DNA of 64,000 bases from Lingula anatina (lineage: Eukaryota > Animalia > Brachiopoda): NCBI GenBank assembly GCA_051362555.1, contig CM120642.1:8618001-8682000 (forward strand). Reading direction: 5' to 3'. The position numbers were made by a program, and so were the translations under genes. Shown here one piece after another: positions 1-64,000 of the stretch (its first letter is position 1; each line of letters begins with the position of its first letter). The notes beneath the pieces are model-generated. The model was not told the DNA's origin. It did not search any database and saw only the letters and a program-made list of their open reading frames with translations.

Positions 1-1180
1 TCTCAGCTATCTCCTTACGCAAGAACCAGAGACACAGGTGGATCGTATGAACTTTTACTTCTTGCAGGGCGCATGTACTTGACTGATACCACTTTTTTAT
101 TGATGTTTCCGTCGACTTGCCTTGTACTGAGATACAGAAGTGCAGGTTCAAGTTGCAAATGTTTATCGTTTCCGCATTTTAGTAATCGCACCTAACCGCC
201 GAAAATGTGAAGAATCCATTATTTTTTTCTTTTTTATTCTTATTAGTTTTTGACAGTTTGGAAAGAGGAAAATAATTGATTAGCTTCTCTGAGCTAACTG
301 TCATATTTAACGTATGTGTGCGTGCAGGTACGTGTGCGCGTGTGCTGACGAAGAAGAAGGATACACATTGGACATTGGTTTGCGAACAAACAGTGAAGTG
401 AGTTGAAACGAAACGATATTCAAACGCTTAATAAACCATTGAAAAACATGTTGCTACTAGGAACCAACGTTTTGCGATTTCGAAGAAAATTGGTTTGGTT
501 TGTTTTACAAACACAATTAAGACAGCGTCCCAAAGAAAGCTCATTTTTTGGCACTCGAGATGTGTAAGCAAATAAAATCGTTGGGTTTGGATGAACAATT
601 TCCAATTGGGGGTTCTCGGTGTGGCACAAGAAACTTGTTTGAATGAAATATTAAATTACAAAAGATAAAAGTAAATTAAATTTTTTTCGCTTTTTTTGTA
701 CCTTAACCATGCTGGTGAGCCTATTTTTTAAAAACTTTCATTACCTGGTAGTAATAATACCAATAGCCTCTTTATCTACTAAAAACTACCATGTGTTCTT
801 CTTGTTGGAAATAGCAAAAAAATATTTTAAATATTCAAAAACCAAGTATGGAATGGATTTATTTAATATCTAAGATAAAATGATATTTATATTTTCCATT
901 TTCGTAGATTGTTTTGAAGACGGCCGAAAAATTGATTTTCGAATTTCCCATCTCAACACCCTAATGCAATCTTTCCATTTTTAACTACGAATTGATCATT
1001 TTGGTAGAATTTTTTTTCTTTTTTTAAGGGGGCGACTACTATATCACTCGGGCACTCTTCTTCTTAGACTCTTCATGGCGAGTATCTGGTAAAAGAACTT
1101 TTGATCCACTGATACATGAAGTTTACAGGCCTTACATACAACCTTATGTACAACCGGGCATTATTCCCATTATAAGTAAC

Positions 1181-1382
1181 TGTAAGCTTGAGGCACATCC
1201 TGATAACGCTTCGCCAATTTTCTTATATATTAATCGATGGACTGTATAGGGTCAAGTCGATGAAAAAGGTGGTGGTGGTGGTGGTGGTGGTGGGGGGGGG
1301 GGGGGGGGGCGCTTATCCTGGCGTTCGCCTAGAACATCTTTCATGTTCTTTTAAACCTTTTTGTGGGGTTGTGCCACTAAAA

Positions 1383-1422
<40 letters not shown>

Positions 1423-1445
1423 TCCTCTCTCTCTCTCTCTCTCTC

Positions 1446-1491
<46 letters not shown>

Positions 1492-1716
1492 TCTCTCTCT
1501 CTCTCTCTCTCTTGCAGCACATTTCACCTGTAAGCTTAAGGCACTTCCTGAAAATGCTCCGCCAATTTACTTTTGATATTAATCGATGGACTGTGGAGAG
1601 TCAAACCTCTGTGTGTAAAGAGGGGGAATAGAGTACCCTGGCGTTTGCCAATGACATCTGGTTCGCGTCCATGTTCTTTTAAAATTTTTTTGCGGGATTG
1701 TGCAACTAAAATTCTT

Positions 1717-1754
<38 letters not shown>

Positions 1755-1790
1755 CCCCCCCCTCTCTCTCTCTTGCAGCAGCAGATTTTA
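1181..1790. repeat. Diverged tandem duplication (unit about 350 bp) with embedded (CT)n microsatellites
   Basis: tgtaagcttgaggcacatcctgataacg...attaatcgatggactgt at 1181 recurs as tgtaagcttaaggcacttcctgaaaatg...attaatcgatggactgt at 1530. Each copy is followed by cctggcgtt...tgtgc(c/a)actaaaa and a (CT)n tract (about 1383-1512 and 1717-1773). Confidence 0.8.
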
Positions 1791-2244
1791 CCTCCTATAA
1801 ATTCAAAATTAAATTTCAAAGTGTTCAAGGGGAAGCTTTTCGACCACATGCCACACTGACCATAGGTCACTGTGTAGCCACGCCAGTGATGACCACCTTG
1901 GTGGGAAATCCGTATTCCTTCATTGTTTGCTTTAAGTGTTGGGACCTACCTGCTCATTGTTAGGTACATAAAACAAGCCAAACAGCAAAATGGGTTTATT
2001 AAAGGTTTTTAAAATGCAATCAAAGAACTATAATAATACGGCGGTATCGGTCTGATGTACCGCAAAAGGCAGGCTATCAGGTTCCAATCGAATCGATTCT
2101 TTCCTCTGATCTGTACAGCGATAAAAAGTATACAATATCCTTTTATCAAGCAATTTAGGCGATCTCAAAAGCAAAATAAACCCCATAGTATTTTGTATCA
2201 TAACAACGAAGCAGCCACACTTGCGAGTAATACATGTACATCGT

Positions 2245-2245
<1 letters not shown>

Positions 2246-2282
<37 letters not shown>
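2246..2282. repeat. (GT)n microsatellite
   Basis: Perfect GT dinucleotide run. Confidence 0.95.
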
Positions 2283-2285
<3 letters not shown>

Positions 2286-3913
2286 CCGTGTGCGTGCGTG
2301 CATGTGTGCGTGCATTTGTCTAGTACGATTTAAATATCCATGCTGCCGTTTTTATCGTTTTTTCTCGGGCAAGCGATAAGTGTGTTTTACCTGCTTATCC
2401 TTTACCTGCTTTACCTTCCTACAGTGTATTTGTACGTTGACACTCTCTTTTACAGTACAGGCAATGTTAAAGACTTCCAAATCCAACTTATTTAAAAACT
2501 CCTAATCAGCTTAGAAATAGTCTGCAGATATGCATTTATTACTTCCCTTGCCAGCATGTACTTACCTGAGATGAAAACAGTGAAAGGTAAAAAGCAGGGT
2601 GGCGGAAAAACAACAGAGGCCAGAAGTGCACGCCGATAGTTTATTATCAGGCCACAGCCAGTTTGCAATTTACAATCAGTATCAAAACCAAATTTCTTAA
2701 TTTCTTAAGCTGTAGTTCTACCGACGAGAACCCATACTTAAACAATTTTTACAGCTCTTTCTGCTGCCGAATATTCCTTGGTTTAACCATCTATGCCTAC
2801 CTTAACTACTAGTGTATCATAAAAAGTTATACGAGATGTTCATTACTACATGGCTAACACCGATAACTGAATATCTAGTAGAGGAAATTGAAAAAAAAAG
2901 AGAGATGACTTAACCGAAACAATTTAAAGGATCACACGTATCGAACTGATAGAAACAATTGTGAAATATACATTGGACTCTTAGAAAAACGCCCCCTGAA
3001 CGTAGATTTTGTTCATTCGGCTGAAGCCGCGTAAAGATTAAATGCAATTTTCGCTTAAAATGGCATTTTTGATCAAGGGTATTAATGCCCTTTTTAGAGA
3101 GATTGTATCACGTCGCTGAGATGTGTAAAGCTCGGTCTATCTACAAGTGAAATTGAAGTTTTCAGAAGTTTTTTGAAGTGTGGATATTTCGGTGTGTGCG
3201 AGATCTGTGGTATGTTAATGTTTTATTTTTTTCTTTTTACACATTAAGTTTCGAAAGAAAATAATAAGGCGGGCAAAGTCTTCTTTACGGTCCCTTGAAC
3301 AAGTTATAGGAATTGAATTATCCAGAGTGAAGCAAATCAAAATAAGCTAATTATCTGTTGCTCAAGTGCGTACAGGTGGCGTAGGATATATGAATGTCAC
3401 AACAGATACAAAGAGCAAATTACTCACATTTTTCATAGGAAAAGAATGTTAAAACGGAACTAACACTTGTCTAATCACCGAAACATCCCGTCAGTTTTAG
3501 ACTTCCCCATTGAATGCCCGTTTGAAAAAAACTAACGAAATCACGTCTCTTCGCTAACTCAAAAATTGTTTTTCACTAACTCCATTTGTCACGAAGAATT
3601 TGGCAGTTTTATTAACGGTCAGGCTGTTCAGTAGTAAATCGTATGGGGGTTGAGAGACCATTATATTACGTCGGTTCCCCAAGTGCTCGCAGGTGCAGGT
3701 AACTTTAATGCTGCAGTTGGCACGCACGTGCAAAACCAATTTTTGTGATGCCACATAAAGCGTGATCTTTTAGCACTGGTAGCACTGGATCACTGATATT
3801 AAGAGATCCAAATGTGTGTGTGTGGTTGTTTGGTCTGTTTATGATAATAACGAGTGCAAAACTGAAGATGAAGGATATTTCATTGTTAGTGAGTTCAGGC
3901 TGGTAGACGTATG

Positions 3914-3944
<31 letters not shown>

Positions 3945-3973
3945 AGAGAGAGAGAGAAAGAGAGAGAGAGAGA
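3914..3973. repeat. (GA)n microsatellite
   Basis: Interrupted GA/GAAA run. Confidence 0.9.
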
Positions 3974-5849
3974 TGCGTACGTTTTATGATAAAGGGATGG
4001 TTTTAGGGAGGGAAGTAGAGAGACATATAGAGTGATTGACAGAAGGGCCCACGTCAATCGTTCATAAGATATTAGAAATACGACACCTTTTTAGTGATAA
4101 TTGACAGCGTGAGAAGTCAAATCTGTGATTAATTCAACAGATTAACAGTCTGACACTAATCCCCTTGCTGCTTCTCTTTCTGCTACTGCGCTTTCTATTC
4201 ATCCATAATTGAAATTGGTGTTTAATTTGTACTGTCTGCTGAGATGTACACACATTACAAAAGCACGACTTTGACTCCTGCTCACCGATACCAGGGCCAC
4301 GAATCTCTTAGCTTCTTGTGTGGTCTCACATTGCCATGGCAACATATCGTTAACCTTACCGCCAATGTCTTTGCGCGCAGCCGAAAAGGAAATTATTAAT
4401 TTTATAAGAACGGCATTTAGGAAAGGTTCTACCCTATTTTATTGGTTTTGCCATTCCCGATGAAAGAGAAACATAACTACGAAACGGCAGTTGCTTGAAT
4501 TACAGCCGAAATGCGAAGCTGGAAAAATTAGATCAGAAAATGATAATCGGATACCTACTAGTTTTTTCTTTTCTTTCTTTGGGTAGGGGGGGAAAATAAA
4601 ATTGTTAGTTTTACATCGACCACAGAGCAATCTTTTCATTTATCGCATCAGTATCTTTCCTTGTTTTATTGTGATTCAAACACTCGATTCATTTTATACC
4701 TGTTTTTTTTTTAATATATTAAATACATTTTGCTTTATCCCGAATTGCAGCATCAAATATATGTCTAAACTTGCCAATAAGATTTTACAATGTAATTCAA
4801 TTCAATTTGTTTTTAAATTTGAAGGACGTACCCGATACGATATTTTGTAAGTGCTCTTAGCAATTCCTCGTCATATTTTACAGCGTATACTTTCACTGGT
4901 GTTTTTCATCTTAAGGTGAAATGCCGATAGCTATAGCTATGGGAATGAAGAGTAAAGAATTCTTTTGAAAGTCGCGAGCGTGCGAACAGGTGCGCACAAT
5001 TTTCGGACTCTTCGCACGTCCTTCATGGGTTACTGCCAACATATCGTAATTAGTACATGTGTTTAATCAAGATAATCAACTGCGTCAACGAAGGCGCTTT
5101 TTTCGTCACCAAGATATTAAAACAGTTCTTAGATTTTATTTGTGGTATCTTCATTGACATTTTTGACTTGACGGAGGTCTGCGATCCCGGAGAACTCTCT
5201 AGTATCTGGAAACAACTACGACGTACGAAGGGTGTGAAGATATTTCTGTCTGTTTTACAAGCGTTTTGAAGAACTCTGTGATTTGACCAAGAATTGCACC
5301 ATGCGATAAAATGATACTGGAAATTTTAATTACAGCATTTATCTGTCTCTCATTTAACCACATGTCAAAAAGAACACAAATTTGTTCATAACCTAGATTA
5401 TCTCGGTTCGAGACAGATATGTCATTATATTTTATGTTATTTAATTCATAGGAAGAAATTTAACCGGTCCTACATGTTCCTCTGAGAACTTATCTACCTT
5501 TCTCTACTTTAATTTCAAGGACCTTCTACATGTACAAACAGCGCAATGACAGAACAACTAAAATGTCAATTTCTTGTACATGCACATGTTCACTTGTACT
5601 AAATGAGCATCATAACAGTGAAGTGTTCTTAATAATTTTCAATTGAATTAAATTATGCATAATTGATCATAATATTAAATGCATTACTTTATTCAATACA
5701 GCATAAGGTATATTTTATAAAATTGCATTAGATTATCAAATTGTGTTACATGTACGTTGTAATAAACCAAATCAAAAAGTTATTCAGCATATTCAAAAGT
5801 AAAAAATAGATACAAAAATTATGCTAGATGTACATTATTATATTTCCAG

Positions 5850-6669
5850 GTAGAAATCCTAACCGTCCGATCCACTTTCTTGCACTGAGCGTAACCCCCT
5901 TCCCCGTCAAATACCCGGGCCAAATGCTGCTCTCCTTCCAGCTGAATGTCACGGAGACACTGCCGACCAGTTTATCCGTGGACACTACGCTGGAGAGAAA
6001 AGTACAGCTCCTGTTTAGAGAGACGACTTTCAATATTCCATGTATAAGCGTGGGCAACAGCCAGTTTGGCACTTGGTGAGTATTTTTTAGACGATTGCAC
6101 CCCCCCACCCACCTCAAAAAATAAAATAAATAAATAAATAAATATACGGACATACAACGTGAAAATTAACGGACAGACAAACCAAAAAGCAGTTTGATTT
6201 TCTGTACGACAGAGGGTTACGTTTAGAAATAGACAGACACACAGATAGTGCAGACAAATAGAAGAAAGCAAAAGGAGATATCTAGACGGTCTAACAGCTT
6301 CAAGTCATAAATAGTGCATCAAGACATTAATTACGGGTGTGTTCAAATTGTTTTTATTTTAGATTGATTTTAGTTGAAACTGAGACAAGGTATGTTGAGT
6401 ATATAATCAACACTTTACCGCTTTTTTCCTCGAAACATCAGCACACATAAGGACCTGTGTAGCAGAATGGCCGAAACCTACGACCCGTGCGATTGCCCCG
6501 CCTTCTTCGAGGAGAACGACTTCCCGTGCTCCTGCCCCATACCAGACGGGGAATATGTCCTTAAAGACCTGCCGATAGATATACCCGAGATCAGCGGGGG
6601 CTTGTCTGTGTTTGCCGATGTGAGTATTTCTGTGAACACGGTTTAGAACGGCAACAACAAAATAATAAC

Positions 6670-6703
<34 letters not shown>

Positions 6704-7132
6704 CAGGTTTCAAGAGAACGTGTGTACATTGCATATATATTGATTAAATATTATATCAAATCTAAGTGTGCATGTAAAAACTAGTGTATGTAAACACAGT
6801 TAGCGTAAAAGCTTTCTGTCAATTTAAGGTCTTCTCATTACATTTGTTTTTGACGGACTTCTCTATATGGGAGTAAGTCTGTAAGTTGTGTTAGAGAATC
6901 CACGTGGCACTCATTCGAAATAGTGATTGTCACACCTATCGCAATGTTCTTGATATCTCTAGTTTTTTTTTCAACTCTCGCTTCTATTTTGTTACAGGGT
7001 GATTATGAGCTAATGTCCGAATTCTATGACGGTGACACTGGTCGAGAGCTGGGCTGCCTCAGATTCACAATGTCCATGGAAAAGGACAAAGAAGATGAGG
7101 AAGAAGATGATTCGTGGTGGGGAAAACGCTAA
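5850..7132 (+). CDS. GM2 ganglioside activator-like (ML lipid-recognition domain) protein, 5'-incomplete model
   Basis: Exons 5850-6075, 6442-6619 and 6998-7132 join in frame at GT-AG sites. Translation has the GM2AP pattern: PIH..LSVTP.P...PG, IPC...FGTCTHKDLC, CP....ENDFPCSCPIPDGEY, GDY...E.......LGC. The signal-peptide exon was not identified. Confidence 0.8.
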
Positions 7133-7709
7133 ATCAGTGGAGTACTCGCAGACATAAGATGTGATAAAATACCGCAAATGTGATCTAATACAGCCGATTT
7201 ACTGAACAGTTTCTATTGTATACCTCTTCTATTGTTTTTATCAAGGATATATGGCTGACGCAAGTTTAAGCGTCCTGATTGTGTTTATTCCGAAAGTGCC
7301 AGTCATCTAATGTAAAATGGTGCTACGAGCAAGGAGGAGACGTGGCTAATTTTTGCCTCGACATGGCCGTACCAATTAAGATTGTTTGGGACAGCGACAA
7401 TCGCTGCGCTATATAGCAATAGCTACTTCTTGGAAATCATTTAAGAGGTGTAGAGATTGAACGATGAAAACAGGAGAGTTCGCTTCGAATTCTGGCGTCA
7501 TAGGCCTACATCTCCCACAAGAGTAATAAAATATCTGATATAACACGTGACAGATGACACCAGACGAGAGAAAGAAAGAAATGCGTTTTTAAAGGAGCTT
7601 TCATCTGCTTAACAATTAAAAATAAAGTTTTATGTTGCTCCATTGTGTTCTTGAAATAAGAAGGAATAAAATTCTGGAATTATCTTTGTAAATAATGATG
7701 TAGTCATGT

Positions 7710-7715
<6 letters not shown>

Positions 7716-7786
<71 letters not shown>
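7716..7786. repeat. Compound (CT)n(GT)n microsatellite
   Basis: CT run followed directly by a GT run. Confidence 0.95.
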
Positions 7787-7790
<4 letters not shown>

Positions 7791-8532
7791 CGAGTTCTAA
7801 AATTAAACTTTAGACGACCTCACCCGAATTTGCCAGCTTCCATCTCCAGTACCAACGAGTCTTGCAACTCAAAGAGTGAAAAAAACATGATATGCTATCT
7901 GACTGACTCTGCCCTCAGTTGTCGCTCAAGGAACCTTGCTGGGTCAGTTCTTATTTATTATCAAGAACAACAACCTTCAGGCTAGCTGTCCTAACGACAT
8001 GCAAGTTCGCGGATGATTCAACAGTCTTTGAGGTGTGTGGCTCTGATACTTATGTCAGTAAAGCGCCTAAATTCAAACTTTTGAGTGTTTTCGTTTCTGA
8101 CATGCACACGGTTCTATTATCTACGCCAACAGAAAATGTGCCAAACTGTCCTGAAAAGATCTTGTACAGATGTACCAAAATTTAATTGCCCTTTTTAATA
8201 TACTTTTCTTGTGTGGCACCCTGGGTTAACCGGTGAGCAGTGCTATATAAAATAAAATATTCAATCGAGGGCACTAGGAAGTATAATTCTTGACTTATCA
8301 TATGTCGATGCACTGGTAAAAGCAAGCTTAGTGGTTATACTGATATGGTTCTGGTGCCCAACCAATGGTAGATAACTCCTGTACCCCCTTCAGTAACACA
8401 TCCACTACATCCTAAGATAGTGAAACAGCTCACTGCAAGTAGGTCAACTCTGTCGGTGACTCTGTCAACAAAAAAGTGTAGCTGAAGCGTGTAAGTGTCT
8501 GCACCTGTAAGCGTCCACCTTTACATACAGCC

Positions 8533-11500
8533 ATGAAGATCACCAGTATTAAAGTATACAAGGTGGACCTACCGTTGAAAGAGGGGGCGTATAAATGGTC
8601 GGCAGGAAAGAGTGTGGAGACATTCGACAGCTCGGTTGTTCAGATTGACACGGATGCTGGCATCTCGGGATTTGGGGAGGTACATTCACTTGGGAAGTGG
8701 TCTACATTGAGTGTGATAACTGATGTGATAAATTAAAACCTGGACTTGCTTCACATAGATATAAAGTGCCTGGGCTTCTTTTGCAGGACAGTAAAATTTG
8801 CAAAGTAGTTAAGTCCCCCAAGATCGATTTTGTGATAAAGGCCCTTGAGTCCCTTTGGTCTTTTATACCATAGTTTGCTGCGTTTCACTTGCATACTTGA
8901 ATGTTGAATATTTTAAACCACTCATCGAACCCTATGTTATCAGAGTCAAGGGGTTGAACTCCCAAGACGAAAGAACGTACAGTTCATTGACAACAATATT
9001 GACATTTTTCTCATTCACACACAGTACACTTAAAATAATATGATAACCGGGTAACTACATACATTGGCTTTTATTTGTCCCAAATGTGCTAATGCAATAT
9101 AGCACAGGTGCTGAGCTCACTTATGCCCCGATTTGGTGAGCCTTTCAATTCACACTAAAATTGGCCGATATAAGCGTGAGACCCGGTGCAAAGCGAAGAT
9201 AAATCCCCGAAATTTCTGCAAAAGTGTTGAAATAATTACGCTCTATGTACGTACCCGTTATTGAACCAGAAAAGTACAGTTGTTATCGTGACAAGTCTCT
9301 GTCTTCATTTTGAGGGTGAGTGTAAAACTAGAATTCTTGAAATTTCAAATCTTAATTTTAAAATTAGTGTGTATTTGAATCAAATTGTTTGAAATTACAG
9401 GTGTGCCCCCTGGGCCCTTATTACCTTCCATCCTACGCCAGGGGTGTGAGGACGGGAATTCAAGAACTGGGACCCCACCTCATCGGACGAAATCCTCTTG
9501 AAATCGGTAACAATCAAACCTCCCTATGTACATGTACATATTTACATGAAAGTTTAGCGAACTTCCACAAGTCATTAAATTGACCTTCTCTTTAATAAAC
9601 TTCCCCAAAACACAGGGGGTATATTTCAAATATTATAAATGTTTAGTGAGATAATCTTATAGATAACAGGAATACTGCATATATTCGACAAAGACTTTTT
9701 TATATACATTGCAGAGATAAAAAGGAATAAAAAGAAGTGAATTTTAATTCAGGGGCACTGAACACCGCAATGGACTACCACTTAAAGGGGCATCCTTACG
9801 TGAAGTCACCCATAGACATGGCGTGTTGGGACATCCTTGGCAAGGTCACCAAGCAGTCTGTTTGTACCCTGTTAGGGGGACGCTACGGGGAGACGGTTGA
9901 TCTGTACAGAGCAATTAGTCAGCTACCCCCAGAACTGATGAAAGAGAACGTTCTTCAGTATAAGAAGGAAGGGTATAAAAAGTTTCAGGTATATTTTGGC
10001 ATTGCATGTCGCTTAATATTTTTGGTTGGTTATTTAAGACATCTCTATGGTCTCAAATAGTTAGCTGGGCTCTGTTAAACCGAGAAAGAATCCATATTGT
10101 AAGGTAATCAGGCCTACATGCTTTTTGTGAACCGGCAGTATGCAGTATTCTGCATATGTTTTTTTTTTCGCTGCACATTTCTACTGCGCCCAAATTTTAC
10201 ATTACTCAGATTCCCCCGTCGGCCTTTTTCAAAGTCGTTAAGCGATTCAAACCTTTTCGTATTTGCCATATTGCAATATTGTAGAAGCTTTCTAAAAACG
10301 ATTAACAAGGATTCGCTTTTATGTAATAATAGTGCTAAATTCACCAGCGATGAGACATAACTGCGACAAATGGTTTTCAACGTGCAGCTTTTGATCTTCC
10401 TCAATTTAATAACCCAACATCCAGACTTGACAGCACTCTTTAAAAATATACAGGGGGCCGCAAAGAAATATTATTATTATTATTATTATTATTTCATTCA
10501 TTTATGTCTTATTTATCTAATTCTATTGGCATGAGCTGAAGTTTATATGAGCATTACCTAGCTTGACGTTCTCGAAGCAGTATCTCTAACAATTTTTCCC
10601 GTCCCAAAGTTATAGGGATTTTTCTGCATAGCCATACTTATGCCGTCATTTGTGTTCGTTTCCCAGCTAAAGGTGGGTGGCAATCCTGACGAGGACATCG
10701 CCAGAATTCGTACCATTCGCAAAGCTCTGGATCCCGGTGACGTTCTGGTCGCAGATGCCAATACCGGGTGGTTACCACACGAGGCTATTCGTATAGCAAA
10801 CGCCGTTCAAGACCTGGACGTCTACATCGAACAGCCGTGCCTGTCGTATGATGAATGCATGCACGTGCGACAGCACTGCAGCAAGCCATTTGTTCTGGAC
10901 GAGAACATAGATGACATCGATTCCTTGGTTCGTGCGCATGTTGACAGAGCTGCTGACGTTGTGAATTTGAAAATTAGTAAATTGGGAGGGCTAACGAAAG
11001 CAAAGCAGGTATTATATTCACTTGGAATAAATATTTTATTCTATCGATGTCTGAAAAATGTTTATCACTTTAAAATTTGTTTAATTATTCCTTATAGATG
11101 TCTTGATTAATTTTTTTAAATCTTATTCTATAATTTGTTTATGTTTTTGTTCTAATTTTAGTATTTCCTTATTTTAAAAGTTAGAGCTCTTACATACTTG
11201 GTTTTGTGTGTATGTACCAGTATGTGTGCGTGTTATATTCAATATAGTCCCGTGGTTTTAGGCTCGTGACCTTTGTGTGACCTTTGGCCTAGCAATGACC
11301 TTGGAGGACACTTGGGGCAGCGACATTGTGACAGCAGCTATTGCACACCTGGCGCATAGTACACCGGAAAAGTACCGCTTTACAACAACTGATTTTAACA
11401 GCTACAACACAGTAGGGTTCTAAACTCTATAAAGTTTTTCTTTTATTGAATTTGTCATTTAGTTTAAGGGTGTATACAAAGTGACCAACAATTTCATAGA

Positions 11501-11785
11501 GGTAATAATGAATTCCGAACGAATGTTTGAAACTGCTTAAGAATAAGATGCAGAAGGCAATGGTTAGAGAGGCACTTTTCTTACACATCTATTTTGGGAA
11601 ATCATTTCAAATTGATGAATAAATGTCCCATTACCATATCTTAATTTCACCGTTCTCACTTCCAGGTGAGCATTGCTGCGGGAGGGCCCCAAAGGGTGAA
11701 CGGCACAATGCAGGCAAGCAACGAGCCTGGCCTCGGTATAACTCCACATCCGGAATTACTTGGCAAGGCCATCGTGATCATATGA
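8533..11785 (+). CDS. Enolase-superfamily (mandelate racemase/muconate lactonizing enzyme fold) protein, cis-3-hydroxy-L-proline dehydratase-like
   Basis: Six exons: 8533-8679, 9401-9506, 9753-9988, 10667-11008, 11262-11411, 11666-11785, all GT-AG with consistent phases. Motifs: [45 protein letters not shown] (QxK), metal ligands ADAN / IEQP / [23 protein letters not shown]. Confidence 0.9.
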
Positions 11786-14700
11786 GTCTGCGAGACCAAG
11801 TCCAGTGGTTGAATGGGTCCAAAATATTTCAGCGTTAAGCGTTGTTTTGAGGACATATCCCCCGCCAGCCAAAATCAGGCTTAAAAAACCCTGTCATAAC
11901 GGTTATAATGTTAATAATATTATTATCATATATGTCTAGTGTTCATGAGCTTTATTTGTATTTAGATAAAGTGCGGTCATTTTGCCAATGATGTAGGGGT
12001 GAAATTGTTTCTTGCTTTTCTCTTTTACCTCGGTTCGTATTGTTTTGTACATGGCCTCAATGTTTCTGTATACAGTATGCGAGCTTTATACCATACTGTG
12101 GTTCCTGACAGAGCAGGACTTAGTTGTATGTATAAATTATCAATCTGTTGAGCCAATGATATATGCAGTTTGACACCGCTAAATTAAATGACTAAGTTTT
12201 TGGCAATAATGATTTATTGGATAGACGTAACAATATCATAAATATTACTATGGCGGATTTATTGCAGTGCCCCCTACAGTCGCACTGATTTGAATCTTCC
12301 ACTAATTGCCTCTGAGAGCCGGGTTATTTTTCATCATTACTCACCGACTTTCATAAAGTGGTTGGGTTTTAAATATTATCATAGAGCAAATACAAATATC
12401 CATCAGTGCGAACCAATACATTATATAGATATATGACAGAAATTTACAGAAAATTGAACTCAATTTCCCTTCTCATTCAACCACATTGTGGTCTTTAAAA
12501 CGATTTGGAGACGTTTGGAGACGTCTGAAGACTCTCATCACGTCTTTAAGAAGTGTGTGTATTAGTTAGATATTTCCATCAAAAATTCCCCATAGACTTG
12601 CGAAAATCTGTTTCAAAAGATATAATTCAGCAACGAGTTGAGAAAAATATGTACAGTTTTACATGCATGATACGCATGTATGATCTCCAATCCATTCCTC
12701 CTGAACCCGATAGACTGTGCACGTTATAGAGGACGATATTCACTGAATATCAGTGTACTCAAGCATATTATAAAGATTCCCAGTTGTAACTGTAGCTTAT
12801 CGTACAATGTAGTCAAATCAGACCCACTATTCTTAATATTAAAATGTTGGCCACAAAAAATGAGAAATCCATACGGTTTATCTTTTGGTGTGTACAAGTG
12901 GGCCTGTCTTTGCGCCACAGACCTGACATCTTCTTTAGAGCTCTGTGGTGGTAGGCCTACATTTAAAACAAGTGCAAGACACCCACCATGAAATATTCCA
13001 AACATCTCGATATCGGTTTTTGCATCAAGACGCTCACCAGGTGTTTGTCAAACGAAATCATTTGGTATTTTAACGTCTTAGAGACGCTGTACGAACGCTT
13101 TTCGAACCAGAAAACGTCAAAGGCGTGTTCATGACCAAAACCAGTGATTAACAGATAGAAAGCGGAGCTTCAAAATGGCCCATGCGTTTTTGAATGCATA
13201 ACACCGTTTGTAGTGAAGGAAATATGTCGCTTAATATACAAGGCAATTTCAATAAAAGTAAAAATTCTTGTATCTCAATAACGCAAGATTTATAATACCA
13301 AAAGAAACAGAGGTTAATTCTCACGCTGTTTGATTCAAACAGTTTGATTCAAACTGTTTAATTCTGTCTTAGGACAGATTTTCTGTCATAGCAATTGCAT
13401 TGCAATACAGGAAAATTAGAAATCTCAAATACAATCCATACCATATTATATACTGTACATCAAGTGAAATAAGGTATTCGTTTTGCAAGAAAAAAATATG
13501 ATATCAGAATTAAATTTTAAGTGTTTCATTATTCAGCATGTAAGAAAGAAATGAAGACCTTTTACAGAACTTTTACAGAAGATTGTCATGATTAGTTCGT
13601 TGAAAATATACACAACCAGACTTCCGCTCGTTGACCCTGGGATAACGGATTTAATTGGGCCCCCTTCAGTTCCTACTGTGTCATGGCAATTATAGATCTG
13701 ATTCAAATAATAAACGATGACTGTAAATCCAGCATAATATGTCATATCCCTTCTTTTTTATGTAATTTGACATGTCAGTATTGAAACGGAACTATGTCAT
13801 TTCTCTCTGTTTGTCCTTCCTCTCAAAATCAATAAGCATGACTCCACACGTCGCTTTCCCTCCTAAAATTTTGTTTGAGTGTATTAAAAAAGAGAATGCT
13901 CATGCCTTGAAAATATCTGGTGTGATATTCATAATGAACAAATATCATGGTTTGTGCAGTCTACTTTATGGATTATCAACTACTCGAAGAGCATTGTCAT
14001 TATCTTCACACTGCAAATTGCGGGTATTCGCGTCAAAACATAATTGTTCTCGTGATGAAGTATTGATGATTTGAAAAGGTTATTTTTCCCATCCTCCTTT
14101 TCACACCAACACGGTGAAGTATCGTCTATCGAAAATTAGATATCCCGTCATCGTTGTTATTGGTAAAAGGTGTTAGATATTTCTCATTATATCTGAATTA
14201 TTTCTCGGAGTCAGTAGTAGAATATTTACTTTGATGTATTATGCCTCTTCGGACTAAAGGAGCGCACTGTAATAAGTGTTTCATTATCATCAGAATTTTC
14301 GAGTTGCTGTTCGATTGGTGAACGCAGCGTTTCTCACGTACAACAAGCAGGTAAGATAAAGTTCCTGTTGTGCAATATTCTCCACTTTTGTGACAATTTG
14401 TGTGTGGTACTCAATGTATGGCAGAACTGTACAAATTCTAATTTTAATAGACTCAAAAATCCCAAAGCCTCTATACTTAACGTAATCAAAGCCTAAACAA
14501 TGCTTACAATGGCAGTTTAGATAATGCCAATTACCCATATATCTGTCATCATTAATATATAGCATTTCTGTGTCGCCAGCTAGAATTGAAAGGAAAAATG
14601 GTTTTTCATTTGTTAACGAGAGAAGATGAGCTGTATTAGAACTTGCGGGTGTATGTGATTGATAACTGTCGGTTAGACCTGTTCCATGTTGTTTGTTTTC

Positions 14701-17700
14701 TGTATGTTGTTCAATTAAAGTACCTGCGGCCTGCAACACAGAATGAAAAATATCGCCCATTCGCAATATCACTTAGCTGATTGCTCAATTGCCCCACAGC
14801 AAATCGTCTTACAATCAAAACATTGATGAGTGTGTAACGAACTTGTGCGTCTTATATCTATGGCAGTTTATATTCTGTTATTATTTCTTAATCTAAAGAA
14901 GATATATGTTAAATGAAGCGTACAGAAAAAGAGTATTTTGCAAGCATTCCCGAGGGTACTAATATCACAGAGCATTCATTACAATCATGTATCAATATTA
15001 ATAGTGCTGCTATTCTAGTGCTCATCTAGTGTTGAGCAATGATATGTGTCACGACAAGCTTGTATAGGTTGCAACCTATGCACAACTGTACAGCAGTTGC
15101 TCGAGTGAATTTACGCTGTCAGACAGACTCTTCAAAGCAATGCATTTTTGGATTTTTAATAACTACATTGGATTTTTAATAACTATCCGGCATTTTATGC
15201 GTTTTTATTTTTTACCTTGCATTTTGAGGAAAGCTATAATATAAAACGGCTTGATGTTTCTCTCATCATACCTTGTGCAACCTCATATCATGCTGATCAA
15301 CGAAAAATAATATAGAATGAGTTTAAGTGTAACGGTGATGAATGCAGCCTTAGTTGCTATCTAATGAAATACGACGCGTCTAAACTCCATATGGCACCCA
15401 TCTTGAGCAGAGATAACGAGTACCACAACAGCTGGTTCGAGACAAACGGGCAGAGTAGTATCATCAGAAGGGAGTAATAGGCTTTCGTGATTAGTTTTTC
15501 GATTAATTTTCACCTCATTGCCTCGACTGTCGATTTTGTTTTCAGTAAAGCAGCGCCTTACTGCGTTGGACACACTAACTCAAACTAAATCAAGCAGACT
15601 GCCAGATTTCTAGATTAGATTTTGTTACATTTCTGACATTTCAAGCGATGTCTCACTCATAATCCCATCAGTGATTGTATCTGACAGATAATGCATGTTG
15701 CAAATGGCCATTCTGTCCATAGAGAAGAAGGACCGGACATTACGATATCGTTATTCATCTTCAGGCCCCTTGCCACGTGCTCGCTTTGTCGTCCAGACCA
15801 TTGTGTATAAATTGGATCGCAATTCAGGGTAATCTTTTTAATCTAACTGGTAATATATAGTGATAACTGACCAACTTAACTCAGAATAGATTTTAATATT
15901 TAAAATGATTTAAGACTTTTTGCTGCGCTTTGATTGTGTTGGTTTTCCTTCACCAAAACCATACCTCTAGTCCTTGTATTTTTTTTAATCTCTAAAAGCC
16001 AAAAGGATAGCAAATCTTGATTTGGGGACAAATATTTGCTCAAAGGTGTGCTAATTTGCTCAAAGGTGTCAATGTTTAAAAAGACGCCAGATGCAAATTT
16101 CTATATTTACTTTTTCTGCAAAAACTACTCATTCTTGCCATTTCACTAATTCAAAATGATAGAATTCCTAAAAAAGAAAAATAAATTTAAAAAAGACAAT
16201 ACAGGAAGATATGGCGGCGTAATTGACGTACTTGCCAGTCACTTAGAACTAATTAATTTAGTCAGAAATGCTATAATACAAGTGCAAGGACGGGTCTAGC
16301 AATGATTCTCAGAAAGGAGAAAATTACTTTTATTTCTAAGGGAAATTTCGATTTGGCTGGTTAATCCTATATTGAATACCTTTTAACCATTGTTTATATG
16401 AAAAGGTTAAGAGAATAGTCTGAGTGCGAGGAACTCATCAGTAACGTTTAAGCCATGCCATGCCTGTACATTACGGCTTTGAAACAAGTTGGTTTTGATC
16501 GATAGCATTTCACCATTTGAATAAATGAAATTTGTGAATTCACACATTGTGAAATGAATATACTTTACACCGGTGTACACAAATCTCCATACACCACGAC
16601 AAAACTGTTTAGCGAGAAGTTAGTCCAACTTATGTTAAATATCTTTTATCGCTTAAATCTAGAACTCGATATTCAATTCAAATGTCTCGTGGTTGAGCTT
16701 ACTTGTTATTAACAGGGATATCACGCGAGAGCTCGCGCGCGCGCGTGTGTGAGTGCACGAGGTTGTCCTCTTTGCACTTCCTTCGTTATTCGCACCCATC
16801 AATCAGCAGTCATTGTCGAGGAATAGCAGTTGTTACCGTCTCGTTCAAATCTATTACAGCGTCATCATTTGTCATGTGCAATGTGTCAGAATGTAATTGA
16901 GAAATTAATATCCCCTCGGAAAACACGTTCTTCTCAGTACTCATAAGGTTTTCCTTTGAAAATCAATTCATTATTTAATTCTTGCGCAACCTTAAAATAA
17001 AAGCAATATAAATTATCTTTCGCCACGCGGCATTAGATACATAAGGAAATGCATCTGTGAAGTTCCTTTTTTGCGAAGTGTTTTCTTCGTTTTAATTAAG
17101 AATTTTTTAAAGAGATTTATTAAGAATTTTGTGACATGAACATTTGACAAGTTCTTAATGTAAGCATTTTACGAAGCACACAAAAAGACAATTGGGCATT
17201 CAAAGTTCATTAAGTGGCTTCCTTAAATCTTGCCAAGATTAACAAATAATAGAATTGCGGCAAAGACAACTAGAATATTCAGTCTCTTATATAAATGGAG
17301 CCTGATCCATTTGACATAGATGCCTTCCATTGTAGCTCTCTGCTGTCAGAAAAACTAAACAGACATTACCCAAAGAAATTCAGATGCCCGATCTGTCAGT
17401 TTATTGCGTATCATGAACTGTACGTTATTGACACACAAGTGGCACATGTGCCTATGACGTACATATTTCTATAATCTGTCAGTAGCACTGAACTGATTTT
17501 TACAAATACATTTCAAATATCACAGTTAAATGTTTGTCTAGTTTACTGGCAATCCGAACTCCTTTTTTATTGCTACGAATGTACTTTTAAATCACAGTGA
17601 CGACTTGACAAAATTCATATATTATATATGTCTGTCAATGTCCGTTAAATGGTGTCGAGGCAAACAATATTAAAACTCAGTGCGTTGTATGAATACCACT

Positions 17701-17812
17701 CTCGAGGCAAATCCTATTGTTGGCAAATCCAATATCCCTGTATACATCACAAGATAACAAGACAATCACCAGTGATGCGAAAACCCACAACTTGAGACTG
17801 AGAACACGAATT

Positions 17813-17826
17813 GTTTCCATGGTAAC
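17813..17826. promoter_or_regulatory. RFX-binding X-box, candidate promoter element of the CNG channel gene
   Basis: GTTTCCATGGTAAC matches the 14-bp X-box consensus. An Inr-like TCAGTT lies at 17885-17890 and a splice donor GAG|GTAAAC at 17915/17916. Confidence 0.55.
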
Positions 17827-20800
17827 TTACCGCACAACTTCATCGCAATCAAGAACGAAGCCGTCACAGCAGTGCGCGGTGACTTCAGTTAGATTAAGAT
17901 TGAGAACGGAGCGAGGTAAACGTGAAACACAAAAATTCCGTTTTGTGTTTTTGAAAGGTAGGGCTCGTTATTTCTTTTTGAAAACGTGACAACATTTTGC
18001 TGATTACAGACGTTTATGACATCAATTTTGATGAAAATCTAACAATTTTAATTCTAAAAATTGCACCGGGTTTGTTGATGACACCGAGCGCATTGGAAAC
18101 ATACATTTTGTCAGTATGTTCAATGTGATTAACATCAAATTGTATTTTAATAGATGATATCCTTTAAGACTGCGACAAATCCTTAAAAATACATGTTTCT
18201 TACAAATATTCAAGTCCGTTACTTCAGAGATATGTGTATCTTATTTTTATCAACCTGTTAATCCTTTAGAAGTATGCAATATATGTCAAAACGATATAGT
18301 TATGATTTCCAAGACGTTATGTAAAGGATATATTCACTTCGTTTGTACACAGAGAATACAAGATATTCAGTTATTCACCTGGTTCAACATAAACATTAAG
18401 TTTAAGAGGAGACGTAGAGACGTTTCCGTATTAAGAACTAAATACGTTTGATCATGCTGTTCTTTTGGACGTTCTGAATACCACAATCAACATCAAAGTT
18501 TGCGATGCACGGATCTAACCATTGATTTAAGATCACTTCTTGACGTTCTGCTGTTCATCAAGTGTTGGTAATGGTTTCCATACGTGAGATAAAGCCACAG
18601 TAATTAGTTTTGATGCTAACGGTGCAAACTGCATATGTTTGCTTAATGATTGTCTCCATAAAAAAAAAAACAAGTAAATAGCTTATGGAGATGAAGAAGT
18701 GCATCCATATTTATACTGGGGGAGAGCGGAGGGAGGGGGGCGTGGGAGGACCATATTAGACATTCCCTTTGCTATCTAGATATATAGTTATATAGATACA
18801 AAATGTCTCAAGATAGTGATATGTGTATTTACTAAGCACCATTTTGGTGTACTTTGCTGCATGCAGCAGATTTCTTCCATGCTGTTTCGTGATCTTCGTG
18901 CTGTTGCGTGCATCAATATAGCAAGCTAGGCGCTTGGTGCTTGTGAATCTAAAGTAAATGATCGGGGCAACGTGAAATCCAATTAACCATTCAACAAAGA
19001 ATCGTGACAGAAATAAGGGTGAATGTACAAATGATGTTGGAACTACTCAGCGTTTGTCTTTTTCTTTCATTGCCAAGTGTGATATTTATTGGGATGGTGT
19101 AGGAACAAGTTGTGCATTTTTCAGCGTTCAACTATTTTGCTATCTCCATGCTATGTCCGTTTTGGCAATACAATGAATACAATACTAACACAGGGAAACT
19201 CGGAACATTTTACATGCCATTAGTTCTTAACTAGGGGGATTCCCTTGGCTTTCTACCTTTCGACCAATGCCAACAAGAGACCCGGGTTTCTAAAAACAAG
19301 GGGTGGATTAAAGAAACGGCAGAAATGATAAACTGGTGTGCGCCGATGCTAACTGTAATTATTGACCTTAAAAGTAAAAGGCAGTATGACAGCAGATAAG
19401 CACAGCGTTTCATCTACAACACAAATTATTTCCCTTCTCAGTTTTTTCCCTGGGGAAATACGTCCTTTCTATGAACACTCTAGTTTAGCGCGTAAGATTT
19501 TTCTTTTCAATTAGAAGATTGCAATATTAAATTTGAAACTCATTTAGGTGTTTGGGAAAACCTATAGAGGCGGCTAGTGGTTGTTAAAACGTGAATAAGA
19601 TAAGAAAACTGTCGACATTGATGCTATTAAGAATACACAAGGGGGAGATGGATTAGAAGTCGCTAGTTTGTGGGTGATATCAGAAATTCTTGTTTTAACA
19701 TTAATAAAGTAAGACGTGTTGCTGGCGATTGTTTTGTGGCGATAAGGAAAAAACAAGCCCTTACGCGTAGTTGCATAATCTATACCGTGGGTTGGGGATA
19801 ATTACAACACAGATGTAATTGTTAGTTTCTATTACTGAACTTTCTCTTGGAATATCTTGGAATAATCCGGTTATTAAGATTGTGAGCAATAATTTTGGGC
19901 TACAAGCAACAGGTCCGTGGTTAAGCTGAAAGTGAAAGATTTATAAAAATGATAAGACTGGTCTCAGCGATAGGGACCTCGGAGTACTTGCTTGCCTAGT
20001 CGCTCTGTTTTACAACGGCTCCAAAGGGAAGAATCATCATGCCCTCTAATCAGCTAGATAGCAATAAATGATCAGGGATAGATCTACTTTTTGTAATATC
20101 GGATTTGTTCTCTATCGGGTTATTTCGTTTCACTGAGCTTCATTTGTGCAGATGCAATTTTTCAATCCCGTGTTAATGCAGCCAATGAATAGGAAATTAC
20201 ATTATGATCCAGATATGAACTTGGCCTTTGTGAAATTAACAAGAGCGACAATTTGCACTAATCTGTTGGGATTACTACGATTACAGGTTACTTTCGTATT
20301 AATCTGTGCAAATCAGCTGCTTATTATTATCATTTGTCTGAATAGCTTCCTCGAAAAACATTCTTGCCACTAAGCGGCCACGTGCGTGTTAGTTTTCTAC
20401 AGGGTGCCTTCGCCTTTCCAGCCAAACGTGTTCGAAAGCGTTGTTGGCCCTCCCTTTTCTCGCAGAGTCTCGCATGTTCTCTCTCCTGGGGCACTCATTT
20501 GCATATCCTAAGCCTGCCACGTGCACTATATCCTCACTTATTTGAAAGTCTGATTATAATCTTTGTAATAAAGCAAAAGGATGAGTTTCAAATAACGGAT
20601 GTCAAGCTGGCAATCTTCCCTAATACTAAGCACTGCCGTCCTCTGTCGCAAAATGACAGCAGTGTAATCCAATACTTGGCATGCAAAACTGTCGGCTTAA
20701 ATAAAAACAGATGCATTCTCATTTGAGATCTAGAGATTGCATGCTGAACTAATTACTTTCCATATGAACGTTAGTTAAATGCCAGGAATACGTTCATAAG

Positions 20801-23800
20801 AGAATTACATATCTATAATCATGCTAGGTAAATCATGAGTTCTGCCGACTTCTTTATCTCGGTTTGATTCAACGGATATATATTTCCAGAGAAACCCCAT
20901 ATCCCCCTGGTAAAATCTGTCAAACAATTGCTTGTTTTTTCAGCATTATGCAAGGATTTGGCTATCTTAGGTGCTGACTCTGACTCAATGCATGGTTTAA
21001 CGGCTTGGTTTTGCGAAAGGCAGAGATCACTTTGGGAAACCCTATAAATGCATGTGCATTTACATGTACGGGTTCATCTCATCGACGTTTCCTTTACGCA
21101 AGTGCCCATTATTGGAAATAACGTTGAGAATGACATGCTATCTTATGTGATTGTTACAGCACGAAAGCTGTCCAATATCGAAGACATTTCCCCAATAGAT
21201 CACCTATCCCTTTATCACGATCTTCATAAATGTCGACTGTAAGGTGTTCCATAATTAATTACTTTTCTATGGGAACTCGAGGAAATTGTGATCAAAACAT
21301 ATAATGATAAGGAAAGTAAACCAGCAATGAACTTTGCCTAAAGTGTTTGTTATTGGAATATATGCTTTGTGTTTAGACTTTTAGACTAGCGGAATGTCTG
21401 GGTAGGAAAAGCATACCTAAATATTATTATCATCCAGCCTACATCGAGACAGCGAAAGTGAAATATCAGCAGAGCGGAATATGTTTCGTTATCTGAAAAA
21501 GAAATAGATATATATATGGAGTTCTTATCCATTCAAATAGACATTCAAGAGCATAGGATTGTCAAATAATGTTGGACTGAAATGCAAACAATATGTTTTA
21601 TATGTAAAATATTCTACAAGATCTATTATACATATGCAAAGTATTTCCTTAAGGTATATTCAAGGCAATTCCTTTCCTATGAAGAATCTTTTATTGTGAG
21701 TTGTTAACCAGTACCTAGTGAACTTTGGGCGTTGTGAACTTATGAATCATAGATTTAGTGAAGCACTGAACTTGGATTCCCATTATATAATGTCACAATA
21801 TACCTGACATTGCCAATGAGATCGTTTTGAGACCACAGTACAAGGCAAAGACCACAGGTAGGTCATACTTTTTTTTACAGTTTGTATAGCTGTGCATTTC
21901 TTTAAATATAACTGTCAACGCTGTTTTGAAAGACTGGCTATAACATAAGCTTCTTTCTTGAATCTGAACAAGACATAGCAACCAAACCAATGCATGATAA
22001 TGTATTGTTGATGATTGACAAAATGACAGGTTCTTAAGCACAAATTTACCATGTGCTGTATGATATGCCTCACGGTTTACCACCAATTCCTAATGACGAG
22101 ATCGTTTCTCTGGTAGTTCACTGAATGCAGACGTAGTGATTGGTCTACACGATAACAATAGCGTGTAAATGAGGACCATGGTAGATGGTTTTCCATTGTT
22201 CTAAACCAATTTCAGGTTTGTGCCTATGTAAAATGGACAACATACCGGTATGTAAACCGATACTGTCGTCACGTTTCAGTACGCTGCAGTGTTATTTGTC
22301 TCCCCTGTGACTGCGTATTATCAAAATTCTGTTCAATGCACATTCATTTTGCATTTCTTCATAAGATATTGACGATGTATCATCAATTGTATAAAAATCT
22401 CAAATGATTGTTTTCCATGAGATACAGCAGTTTGACATCATCCTAAACCTTAACCATTAAACAGCTATTATATGTAACCGTTCATTACCATTAGCAAACA
22501 TATATTCAATATTCAGACAGATTACAATATATCACAATGTTTCCTTTTTATTTAACAACTTTTTTAATTAAAGGGGGTATTTAAAAAATAAGGCGACCAT
22601 TTTCCTCAGAACTATATCCGCTAGCTGCTGTACTGGTACCTTTACTACTTAAAACATGTTTGTTCAGGATGTCTCAACTTGTGATAAACACGTGTGGTTT
22701 TGCATTTAACAAAAGCCATTTTAAAAAGCAATATCTATGCGAAAAAGATGGGGGTAGGTGCCTTTTATTCTTAGGTCTTCTCTTTCTGCCTGCTGGAAGC
22801 CATGGTTATACAAAATACATTGTGCTTTTCGACTGCCCAATCGATTCCTCGTAATTTCTTTGGCGGATTTCATATAATTAAGATCGTATTTGAATCTAAA
22901 GATTATGAAGGTGACTAAGACATATGGATTTATCACACTAATGAGGATAGAGTGAACGAAGATCAAGTCAGGTCAAGGGTTTACTGGTATTTTGCAAGCA
23001 GTCTATCGGACAACATGTTGCTCCCCATGTATCAGTTCTTGTCATCGCGTGTGCTATTCTTCTACGACACATATGATCGATCAATCCAATTCCCAGAAAT
23101 ACTAGATCAAATGAGGGCAAACTCTTTAAGCTGGAAACAAACCACATTTACATTCGTGTACACTTGAACTGTCAGGGTTGTTTGATTATGCGAAACTAAA
23201 CTAGGGTTCATCGAGGAGATAATGTGAAGAAATCCCTCATCTCGGAGTCTATTTTGGTGAAAAGAGAAGTAACTGGTACATAAGAAAGCCCCGTTTTTAA
23301 TTCTCATTTGGCATTGAGAAAATTGGGACAGTGCTCAAATGTTTGAAAGTCATTGAATATTATTATTATTATTGTTGTTGTTGTTGTTTGCAAGAGCTAT
23401 TCTTGATAGGGCTATAGCAATTCTAGGTGTGATTCTCTCCTTAAATAATGTTCCATTGAGGGTGAAAACAAATTTCAAGGATTTCTTCACGGAAATATCA
23501 TTTTCAATTTAGTTCTGAAAAAATATCAACTCGGGTTTTGGTACAGAGGCGGAATCTTAATTAAAGCTATTATTTAATTTTCCTTTCGGAATAGATATCG
23601 ATTGTTTTTATGCTTGGTCGTTCCCAATGTTGTTCGTTCTATCTCTCTGTGTATTCCAAAGGGCAGAGCTCTTTGCCGATAGTACAATTATCATTCAAAT
23701 TGATATCAGAGTCGTGTTTGTTAGATAGGCATATGTCAGGTTGTTTGATAGATATATTTGACCGGCATTCATTTTGCCCCCGCTACATGTCAGATACGTT

Positions 23801-26800
23801 ATTCGCTGGAGATTCGGCAAAGGGCAATTTCTGTTGATATTTGGACTCGTTTAGGACATATCTTGAATGCATTTTTATTCATGGAGGTGGGATGCTCTTG
23901 TTGTGTGTTTCGTGTACACCAGTAGTAGCTCAAAGTGACAGACACTGCCCACATATAGTATAATAGTTATTAAACACGAACGCTATTTTAACTGAAATAT
24001 GGTAAGTGGATAAGATCTGTATCGTGAATAAATTTACTCTGTAGCTTCAAAGTATAATTAAACCCGTGATTGTTCCAGTTTTTGCATTAAGTACTAAAGC
24101 AATATATTCATGTCAATTATCAACAAATAAATAAAAATGCAGTGAACTGTCTTGCCATGCGGTATTTTAAGGCAATAAATCTCGGCCTTGCTTATAAGAC
24201 AAAAAGTATATTACAATAATCGGTTATCTTTACCCATTGAACACGTTCCGGATGTCAAGATAGATGGACGAACCGTAATTTTCTATTTAACACTAAAAGG
24301 ATAACAACTGTTCATTTTGAAAAAAAAAATTTTTTTCTGGGGTAAACAGCAATTTTCCCACACTTATCAGTGGTTAATGAATCGATATCTACATTCAAAG
24401 TTAGTCCCTGGTTTTTTTCTAAAAAGTTTTTTATTGTAATAATCTCTTAAGAGGTTATTACAGAGTATATCCATCTATGGAGGTCACGTGGTCCGATGAC
24501 AAGCAGAGATTTTAGATCAATTGCTATAACGGCCGCTTTTGTGGTAAAATAAAATATATTATATTTCTATGAGTTGTTTACAAAGTATTTATTGTGAAAT
24601 ATAGATCTCATGCGAAGAGTTGCTATCCCTTTAAGTTAACAGTATTTTCTCCATACAACTGAAGTTTAACGGGAAGGCTGTGGAGGATTTTTACGGCAAT
24701 ATGAGGCCTGCCCACAGAGGCAAATTAATTTGTTTTGGCTTCCTTTCTTTTGGCACGACGGAAAGGCTCTGTCACTGCTAACAAAATCCTTGGTTACAAA
24801 GAAGGCAGAGAGCAACATGTAATTTCCGCCATTATTGCATTGCGTTTGAAATAGAGAACCCGTCGTGGTGACACAGGCGACTTATAAATGTCAAAGACAG
24901 ACGCAATGTGTTTAATCCACACATATTATTCGTCTCCCTGTGCGATACATTGTAAGAGCCATCAAACTCACGGCGGGCCCCAGCTCCAGACAATATTCAT
25001 AATATCGCCGGACCAAATGTTGCATAATCCAATATCGTAAGCAGATTATATTGATCAGAGCGGTCACAGATTAGATAAATGATACTTATCGCAAAGACTT
25101 GGATTTCTGCTTAAGGTCAATAACCCAGACAAAGACAAACCATCCATTTCTTATAATATTATGTAATACAGATATCACTGTCAATTTTTCTGGTTTCCAC
25201 GCAGACGCGGGCTTTGGGGATGGATTGCCCGCTTTGAATGGCATTGCAGTCAAGAACAGTTTCCAAAAGAATTGGACATTAGGTATTACTTAGAATTAGT
25301 TATCTACTTATTTTGACATATGTGAAAGAAAATACATTTTACAAAACGACGACCTATGAAATTGGTTCCGTCAACATTTAAAATAAACGGCCAGTAACGG
25401 AGTTCCCGCGTTTCATGTTTTTTAAACCCATTACAGTATAGGCTGGAGCCAGATTTGAACGACACTGAATATATAACATACTTAAAAACCATCCACGGAG
25501 TTTAAAGATAAACTTTTCTTATATATCGGATTTATGAGGACTGTATACGGCGGTGCGTTGATGAACGATCTAATATCCGACGTTGATGTCAAAGTGTCAG
25601 GATTCTAAGGACTGTGATGGATCATGCCGCTATAGAATATTGCGCAAACACGAAAACCTCATAAGAGCTCCTCGTTTAATGTCAAAATTGTTTTGTGCCA
25701 CACTATAGAAGAACAACTTGATTTTGCTACGACCGCAATTGTACGATGATATTTATTTACATTCTCTTCAAGTTCTGAGTTATGTTGACAAATTGGCATT
25801 GATTCTCACTTCTCCGCAATAGCAAATTTTCGTGTTTAAATTCATCGAACTCCTTACTTTCAGGTGTTTATTGTGTGTCTTTACTATTTCCAGATAAATT
25901 CGAGCCAGCGCGCTACAACTTAGAATGCAAGCAGTCCATCATGTATGACCTTTAGGGAGAAAATGGCATCAGAGAATTTGTGTAACAGAAAACTTGTGTG
26001 GGCCTAACGTATATAAGGAGCTCTTTACATATGACATATCAGGAGATAACGCTGTGCGACAATTACATTGGTTCACAGAATAAGAATGCCGTTATTCAGT
26101 AGACGACGATAATCGTTTGTATCAAATTTACCAGGCTAGCTGTTCTTTTCCAAATTATATCAATGGAGAACTTGTACTAGGCAACAGAGATGCAAAACTC
26201 ACAACACCATGGCGACTCTTAACACAAACAACTGAAGATGTACTTCATGTTCACATAGATGACATCTGATTAACTGAGAAAAAGTGCCTTCACAAAAATG
26301 GAGACTTCAAAACTTTGGCATCCTATGAAGAAAGTTAATAGACATTGTCTTTGAATTTGTCAACAAAACTGATTCAAAACAATATACGCATTTGGATTAC
26401 CTCACTAGAAACTCGGATGTTTTTACCTTTTTGTGTATTCTGTTCAAGGATCGATATCATACCTCTACATCCGGCTTTGTATTTAATGATACAGAGAACG
26501 CTGGAAGAACTCGCGCCAAAAAACAGCAGACGATATCACAGGGTCGAAATCAAGATCAACATGTACAGACTTATTGGGAAATATGAGACAACAGACCTTT
26601 AGCCTACGACAGTGCTCGGAAATAGATAAAAGAATGATCCTGATCACATTGTTAATTGCCTGATTCCCGAAACACGATGCTATTTACCACACATCAAGTA
26701 TGATTTTATTGAATCAACTACAAAAAGAATGACATTGGTTCCAGTGATGTTAATGTTCGAACAATGTACTTAAAACGCGCGAATTAAGAGATGACAGAGG

Positions 26801-26971
26801 TCCATGTGGATCATAAAAAATAAAGATACCACAATCCGCTGACACGCTGTACAAGGACACATTTAGACAAATGGATTTTCGATCAGTGGCACATCTAGAA
26901 GTCGATGACGTCATTCGTTATGAAACAATGACTTTAAAACGTTAAAAAAGAAACTGAACAAAACGATAATT

Positions 26972-29900
26972 ATGTCGTTACGATCAGCAGTACATCCATT
27001 TGCAGACGACGTCCCGGGTCGACCCGAAACTACGGATGGGAGACGGTTATCCCCCAATCTTCCGGGGCTTTCAGCAAGGGGTTCAGTGGTTTCCACAGTG
27101 GAAAATGGACAGCTAAGTCCCCGCAGTTTAAGGCCTGTTGAAGACGATGCATGTTCGGAGATAATACGCATTGAGCAACAAAGCTCGGAAGAAGATAGGT
27201 TTTATCAGACGACACTCGGAAAAGTTGTGAAAACCTTACAGGTGAGTTGGTGAAATCGTTGTCTCATTTATCTTTCAAATTCACTACACACACAACCTTC
27301 CCACAAAAGTAGTTAGTACTGGAGCGTGGGGGTATAGTTTTGAATGATGAAAATCATGAAAGACATTCCGTCTGAACGATGTTTTATAAAATTTTTATCT
27401 CTAGATTAAATTGACCTTTTTTCAGGAAAGTGCAAACATTTTCTTTGATATTTCGTCTAAAAGCGAAATTCCGTATATTTTATTATTCTTGAATGAAAAA
27501 AAAAAAACGTTTATAACGTGCATTGCTTGGCATATAGCGTTACGTATTTAGATGAGAGCCCACGTTACATTTTCCTGATCTTTTGCTGGCATATTGTGAA
27601 TAGAATTTGTCGCCTGATATGTAAAAAGTGATATTTAGACAGCCTATATCGATCAATCTTGGTGTAAAAGGTACGTTCTTCAAACTATCCATACATGTAC
27701 CCAGTATCACATTTTGTCTCCAACTAGTTGAGTTTTGGATGTGACGTTGGCTACGGGGTCCTGTTACATGTATATGTATTGCCATACATGCCACTAAATG
27801 CCACTAAATTGAAAAAAAATAGCAATTGCCATTTTTATGGATAATATTCTAAAATGGATTAAAGAAAATTTCGAATAATAATAATAATAATAATAATAAG
27901 TCTTCAATTAGAATATCGCGAAATTGGGGTACGACTATAATTTGTACAGTGTAATTGTTATTAGGTGTTTTGCGTCAAATCTGTTACGGAATATCGAAGT
28001 TGGTGATTAAATAGCTTCGTCTTAACAGTGCGGACTTATGACGAGATTATCTGTCTCTGGGTGACTGAAATTGCTTGATAAAAACTCAGTCAAGAGCTTA
28101 CTCTGTCTATAGCTTATGCTTGTTAAAACAAGACAACTCAAACGTTGACAGACACTCGACTTTTCCATTTGCGCAATCCATGACTGTCACCTGTTCTTGC
28201 TGCCATTTCTTTTGTATGCGTAATGTCAGTAAGAAGTTCTAAATGTAATACTTATCATCTTTATGTCAGCCAAAAACAAGTCAATTTGGACTTAAAGGAA
28301 GTTACATAAACGGGTTTCGATAAACTCCCCTCCGTCGACTGTTTGATTTTTGTAGGGACCGGGACCACTAAACCACGTTACCAAAGAAGACGTCATCAAA
28401 GTTCGTTTCAGCCTCACAAGACCCTGACTCTGTGCTAAATTTGTCTATGGAATAGCGTTAATTTTGAAGGACTTTGGCACTTTGCATTAATTGAACCCAC
28501 TGTATCTTGGACAAAGCATTTGCTTTTCGCTATGAATTGATGATAAATAACCAAAAGTATAAAAAGGACACCAAATGACAAATGTTTTACGAAAACATTG
28601 TCACCTGAGGCTAGAACATGAACTTATAAAATAACATTATTTCCCTGATTGAATAATGCATCTTATCTTAGTTAGACTGTACTGAAGCTGCACATGTAAT
28701 GTTGTCATTTTAGCAAGTGTTTCATTTAGTGCATCAAAAACAATTTCGTTATCTAGATTAATATGTTTAGATCTGATTCAATAAAATGACGACAGACATC
28801 AATCTGTTCCTGCTCCAACTCAATCATTGAAATGGAAAGTATGTCCAACAAATCTATAGCTTTGAAGCTTACAGACACAGACAAATCACATAGCCTGTTA
28901 TTAGAGGGGGAAGTGCACTAAAAACACGTGATCAATAATTACACAACTACAAGCGTTCACATGCTAAAGACTGTTTTCGCAAACCGTGGGCACAGAATCG
29001 ATCCGAACGCCATCTTGTGGACAAGGAAAGTCAAATGTATTACCTCGAGCAAAAGGGCAGCAAATTCTTACACGAGAATTGAATCAAACAAACCGATCAA
29101 GTTTTGTTACATCAGATCATATCATACTATATACCATACCATAACATGTCGGGCTATCATAAGAAATGTATGGCAAATGTTTCATACCCAGGTTCACTCT
29201 ATTAAAGTGGACTGTTAGGGATTTATTTTGAACTGAATTAGACCAGATATCATAAAGTTATTTAATACTTTAGAATGTTCTTTTATGAAAACGACCCAAG
29301 ATTTGCTTTGAAGCATTTTAATGAGACGCATCAGATTAAAATAAGTGCAATTTTCTCGGAAGAAACTCATTATTTATAGCAAGTATCATTAACAATAAGC
29401 GCAATGAGATGCACCTGAATATTTTTTACACATTCAGACAATTGAATTTTTTACATATTCAGACAATCCATACATGGGCGACAGGGAAACGCCACAGCGA
29501 TGTGGACAGACGGCCAGACTCCTTCCTGGAGCGGTTTGCTATGGGAGGCAGCTCAATTATTGACGAGGAGGGAAAAATTGTCCATAGGAGGAAAGATTCA
29601 GATTTTAGGTAAAGTTCTCTTTCTTTCTTGTTCGTTTTATCAGTTTCCATCTATTCGTTTGTCACCCCAAGCCGACCCTCTCCTCCCTTCTGTTCTTCCT
29701 TCTCTCCATTATTACATCATCATCATCTCTCTCTCTCAGCATACTGCAGGAAGTCCTTTTGAGCCTTTTTTTTACTACTTCTACAGGAAGGTACTAAGAA
29801 ATTTGCCTGTTGCCCGTTCTGTCCAACTTACCAGCGTTGCGTTAAGTTGTGGGTGTAGATGTACTCTTGGTCAAGCTTAAATTTATTCAGAAATACACTA

Positions 29901-32900
29901 TTCCTACTGCTGATTGGAACACTTCATCAGTGACTGCAATTTATTTCTAGACAGGCTAATGAAATTGATAACTCTGGTGCATCTTTTCTTTTTATTATTT
30001 TCAGAAATTTTAAGAATTGGGTGATAGATCCTTCGGAGCCGCTGTATTACAAGTGGTTGGCAATCATCTCCCTATCCATTCTATACAACATAGTATTTAT
30101 TATAGCCAGGGCGGTGTTTTGGGAGCTTCAAGAAAACTACGTGCCCCTGTGGCTGACGCTAGACTACCTCAGCGATGCTGTGTACATACTTGATATGGTG
30201 ATACATTTCAGAACAGGTATTTATATTTTGTGGCAGCAGGGTTAAATTTGATGTTAGCTTGATCAATCGTTGCTTTCTGAACTGTGACAGATCCGTATAG
30301 TACACAGCGGAGTGGTCCACACCCCCTTATCACCCCCCCCCCCCAAAAAAAAAATAATAATAATAAGGAAAAAAACAGCATAACGAGCCAAAGGAGAAAA
30401 AGTTTTCCTTACCCTTGCTTAACTTAATATAGTGGCATTGCCCTTGTCTGTTGTTTTACATTTCATCCTCCTGATCCCCACCCCACCCCTTAGCGAAATC
30501 CCGGGTCCACTAACTTAGAGCCCCTATATAATCATATTCGTCGTAGCAAAAAGAGCTAGTATTAACTGCAGAAAAGCCAGTATTTGTTGACGAGATTGGC
30601 AGCAGAGTTTTGGGAAAACCGTTAAAGGATAATGTTGATTACGCCTACTGCCCCCAATGTTTTGTCGACGGTTGTAAGAGTTTGACATTTTTATCCCAGG
30701 AAAAAAACAGAAAACAGTATGTAAATACCACGCTTACATTGATTTAGTTTACCAGGGCTGGATTTTAGGTAAATTTATAATTGATTGCCTTTAAAAGAGC
30801 TTGTGCTGATTTGAAATAGGATAAGCCGCATGCCCACATCATGCATGTAGATCGGCACACGTCATAAGTGAGACTTCACATGCTCGCAAATGCAAGCAAA
30901 AACGTGCAAGCAAACTGATATAAAACGTGGTTTGGGGGTTTTGGGTGTGAGGGGGCTGAAAGATTTTATTGACCTTTAAGCAATTGTTACTTTCGTACAG
31001 TACCATTGTTTCATAAGTAAAAAAAATTGAATCTTTAATTAAATTGGTTTGTATTTTGAATTGATTTAATGATAATGTTATAAAATGGGAGTCTTACACT
31101 GATGCTCATAAGTTAAGCAACACTTTCTTATTTCTCGAATTTCTCAGCAACCAAAATTTTTATTGAGGCAAAATTTGTACAGTAGCTAGATATTTCTTTT
31201 GTTTTTACTTTGACTTACTGGACCGTGACATTAGAGTACTATTTACTGTTGGACACGATAGAATATGCAATGGGGGTGCCACTTGCGAAAAACACAGTTT
31301 GGCCATGCCATGAGGAGCTTCCAGTTTCAACTTTGGCTAGTTTCATGGGCACAATTTGTTATTTTGGACCAACCAATGGTTAGAAGAGGACTCAACGAGG
31401 TAATCAGATGGCAAATAATGGGAGGTCATCGTGCTGGGGTGCCAAAGAGACAGATTGCAAGGCAACAAAAAAGCAGCACCAAGTCAAGTGTCCAAGCTGG
31501 TAGCAAAATGGCGCCAAACTCGTTATGTATTGGACAAGCCTCTTTCTGGTAGACCAATATTGACCGACGCAAGAGATGAAGATATCTGGTTCGATTATGC
31601 CACCAGGACCAGTTCATATCAGCCAAACAATGAAAAATTGCCACCGTACGTCATTCAAGGGAGGTGCCCTGGTCAACAATACAGAGACGAAATACCATTG
31701 GGGTGCATACAATCACACATTCAAGCAAATCCAGAAAGAAAAACCATTTTGGTGCAGGACAATGCGCCCATCCAGAAAGCATGGTCCGTGCAAGACGCGC
31801 TGCAACAGCGCGGTATCCCACATTTGGATTGGCTTGCATATTTATCAATTCTCAATGTAATAGAACATGCTTAGGATATGATTGACAGGGCAGTAAATGA
31901 GAGACAAACTCCAGTTAGAAACATTAGAGAGGTCCAGCATGCAGTAACTGAGGAAGGGAACCGGCTCCCAAAGCAAGATTGGCAGAATTTGGTGGCAAGT
32001 TGCAGGAGACAATGTGAAGCTGTTGTTCAAAACCAGGGAAAGCACACCCGATATTTATTGCATAATAGACGATTAATCATCTATTATCTACAGTCTTCTT
32101 TTATTAAAACTAATTCTTAAATGATCGAACTTTAATTTTTCATAATAAGCTGTTTTAATCAGCACGTACTTTTTGCTGTGTGAGCATACTTTTTTGACAC
32201 ATGGTTTGGCATATTTTAGTACCGTTTGGTTAATAAAGTTATTTTGATTATTACAGTAAGCTGTGCGGTGTATTTCTTTAACCGAAATATTCAACTTGAA
32301 TAAGTTATTTATAAAATATGAAAGAAATATGCATAATTCCACCAACAAATGAAATAATGATCATGATAGAAGAAACTTCTGAAAAAATCGGGGTGTTGCT
32401 TAACTTATGAGCATCAGTGTATGTCTAGACAAGCGTGCATTTCTATTGCTTGTCTCTGTTGCTATTTTCTGTACAAAACCCCCTGTGGAATGAACATTTT
32501 GATTGAAAAGCGAATACTCAAAGAACAATTATATGATGATAACGCATTTTTCCTGTTTACTGATCCAAAATCTTTCTCTGTTTCCAGGTTATCTTGAACA
32601 GGGGCTTTTGGTTCGAGACCCTGCAAAATTACGTCTGAACTACGTGAGGACATGGGGGTTCAAATTCGACGTGGTCAGCATACTGCCCACCGATATATTC
32701 TACTTATTCACCTCCATTCACGCTACGTGGCTTCGATTCAATAGATTACTCAGGTTCTACCGCATGAAAGAGTTTTTCGATCGCACGGAAACAAGGACGA
32801 ATTTCCCGAACCTTTTTAGAATTCTGAACCTTGTTCTGTATATTCTTATCATTATCCATTGGAATGCCAACGTCTATTTCTTGATCAGTATGGTGATAGG

Positions 32901-33993
32901 TTTTGGATCCGATGAATGGGTTTACCCTAATATTACCATACCTAAATTTCAACCACTATCACGAAAATATGTGTATAGTTTTTACTGGTCGACCCTGACT
33001 CTAACCACAATTGGAGAAACACCCAAGCCCGAGAGAGACAGTGAATATATTTTTGTTGTTGTGGATTTTCTGATTGGAGTCTTAATTTTTGCCACCATCG
33101 TGGGTAATGTAGGAAGCATGATAACAAACATGAACGCCAGTCGTGCCGAGTTTCAGCAGAAGATGGACGGTGTTAAACAGTATATGGAGTTCAGAAAGGT
33201 CGGTAAAGAATTGGAAAGGAGAGTCATAAAATGGTTCGATTATCTTTGGACCAACAAGCAATCGTTGAACGAAGAAGCAATATTATCGACTCTTCCTGAA
33301 AAACTGAAGGCAGAGATTGCCATACATGTCCACCTAGAAACTCTTAAGCAAGTAAGTATTTTTCAGGACTGTGAACCGGGCCTCTTGGCACAGTTGGTTC
33401 TCAAGTTGAAACTGCAAGTCTTTAGCCCCGGGGATTATATATGTCGTAAAGGGGACATAGGCAGGGAAATGTACATAGTCAAAAAGGGAAAGCTACACGT
33501 TGTCGGCGACGACAGCCAAACAATTTACGCCACTTTAAGCGACGGCAGCGTTTTCGGGGAGGTCAGTATCCTGAACATTGCTGGGAACAAGACGGGCAAT
33601 AGAAGAACCGCTAACGTTCGCAGCGTTGGTTATTCGGACCTTTTTTGTTTGTCTAAAGATGACTTGTGGAACGCTTTACGAGAGTACCCAGAAGCGAAAA
33701 AAATTCTCATCGAAAGAGGACGTCAAATTTTGATGAAAGATAACCTGTTGGACGAGGAGGCTATGATTGAAGAGGAAAGAAAACAAGAAACTGTTGAAGA
33801 AAAAGTGGAAAGAGTAGACCTCGGACTTGATAACTTGCATACAAGATTTGCTCGTTTGCTAGCAGATTTTAACAGCACCCAACAGCGGCTTAAACAACGA
33901 ATTACTAAACTGGAGAAGACTCTATATGACCAAGACGGTCAGAGCCCTAACGGCAATACTGAAAGTGGAAACGAGGCCGACATGGAAGGCTAA
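26972..33993 (+). CDS. CNGA: Cyclic nucleotide-gated cation channel alpha subunit (CNGA/TAX-4-like), about 677 aa
   Basis: Exons 26972-27241, 29463-29608, 30005-30216 and 32588-33993 (2034 nt, in frame). N-terminal RPDSFLERF motif, S4 LRFNRLLR, pore [12 protein letters not shown]-linker, cNMP-binding [24 protein letters not shown], and a C-terminal leucine zipper. Confidence 0.95.
31097..32419 (+). mobile_element. Tc1-family (DD34E) DNA transposon with a decayed transposase, in a CNG channel intron
   Basis: Perfect 27-bp terminal inverted repeats CACTGATGCTCATAAGTTAAGCAACAC (31097-31123 and 32393-32419) flanked by TA. Frameshifted transposase fragments include an HTH region (RWQIMG..RAG..KRQIARQ), SGRP, and QDNAP...LNVIE with 34 residues between D and E. 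Confidence 0.92.
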
Positions 33994-35065
33994 ATAGTCG
34001 AACTGCTTTTTAAAACACTGCGTTTGTAAACGCTTGTTTTGTGCCTTCCCTCCACATTACCAATCTACCTCCTGAAAAGATAAAACATGAAGTGAGATAA
34101 ATCAAAGTTCCGTGTCTTTCTAATTTCTACTTCGCCTTTCACTATTTCTATTGAAACATTTCAAATCAGGTGGTGTATCATTACATGACAGAATGATTTT
34201 TGAGAAGGGGGTTACTCATTACATCGAAGAACTGTTTAATTTTATAATTATCATTATGTAAGAAGATAATATTACATAACCGGCTGCTGACACGTTATAG
34301 GTAAAAGGAGTTCCAGTGATAAACTTAATATCATATGACAATTTTTCCAACGTCTCAATACATTTTCAAATAATAAATTTAATAACGCCATAGGAAGTGA
34401 TGTTATGTCACAAACAGGATATTCAAGCGAGGAATTTTACAGTTTGTCTGAACTTCATTCATGTATAAAAGAGCACAATCAAGCTTCATTTAATGATGGC
34501 TAGAAAGTGGCATAATATTACAATGAGTACAAAGAAATGGCATATTTCACTTGCGTATATATCCATACAGACTATTAGACTTGAAGCCAATATTGTAAAA
34601 AAGTAATCAATCACATTGTCACTTTATATGCAATAAAATCATTTTGGAATAAAAACAGAAAAGTCAATGTTTTCTCACAAAAAGAAAAATAGATGTAAAA
34701 TCGCTCGCCGTGCCGAACAAAGCAATATTTTCCTAACAATTTAATGTAAACCTTGGCGATTTAGTAATAAATGTACATGTTGTATCAAAGCCCGTAGCAA
34801 TCGCCATCACCGTCATTTACTTAAGGTTGTTCGGAATGAATATAACATGCATATTAATCACAGTCGCCATAATATACGTATATATTTCAAGAGAGTGAAC
34901 ATTTCATACGAATAACTGATATCTTATCCAAATGCATATGATGGATAAAAGTATATTAATCACAAAATCAATTTCGAAGTGGTTACACATGATAAAAACA
35001 CCACGAGGGATTTTTCAGCTTTGGCCAATCGGGGAAAAAAGATAAAGGCTCTTGTTAATATGTTA

Positions 35066-36046
35066 TCAATTGTGGTGCAGCAATTTTGTTTTCACAACAG
35101 CAGCCAAAGTAAGCATACCAAAGGTATAATCAACGTTCTCCCCAGTTTTAGCGGATACGAAAAAACAAGGGTGTTCCAATTCCTGTTCAATTTCCTCTCT
35201 CGAAGGCAATTTTGGATCCCACTGGAGATCCGTCTTATTACCTATAAATGCTATGAAGGCGTCTTCTCCTGTACGTTTTGATTTGAAGTCGGCATACCAC
35301 CTTTTTGCACCAGCATATGTACACGCATTAGACACGTCAAACACAATGGCACAGCATGCGCTGTCTTTATAGTACACTTTTGTCATATTTCCAAATCTTT
35401 CTTGACCTGCAATGTCCCAGGATTGGAGCTGCACAATGCCTATGGTTGTCCTAACAGTGCTTAAAGTAAAATCAACTCCAATTGTAGGCTTATACATTGC
35501 CTTGTATGATTTCTTGACCCATCTACCATTAAGACAGGTTTTGCCTATGGTTGGATCACCAATCAGTAATAGTTTAAACAGAAGGTTTGGTGCAGCTGAT
35601 CCATGTTCGTAGGAGGGGCATTTTTTGGTGACCTCTATAGGGGCATGGGGCGACTGAAGCATGCGCATAATTTCTTTATTTTGCATAATGGCATGTTCCA
35701 GCTGTAGAAACAAACCCTGGTTATTCGCACGAATTTCCTCCAAGGCTTCTCTATTTTCTTTCACGTCGCTCTGTATCAGAAATTGTCGCTCCTCGTCCTT
35801 AAGTCTTAGAACCTTCAACTTTTTCTTAGATCGCAGGGCGAGGAAAATGGCAACAAGTGTACTGGGAATGGTAAACAAAGAAGAGGCAAGAGACACATAC
35901 GCTTGCACGTTCTTTATATTGTCCGGCAACACGGGGAGGACATTTGACCAGCACAGTATCCACAAGACGGTTATCACAATCACAAGAACAATTCCAAAAC
36001 ATTCCAATCCAACCGCACGAGCAGCTTTGCAACAAAAACCTGCCAT
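35066..36046 (-). CDS. Intronless Rab32/38-type small GTPase with two N-terminal hydrophobic helices and a coiled-coil; no C-terminal prenylation motif
   Basis: Single 326-aa ORF. G1 GDPTIGKT, G2 YKPTIGVDF, G3 WDIAGQERFGNMTKVYYK (Rab32/38 signature), G4 NKTD, G5 SAK. The protein ends KTKLLHHN. Confidence 0.85.
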   Translation of the reverse strand: MAGFCCKAARAVGLECFGIVLVIVITVLWILCWSNVLPVLPDNIKNVQAYVSLASSLFTIPSTLVAIFLALRSKKKLKVLRLKDEERQFLIQSDVKENREALEEIRANNQGLFLQLEHAIMQNKEIMRMLQSPHAPIEVTKKCPSYEHGSAAPNLLFKLLLIGDPTIGKTCLNGRWVKKSYKAMYKPTIGVDFTLSTVRTTIGIVQLQSWDIAGQERFGNMTKVYYKDSACCAIVFDVSNACTYAGAKRWYADFKSKRTGEDAFIAFIGNKTDLQWDPKLPSREEIEQELEHPCFFVSAKTGENVDYTFGMLTLAAVVKTKLLHHN

Positions 36047-37325
36047 TTCTTTTTCTGGATCCTACTTTATGCCCTCAGACTTATGTGGTCTTAATTTTGC
36101 CAGAAGTATTGGGCACAAGATCTACTACAAGTAGCTAAAAACGACTGAAGACAGGAATCCACAGACAGAGAATATCATTACGTCATATTCCCTACTCTAT
36201 GTAAGGGATAGCTTTAACGTGACTACCAGAAATCCGCCATGAATCAGCTGATGAGTCGGTGAAGGCAAGCAAATACATACAGCATGAAGGTTTGCTTCTA
36301 AAGAGTTTCGAACTTCAGTTTGTTAGCATCAAAAGTGACACGACACACAACTCGCAACACATGCTCTCATTTCCAGGCATGATCTAAAAGAAAAACAAAA
36401 TAGAAATTGTAATTGGATCATAACACTGATGATAACTTTGCCATATTTATCGTTTTCATTAAGCATCAACAGTTACTTCCCGTTTGGATTGGCTTCTACG
36501 AGAGGTTGGAGGGGGGGAGGGGTAGTCCTGGAACGGCCGGGCGTTTAACTTTGGAAAAGAAAATATATTCAAACTGTATAGGCCTAATAATAATGATAAA
36601 TTAATAAATAAACGGTAACGCCTTTTCAATAAAAATGCAACTTTAAGCGGGTTTCACTTATACAACTTTTCGTCTCTTTCTACATAGCCTACTTAGCCTA
36701 TCATCTGTATATATAATCTGTGGCCTTTCTCACCTACCTTTGTACACACTCGTGATTTCCGTTCTTTGTGTAAAAACAATTAAACAGTCTGGATATACAT
36801 GACTTAACCAAAATGATAATTACCTTTAAACATGGAATAGTGTTTTAGTTATAAAAATTCTTGATCTAACCCTGCCAAATCAAGACTGCCCCCCCCCCAG
36901 GGTTCGGTCCTACACGTCTAGAGACCCACTCCCAGGCATTAAACAAACTGCAAAAAGACCCAAAGCCCCATGTCTAGGTTGCTAAATAATTTATAAAACT
37001 AGTCAACCACCTTCAAAATTGTAAAATGAATATCCGCTAACTGAATGGTATAATGTCATAGGCCTACCTACTCGATCGACCCACTGAAAAGTAGTAGTAG
37101 GCCTACTGTAGGCCTACACAGAATTTACAGAAGCCATTTACTGAACCGTATCGTCAAGTTTGGGATAATATTTTACTGTGATCTACATGCCAAAGAGGAT
37201 TTTTGTCTATCGTTTGACAAAATACATGCTCACCCTAAAAGCCTGCATCTTAGAATCGGGGAAACAATAGCAACTGGGAAATCCCAACATGTGACCAGGT
37301 GACCTGTGACCTGCAGGCAGTGGTA

Positions 37326-37333
37326 TGACGTCA
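37326..37333. promoter_or_regulatory. Palindromic CRE/ATF site immediately upstream of the desulfurase-TtcA start
   Basis: TGACGTCA ends 10 nt before the ATG at 37343. Confidence 0.4.
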
Positions 37334-37342
37334 TTATCCAAT

Positions 37343-40300
37343 ATGTCAGCCTCCATGGCAAGTCAAGTCGGCATGAGCGACGACAAGAGAAATTCTCAAA
37401 ATCTACCTCACGCAGACAGAAAATTTTACAATATACCTATCCAACAAATAGACAATGGGCAAAAGAAGATGGGAGTAAGACAAAAGGCGGATTCTGCGGA
37501 ACTGCTTAGATATATAGATGGAAATGTGATCGGACACGATAAAATTTTCTCAGGACCATATGGGAATAGACAAGGTACGTATTGAAAACCGTCATTTTTC
37601 TCTCTTTTCAGTTTCTTTTGTCTCATTTGGGTTTCACTGCTCTTGATTTCATTAGTAAGTGCTTTTGAACGGTTTTTTTTTGTTAAAACGGAATGATTGT
37701 AAAGTCTGAAAGCAAATTCTTTGACCAATGAACAGACAGCGACTAAATTAATTTTAATTCATTTTTAAAATATTCCAGTTGTTTACTGTGACTATACAGC
37801 ATCAGGCAGGTACGTATTTATGTTTTCAAAAGGACACCTTATTTCTTCACTCTGCTGAAGTTGAGTGAATTATTTCTGCATTTTTAAGTTTTTCTCTCTT
37901 TGTGAAAATACAACTTTTGAGTAAGTATGAATTTTTGAAGGACAAAACTTTGAACATAAGCAGAATCGATTTTATCTATAAAGGATATGAAGATCTGGAC
38001 AACAAAAGCGCATGTGCTGTCCCATTGTTTTATGTCCCTATAGTTGGTGAAAATGCAAACAAGATGTAATGTCTATTACACGCACCAATTGAATACGGTA
38101 TCTGTGATGTTATTTGTTTATAAAGATTTTATTTAATAGTTGTGTATTTGCCATTGTTTTTTTTTTTTAGGTCCCTGAGTTTTATTGAGGACTATATAAA
38201 AGAACAGGTGCTCCCAGACTATGGGAATACACACACTACCACTACAGTAACCTCTCTACAGTCAACTCTCTTCAGACATGAAGCTAGGTACAGTACTGCT
38301 ATTGTCTATAGATATGGACTGTAAAATGTATAATTTTAATGACAGCAATGTCTGTTTTACAAAGAGGCCATTTGCTGTGAGCAGTTGGAATATTTTACAA
38401 TTAAACAAGACCATGTCTAAATGTGGCTGATGGCTCAAAAAGATTACATATAGCCAAAGGTTTATAATTTTTCAGTCAACTTGCTTATTTTAATGTATTG
38501 CATATTTTAATTTTTCTAGAGATATCATCAGGAATTCTGTAAATGCCAGTGAACATGATGCAGTGATATTTTCAGGCAGTGGCTGTACTGCAGCTGTACA
38601 TAAACTGATGCATGCTCTTCATCTGACTGAACCACCGGTGAGTAGGGTCACAGGGGCTGTTTTAAATGCAAATGAATCTCATCTCAAAAATTGATCTCAG
38701 CTTTAAAGCCTTATCTTTTGCTTCTATTTTGGCACAAAACAAGTCTGTTGTGGTCCAATTAAATTATATCATATTGGGCTATTTTGATAACAAAAAGGAA
38801 ATGGCTATTGTTTAAGACTATAACTTTATTAATAATAATGGGACTACAATTTATCCAAAACTAAAGAAGACCAAATTTTTGCACACATAAAGTTGTTTTG
38901 TGAAACTGCCCCCCCCCCCCATCCCTGTGTATGCAAGCCAATGATTATAGCATAGTTCAAATGAGATAAGCATACCACCCCTATTAGAGGAGTACTGACC
39001 AGTTCTCTTCTTCTGCTTCTCAGAAAGAATTTTTTGGGGTGTCTCAGACTGCTTAAGTTGTGTAGCTGACTACATACTGTTGACTTTCCAGTATAATATT
39101 CTAAAAGCGATTTGTGAAAAAATTATCAAAATGGGTTGATGGCAACCCTAAATGAGAACTTGTTGACAAGGAGTGTAAACTGTTTTCAAGCCTATCAAGT
39201 GTTGATTTGCTCTTGGGGCTGAGGTGCGTAAATGACCATATAAAACAAGAAAGAATCGTAAGCCTTTGCTTAAACTGATATTTCACTACTGTGGCAGTCA
39301 TCTTGTGACAAAAACCACAGTATGTGCTTGTTATTTGCCAATGTTGAAATATGATGATAATTATCAATCAAGAGAACAATTTTTGCTTTTTCTTTCAAAG
39401 AACTGAAATATACAAAAGCAAAAATTTGCTTCCAGGTGGTTTTTGTAGGGCCATATGAGCATCACTCCAATCTTCTTCCATGGAGAGAGAAAGGGGCTCA
39501 GGTAAGGTTTTCTGAAAGTCTTGTTATAACCATGGGTTGACCTGATCAAGTTAAATTTTGGCAAGTTGCAGAATATAACATTGTATTTTTTTCAACAAAA
39601 CATGGAATATTTTACTGTTTTTGACCATATATTCAGTTTTTTCATTCAATAGAATTACACAGATATTTAGATAAAGAAATAATCCAAGAGGGAGTTCAGT
39701 TTGATAACACTTACATAAGTGTACATGTGTGTATACCATACAAGAGTGTGCACGTCATGCTCACATACATATTTGGTGAAAATTATATTTTTTCCCATTT
39801 TGAATTATGCCTGTCACTTAATATGAACTTTTTTCTGCTTTCTATTTTTTAAAGTAAGTTGGCACTTTTTAGTAGGTTGACTCTGTTATAGTCTCACATT
39901 AGCTAGCTCAGAAAGTTTTTAAAAATGATGATTTTTTTTTCAAAGGTGATAAGAATACCTGAAACTGATACAGGAGAGTTAGACCTGCAAAACCTTGAGC
40001 AGGAACTTCAGGTACTATGTCAAGAAGAGAAATGTGAATATATTACAAAAATTACAGTATATGAATAAAAAATGATGGCTTAATGGACTAATATTTAATG
40101 TAAAATCTTGATCTTAAAAATCGCAGACATATATCTTGACAGGTTTATCGTTTTGCATAATCATTTGATCTTTTAATTTCAAGTCTTGGCAAAACAGTGG
40201 CAGACAGCTGATTGGTTGTTTCTCTGCTGCGTCAAACGTAACGGGCATCATATCTGATGTTGACATGATAAGTGTCATCTTGCACAAATATGGTGCTTTA

Positions 40301-43300
40301 GTGTTCTGGGACTACGCCAGCGCAGGGCCTTATATGAAGATAGACATGAACCCTGTCGTCTCAGAGTAAGTTTTTTTTGCATTTCAATAAAGAAATATAT
40401 CTACACATTTTTTTCATTTTCTGCATTACACTGCCTGTCAGTGAATGATTACTATGACCTTCACTATTTCTGATATGGTATTTTTCTCACATGGTTCCTT
40501 TCAGCTATGAATTAAGCATGATTATGATAGGCATATATGGTCTTGGCAGTCATCTTATGACATGCATACATTTTATGTCTAAAACTGGACTTTGTTATTG
40601 ATACAGACATTTTTGTCTTCTTTAAAATGATTAACATTCCACCATTGATACATACATTTTAATCTTAAGGAAATTAACATTTCATTTTAGTTAAAAAAGC
40701 TTTAAAATATAACATCAAATTAGGAATTGACAGAAATGATAATGTTACAGTTCTAGTCATAAATGCCATATTATTTACAGTGACTCCCAGGGTCTTGCAT
40801 ACAAGGATGCTGTGTTCATTTCCCCTCACAAGTTTGTTGGAGGAGTACAGACACCAGGTAATAAAGCACTTCATCCTCTTATCTCTCCCCCAACCCCCCC
40901 CCCCCCCCCCCTCCAAAAGGCACGTTTTGGTGAATTAACCATCATCTTGTCCTCTCTGATTACTAATAAAGCTAAAAAACAAGGTCTGATGAGAAAGTCA
41001 CGACTAAGGCTTCGTTCACATGCAATGTCTATTTTCTATTTTCTATTTTCTATTTTCGGTATGTCTTATGATCACGGTCTGTGCACTGAATATCCCGCGG
41101 CGTAATACTGGCAGCGCGAGCCAGTTACTATAAGTTACTATAAGTAACTGGCTCGCGCTGCCAGTAATTACGCGGCGGGATATTCAGTGCACAGACCGTG
41201 ATCATAAGACATACCGAAAATAGAAAATAGAAAATAGAAAATAGACATTGCATGTGAACGAAGCCTAAGTCTAACCTCAGACTGTTATGCAAAGAAAAAA
41301 CACTATAACATTTAAAGTTGAACTCAAACGATTTTTAAAACAAGTTGGTTCTGTGGATTAAATCTTTGCTCTTATAATTTTAGGTTTCTTGCCATGTACT
41401 TATTCTAATGACTAATAACACAGGTAACTTTATTATGTAAGTTCTTTTTGTATTTTATATTTGGAACCCTTTGTAAACTTGGACTGGACGGTATTTTTAT
41501 TTCCAGGTATATTGGTGGCAAAGAAGAAACTTTTCAAGAACCCAGTTCCCTCAGTTTGTGGTGGTGGATCTGTCTTCTTTGTGAGTGATAATAAGTTAAT
41601 AATTAGTAGATGGTAATTAGCTGATAATGATAATTAGACAATATGAAAAAGAAGATAAAAGTCTAGAGTGGATATTTAAAAATCCAAAAGCGAATTTTTT
41701 TTTTTTGGATACTTTAAAAAATCAGGAAGACTTTAATTTCAGAGTTAATATGTCTTCATAAGATGCCCTGTGAGCTTAATGTATTTTAAATAAGCTTAAA
41801 ACAGTCTTTGCACATTTGGCCAGTAAGGCCAAATATAATTTATTTTGAAGCAGCTTTGACTTGAAAATGAAGGAGTTAAATAATGAAAATATTTTTAATC
41901 TGTGTTTATCTGTGTATAAAATATATTTTGAAGAACTTCTGTTTATTCTTTTATCATCAGGTTCGGAGGGAAGCTCATAGATATCTGCAAGAGGCTGAGA
42001 TGCGGGAAGAGGGAGGAACGCCACCTATTGTTGAGTCAATCAGAGCTGGACTTGTATTTCAGCTGAAAGATGCCGTCACTTCTGAGGCCATCATGCAACG
42101 AGAACACCAGCTCTGCAGGTACTTAAAACTACTTCATATTTGATTATGTTCTAAATAAAAGATTCAAGATTATTATCTCTCCCAAGTAGGTTATGTTTTT
42201 GCCTTTGTTGGTTCTTTACTAAACAGCCTAATTTTAAAAGTTGTGGATGGATTTTTATAGTTTATTGGGGATAGTTCAGTAATGGTAATGGTAACTAACA
42301 AACAGTTGGACTTTGCTGATGATCCGTCAATCAATAGCATGATCATGAGAATTGACTTGCCTTGGCAAAGTGTGCACTCCCTGGTGGCTTTTATAGCTAT
42401 GTGATACTTGTTGATAAGACAAAAACTTAAATTTATTCAATGAGTCATGTATTATTACTCTCAAAAGGTATTTTCATATGTTATTAGAAGAATAACTAAT
42501 TTGTTTTTATTTATTCCAGGAGAGCATTTGAACATTGGAAAGACACCCCAAATTTGATCGTTTTAGGCAGTCATACTGCACCGCGTCTGCCCATCTTCTC
42601 TATTCTAATCAAGCACTCAGGAACAGGATTATTTCTACACCATAACTTTGTGTGTGCTGTGCTCAATGACGTGTTTGGTATCCAGGCTAGGGGAGGATGT
42701 GCCTGTGCCGGTCCTTATGCACAGGTAATGACGTTAAGGAAGAGAGGAAGGAGTGGATTCTGGTGCATGTGCGTGCATGCGTGTGTGTTCCAAGAAGGGA
42801 CTTATGTATAATGCATAGGTTAATATATGAATTTAAATAGATTGATTAAGTCAGTAAACTACATCTTATAAAATGTAAAGGTATTAAAATGTTCAACTTT
42901 ATGGTGTTACATATACACATTGTTTATTATATAATAATATTAAGATATTTTCATAATTACCTTATCAGGATCTGCTTGGAATTAGTGAAGAATTGGCCAC
43001 AAAAATTGAAGATATCCTAGTAGAGGATAGGTACATATCACTTTTGAAGGAAATGCAGACATGTAGTGTCAGTTTTTGGAACATAGCTTTGATGTACACA
43101 AAAAATAAAGAAAGAAAGAAAACCTGTTTAAACTGATGGCAAATTCTCTTTTTAGTCAAGCGAACAAAATTTTAACGAATGGCATATAATGATGTTGTAT
43201 GTTTTCTTTAACTTTGGTCAGTTTTCATTGGGATGTGGTGAGAAATTTGTATGATGTAATGAGTTTATGGCAGGCACATCACATTGTCTATTTAGGAGGT

Positions 43301-46300
43301 TAAGAAGATTTTCATGCATGGTAAAATATTTGCATTGATTAAATAAGACATTAAATTGGTATTTATCGTCTTTTGTATACTCTTTCAGGAGGCTGGACAG
43401 AGTCCATTTGAGACGATATCGGGAATATTCTGAGAGAGAAATTTTAAGGTTTGATGGTATTCTCTTAAAATATAGAACCTAATCTCAAGATACACAGAAT
43501 TCATCTGTTTTGCAAAAACTAACAGTATGGGATTCACTATCTGGTCTGAATGAATGGAAAGAAGGTCATATGAAGGCCCTCCATTTATGTTCTAGTACTT
43601 TGAAAATGTATACATTTTTGATATGTAAGCATTTTGAATAATTCCCATATATCTTTTAATATTTTGTTGTATTTGTTTTATGAATATGAAACGTTTTGGA
43701 TGCAAATTTATTATGATTTATTTTTATTATACATTTTTTCCAAATAATTTGCCTTTCAAACTGTTTCAGACCTGGGTTTTCTCGTATTAATCTACCCTAT
43801 TTCGTGAATGATGAGTGTGTGGAGTTTGTGCTCGATGCAGTGAAGATGGTAGCTGAACATGGCTGGAAACTTTTACCACAGGTATTATCTGATACTTCCT
43901 GTATGATTATCTTATTTTGAAACAGCGTAATGAGGTGAATTCAGTGGATTGAGAAGGTGAAGGTGGTTAGAACACACATTCTCTGCATTTTCTTAGTGTT
44001 GAAAATTTTTGTTTTCAGGCATTATTCTGTTGTTTTAACTGTTAGTACTTGAAATAAATACATCATTCTGTTCTTAAACATGTTATAAAAATATTAGAAT
44101 TTTTATATACTGTTCTGTTGGCAGTTTTGTAATATGTTAAAATATTTGGGAATGGTCACATTTAAGTTTTCTTTATTTTAGTCAATTGTGTCCAAGTTGA
44201 CATTCCTTATTTTAGTGACTATTAATTTCTACCACCAAAGGGACATAGGATAATATATCTCTTTATTTAAATTAGTACACATTCAACCCAGAAACTGGAG
44301 AGTGGAGGCACAAACAACATCAGGTATATATCATTTTGTTTTTGTTTTGGTAAGAAGTCCATATTACGCACACTTTATAATCATTAATATAAATTTTATA
44401 GATCAACATTAAATGGCTTTAAAGGCAATTTAAGGATAAGGGTAACCAAATTATCTTACAGGTTTTCAAAGACAGAAAATGGCTTGGTTACATCATTTAT
44501 GAAACTGGCAAAATGACGTACAGAGAACCTCAGTTTCAGAGCAAAGGTCCATTGCCATCAGATTTACAGGTAAGCGTTGTGTGGGTGTTAAAATTTTTGG
44601 TTAACCTTAGAGAAGGGAGCTGGGGGAAGTTGAACTGTATTAGAATAAAAATGTTCTTCAGTCATTTAAGAGGGGCCTTTGTTTCAGAAATGATTTAAGA
44701 GTGAAGTTGGTCTAAACTTATATTTAGTCTACCTCATTTCACGATAGGTCTTAATTAATATGCAGCTATTTATTAACTTTGGTTGAAAATGGCATGAGAT
44801 TTTTAATTTATAAAACGGGCACAATATTTCATTAAGGTGATCTACTACTATTTTATATTGGGTCAAACACAACAAAACCTTTTAGTTTAAGTGTTCAGAC
44901 CAGTTTTACTCTTAGACTATAATTCTTTTGAGATGGGAAAAGAATCAGTTTTGGGTAGTTAAAAAGACACCTAAATCCATGCAACCATCCAGCCACTGCA
45001 GAATACAACATTTTATTACTAAACATTAAAAATAATAACTTTTTTCTAAAAGGAAGGTTTATATGATACATGCATTCTGTTTTAATTTTTATTTTGCAGG
45101 AATGCCTCATGCAAGCAGAAAATATATTCGATAATGCTGGCAAGGTTAGAATAAATCTTGCAGACCAGACATTGATGTTTGATGAGCAGACATCATCCAT
45201 AAGATGGTTTGTACTACCCAGTGAGATTCTTAATAAAAATGATACACCTATATCTCCTCCATTTGTGCCAAAGAATTACTCTGAATATGTAGGGAATTTG
45301 ATTAACAAGCAAGGTTTTGACTCTTTGTCAAAGATATCAGAAGATGGAAGTGAAGTTGCTGTTGATGGGAAATTGAAAAAGACTGAGAATGGTTTCATTG
45401 CAGCAGATGTTGTAGAACGTAAGAACTTCCCTGTTGGTGCTTGCTGTGAATATGAAAATAAATGGAAGTCAAGCATGGAAAATGGCAGCAATTTTTCTGA
45501 GGGAATGGCCGTTTTTCTAAACACTGGATTTGTTGAAAGTTGCCCATCAGGTGCAACAGCTGAATCAGATATGGATCAGAAAAACAGTCATAAAACTTCT
45601 AAGCAGACAACATTAAATTTTGAAGTTTGTGCCAATGACTCATCCTCTTTCAATAAGCTATCAAAAAATAGGACATCAAGTTGCCTCCATGAATCTGAAG
45701 AGGCTAATAAGGAAGTGACTGGTGTCATGAAAAGCGGTACTCTTCATTTTTCTCATGCTGAACCAAGTGTAGGTGGAGCCAGTGTGGGTGGTAATGACAC
45801 ATCATCTTGGTCAACTGCTCAGAAATCTCCACCAGAGGGTGACAGTGTTACTGAGAGTTCCAAAAAGAGCCAGTCAAACGAGGACAGAAATATAGACAAA
45901 GCAGACAACACTTTGCTTCAGTTGAAAGAATTAAATGGGGATGGTGCAATTGTTGCTAAAGACACATTTGTGGTGTCAAAAGAAATCCAGAGCACTAGTG
46001 TCAAAAGTTCTGGACAAGACAAGAACGATGACAAGTCGGTGAATACTGGCACACAGCAGAGAGCAGCTAAATCTAAGGGGCCATGCTGGCATGCACCACC
46101 CAAGAATATCTTCAAACCAACAGTTGAGGTATGTATGATGAGGTTAGGAAAATAATGTGTCAGCATTAGGCCATGAATACCTGTTTGAGTTTTCAGGTAA
46201 TTCTATGGAGATTCTCTTTGGCATGGAGAATGACCTTATTAATGATTTTCATTAGAGGCTCTTCTTAACAAATTTAAAAATCGATTAGGAAAACAAAATG

Positions 46301-49162
46301 TAGACTTTCCTGCTTTCTTACTTTCATACTTGTCTGTAGGGAAGAGAATATTAAGATTTTTAATGACCTGTTTTCTAACTCTTTCAGAGCAGTATGTCTA
46401 GGAGTCAAAAAGAATTGTGATAATATTTTCATTACTGAATTATTTGAATTTTTTAAAATAATTATGTGATAGATTTTTATGTACAGACACAGATGTGTCT
46501 GTACATATTGCCATCACCTGCGTCTGTCGTCGCCGTCGCCGTCGCCGATCATGTCGCCGTCGCTGTCGCCGTCGCCGTGCACTTTCAGCGTTAACACCAT
46601 AAGTGGAAGACAGTTTTACTTTTTGGCTTTATATTTACAGAGCTGACTAATATTCATAAAACGCAGGTCAAGTTCGAAAATCAGCATGATCGGGCCATTA
46701 TTGTAGAATTTATGCTGTTTTTTCACTTTTTAGCATATATGCAACACTGTTAACACATTTCAAGGAAAACCGATAGGCCTGTTGTCATGAAACTCACAGG
46801 AGTAATCAGTCTTACTAAAACGCAGATCAAGTTCGAAAATCGGCATGATCGGGCCACTATTTTAGTAGTTATGCTGTTTTTTCACTTTTCAGCATATATG
46901 CAACACTGTTAACACATTTCAAGGAAAACCGATAGACCTGTTGTCATGAAACTCACAGGAGTAATCAATCTTACTAAAACGCAGGTCAAGTTTGAAAATC
47001 GGCATGATCGGGCCACCATTTTACTAGTTATGCTGTTTTTTTACACTTTTCAGCATATATGCAACACTGTAAACACAATATAAGAAAAACAGATGGGCCA
47101 ATTGTCATGAAAGTCACAGGAGTGGTCAATTTTACTAAAATGCAGGTTGAGTTCATAAATCAGCATAATCGTGCCATTATTTTAGAAGGTATGCTGTTTT
47201 TTCACATTTCCTCAGGTTCAATTTTTAGGCATGTTAACAGTCTCATTATTAAACTAATAAGATACGTGAAAGTGTTTGTTTGACATTTCCTGCATCTTTA
47301 CAACATTGTTAGTTGATTTTGTAAAAATGATGGTAAACATGTTATCGTGTATTGTGTAATAAAGTTTCAAAAATGGAAATAAACTCATATCATTGCAATT
47401 TGTCAGATTCAATTATTCACTATGTTCAGAATCTCAGAATGGAAGAAATTGGACATTTAACACTGCTCTGTTGATACTTTTCTCATCTCATCAATTTTCT
47501 TAGTTGATCATGTAAAAATGGCAGTAAACTGTTAATTTTGTTTTATGTTAAAAATTGTTAAAAATGGGGAAAAAAACATTTCAGAACAGTGCTGTCTTGT
47601 ATACATTTTGGCATTTTCAAGTTGTGACATTGAAGTTCCATGGGCCTGAAGACCTTTGCTAGTCACATTTTCTGAATATCCATGATACTAATATTTTATT
47701 ATTAAAAATTGATGGTCATTATGCTGTTAAACATTATGTAACATTGCATCAAAATTTGAAAAAAAACTATTTTGGGCACTGCTCCCATGATTACCTTTTA
47801 AGAAAAACCATGTCACTTACTGTTCTCAAACTTACAGGAAAGAAACATGGGACTAAAATACAGCTTCAGTAGGCAATGCAATCTGCCAGATAAACAGTTT
47901 TTTTTGTGAAAATTTAATTTTTCACATATTGGCATTTTCAAGGTGTGACTTTGAAGTTCCACAGGCTTGAAGACCCAGGCTAGTCACATTTTCTGAAAAT
48001 CCATGATACATATATTTTGTTATTAAAAATTGATTGTCATTATGCTGTTAACCATTATGTAATATTGCATCAGAATAGAAGAAAACACAATTTTGGGTGC
48101 TGCTGCCATGATGACCATTATGGGAAAACCATGTTACTTATGATTGCCAAACTTTCAAAAAAGAAATACAGGACTGAAATGCAGCCTGAGTTGGAAAAGC
48201 AGTCTAATTGACTTCTTTTTCTGGAAGTTTTACATTTTCAAAGTGTGAACTTGAACTCCCATGGGCCTGAAGCTTTATGCTTGTTTCACATTTTACTTAC
48301 ATTGGTATTACCTGTTGAGCATAATTAAAATTTGATGTTGAATTTGCAGTTTAACATAATGTACTTTTGCATCAGAATTGACAGTAGCCTATTTTGTTAT
48401 TTCCTGCTTTTTGTCTGTACATTTGACAGCTTTGCTGCCTTGTTTTGGATCATGATAATTTTAGGCACTGGAGGAGCACAGTATGATCCAGGACGGGGAC
48501 AGGGTGTTAGTGTGTATATCAGGTGGGAAGGACTCCCTGTCACTGCTACACACTATTAGGCAGTATCAGTTCTATGCTAGGAAAAAGGTGAAAACTGCTT
48601 TTCATGATTTTGTACTGGAACTTTCATAGGACTGTATGCATTGTGTTAGGCTTTATGTCTTGCAAAAAGAAGAATGTATATTGTTCTGTTTACTGTATTG
48701 GTATTAAGGAAAGTTAAGTTCGGTTCAAGGTTCTTTGTCAATGGGATTTCACTGGGAATGGAATAAACAAAATATAAAGGTTATCCTATAATTATGTTAA
48801 ACCATTGACTAAATTCTTACAGGATAGATAATAACAAGAAAAATGCACAACATTTGCTTCTTTGAAGAAGCGATTAATTGTTTTATTAATGAAATTAGTT
48901 AAATCCAGTTATTACTTTTACACCTTTTCTAATTTCCGTGTTCCAGGGCATATCCTTTGAGTTTGGTGCCATGACAGTGGATCCACAGACCCCCTCCTAT
49001 GACCCAAGTCCACTGAAAGGCTATCTGGCCAGTCTAGGGGTGCCCTATTTCTATGAGGAACAATGTAATTATAGAAGGCTTTTATAATATTTTTTCATTT
49101 TTTCATTTTGTGACAGAGATATATGTAAGCTGATGTGACTAAATTATATTTGTCCTCGTAAC

Positions 49163-49212
<50 letters not shown>

Positions 49213-50744
49213 AGATAACCATACATCTTTATGAGGTCTTGGACATGTTGATTTCAGGATGTCTGTAATCTAAAAAAACTAGCTTTTTATGGTAATGGTT
49301 AAAATTTAAGGTATAGTTACAGCTTTATGACTTTAGAAAGTTAAAAATTTTATAATTTTTCTGTGAATGTAAAAATAATATCTTCTACATTCCTCATGTT
49401 TCAAGGTATACTGGACACGGCCATGAACCTCCCATATGAGTGTGCATCAATCTGTAGTTTTTGCAGTCGCATGAAGCGCGGACGCATTTATCACTGTGCG
49501 AGGCGGGAGGGGTACAATGTACTTGCTCTGGGTCAGCATTTGGATGATCTGGCAGAAAGGTAATATGGAACTAGTGTTTGCACCTGTTTTTTATGTGTGC
49601 TTGTGTGAACTTCATATGACATCTGAAAGACCAAGTTGTACTTAGCATGATGGTAACATAATTTAGAGTTTTAACTTAGACATGAAAATTGTTTTGGCGT
49701 TACTGTAATAGATAACACGACCACAATGTTTAAGAACAAAAACTGGATATCTGGATTTGTGATTTTTGATATACTTTTCAGTGTTTATCCACTTTTTATA
49801 CCTTATCAGTTTTGTAATGATTTTCCTTTAAAACTTTCAGTTTTCTGATGTCCATTTTCCACAATGGTGTACTGAGGACCATGAAAGCTAACTACACTGT
49901 ACAGTAAGCCGAATGATGATCAATAATTGAAGGAAAATGTAAAATAAAACTGTAGATGGCACAGCAGTCTCTGAAGGACACCGTAGCAACAAATAATGCA
50001 ATAATAATAAATACAAGCAAAATCATATCACTGGAGATACTAAATTATGAACATGCATTAATACAGTGCAAATGCATGCACACATGCAAGAACACTCGGA
50101 CTTAGATGTGGAAAATATAAATCAATCTATGTGATTTTTCACATAATTGACATACTTTGGTATAACTAAATATCTGCTATAATTTTTTAATAAATCACTT
50201 TCTAGAAATCATTTATTTACAGAGAAAAGGACCTCAGGGTTATCAGACCATTTGTGTATGTCCGTGAAAAAGATCTCAGAGATTTTGCTGAACGCCAAAA
50301 GTTACCTGTGATTCCAGAAAATTGCCCAGCATGCTTTGAGGCACCCAAGGTATAATCTCGTAAAGTGCTGCTTAAGAGGCTATTTTATATATTTCATGAA
50401 ACAACTTCTACTGGTTTTAAGAAAAACATGTTTTTATCTTTGTATTAGGTTACCATCAAGTCATGCAAATTTCCATTTATAATCAGAATTTTTAAAAAGC
50501 TGTAGGCCCATCAAGACTATATGAAATAAGCATCTGAAAAAAATGTCTTCAATTTTAGGAACGCCATAGGACAAAACAACTTCTGGCTGCTCAAGAAATC
50601 TTATTTCCACACCTGTACAACAGTATTATGTCAGCCATTAAACCCCTTATGGCTATAGGAAGGACTGGAGTGAACATGAAGAAAATATTGACACAGTTTA
50701 GTGAGATGGATACTGGGGATGGGGAGGATGAAGTTGAAATCTGA
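37343..50744 (+). CDS. Fusion protein: SufS-like PLP cysteine desulfurase (aminotransferase class V) + linker + TtcA-type tRNA 2-thiocytidine synthase (PP-loop), about 1171 aa
   Basis: 23 GT-AG exons, 3516 nt in frame: 37343-37574, 37779-37809, 38171-38287, 38520-38637, 39436-39501, 39946-40011, 40184-40365, 40781-40857, 41507-41580, 41961-42118, 42520-42724, 42969-43030, 43389-43448, 43770-43881, 44276-44323, 44462-44569, 45100-46128, 48465-48587, 48947-49064, 49406-49559, 49841-49903, 50223-50349, 50559-50744. Desulfurase motifs: DYTASGR, EHHSN, SNVTG, WDYA, SPHKF, RGGCACAGPY. TtcA motifs: SGGKDS, CSFCSRMKRG, GQHLDD, IRP, CPAC. The start could alternatively be 37325 or 37355. Confidence 0.9.
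41008..41265. mobile_element. Palindromic MITE (PIF/Harbinger Tourist-like) in intron 8 of the fusion gene
   Basis: Arms 41008-41129 and 41143-41265 are reverse complements with one substitution and one indel. Ends are GGCTTCGTTCAC...GTGAACGAAGCC, with a TAA duplication on both sides (41005-41007, 41266-41268). Confidence 0.88.
42173..42398 (+). mobile_element. Short degenerate Helentron/DINE-like non-autonomous element
   Basis: 5' ttatctctcccaagtaggttatgttttt and 3' ccttggcaaagtgtgcactccctggtggcttttatag resemble the sub-terminal-repeat plus terminal stem-loop layout (ccgccaagg ... ccttggcgg + hairpin) of this class. The copy is degenerate. Confidence 0.45.
46640..47210. repeat. Tandem array of about 160-bp units (about 3.5 copies)
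   Basis: catatatgcaacactg recurs at 46734, 46893 and 47054; cgcaggtcaagttcgaaaatc.gcatgatcgggcca-like blocks recur at the same period. Confidence 0.9.
47610..48290. repeat. Diverged tandem repeat of about 300-320-bp units (2 copies plus a partial)
   Basis: cattttcaa..tgtga..ttgaa.t.cca..ggc.tgaag recurs at 47612, 47933 and 48233. Confidence 0.8.
49165..49210. repeat. (GT)n microsatellite
   Basis: Perfect GT run in intron 19. Confidence 0.95.
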
Positions 50745-51891
50745 AGTTTTATTTACTAAAATATCCAGTGCTACAGAGCCTGTTCAGCCCAGCTTCTTTG
50801 TTTTCAAATTTCTATATGTGTGCCAACTTGGCTTGTTTGAATGTCTTCAGTGTTTCATTCAAGTTTATAGCACCATTCAGACATGTCACCCCATATATAA
50901 CCACAAAATCTGCTTAAAAGGATGTTAGTTTGTGATTGGTTAATGTCTTTCTAACTTGCTGCTGAATTTCATGGTCCCGTGAGTCTGCGCACGGAGGCTT
51001 TAGAATTGAAGAAGCTCAAACACATGGGAATGATTTTATTTTTATGGCCAATTTTTTCAAATATTAATGAAACCTGATAAATCACCAGGAAACAGAATTT
51101 TTTAATAGCATCATTTCAATGCAGCATTGGATGTTTTAGACAAATAGGACTGATTGAGGTGTATTTTGTGAGATAATATAGAAATCAAAGATTATAGTGA
51201 ATATTTATTAATAATATTAAAAGTATTAAAATGATACTGTTTGCCTTTTGTTTCCTTAATTTTGGAAGAGGATGGTGAAAGTTGAATTGGCCAGGAAGAA
51301 GATGAGAAAAAATTAAAACATTAAATGTAAATGATTCTAATAAAATGTGTTTATTTGAATGGAAAATAGAAACAACTGAAGAAATAACAATGTTGTTCAA
51401 TGCACTTATCAATTTTTTACAAAACCTTGATCTATTAATGTTCAACAAGAGACAATACATATCTGATTGCCTTAAACATAAAAAATCGAGTTCCATTCTA
51501 GATAGTAATACCACGTCACTGGTAATTAATCTTAGTGAAACTTTGTGATAAGGTCAATAACATGAAAATGAAAAATGACAATCTTACAGTGCAACTATTA
51601 AGTGGGAATCCACGTAACATGAGGAATTTAAAATTCTATGTGCAAATAAAAACAATCCATGAAGTAATGAAGTGAACAAGGAATGCAAGAATCCTCCCTG
51701 GCCCCCCCAAAAAAGTCCTGATTATAAGAACATGATAAATCTCTAATCTCATTTATGTCACAAACATGCTGTGTAAATAGGACTTCATCCTGTATAGAAA
51801 AGAGCACATATATCTTTGGAGGCTATAATCACCACTGATGATAAATGCAACAATATCAATACACAGTGGACAAAAAGTTACAGAATCAACG

Positions 51892-54800
51892 TCACGTTAT
51901 AGATAAATGACCCTGGTGTGTTTTGTAAGCCATTCTGTCCGTTGGGGAGTGCACATAGGGGATGTCCAGTCTGTTACTGTGTATAGAGCTCCTGTTCTGA
52001 TAGATCTTCATCACTGTCACACAGTCGTCTTCACTTGCCCCTAGTTGAAATACTGGTCTTAGCACAGCAGACTCACTTTTGGGAATCTCGCGAATATTAA
52101 ATACTGAAAACATCTCATCAAGGTTTTGTCTCGAGTCTTTCTTTGTGACTTGAAGTCCCAAGTCTTCCTTGGATGCTAATGAAAGCTGTGAGGCTTGTGA
52201 AGAAATGTGTGTGCATGATGTGCTTTTGTTCAATGAGGGCTCTTTGGCTTCTTTTGTTGCTGTAATATTACCTGCAAATGAAAAAAGAATACATCACACA
52301 AGGTAACATTTGCTGCATTAATCGGAAACATTTTTAAAATGATATTCAAGAAAAATATCCATGGCCAATACTAAAAAAAATCCAAGTGTTGCATTTTGCC
52401 TAGCTACGTATCCAAAGAGTGTTCTTGGTAGTTCTTTATGATTGAAAGATTGTCAAGAGGGAACTTCTTACTTGTGACCAAGTCTAAAGCTTCCAAGGTA
52501 AGAAGGCGGTCCAAGTTATGCTTGGCATCGGCATTCCCTGCATTAGCAGCTTGTTCATACAGCTCAATGGCAGACTTATTACTCACTGGCAGACCTGAGT
52601 ATAAGGAAAATTCAACATAATTTTTTTATTTAAAAAATAAATGATATCCATAAGGACATTTCCAAAATACAAACAAAACACCAACAAGTACTTAATAACA
52701 AGTAATTTTTGCAATAAAATAAAATAATTTTTAGTTCTACAAAAAAAAAGTTCACAATAAAATTACCTACCTCCTCTCCCACTTTCAAAGTAAACCCCCA
52801 GGTTGTACTGTGCTCCATCATGGCCGCTTTTGGCAGCCTTCCTGTATAATTCAGCCGCCTTGCACTCATTCTGTTCCACACCCCAACCCTGTTCATAGCA
52901 TACACCCAGGCAAAACTGGCCATCTGGATCCTAGGGAAGAGTAAGCAGGAAATTAGTTAATTATTCAAAGTTAAAAAAAAAAAAAAAAAAAAAAAAACAC
53001 TCGTTAACCTTAACCAGTATTATAAAGTGATGGGTCCGTCTTCACCCCTTTTTTCTCATAATTATAAATTAATTAATCAACTTATTTTGTAATGTAATTA
53101 TTAACGTTTTTCTTGCCCATTAAAAATTTGAATATCTATTTCCTACCTTTTGCTTTGCAGCTAACTCAAACAAACTAGCTGCTCTTTTCAGGTCCTTGTT
53201 TTCCTCTTCTGTGTAAAATGCACCCAATTCTGTCTGGGCCTGTAATAGAAAACACTATGATTTTACGGTGTTGCTAAAAATTGTTATGCTGGCCTTGCTG
53301 AAAATCCTCACTGACATCAGATTATATAAATTTTCAGACTAATTACTCAGATGCAATTATAACACTTGCAATAAATCATTTCAAATACAACCCTCTCCCA
53401 GAAAAATGAAAATTAAATAAAAATACATCCATAAATAGGATACCTAATTTTTATTGTTGTTGTTGCACTCAAATCTTTCGATAACAAAAGGCAAATTCAT
53501 ACATGAAAATGGGAAATAAAGAAGTCGCCCAAGTTTGAACTTTAAGACTGTTAAGACTTATGATATTTGCAAACCAACCTGTGAAATTCCATGTTCTGCA
53601 GCTTTCTCCAACAAAGACAGAGCTTTATTGGTGTTCTGCTCCACGCCATGTCCCTCTAAGTATAAAACAGCCAAGTTATACGCTGCCTTGGCATGACCAC
53701 CAGATGCCGCCACTTGGTAGTGGTTAAAAGCCTGGAAGTTACAATTAAAATAATTACAAGGTCTTTATCTTTAAGTATTCAGAGGCCTTCCATAGGAAAT
53801 TTACTTTTTTGTTACCCTGTACCTAAATACTAAGAAATTTGAAATACTGTACAGAATCAATAACCCCTCCCTGCCTCTGCCTAATCTTGGTTTAAATCAA
53901 TTTCAAAATTCAAACTGCCACTTTCCCAAAATAGGATGCTTACTTTTTCAATCGATTTTTCCACCCCTTTCCCATGCTCGTAACACACTCCCAAATTGAA
54001 GTGTGCGCTGGCATACTCAGCTTCCTGTGCTGCTGTCTGCCAGTGCTTTGTAGCTTCCTCCAGGTTTCCTTCAGAAGCATGCTTCAATGCCAAGATGTTC
54101 TCCTCCACTGAGCTATATGTCCTGGATAAACCCTGGAACTCTGCCCAGGCTTCCTCAAGAGATACAGGCTCCGAGTTCGTCTGTCAGTGATAAAGGTAAA
54201 GAAATATTATTTGAAAGTTTAAGTACATGAACTAATCTGCCTGCCTTGTATATATGTCGACCGAGTATGAATTTACACAAAGGAGACCAAAACAGCATTA
54301 CACAATAAGAAAACAGAAAATAAAATAAAATATCTATTTTTATAAGGCAACACTGAAGTTAATTTAAGGGAAATATCATTGGAAAATGACAAAATTAATA
54401 TTTTTTAAATCTTTACAATTATGGCAATGTAAGGATTCAAAGTCCCATAAACCATGTCTACTCTCATTAGCCACACTGAAATAGATTAATTTACCTGTGA
54501 CTGGTCACTGTCAGCTTGGAAAGGAGCATGTTTGCTTGTGGATGAATCTACAAAGTCAAAATCTTCTGTCAAATCCTTGAATTTCTTGTCAAAAGAGCTG
54601 TAAAACTGTGCAAAATCCACAAATTCTTTGTCCAAACTGCTGGACTGAGTCACTTCTTCGTCTCCTGAACTGCAGGAAGAGGATAAATCTTTGAACTCCC
54701 GGAACTCCTTACATGCCTCGGTGAGATACCCAGGTTCTGAGAGGACCTGCTAGGAAAAAAATTCAGGTATTTCAGGATTTTTTTATCATTCAAGAATAAC

Positions 54801-56513
54801 AACAATTCCATGGTGGGGTGATATGTATTATTTGGTGACTCACACAACTTCAGATAAGATATATTATCATGAACAGGTGCAAATAAATATAACAAATGAA
54901 AACCCCTGCAGTATCAGATTTTCTAGTTAGTTTATCACCTACGCAAAAAATTTCCAGAACACTTCATAAATCAAATATAATAAAAGAAAAACCTCAATAG
55001 TTTATTTATCATATATTTTAACAAAAATATATCGTACACTGAAAGAAAATGCACTGCAAAAACAGTAAATCATACCTGCCGATCCTTTTCAGACTTCACA
55101 CCCGAGACGCCAGCTACATTTTTTCTGGCCACCATGTATGCAATGCCCTGTGGCACAGTATTGGCCATCTGATGCCAGGGGCATTTCTTGGTCTTTCTGC
55201 CATGTTGAACTTCTTGGCTTCTACATGCTTTGGAAATGTGGAAACCTAGGGCTAATATTGCACCCTGGATAAAAAAAGGGAAAAATTACTGACTGCATTT
55301 ATTATGATACCTGAAACAGAGTTGTGATTTCAAGCAAATAAGGTACTGATCTTTAAAATGAAAGTGCATTTTCAGGGTATGCACAAGTAAGCACTGAAAA
55401 AAAATTACAAAAATTACAATTTTATATAAAAAATAATTTTATGTTTACTCTCAGCACTAATACACTTACTTACACCTATTTAAATATAAAAGCCAATTAC
55501 AGTTGCAAAGTGTGTATGTGCTTACCCAACCAACCAACACATTCGGGGCTTTAGGCTGGCTGGCAATGAACTCTGTGTGACTTTGCCATCTTTGCCAGCC
55601 TCCTTCTTTCTCAGTACCTTGACCAAGGCAGTTTTCAGACCTTCAAAAATGAATAAGATAACTTATATACTTGCAAAACTTTCAATAGGCTCAGTAATAT
55701 ATACAGTATTTAATCTAACAGAGAAAATATACTAGCTTGAGTTTTATATAAAATAATAGCCACATGTTATTTTACTGTTCTATACAAAACTGAGATAATT
55801 AGAAAACTGATCCTTTAACCACAAAAAAACACAAAAGTTAATATCTAATTCCTAGTAACCTTTTCAAAATGTAAATGGAAGGTATTATCCACAACTCAGC
55901 CAGTACCTCTTATCACTAGTGCTCCGCCTTGCTTTTCTTCTAAAATATCTGTAATACTGTTTGCATGTGTGGCAGTTTCTTCTGACTTTCTGATGCCTTT
56001 GTTGTTGATTCTGCTCGGTGCTGGCAGCCCCAGTGAATGGATGCTGCAGGGGCGCAGCGCCTTGTGTTTTGCTTGCACATTCAAACTGGTTGTTTAGAAC
56101 TATAAGTACACCGAAAGCAAAAGATTTAGAATGAATATCTACAGTAACAAATAACTTCGATGGCTCTCGGATCCAACTGCAAACTTTGGATAAGGCACGA
56201 GGTAAAATTTGTGCTATTGTTGCACGCAGATCGCTGTACGGTGTTTCCATAATCGAAGAAAACTAAAGAATGACAATGCATTACTGCTGACTCAGCTCGT
56301 ACGATGTCAGTAAAATATTCCCACAGACAAAATTCCCCTTTCTGTTTTATCTTTCACGTTGAAAGGGGATTCCCTTGATTCTTCGCTGCTTGTTTTGGCA
56401 TGTTTCCCTATCACGCTATTTCATTTTATTCGTATTTTATCGGCATCAGTACTAAAAGACGGACTTAAATTTCACAACTCACCTTTACGAAAACTTTTTA
56501 GTGCTTTCCACAT
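51892..56513 (-). CDS. DELE1: DELE1-like (DAP3-binding cell death enhancer 1) Sel1/TPR-repeat protein, about 642 aa
   Basis: 11 exons on the minus strand, 1929 nt in frame: 56513-56483, 56099-55907, 55640-55526, 55264-55076, 54749-54495, 54180-53944, 53731-53579, 53239-53147, 52930-52771, 52594-52472, 52271-51892. Short basic first exon MWKALKSFRK, a hydrophobic GW|GAILALG junction, then Sel1 repeats (AHFNLGVCYEHGKGV, AAYNLAVLYLEGHGV, GQFCLGVCYEQGWGV, AQYNLGVYFESGRGGL). Orthology is inferred from architecture. Confidence 0.75.
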
Positions 56514-58713
56514 GTTGTCAAACGAAAGGTTTCACGTCTTTGATGGGAAACCGTCACATTTTGCTATCTAAGCAGAAGAGCTCGGTTACCCAAGCTCAAC
56601 CATCTCAGCTCAGTGATAAATGTAACCACGCGCTCTAAGTTTAGACAAAAGGATATCTAAAATATCATGTGTTTGGCAACTATTTTGCTCATTTCAATAA
56701 AAATAAATGTTGCTATCACTTGAACCTACTTACTTTGAGTATGTGGTGTATTTGTATTTATAATTTCTTGCTGAATATTTCGATTCATCCTGAGATAAAA
56801 GCTATTATTTACGCGCGCTATACTCCATTTATGAAATCATTTCTATTTTTAGAATGTCCTTCCTCCATCCTTTTTGACCTTGAAGGCCTGACGCAATGCA
56901 CGCATTTGCAATCCACATACAAGCCTCTTTTTCACTGTAACATTTATGGTTGGAAGCATGTTGACGATTCTTTCTAAAGAAAAGGAGGCATTGTAAGAAG
57001 CTAATTCAATCAAATCGACTTCTCTATTCAATTTTAATTAAATATCTGCACATATAAGGAAATCAATGTTCTCTTTTAACAACACAAAGTACACGTTTAA
57101 TTTCAATTTCTGTAAAAAAAAAAAAAAAAAAAAGTCCACTGAAAATAATTAAGAATGCCCATAGTCCAATACTTTTAAAAATTTTACTATTTTCTCAAAA
57201 ATATAAACAAATAAAAGAAAAGAAAAATAAATAAAATAAATAACAAACAAACCATTTACTTATAAATTTTGTTTATTTGTGCAAAGATTTCACCTCTGCT
57301 GCATAGACCTGTGGTATTTCTACAGACATCTCTGTAAAACATGATTATTGTCAATGGTAAGTACAATATATACATTGCATGAGTTATTAAAACCTTTATA
57401 TGTGTATTTTAGCTAAATAAAATATAACGATACAACCATGTGTCTTATCTAATTAATATGATCATGATCTCATCGTCACTATTTGCTGGACTTCATCTAA
57501 TCATTCCTTCAAAAAGAAAAAAGTCCATGAAAAAGAACACTTTAAGTATAATAATTGTCAATACAGTGGAGGGTCTATGATGTATTACTTGTTCCAAAGG
57601 CATCTGTCCGTGCTAACATGGTTTAAAATGCTGCTCACATGTAAAATATGGTTAAGATGGTAATTACAAAGAACGTGATGGACGCTTTTTTTATTTTTGC
57701 TATAGTTACAAAAGGAATGTTAAAAGATAAACAATAATGCCAACCTTAAGAAGGATAATTAAAAGAAGAGATCATAAGGTCACAACATTGAACTCACATC
57801 AAAATATCTTTGTTTCTGTGATTTCACATTTAACAGAATTTTTTTAATTTCTCAACTGATCTTCAGTATTTATCTTTTTATTTTTTGTTTGTTTGTTTTA
57901 CAAGTTGGGGTTTACATAAAATATTTACTTTCACAACACGTAAAAAACTTATCGATTGTATACGTGGTAAAAATAAAGTCATTATTTTCCACTTAAGGAC
58001 ATTATTTACATAAAATAACATCCATTAAAAATATACAATATTAAACACAAGCAGAAGTATCCACCTATACAGCTGGACTTGTTTTCCCCAGCAACTGCCC
58101 ACACCAACGATGCAGACAGTTTTTGGGGTTTGACTAAACTAATCTTTAAAAGTAAATTCAACTCTATATATGGCTGAATGTAATTAATAACAATAAACTT
58201 AAGGCATCAACACATAACAGGTTATCAGCACTGATTAAGTGCAAGAAAGAATAAGGCGAGGGTGAATATACAACTTGTATAAAGCTTATAAACCATCTAT
58301 CTCTTATTCATTTAAGAGCATCTCTTAAATAGGTTAATAAAAATAATACCTCCAGAAAAACAATATACAGGCACAACACAAGTATCCAGATGGTAAAAAT
58401 CTAGCAACCACCTTGCAAATGTAAATATATGTTTATGACTTGGAAACTATCATAGAAATTCCATATACAAGGCAATGATAATGTGCAAGTAAACTCTGTA
58501 AAATGACCTTTAAATTTATATATTTGGTTAAATAAAATATAACATTCCACAACCTTTGGGATAAGGTCTTGATATGAGCATTGCTTAGGATGATTTAATA
58601 CAGTGTTTCATTACTGATGAATAGAAATGACTTACACATTGTTTTGAACCAATTATAAAAAGTCTGACACAAAGGACATGATGATGATAACATGATATAC
58701 AACAAGATGTGGT

Positions 58714-61700
58714 TCATACATATTCTTCCATGTCCTTCTTAACATCTAAAGGCACCAGTTTCACTTCAGATCTACCCTCGCTGTCCGGCAAGGCCGCAAT
58801 GTCCTGAAACACACCCACTAACTTTTCAAAGCTTGGGCCCCAGTTTAACAAATAATCCCAATTAAATAGACCAGTGGGGCTTTTTGTGGGGCGTGGTAAA
58901 GTCTCGTCCTCTGAAACCAGTAGCGTACTCAGTGATCCTCTAACCGAGTCCGACCCATCATACGTGAACGTCCTTCCATTTGAATCTTGTGGGCTATCCT
59001 CATTTTCATTCTCAGCTTCGCTGAGTTTTGGAAACTGGTCAAACTCCGGCCTGTTTCTCTCATTCTCATACTCAAACTCTGAACAAGTAAAAGAATCATT
59101 ACTACTGTCATCAGAGGTGGACTCTGGGGGTTCCAGCAGTCCACTGTGCTCTAGTGTGTTTATATTATTAGGTCGCCCTCTGCCCTCTGTTGTAGAGGAC
59201 ACAGCGTCTATAGTACTGGTAGGACTGACATGTTGTCTTGCATTGAGTCTCTCTATCTCCTCCACTGTCAGTCCCATGGGGGGTCGACTGGCCACCCCAC
59301 CAGGTTGCTGCATACGGCTGTGTGGACGAGGGGGGATATTGGCTGGACTCCTGACCACCTCCCCCTGTCCACTGCTCTGGTCAGAGTCCACCCTGACTTC
59401 CTGTATGGGACTGGCCACTCGATTGCCCAGTTGCATGCCCAGTGGGCTGACACGCATGTCTCTGATTGGACTAGTTCTAGATAACTGGTTCATGGGGCTG
59501 TGGCGAGCCACCATGGGGTTGATAGGACTTTGGCGTAATAATGGATTGTTGACTGTGAGCGGACTCTGGCGTGGCATGGGCGTGCTCTGCATTTTCATTG
59601 CGTTAGGACTATCCCTAGCCTGCTGCTGCTGCTGCTGGTGCATCATCACACTGGGACTCTGCCTTGGCAAGCTCATGTTTATTTGATTCATGGGACTGTC
59701 CCTAGCAGTCCTATTAAGTATATGATTGGGACTATGTCTATGACTGTGTTTATGATATGTAGGTACATGATGATTATTTCTCTGATGGTGGGGACGTTTT
59801 CCGTCCCTGTATCTCCTATAATGTGTGATAACATCAATGTCAGAAGGAGCTATACTACTGGCATTTTCAATGTCATAATGTTCAGGAAGAGCCTCCTCCG
59901 GTATTCCAAATGCATCTCCATTTTCTATGATCACAGTATCATCATCTTGATGGTTTTGAGAAGGCACTGTGGAAGTCTGCCTCCCAAGAATGTCTGGTGG
60001 CTGCAGTCCACCGATATGATCTGAGATTTCTCTTTCCTGGAAAGACTTTGTAGCCAACTCCTCTGCTATGTGGTTACGGATTATTGTTTCCTCTGGGACT
60101 TCTCCTGTTTCCGTGTAGCCAGAATCCTGCGTCCTGTTGCTGTCATTTGCCGCTTTGTTAACTATGAATACGCTGTCCCCATTTTGTTTAGTCTGCTCGG
60201 CAGAGTTTTGCTTCTTTTGCTGCATCGTGCGTCTTGCTCGGAAAACTATGAAGGTGATCAGTAGACCAAGGATTAACACTGCCAAGAACACAATGACAAT
60301 GACGACTCCTATACTGATTGGTGAAGGTTCTGGTGTTGCTTTGACAGCGCCACATTGCTCTGAGCAATCGCCACCACTGACACAGGCATTGCAGCCAATA
60401 ACTCCTGTTGAGCAGCCATTGCTGGTATTGCCTGATACTTGGACATCAAATCTCTCTGTGGCTCCCTGGAATGGTTGTGCTTCCCCATTAAGGAGAAAGT
60501 CGGACAAACAGCCAGCAAAACCTGGAAATAATTAGAACAAAAAAATTTAAGTTTTTGGAATATCAATACACTTCAACTAATCTTTTAAATCCTTTCTTGG
60601 AATCTAAAAATATCACATATCATTTGACTAAATATTCATTGTGTATAGGAATACCTGAACAATATTGCGGGTAATTCAATTTTTTTTTTGTTTCTCATAC
60701 GAAAAAAAGTTGGTTCAACAATGAGTAAAATATATACTTTCACCAAAAAGCAACATACCAGGCTCACTTTTGTCTGGGAATTTTCCACCTAGTTTTAAAG
60801 CAGTAACATCAAGTCCCAGGAAATCATGAACAGCAGGGAATTCTCCGTCTACTGGTGACTCGTCATTTAACTTCAACTGGACTTTGTTTCCTAAAAACCA
60901 AGGGGTAATGTGATCAACAGTCATCATCACAGGTTCACTCTGGCATTTGTGTAGTTACCAATATTTTTCAAGGCAATTTTATAACAGTTTACAAGCATTT
61001 GTTGTAAATGGGCCAATACAAACCACTGAAAAAAACATTTGTTATGTCTACTGCAAATTTGCACCAGGTTCAACAACTCTCCTTTTGAAAATGCACTCTT
61101 TGAAAAACAATCCAAAATACCTTGTACTGAAAGAGAGATGTTGTGCCACACATTATTATCCATCTTCTTGTCAGATACAGTGACTTTCTCATTTGTTCCT
61201 CCCTCCTGGAACTGATACACGAGCTTTCCTTCCTCCACTCCAAGGAGAGTGTATCCACTGGGACTTGTGGATTGAAACAGAGGCCCATCAGCGGAGGTGC
61301 CAAATGTGACTGACATGCTGTGTGAACCTGTTCCAACAGCCCTCTTTCTTCTTTTGGTGGCAGCACTGAGCAAGGACTGCCTCCTGTAGCTTTCCTTGGG
61401 GATGAATTCCACTTTGGCATTAGGTCCAAATGTGAATGACTTCAACTCTGCAAGTAGAATGTGAATTGTTTCATCTGTCAGATAATAAATACTATTCCTG
61501 CAATTGTCCATCATCTTCAAAATTCACAAACTCTACTTGAAAATCACATATTTTTATGATAAAATTCTTTTACAAATACATAACACAAATTTTATATTTA
61601 ATAATAATAAAAAAAGACTTACCCAATTCACATCTATCTCCCATAAACCCAGATCTGCAGGTGCAAGACATTCCAAACCATTCATCTTTACATGTTCCCC

Positions 61701-64000
61701 CATTCTCACATACATTGGACGTGCATGTGCCAGTGTTTTCCCGTGGGCACGTATTTGTCACGCCGACGCTTGCACGCAGTTTCTCCTTTCCAGTTAGAAG
61801 GTTGTAACCATCCGCGACTGCAATGCGCAGGCATCCCACGAAGTCATAAGTCTGCACTTCTCTTCGCTGAAGGAGGAGGTCAAAGTCCCTAACACCACCC
61901 AGACTGAGGTTACCAGAGGCCACGTCAAGAGTCCTGAAAATAATATGTATTTTTTTTAATTACCATTCATTATATTATTAAACTGAAAAAAGAGATGGCA
62001 GATCATTTATTTATTTATTTATTATTTACTTCTTAAAACAGCACTTTCAATAATAATATAATTTGTCAACCATTTGTGAATATTTCAAATAATACAGTCT
62101 ACATCAGCCATGGCACATCAATTTCATTCCAAATTCATTACGCAAGTCTAGATAAATTTGCCTTATGTAGCATTATAACATATGCCTTATGTAGTATTAT
62201 AACATATCCAAATAACTGATCAATATTATAGCAACCTGTATTTTGGTAAGTTATTTCACTGCACAATTCTATTACTTACTGGAAGCCATCATGGGACCCT
62301 GTGGCATAACAATTGCTGTCCCCAATATTACATTGTCTGCAAACTGGGTCACACAGTTGCACTTTCAAAGTACCCGCCTGAAGAATAAGAAAAATATGTT
62401 ACATTTGTTACATGCTTATCTAAAACTTTGTTCTACATACAGCTGTAGAAATAACTATTTTTTTTCAATTTGATGAAAATGTCAACAATAGTCACGAGAA
62501 TATTAAATTTCCAGGTCAGAAGTTCCAACAAGTAGCCAGTACATAATATTCTTTCATCACACTTTGCAAAAACCTAGTTTGAGTCATAAGCTAAATAAAC
62601 ATTACAATTTCTCCTTCAACATGTATCCCATCTTACCTCTTGAATTCTGCTGACTGTGACCTTGAACCATTTCCCATTGGACACATACTGACCAACTGTC
62701 AACTTAGTACTGTCTGTCTCACCAAGGTTGAACGAGAACACAACTCTGCCAGCCACAATCTCTAGGGCCAGGAAGTCAGTGGAACCTGGGTTGTACAGCA
62801 GCAGGGCATTTTGCTGTAGTGTGGCAAACTCTAGTACAATGTTATTCTGATCTCTCTGCAGTGGTGACTGGAATTCCATGTAGGAGAGGCTGTGGAAACC
62901 TCTCCCTGTTAACTCACATCTGAAGGACCCCACAGTGTTCCTGCACTCACTTCCCGGGCATGGGTTAGACAGGCACTCGTTTACGTCATCACCACAAGTT
63001 GGGCCTGTGTATCCTGCGACACACGTGCATGTTGGTGTACCAGCAATGTCCAGGCAGGTGCCTCCATGTAAACAGACATTATTCCCACAGCTCTGACCAA
63101 TGTCCAGTTCACAATTGGTTCCAGTAAAACCAGCTGGACACTGGCAGTGGTGTGTATGCTGCACAGCTGGGGCAGTAAGGATGAAGGACAGACTGGCCAT
63201 TTGATTATAGGTGGAAAAGACAACAGGGTCATCAGAACAAACACCATTGTTTTGGCATGGGTTACTCTGACAGGGACTCACATTGATTGTGGCAATGATA
63301 ACACCACTGCCCTGTTGAATACTGTTCCTGTTGGACTGGAGAGTGCTTTCCAGAGTTGCTGCTGTTCTGTACTGCCCAGAGCTCTGCTGAATAGCCAGGA
63401 ACAAGTCAAGGTTAGGCCCTCTCTGTAGCAAGTTGTGTAGGACTATAGAATCCCCACTGGTCAAATACTGGGCCAGGGTGCTCTCAAATCTGGTTCTAAA
63501 CGTTCGCAGGAATGTCTCTTGGGTTAAGCCCTGCAGTCTGACCACCAGTGTGTTCTCTAGGGTTGTGTTGTCCACTGTCCTGAATTTGACCAAAGTGGCT
63601 GAAGTCACTCCACTGGAACGGCCATCACTTGAGCTTATGTTCAAAGTGAAATCCTTGGGGCTTTGGACCTGGTTTGCTTGAAGCTGGCAGCTGGAACCAG
63701 AGAAGCTAAACATTGACCTTTCTCCCTGCAGGATTGAGCAGGTGTAGCTTCCAGAAATATCGGGGTCAGTTGGGGTCACATCTGCCACAAGGCCTCCTGG
63801 GAAGTTTCCTTGATAGGCAAACACAGAAACGGTCAGAGGACGTGGAGTTGGAGGGTTGTCATTCAAATCATTCACCAGGACATGCAAAGTTAAAGTGGAC
63901 GTCTGCTGGGGTGAGCCCCCATCTGTGACCTTGATAAGCAGGTCAAGGTTACTGATCTGCTCGCGGTCTAGCCTTGTCGTTGTCCTGAGTGCCCCATTGC
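58714..64000 (-). CDS. FAT4: Fat/Fat4-type protocadherin, 3' part (last cadherin repeats, EGF repeats, two laminin-G domains, transmembrane helix, cytoplasmic tail); continues beyond the window
   Basis: Exons on the minus strand: >64000-62637, 62377-62280, 61933-61623, 61447-61121, 60890-60759, 60521-58714. Cadherin motifs LDRE and DLNDNPP, EGF motif CxCxxGFTGxxC, Fat4/Ft tail motifs PEHYDIENASSIAPSDID, DSFTCSEFEYE, FNWDYLLNWGP, and C-terminal EEYV. Confidence 0.93.

Follow-up and report, generated by a model that had tools for sequence, protein, structure and literature searches.

The 64 kb of Lingula anatina DNA analysed here (the window) carry on the minus strand (36046-35066) a Rab-type gene whose single exon encodes 326 amino acids, in which a predicted membrane segment and a putative coiled-coil stretch precede a Rab GTPase domain. 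The gene is transcribed and functional, not a pseudogene, and it is one of a family whose switch face diversifies fast; the existence of a family rather than a single gene and the behaviour of that face are points that the original prediction lacked. It is highly probable that the product works as a membrane-anchored Rab-type GTPase. The full explanation favoured here, to which we give a probability of about 0.62, is that of a transcribed GTPase derived from the Rab32/38/29 group, anchored by a hydrophobic hairpin in place of a prenyl tail, with a switch face under diversifying selection.

Architecture and transcription of the gene

The layout of membrane segment, coiled coil and Rab GTPase in one exon (35066-36046) emerges from the ORF list, Pfam, RNA cover and a gap-free contig of DNA run X8, and the claim that the ORF is intronless is borne out: one frame is open throughout, with no RNA splice joint. 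M1 is the first in-frame ATG, lies six codons downstream of an in-frame stop and has G at -3 and +4; it is conserved, and the next Met is M121, so that no support was found for the downstream start envisaged earlier. Two hydrophobic stretches are present as claimed, at positions slightly shifted from the proposed 17-37 and 50-70. Helix 1 (aa 14-32; 35951-36007), also a helix in the AlphaFold2 model, is a predicted transmembrane segment or signal anchor whose best 19-residue window reaches a Kyte-Doolittle value of 2.75 and a strong crude Hessa sum of -2.2; helix 2 (aa 53-71; 35834-35890), which includes P61, is a marginal predicted transmembrane segment (1.99 and +1.2, respectively, in its best 19-residue window). 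In the rest of the protein, no 19-residue window exceeds a Kyte-Doolittle value of 1.12. The 15 residues following helix 2 hold seven K/R and the inter-helix loop holds one; the basic cluster noticed originally (aa 72-83; 35798-35833) does lie directly past helix 2 and is a predicted cytosolic flank. It leads into a long heptad helix (aa 84-131; 35654-35797), a predicted coiled-coil stalk with L102, I105, N109, L112, L116, A119, N123, I126 and L130 in the a/d positions; this pattern and the AlphaFold2 helix agree with the heptad-rich segment described earlier. In the AlphaFold2 model, helices lie at 14-39, 47-75 and 84-131 (modest confidence, pLDDT about 42-76), and the G domain occupies 156-325, its final helix reaching the C-terminus; a second model, built from four sequences, was poorer (pLDDT 56).

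The Pfam Ras family matches residues 158-313 (E 4.5e-35), the predicted G-domain fold resembles Rabs, and the G1 (GDPTIGKT), G2 (T188), G3 (WDIAGQE), G4 (NKTD) and G5 (SAK) motifs are in place, with no Cys among the final 20 residues. Pfam, motifs, AlphaFold2 and the Cys scan are at one with the proposal of a Rab domain with G1-G5 that ends at helix 5 without tail cysteines. No EF-hand family was found in the protein by Pfam at E up to 1. By difference counts, aa 156-231 of the G domain (its front; 35354-35581), which comprise the P-loop, switch I, the interswitch and switch II, change fast between versions of the gene; the back (aa 232-325; 35072-35353), with G4, G5 and helix 5 and without a hypervariable tail, is strongly conserved. 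The stop codon (35066-35068) is TGA in the window and TAA in the second version found in DNA run X1, as read from a contig loose end, and the RefSeq relative of the protein ends at the identical residue.

Four raw RNA runs from three studies were mapped to 33600-38000, with 6-25% of each run read. RNA lies over the ORF in all four at a depth of about 1-4, and the lack of expression that the original prediction had named as fatal did not appear. X11 reads fill every bin from 35070 to 36392, X17 reads those from 34776 to 36392 and X12 reads those from 35364 to 36098; X14 cover is patchy. Read mates in X11 and X12 point the other way from those over the spliced plus-strand neighbour, and the RNA is therefore sense for the Rab-type gene. 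Depth in X11, X17 and partly X14 outlines, at bin resolution, a transcribed 5' leader (36047-36392), and nine short ATG frames lie upstream of the ORF, up to 36400; low cover beyond the stop (34776-35069 in X17, 34923-35069 in X14) marks a probable 3' UTR (34776-35065) of uncertain strand. This evidence consists of overlapping reads, no single molecule spanning start to stop. A spliced 3' exon supplying a CC or CxC motif, another concern raised at the outset, was not found: no splice joint is listed within the ORF, where a listing needs three reads at a depth of about 1-4, and no exon candidate with either motif occurs within 4 kb downstream. Loose ends in the RNA are confined to one in the leader and to cross-mapping reads at 35382-35419, which continue as canonical Rab32, raise the depth of that bin and reveal that a canonical Rab32 transcript exists in Lingula RNA. 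This 38-base stretch matches canonical Rab32 apart from three listed differences, which raised the thought of gene conversion; all three being third positions in a conserved motif, conversion seems an unneeded explanation.

Among the neighbouring loci, the large terminal exon of a cyclic-nucleotide-gated channel (32533-33993, plus strand; Ion_trans, cNMP_binding, CLZ) converges tail to tail with the Rab-type gene, about 1.07 kb apart, and a spliced plus-strand gene (37343-37811; start near 37340, intron about 37573-37778) stands head to head with it. The first exon of the latter has no Pfam match, and the second resembles the start of a class V aminotransferase or cysteine desulfurase-like protein; its RNA has at least 22 listed differences from the window in about 205 bases. 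The window also holds an exon of an enolase-superfamily (MR_MLE_C) enzyme (10640-11110, plus strand), a 361-codon Ser/Lys-rich open frame (45070-46155, plus strand) with no Pfam match, probably a large internal exon, and the 3' part of a Fat-like cadherin (58714-63713, minus strand; EGF, Laminin G, cadherin cytoplasmic motif).

A Lingula family and its probable relation to Rab32

Relatives of matching architecture do exist, a point on which the original prediction had proposed a search for orthologues: three further proteins carry the full layout, down to 39% identity to the window protein (P0001). P0002 (L. anatina XP_013389542.1, 326 aa) is identical at 290/326 positions (89%), without gaps, and is the sole full-length match among the 40 matches listed from 1127 candidates; P0043 (L. 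anatina XP_013418664-7, 346 aa) and P0044 (348 aa, from a 791 kb contig) share 48% and 39% of their residues with the window protein, respectively, and have the whole layout. A search with residues 1-153 against 1.84 billion representatives gave four matches, namely these three and P0045, a repetitive fimbrial-type protein that was discarded as a family member; P0024 (79% coverage), which has no hydrophobic leader match and clusters with archaeal-type Rabs, was discarded as well. A word search with the N-terminal 150 residues returned P0002 only (1/208 candidates), an Atlas search with them gave no usable match, and a family profile run over 7996 candidates added no member, P0043 itself being unlisted; as such searches miss relatives at 45-50% identity, they set no limit to the size of the family. 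Viral and prokaryotic genome collections hold no close relative of P0044, and the four metagenome loci that match it do so in the G domain only. The named members are all from Lingula, where RefSeq labels them SEC4 and Rab-7a.

In all four members, a pair of hydrophobic helices precedes a basic cluster, the segment predicted to form a coiled coil and the Rab domain, and the final 20 residues contain no Cys. Kyte-Doolittle values range over 2.17-2.75 for helix 1 and 1.72-2.17 for helix 2, where the crude Hessa sum is +0.5 to +4.6 and three of the four proteins have a proline; each protein has 6-7 K/R in the 15 residues past helix 2 and 1-2 in the loop. The a/d positions of the stalk are hydrophobic or Asn, N123 being kept throughout. 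GKT, the G2 Thr, DxxG and NKxD are conserved in every member, and G5 reads SAK, SAK, STK and SAR; the catalytic Gln (Q215) is kept in two, replaced by His in P0043 and by Val in P0044, and P0043 lacks the TIGVDF motif. Taken alone, the G domains of the family form a single clade (support 99/97). Because P0043 and P0044 carry the layout whole and the G domains form one clade, the layout is, on comparison of sequences, old and maintained and not a one-off fusion.

Some further features of these proteins deserve mention. Cys residues at aa 5 and 6 (window 36029-36037) and at aa 16 and 32, near helix 1, could be palmitoylated; Cys residues near helix 1 occur in the window protein, P0002 and P0044 and not in P0043. 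P0043 is represented by four RefSeq isoform accessions and has a basic 30-residue tail. P0042 is an older, 2281-aa model that joins an SPRY-containing protein to P0002 from residue 44 onward; gene prediction probably made this fusion by using a cryptic acceptor, and its first 1998 residues are absent from the 64 kb window.

Descent from the Rab32/38/29 group is likely. Among the PDB matches of the window protein, Rab29 scores best (111 bits; Rab1B and Sec4 104), the top two being Rab29/32/38 structures, and the nine best of P0044 are Rab29, 38 and 32 (89-96 bits; next 83); a profile of the four family sequences scores Sec4, Rab29 and Ypt7 alike. WDIAGQE is described as marking Rabs of lysosome-related organelles, the Rab32 family (PMC2954822); the window protein carries it, its three relatives (P0002, P0043 and P0044) have altered forms, and it is not exclusive to Rab32/38/29, since archaeal-type Rabs in the comparison set share it. 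In switch II, motif alignment puts M221 at the position of Met91 of Rab32 and K223 in place of Arg93, two residues reported for that switch (PMC7779776). Trees place the family as sister to the Rab32-motif clade and outside it, with weak support (80/70 and 88), in a set that lacks named Rab29, Rab7, Rab23 and Lingula Rab32 and leaves out P0039, P0042 and P0045, the second tree being made from 32 chosen rows; an AU test leaves a position among animal-type Rab32 proteins tenable (p 0.078). As judged from the protein itself, classical Rab membership fails on the prenylation tail. The coding sequence has no introns, as expected of a retrocopy, and the proposed origin by retroposition is plausible. 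Near the gene, no poly-A tract was seen by eye and no target-site duplication was found, the one 14-nt two-copy repeat overlapping nothing expected, and the age of the family makes both absences uninformative.

Divergent versions and selection along the gene

DNA run X1 contains 95% of the window's words and two versions of the gene, in paired contigs of equal length with depths of 55-59 and 44-46 (sum about 103), which differ at 8/119, 23/197, 50/425 and 5/118 bases (84 listed places, no gaps) and share the flank past the stop. The P0043 gene, recognised in X1 from translated loose ends, lies in one contig at a depth of about 92. Because the half-depth pair sums to near that depth, the two versions, about 9% apart, are most simply alleles; the published heterozygosity of L. 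anatina is 1.6%, as given in PMC4595640. A serious contender, if one short of even odds, is that they are recent paralogues with copy-number variation, or that one is a haplotype introgressed from a cryptic Lingula lineage, and not balanced alleles. The P0042 model places an SPRY-containing gene upstream of the RefSeq copy where the window has none, which fits paralogy; in X8, the depth is 26.6 for the Rab-type gene and 13.8 for the P0043 gene; the RNA of the neighbour's first exon differs from the window by at least a tenth of its bases, so that divergence reaches past the Rab-type gene, as introgression or cryptic lineages would have it; and the X1 sample may be pooled. Against this stand the X1 depths, the equal lengths and common flank of the paired contigs, and the single copy of the gene in the 64 kb window. 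Paralogy or introgression would leave the claim about architecture intact and weaken that about selection. As the P0043 contig has half the depth of the Rab-type gene in X8 and full depth in X1, the P0043 gene may be polymorphic too.

Allelic or not, the versions differ along the gene in an uneven manner. The window and the X8 version, which one X8 contig covers across the ORF, differ at 69/981 bases with no gaps; 40 difference rows span codons 156-326, where they yield exactly the residues of P0002, and the N-terminal counts were derived as 16 nonsynonymous changes from the protein and 10-13 synonymous ones from the total (65 further rows). With these derived counts, dN/dS for aa 1-75 is 0.17-0.19 against the gene-wide dS (p<0.001), which indicates purifying selection on the membrane segment; for aa 1-155, it is 0.34-0.46 on local counts (p 0.01-0.06; 0.002 or less against the gene-wide dS). 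The back (aa 232-326) has three nonsynonymous and ten synonymous changes (dN/dS 0.07, p 1.5e-5). The front (aa 156-231) has 22 and five, which differs from the back (p 0.001) and gives a dN/dS of 1.26 locally, not different from 1, and of 0.95-1.08 against the gene-wide dS, not above 1. As many as 19 of the 36 amino-acid differences fall within aa 156-231 (chi-square p 1.9e-5), where they surround the nucleotide-binding cores without hitting them; a position-corrected scan, with boundaries chosen post hoc, gives p 0.0015 at 76 aa, 0.03 at 30 and 0.11 at 50.

Switch regions are usually the most conserved part of a Rab. In 135 of the 136 pairs formed by 17 canonical Rab32-like proteins, chosen for their similarity to the query, the front is better conserved than the back (74% vs 48%). 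Within the family, the front is faster than the back in four of six pairs, the exceptions being P0001-P0044 and P0002-P0044, and its dN/dS on the deeper branch is 0.43-0.51. Codons 166 and 174 each have three residues across versions, and X12 RNA adds one more P-loop version. The second X1 version and X8 have 13/15 synonymous and 9/25 nonsynonymous differences in common (p 0.003), and X8-private changes in the front number 13 nonsynonymous and no synonymous (p 0.04; p 0.001-0.017 against gene-wide private synonymous changes). Inferred from totals, the second X1 version has about 39 private changes; by the same reckoning, about 18 lie within 137 bases at 35274-35410 (codons 213-258). The change in the front is best read as the mark of diversifying selection acting on the partners of the switch face, with cellular defence the most likely setting.

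Relaxed constraint offers a different account of the front, in which the protein would be a membrane-anchored scaffold with a decaying switch whose anchor, stalk and domain back do the work. The pooled front dN/dS of about 1, the loss of the catalytic Gln in P0043 (now His) and P0044 (now Val), and the loss of TIGVDF in P0043 fit this account; GKT, the G2 Thr, DxxG and NKxD are nonetheless retained in all four members, with G5 as SAK/SAK/STK/SAR, and X8-private front changes outpace the X8 synonymous rate, which makes it unlikely. Less likely still is another topology: helix 1 might be removed as a signal peptide or be the sole true span, or the two helices might wedge into the membrane surface. 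In a type I or N-out arrangement, the G domain could still face the cytosol, and in an N-in single span it would be luminal. Helix 2 is indeed marginal, with a proline in three of the four members, and AlphaFold2 confidence in the N-terminal part is modest; the loop of about 15-20 residues with 1-2 K/R and the strong basic cluster after helix 2 recur in all four members and favour the hairpin. Neutral evolution is rejected, dN/dS being well below 1 in the anchor and the domain back with no indel in the pieces listed, and of 6000 neutral simulations at the observed synonymous divergence, with indels ignored, only 56-99 kept an open frame. That the gene is a processed pseudogene, or a chimera that gained its hydrophobic leader by chance, a reading that the lack of introns and the low expression would suit, is accordingly very improbable given a layout kept down to 39% identity, purifying selection on anchor and domain back, the absence of gaps and a retained stop position.

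Proposed mode of action and comparison with known systems

As described in PMC8366711, geranylgeranyl groups at the C-terminus attach Rabs to membranes, and GDI extracts the proteins. In the Lingula protein, an N-terminal two-helix hairpin would insert with both ends cytosolic, its orientation fixed by the basic cluster past helix 2, and a coiled coil of about 48 residues, probably dimeric, would hold the G domain off the membrane. In coiled coils, an Asn/Leu pattern at the a positions suggests a parallel dimer; by its heptad pattern, the Lingula stalk may be one. From the absence of acceptor Cys and the conservation of the hydrophobic hairpin, we infer integral anchoring and, with it, membrane insertion, this topology and GDI independence: with no geranylgeranyl groups, GDI would have nothing to extract, and the protein would travel as membrane cargo controlled by its nucleotide state only. 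The site would most likely be endolysosomal or lysosome-related compartments, because the Rab32/38/29 relatives act there. The scheme presumes dimerisation, this compartment and GTP cycling, with nucleotide-binding cores kept while the partner-binding face around them changes fast for a cause that can be proposed as follows.

Rab32 is reported to work with BLOC-3 against intracellular bacteria (PMC11513930), and bacterial enzymes to target its switch I and recognise residues of switch II (PMC5752668, PMC7779776). By motif alignment, the variable positions 183, 184, 186, 187, 213, 217 and 219 of the Lingula protein flank the equivalents of the residues targeted in Rab32, and by this analogy pathogen conflict is possibly behind the divergence of the switches. 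On a bolder reading, tentative and rather doubtful, the proteins would be integral-membrane, Rab32-like immune decoys or restriction factors on the vacuole membrane, displaying a switch face to Rab-targeting microbial effectors in an arms race that keeps alleles about 9% apart within one animal. A role in gamete recognition would produce a similar pattern of switch divergence. The fastest change in the switches, together with divergent versions coexisting in one DNA sample, does resemble immune or recognition genes.

The window protein resembles Rab32, Rab38 and Rab29 in its WDIAGQERFGNMT and TIGVDF motifs, in the Met at Rab32 M91 and in its best PDB matches. Unlike them, it has a membrane and coiled-coil leader of 155 residues, Lys at the R93 position and no hypervariable tail or C-terminal Cys (present in 21/26 Rab32-motif proteins of the set); WDIAGQE is altered in its three relatives, and the domain front changes faster than the back. 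Rab29 itself is described as prenylated yet GDI-resistant (PMC9574512). Rab44, Rab45 and Rab46 likewise have a coiled coil N-terminal to the Rab domain (PMC7818423), but with EF-hands where the Lingula protein has hydrophobic helices. ARA6 and related N-acylated Rab5-type Rabs and Rabl2-6 are Rab-type domains without C-terminal geranylgeranylation (PMC5869587, PMC7818423) that, as presented there, have an N-terminal lipid or no anchor instead of membrane helices. SR-beta and Miro are transmembrane-anchored GTPases of the Ras superfamily, SR-beta being N-terminally anchored (PMC13393502) like the Lingula protein; they are, by contrast, ancient and pan-eukaryotic, Arf-related or a tandem GTPase and not Rab-derived, and Miro is C-anchored.

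Reversible prenyl anchoring and recycling by GDI underlie Rab biology, and the Lingula family would amount to a natural test of a Rab that does not cycle off the membrane. Open-licence full text in PMC and bioRxiv yielded no natural transmembrane Rab and nothing on the Lingula proteins, which supplementary Rab inventories could list. The closest precedent is Rheb-TM of the SAR clade, likewise a lineage-specific paralogue of a prenylated GTPase in which predicted transmembrane segments replace prenylation; the paper on it names N-acylated Rab5 paralogues and large Rabs among the instances of altered Rabs (PMC5869587). With that precedent for the anchor swap, and with named members all from Lingula, the reach of the finding is limited so far. 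Rheb-TM differs in being of the Ras family and in having, as described, four C-terminal segments, whereas the Lingula protein is a Rab with two N-terminal segments and a coiled-coil stalk. The exchange of prenylation for helices is thus known in Rheb; what appears new is its probable occurrence in a Rab, along with the fast-changing switch region.
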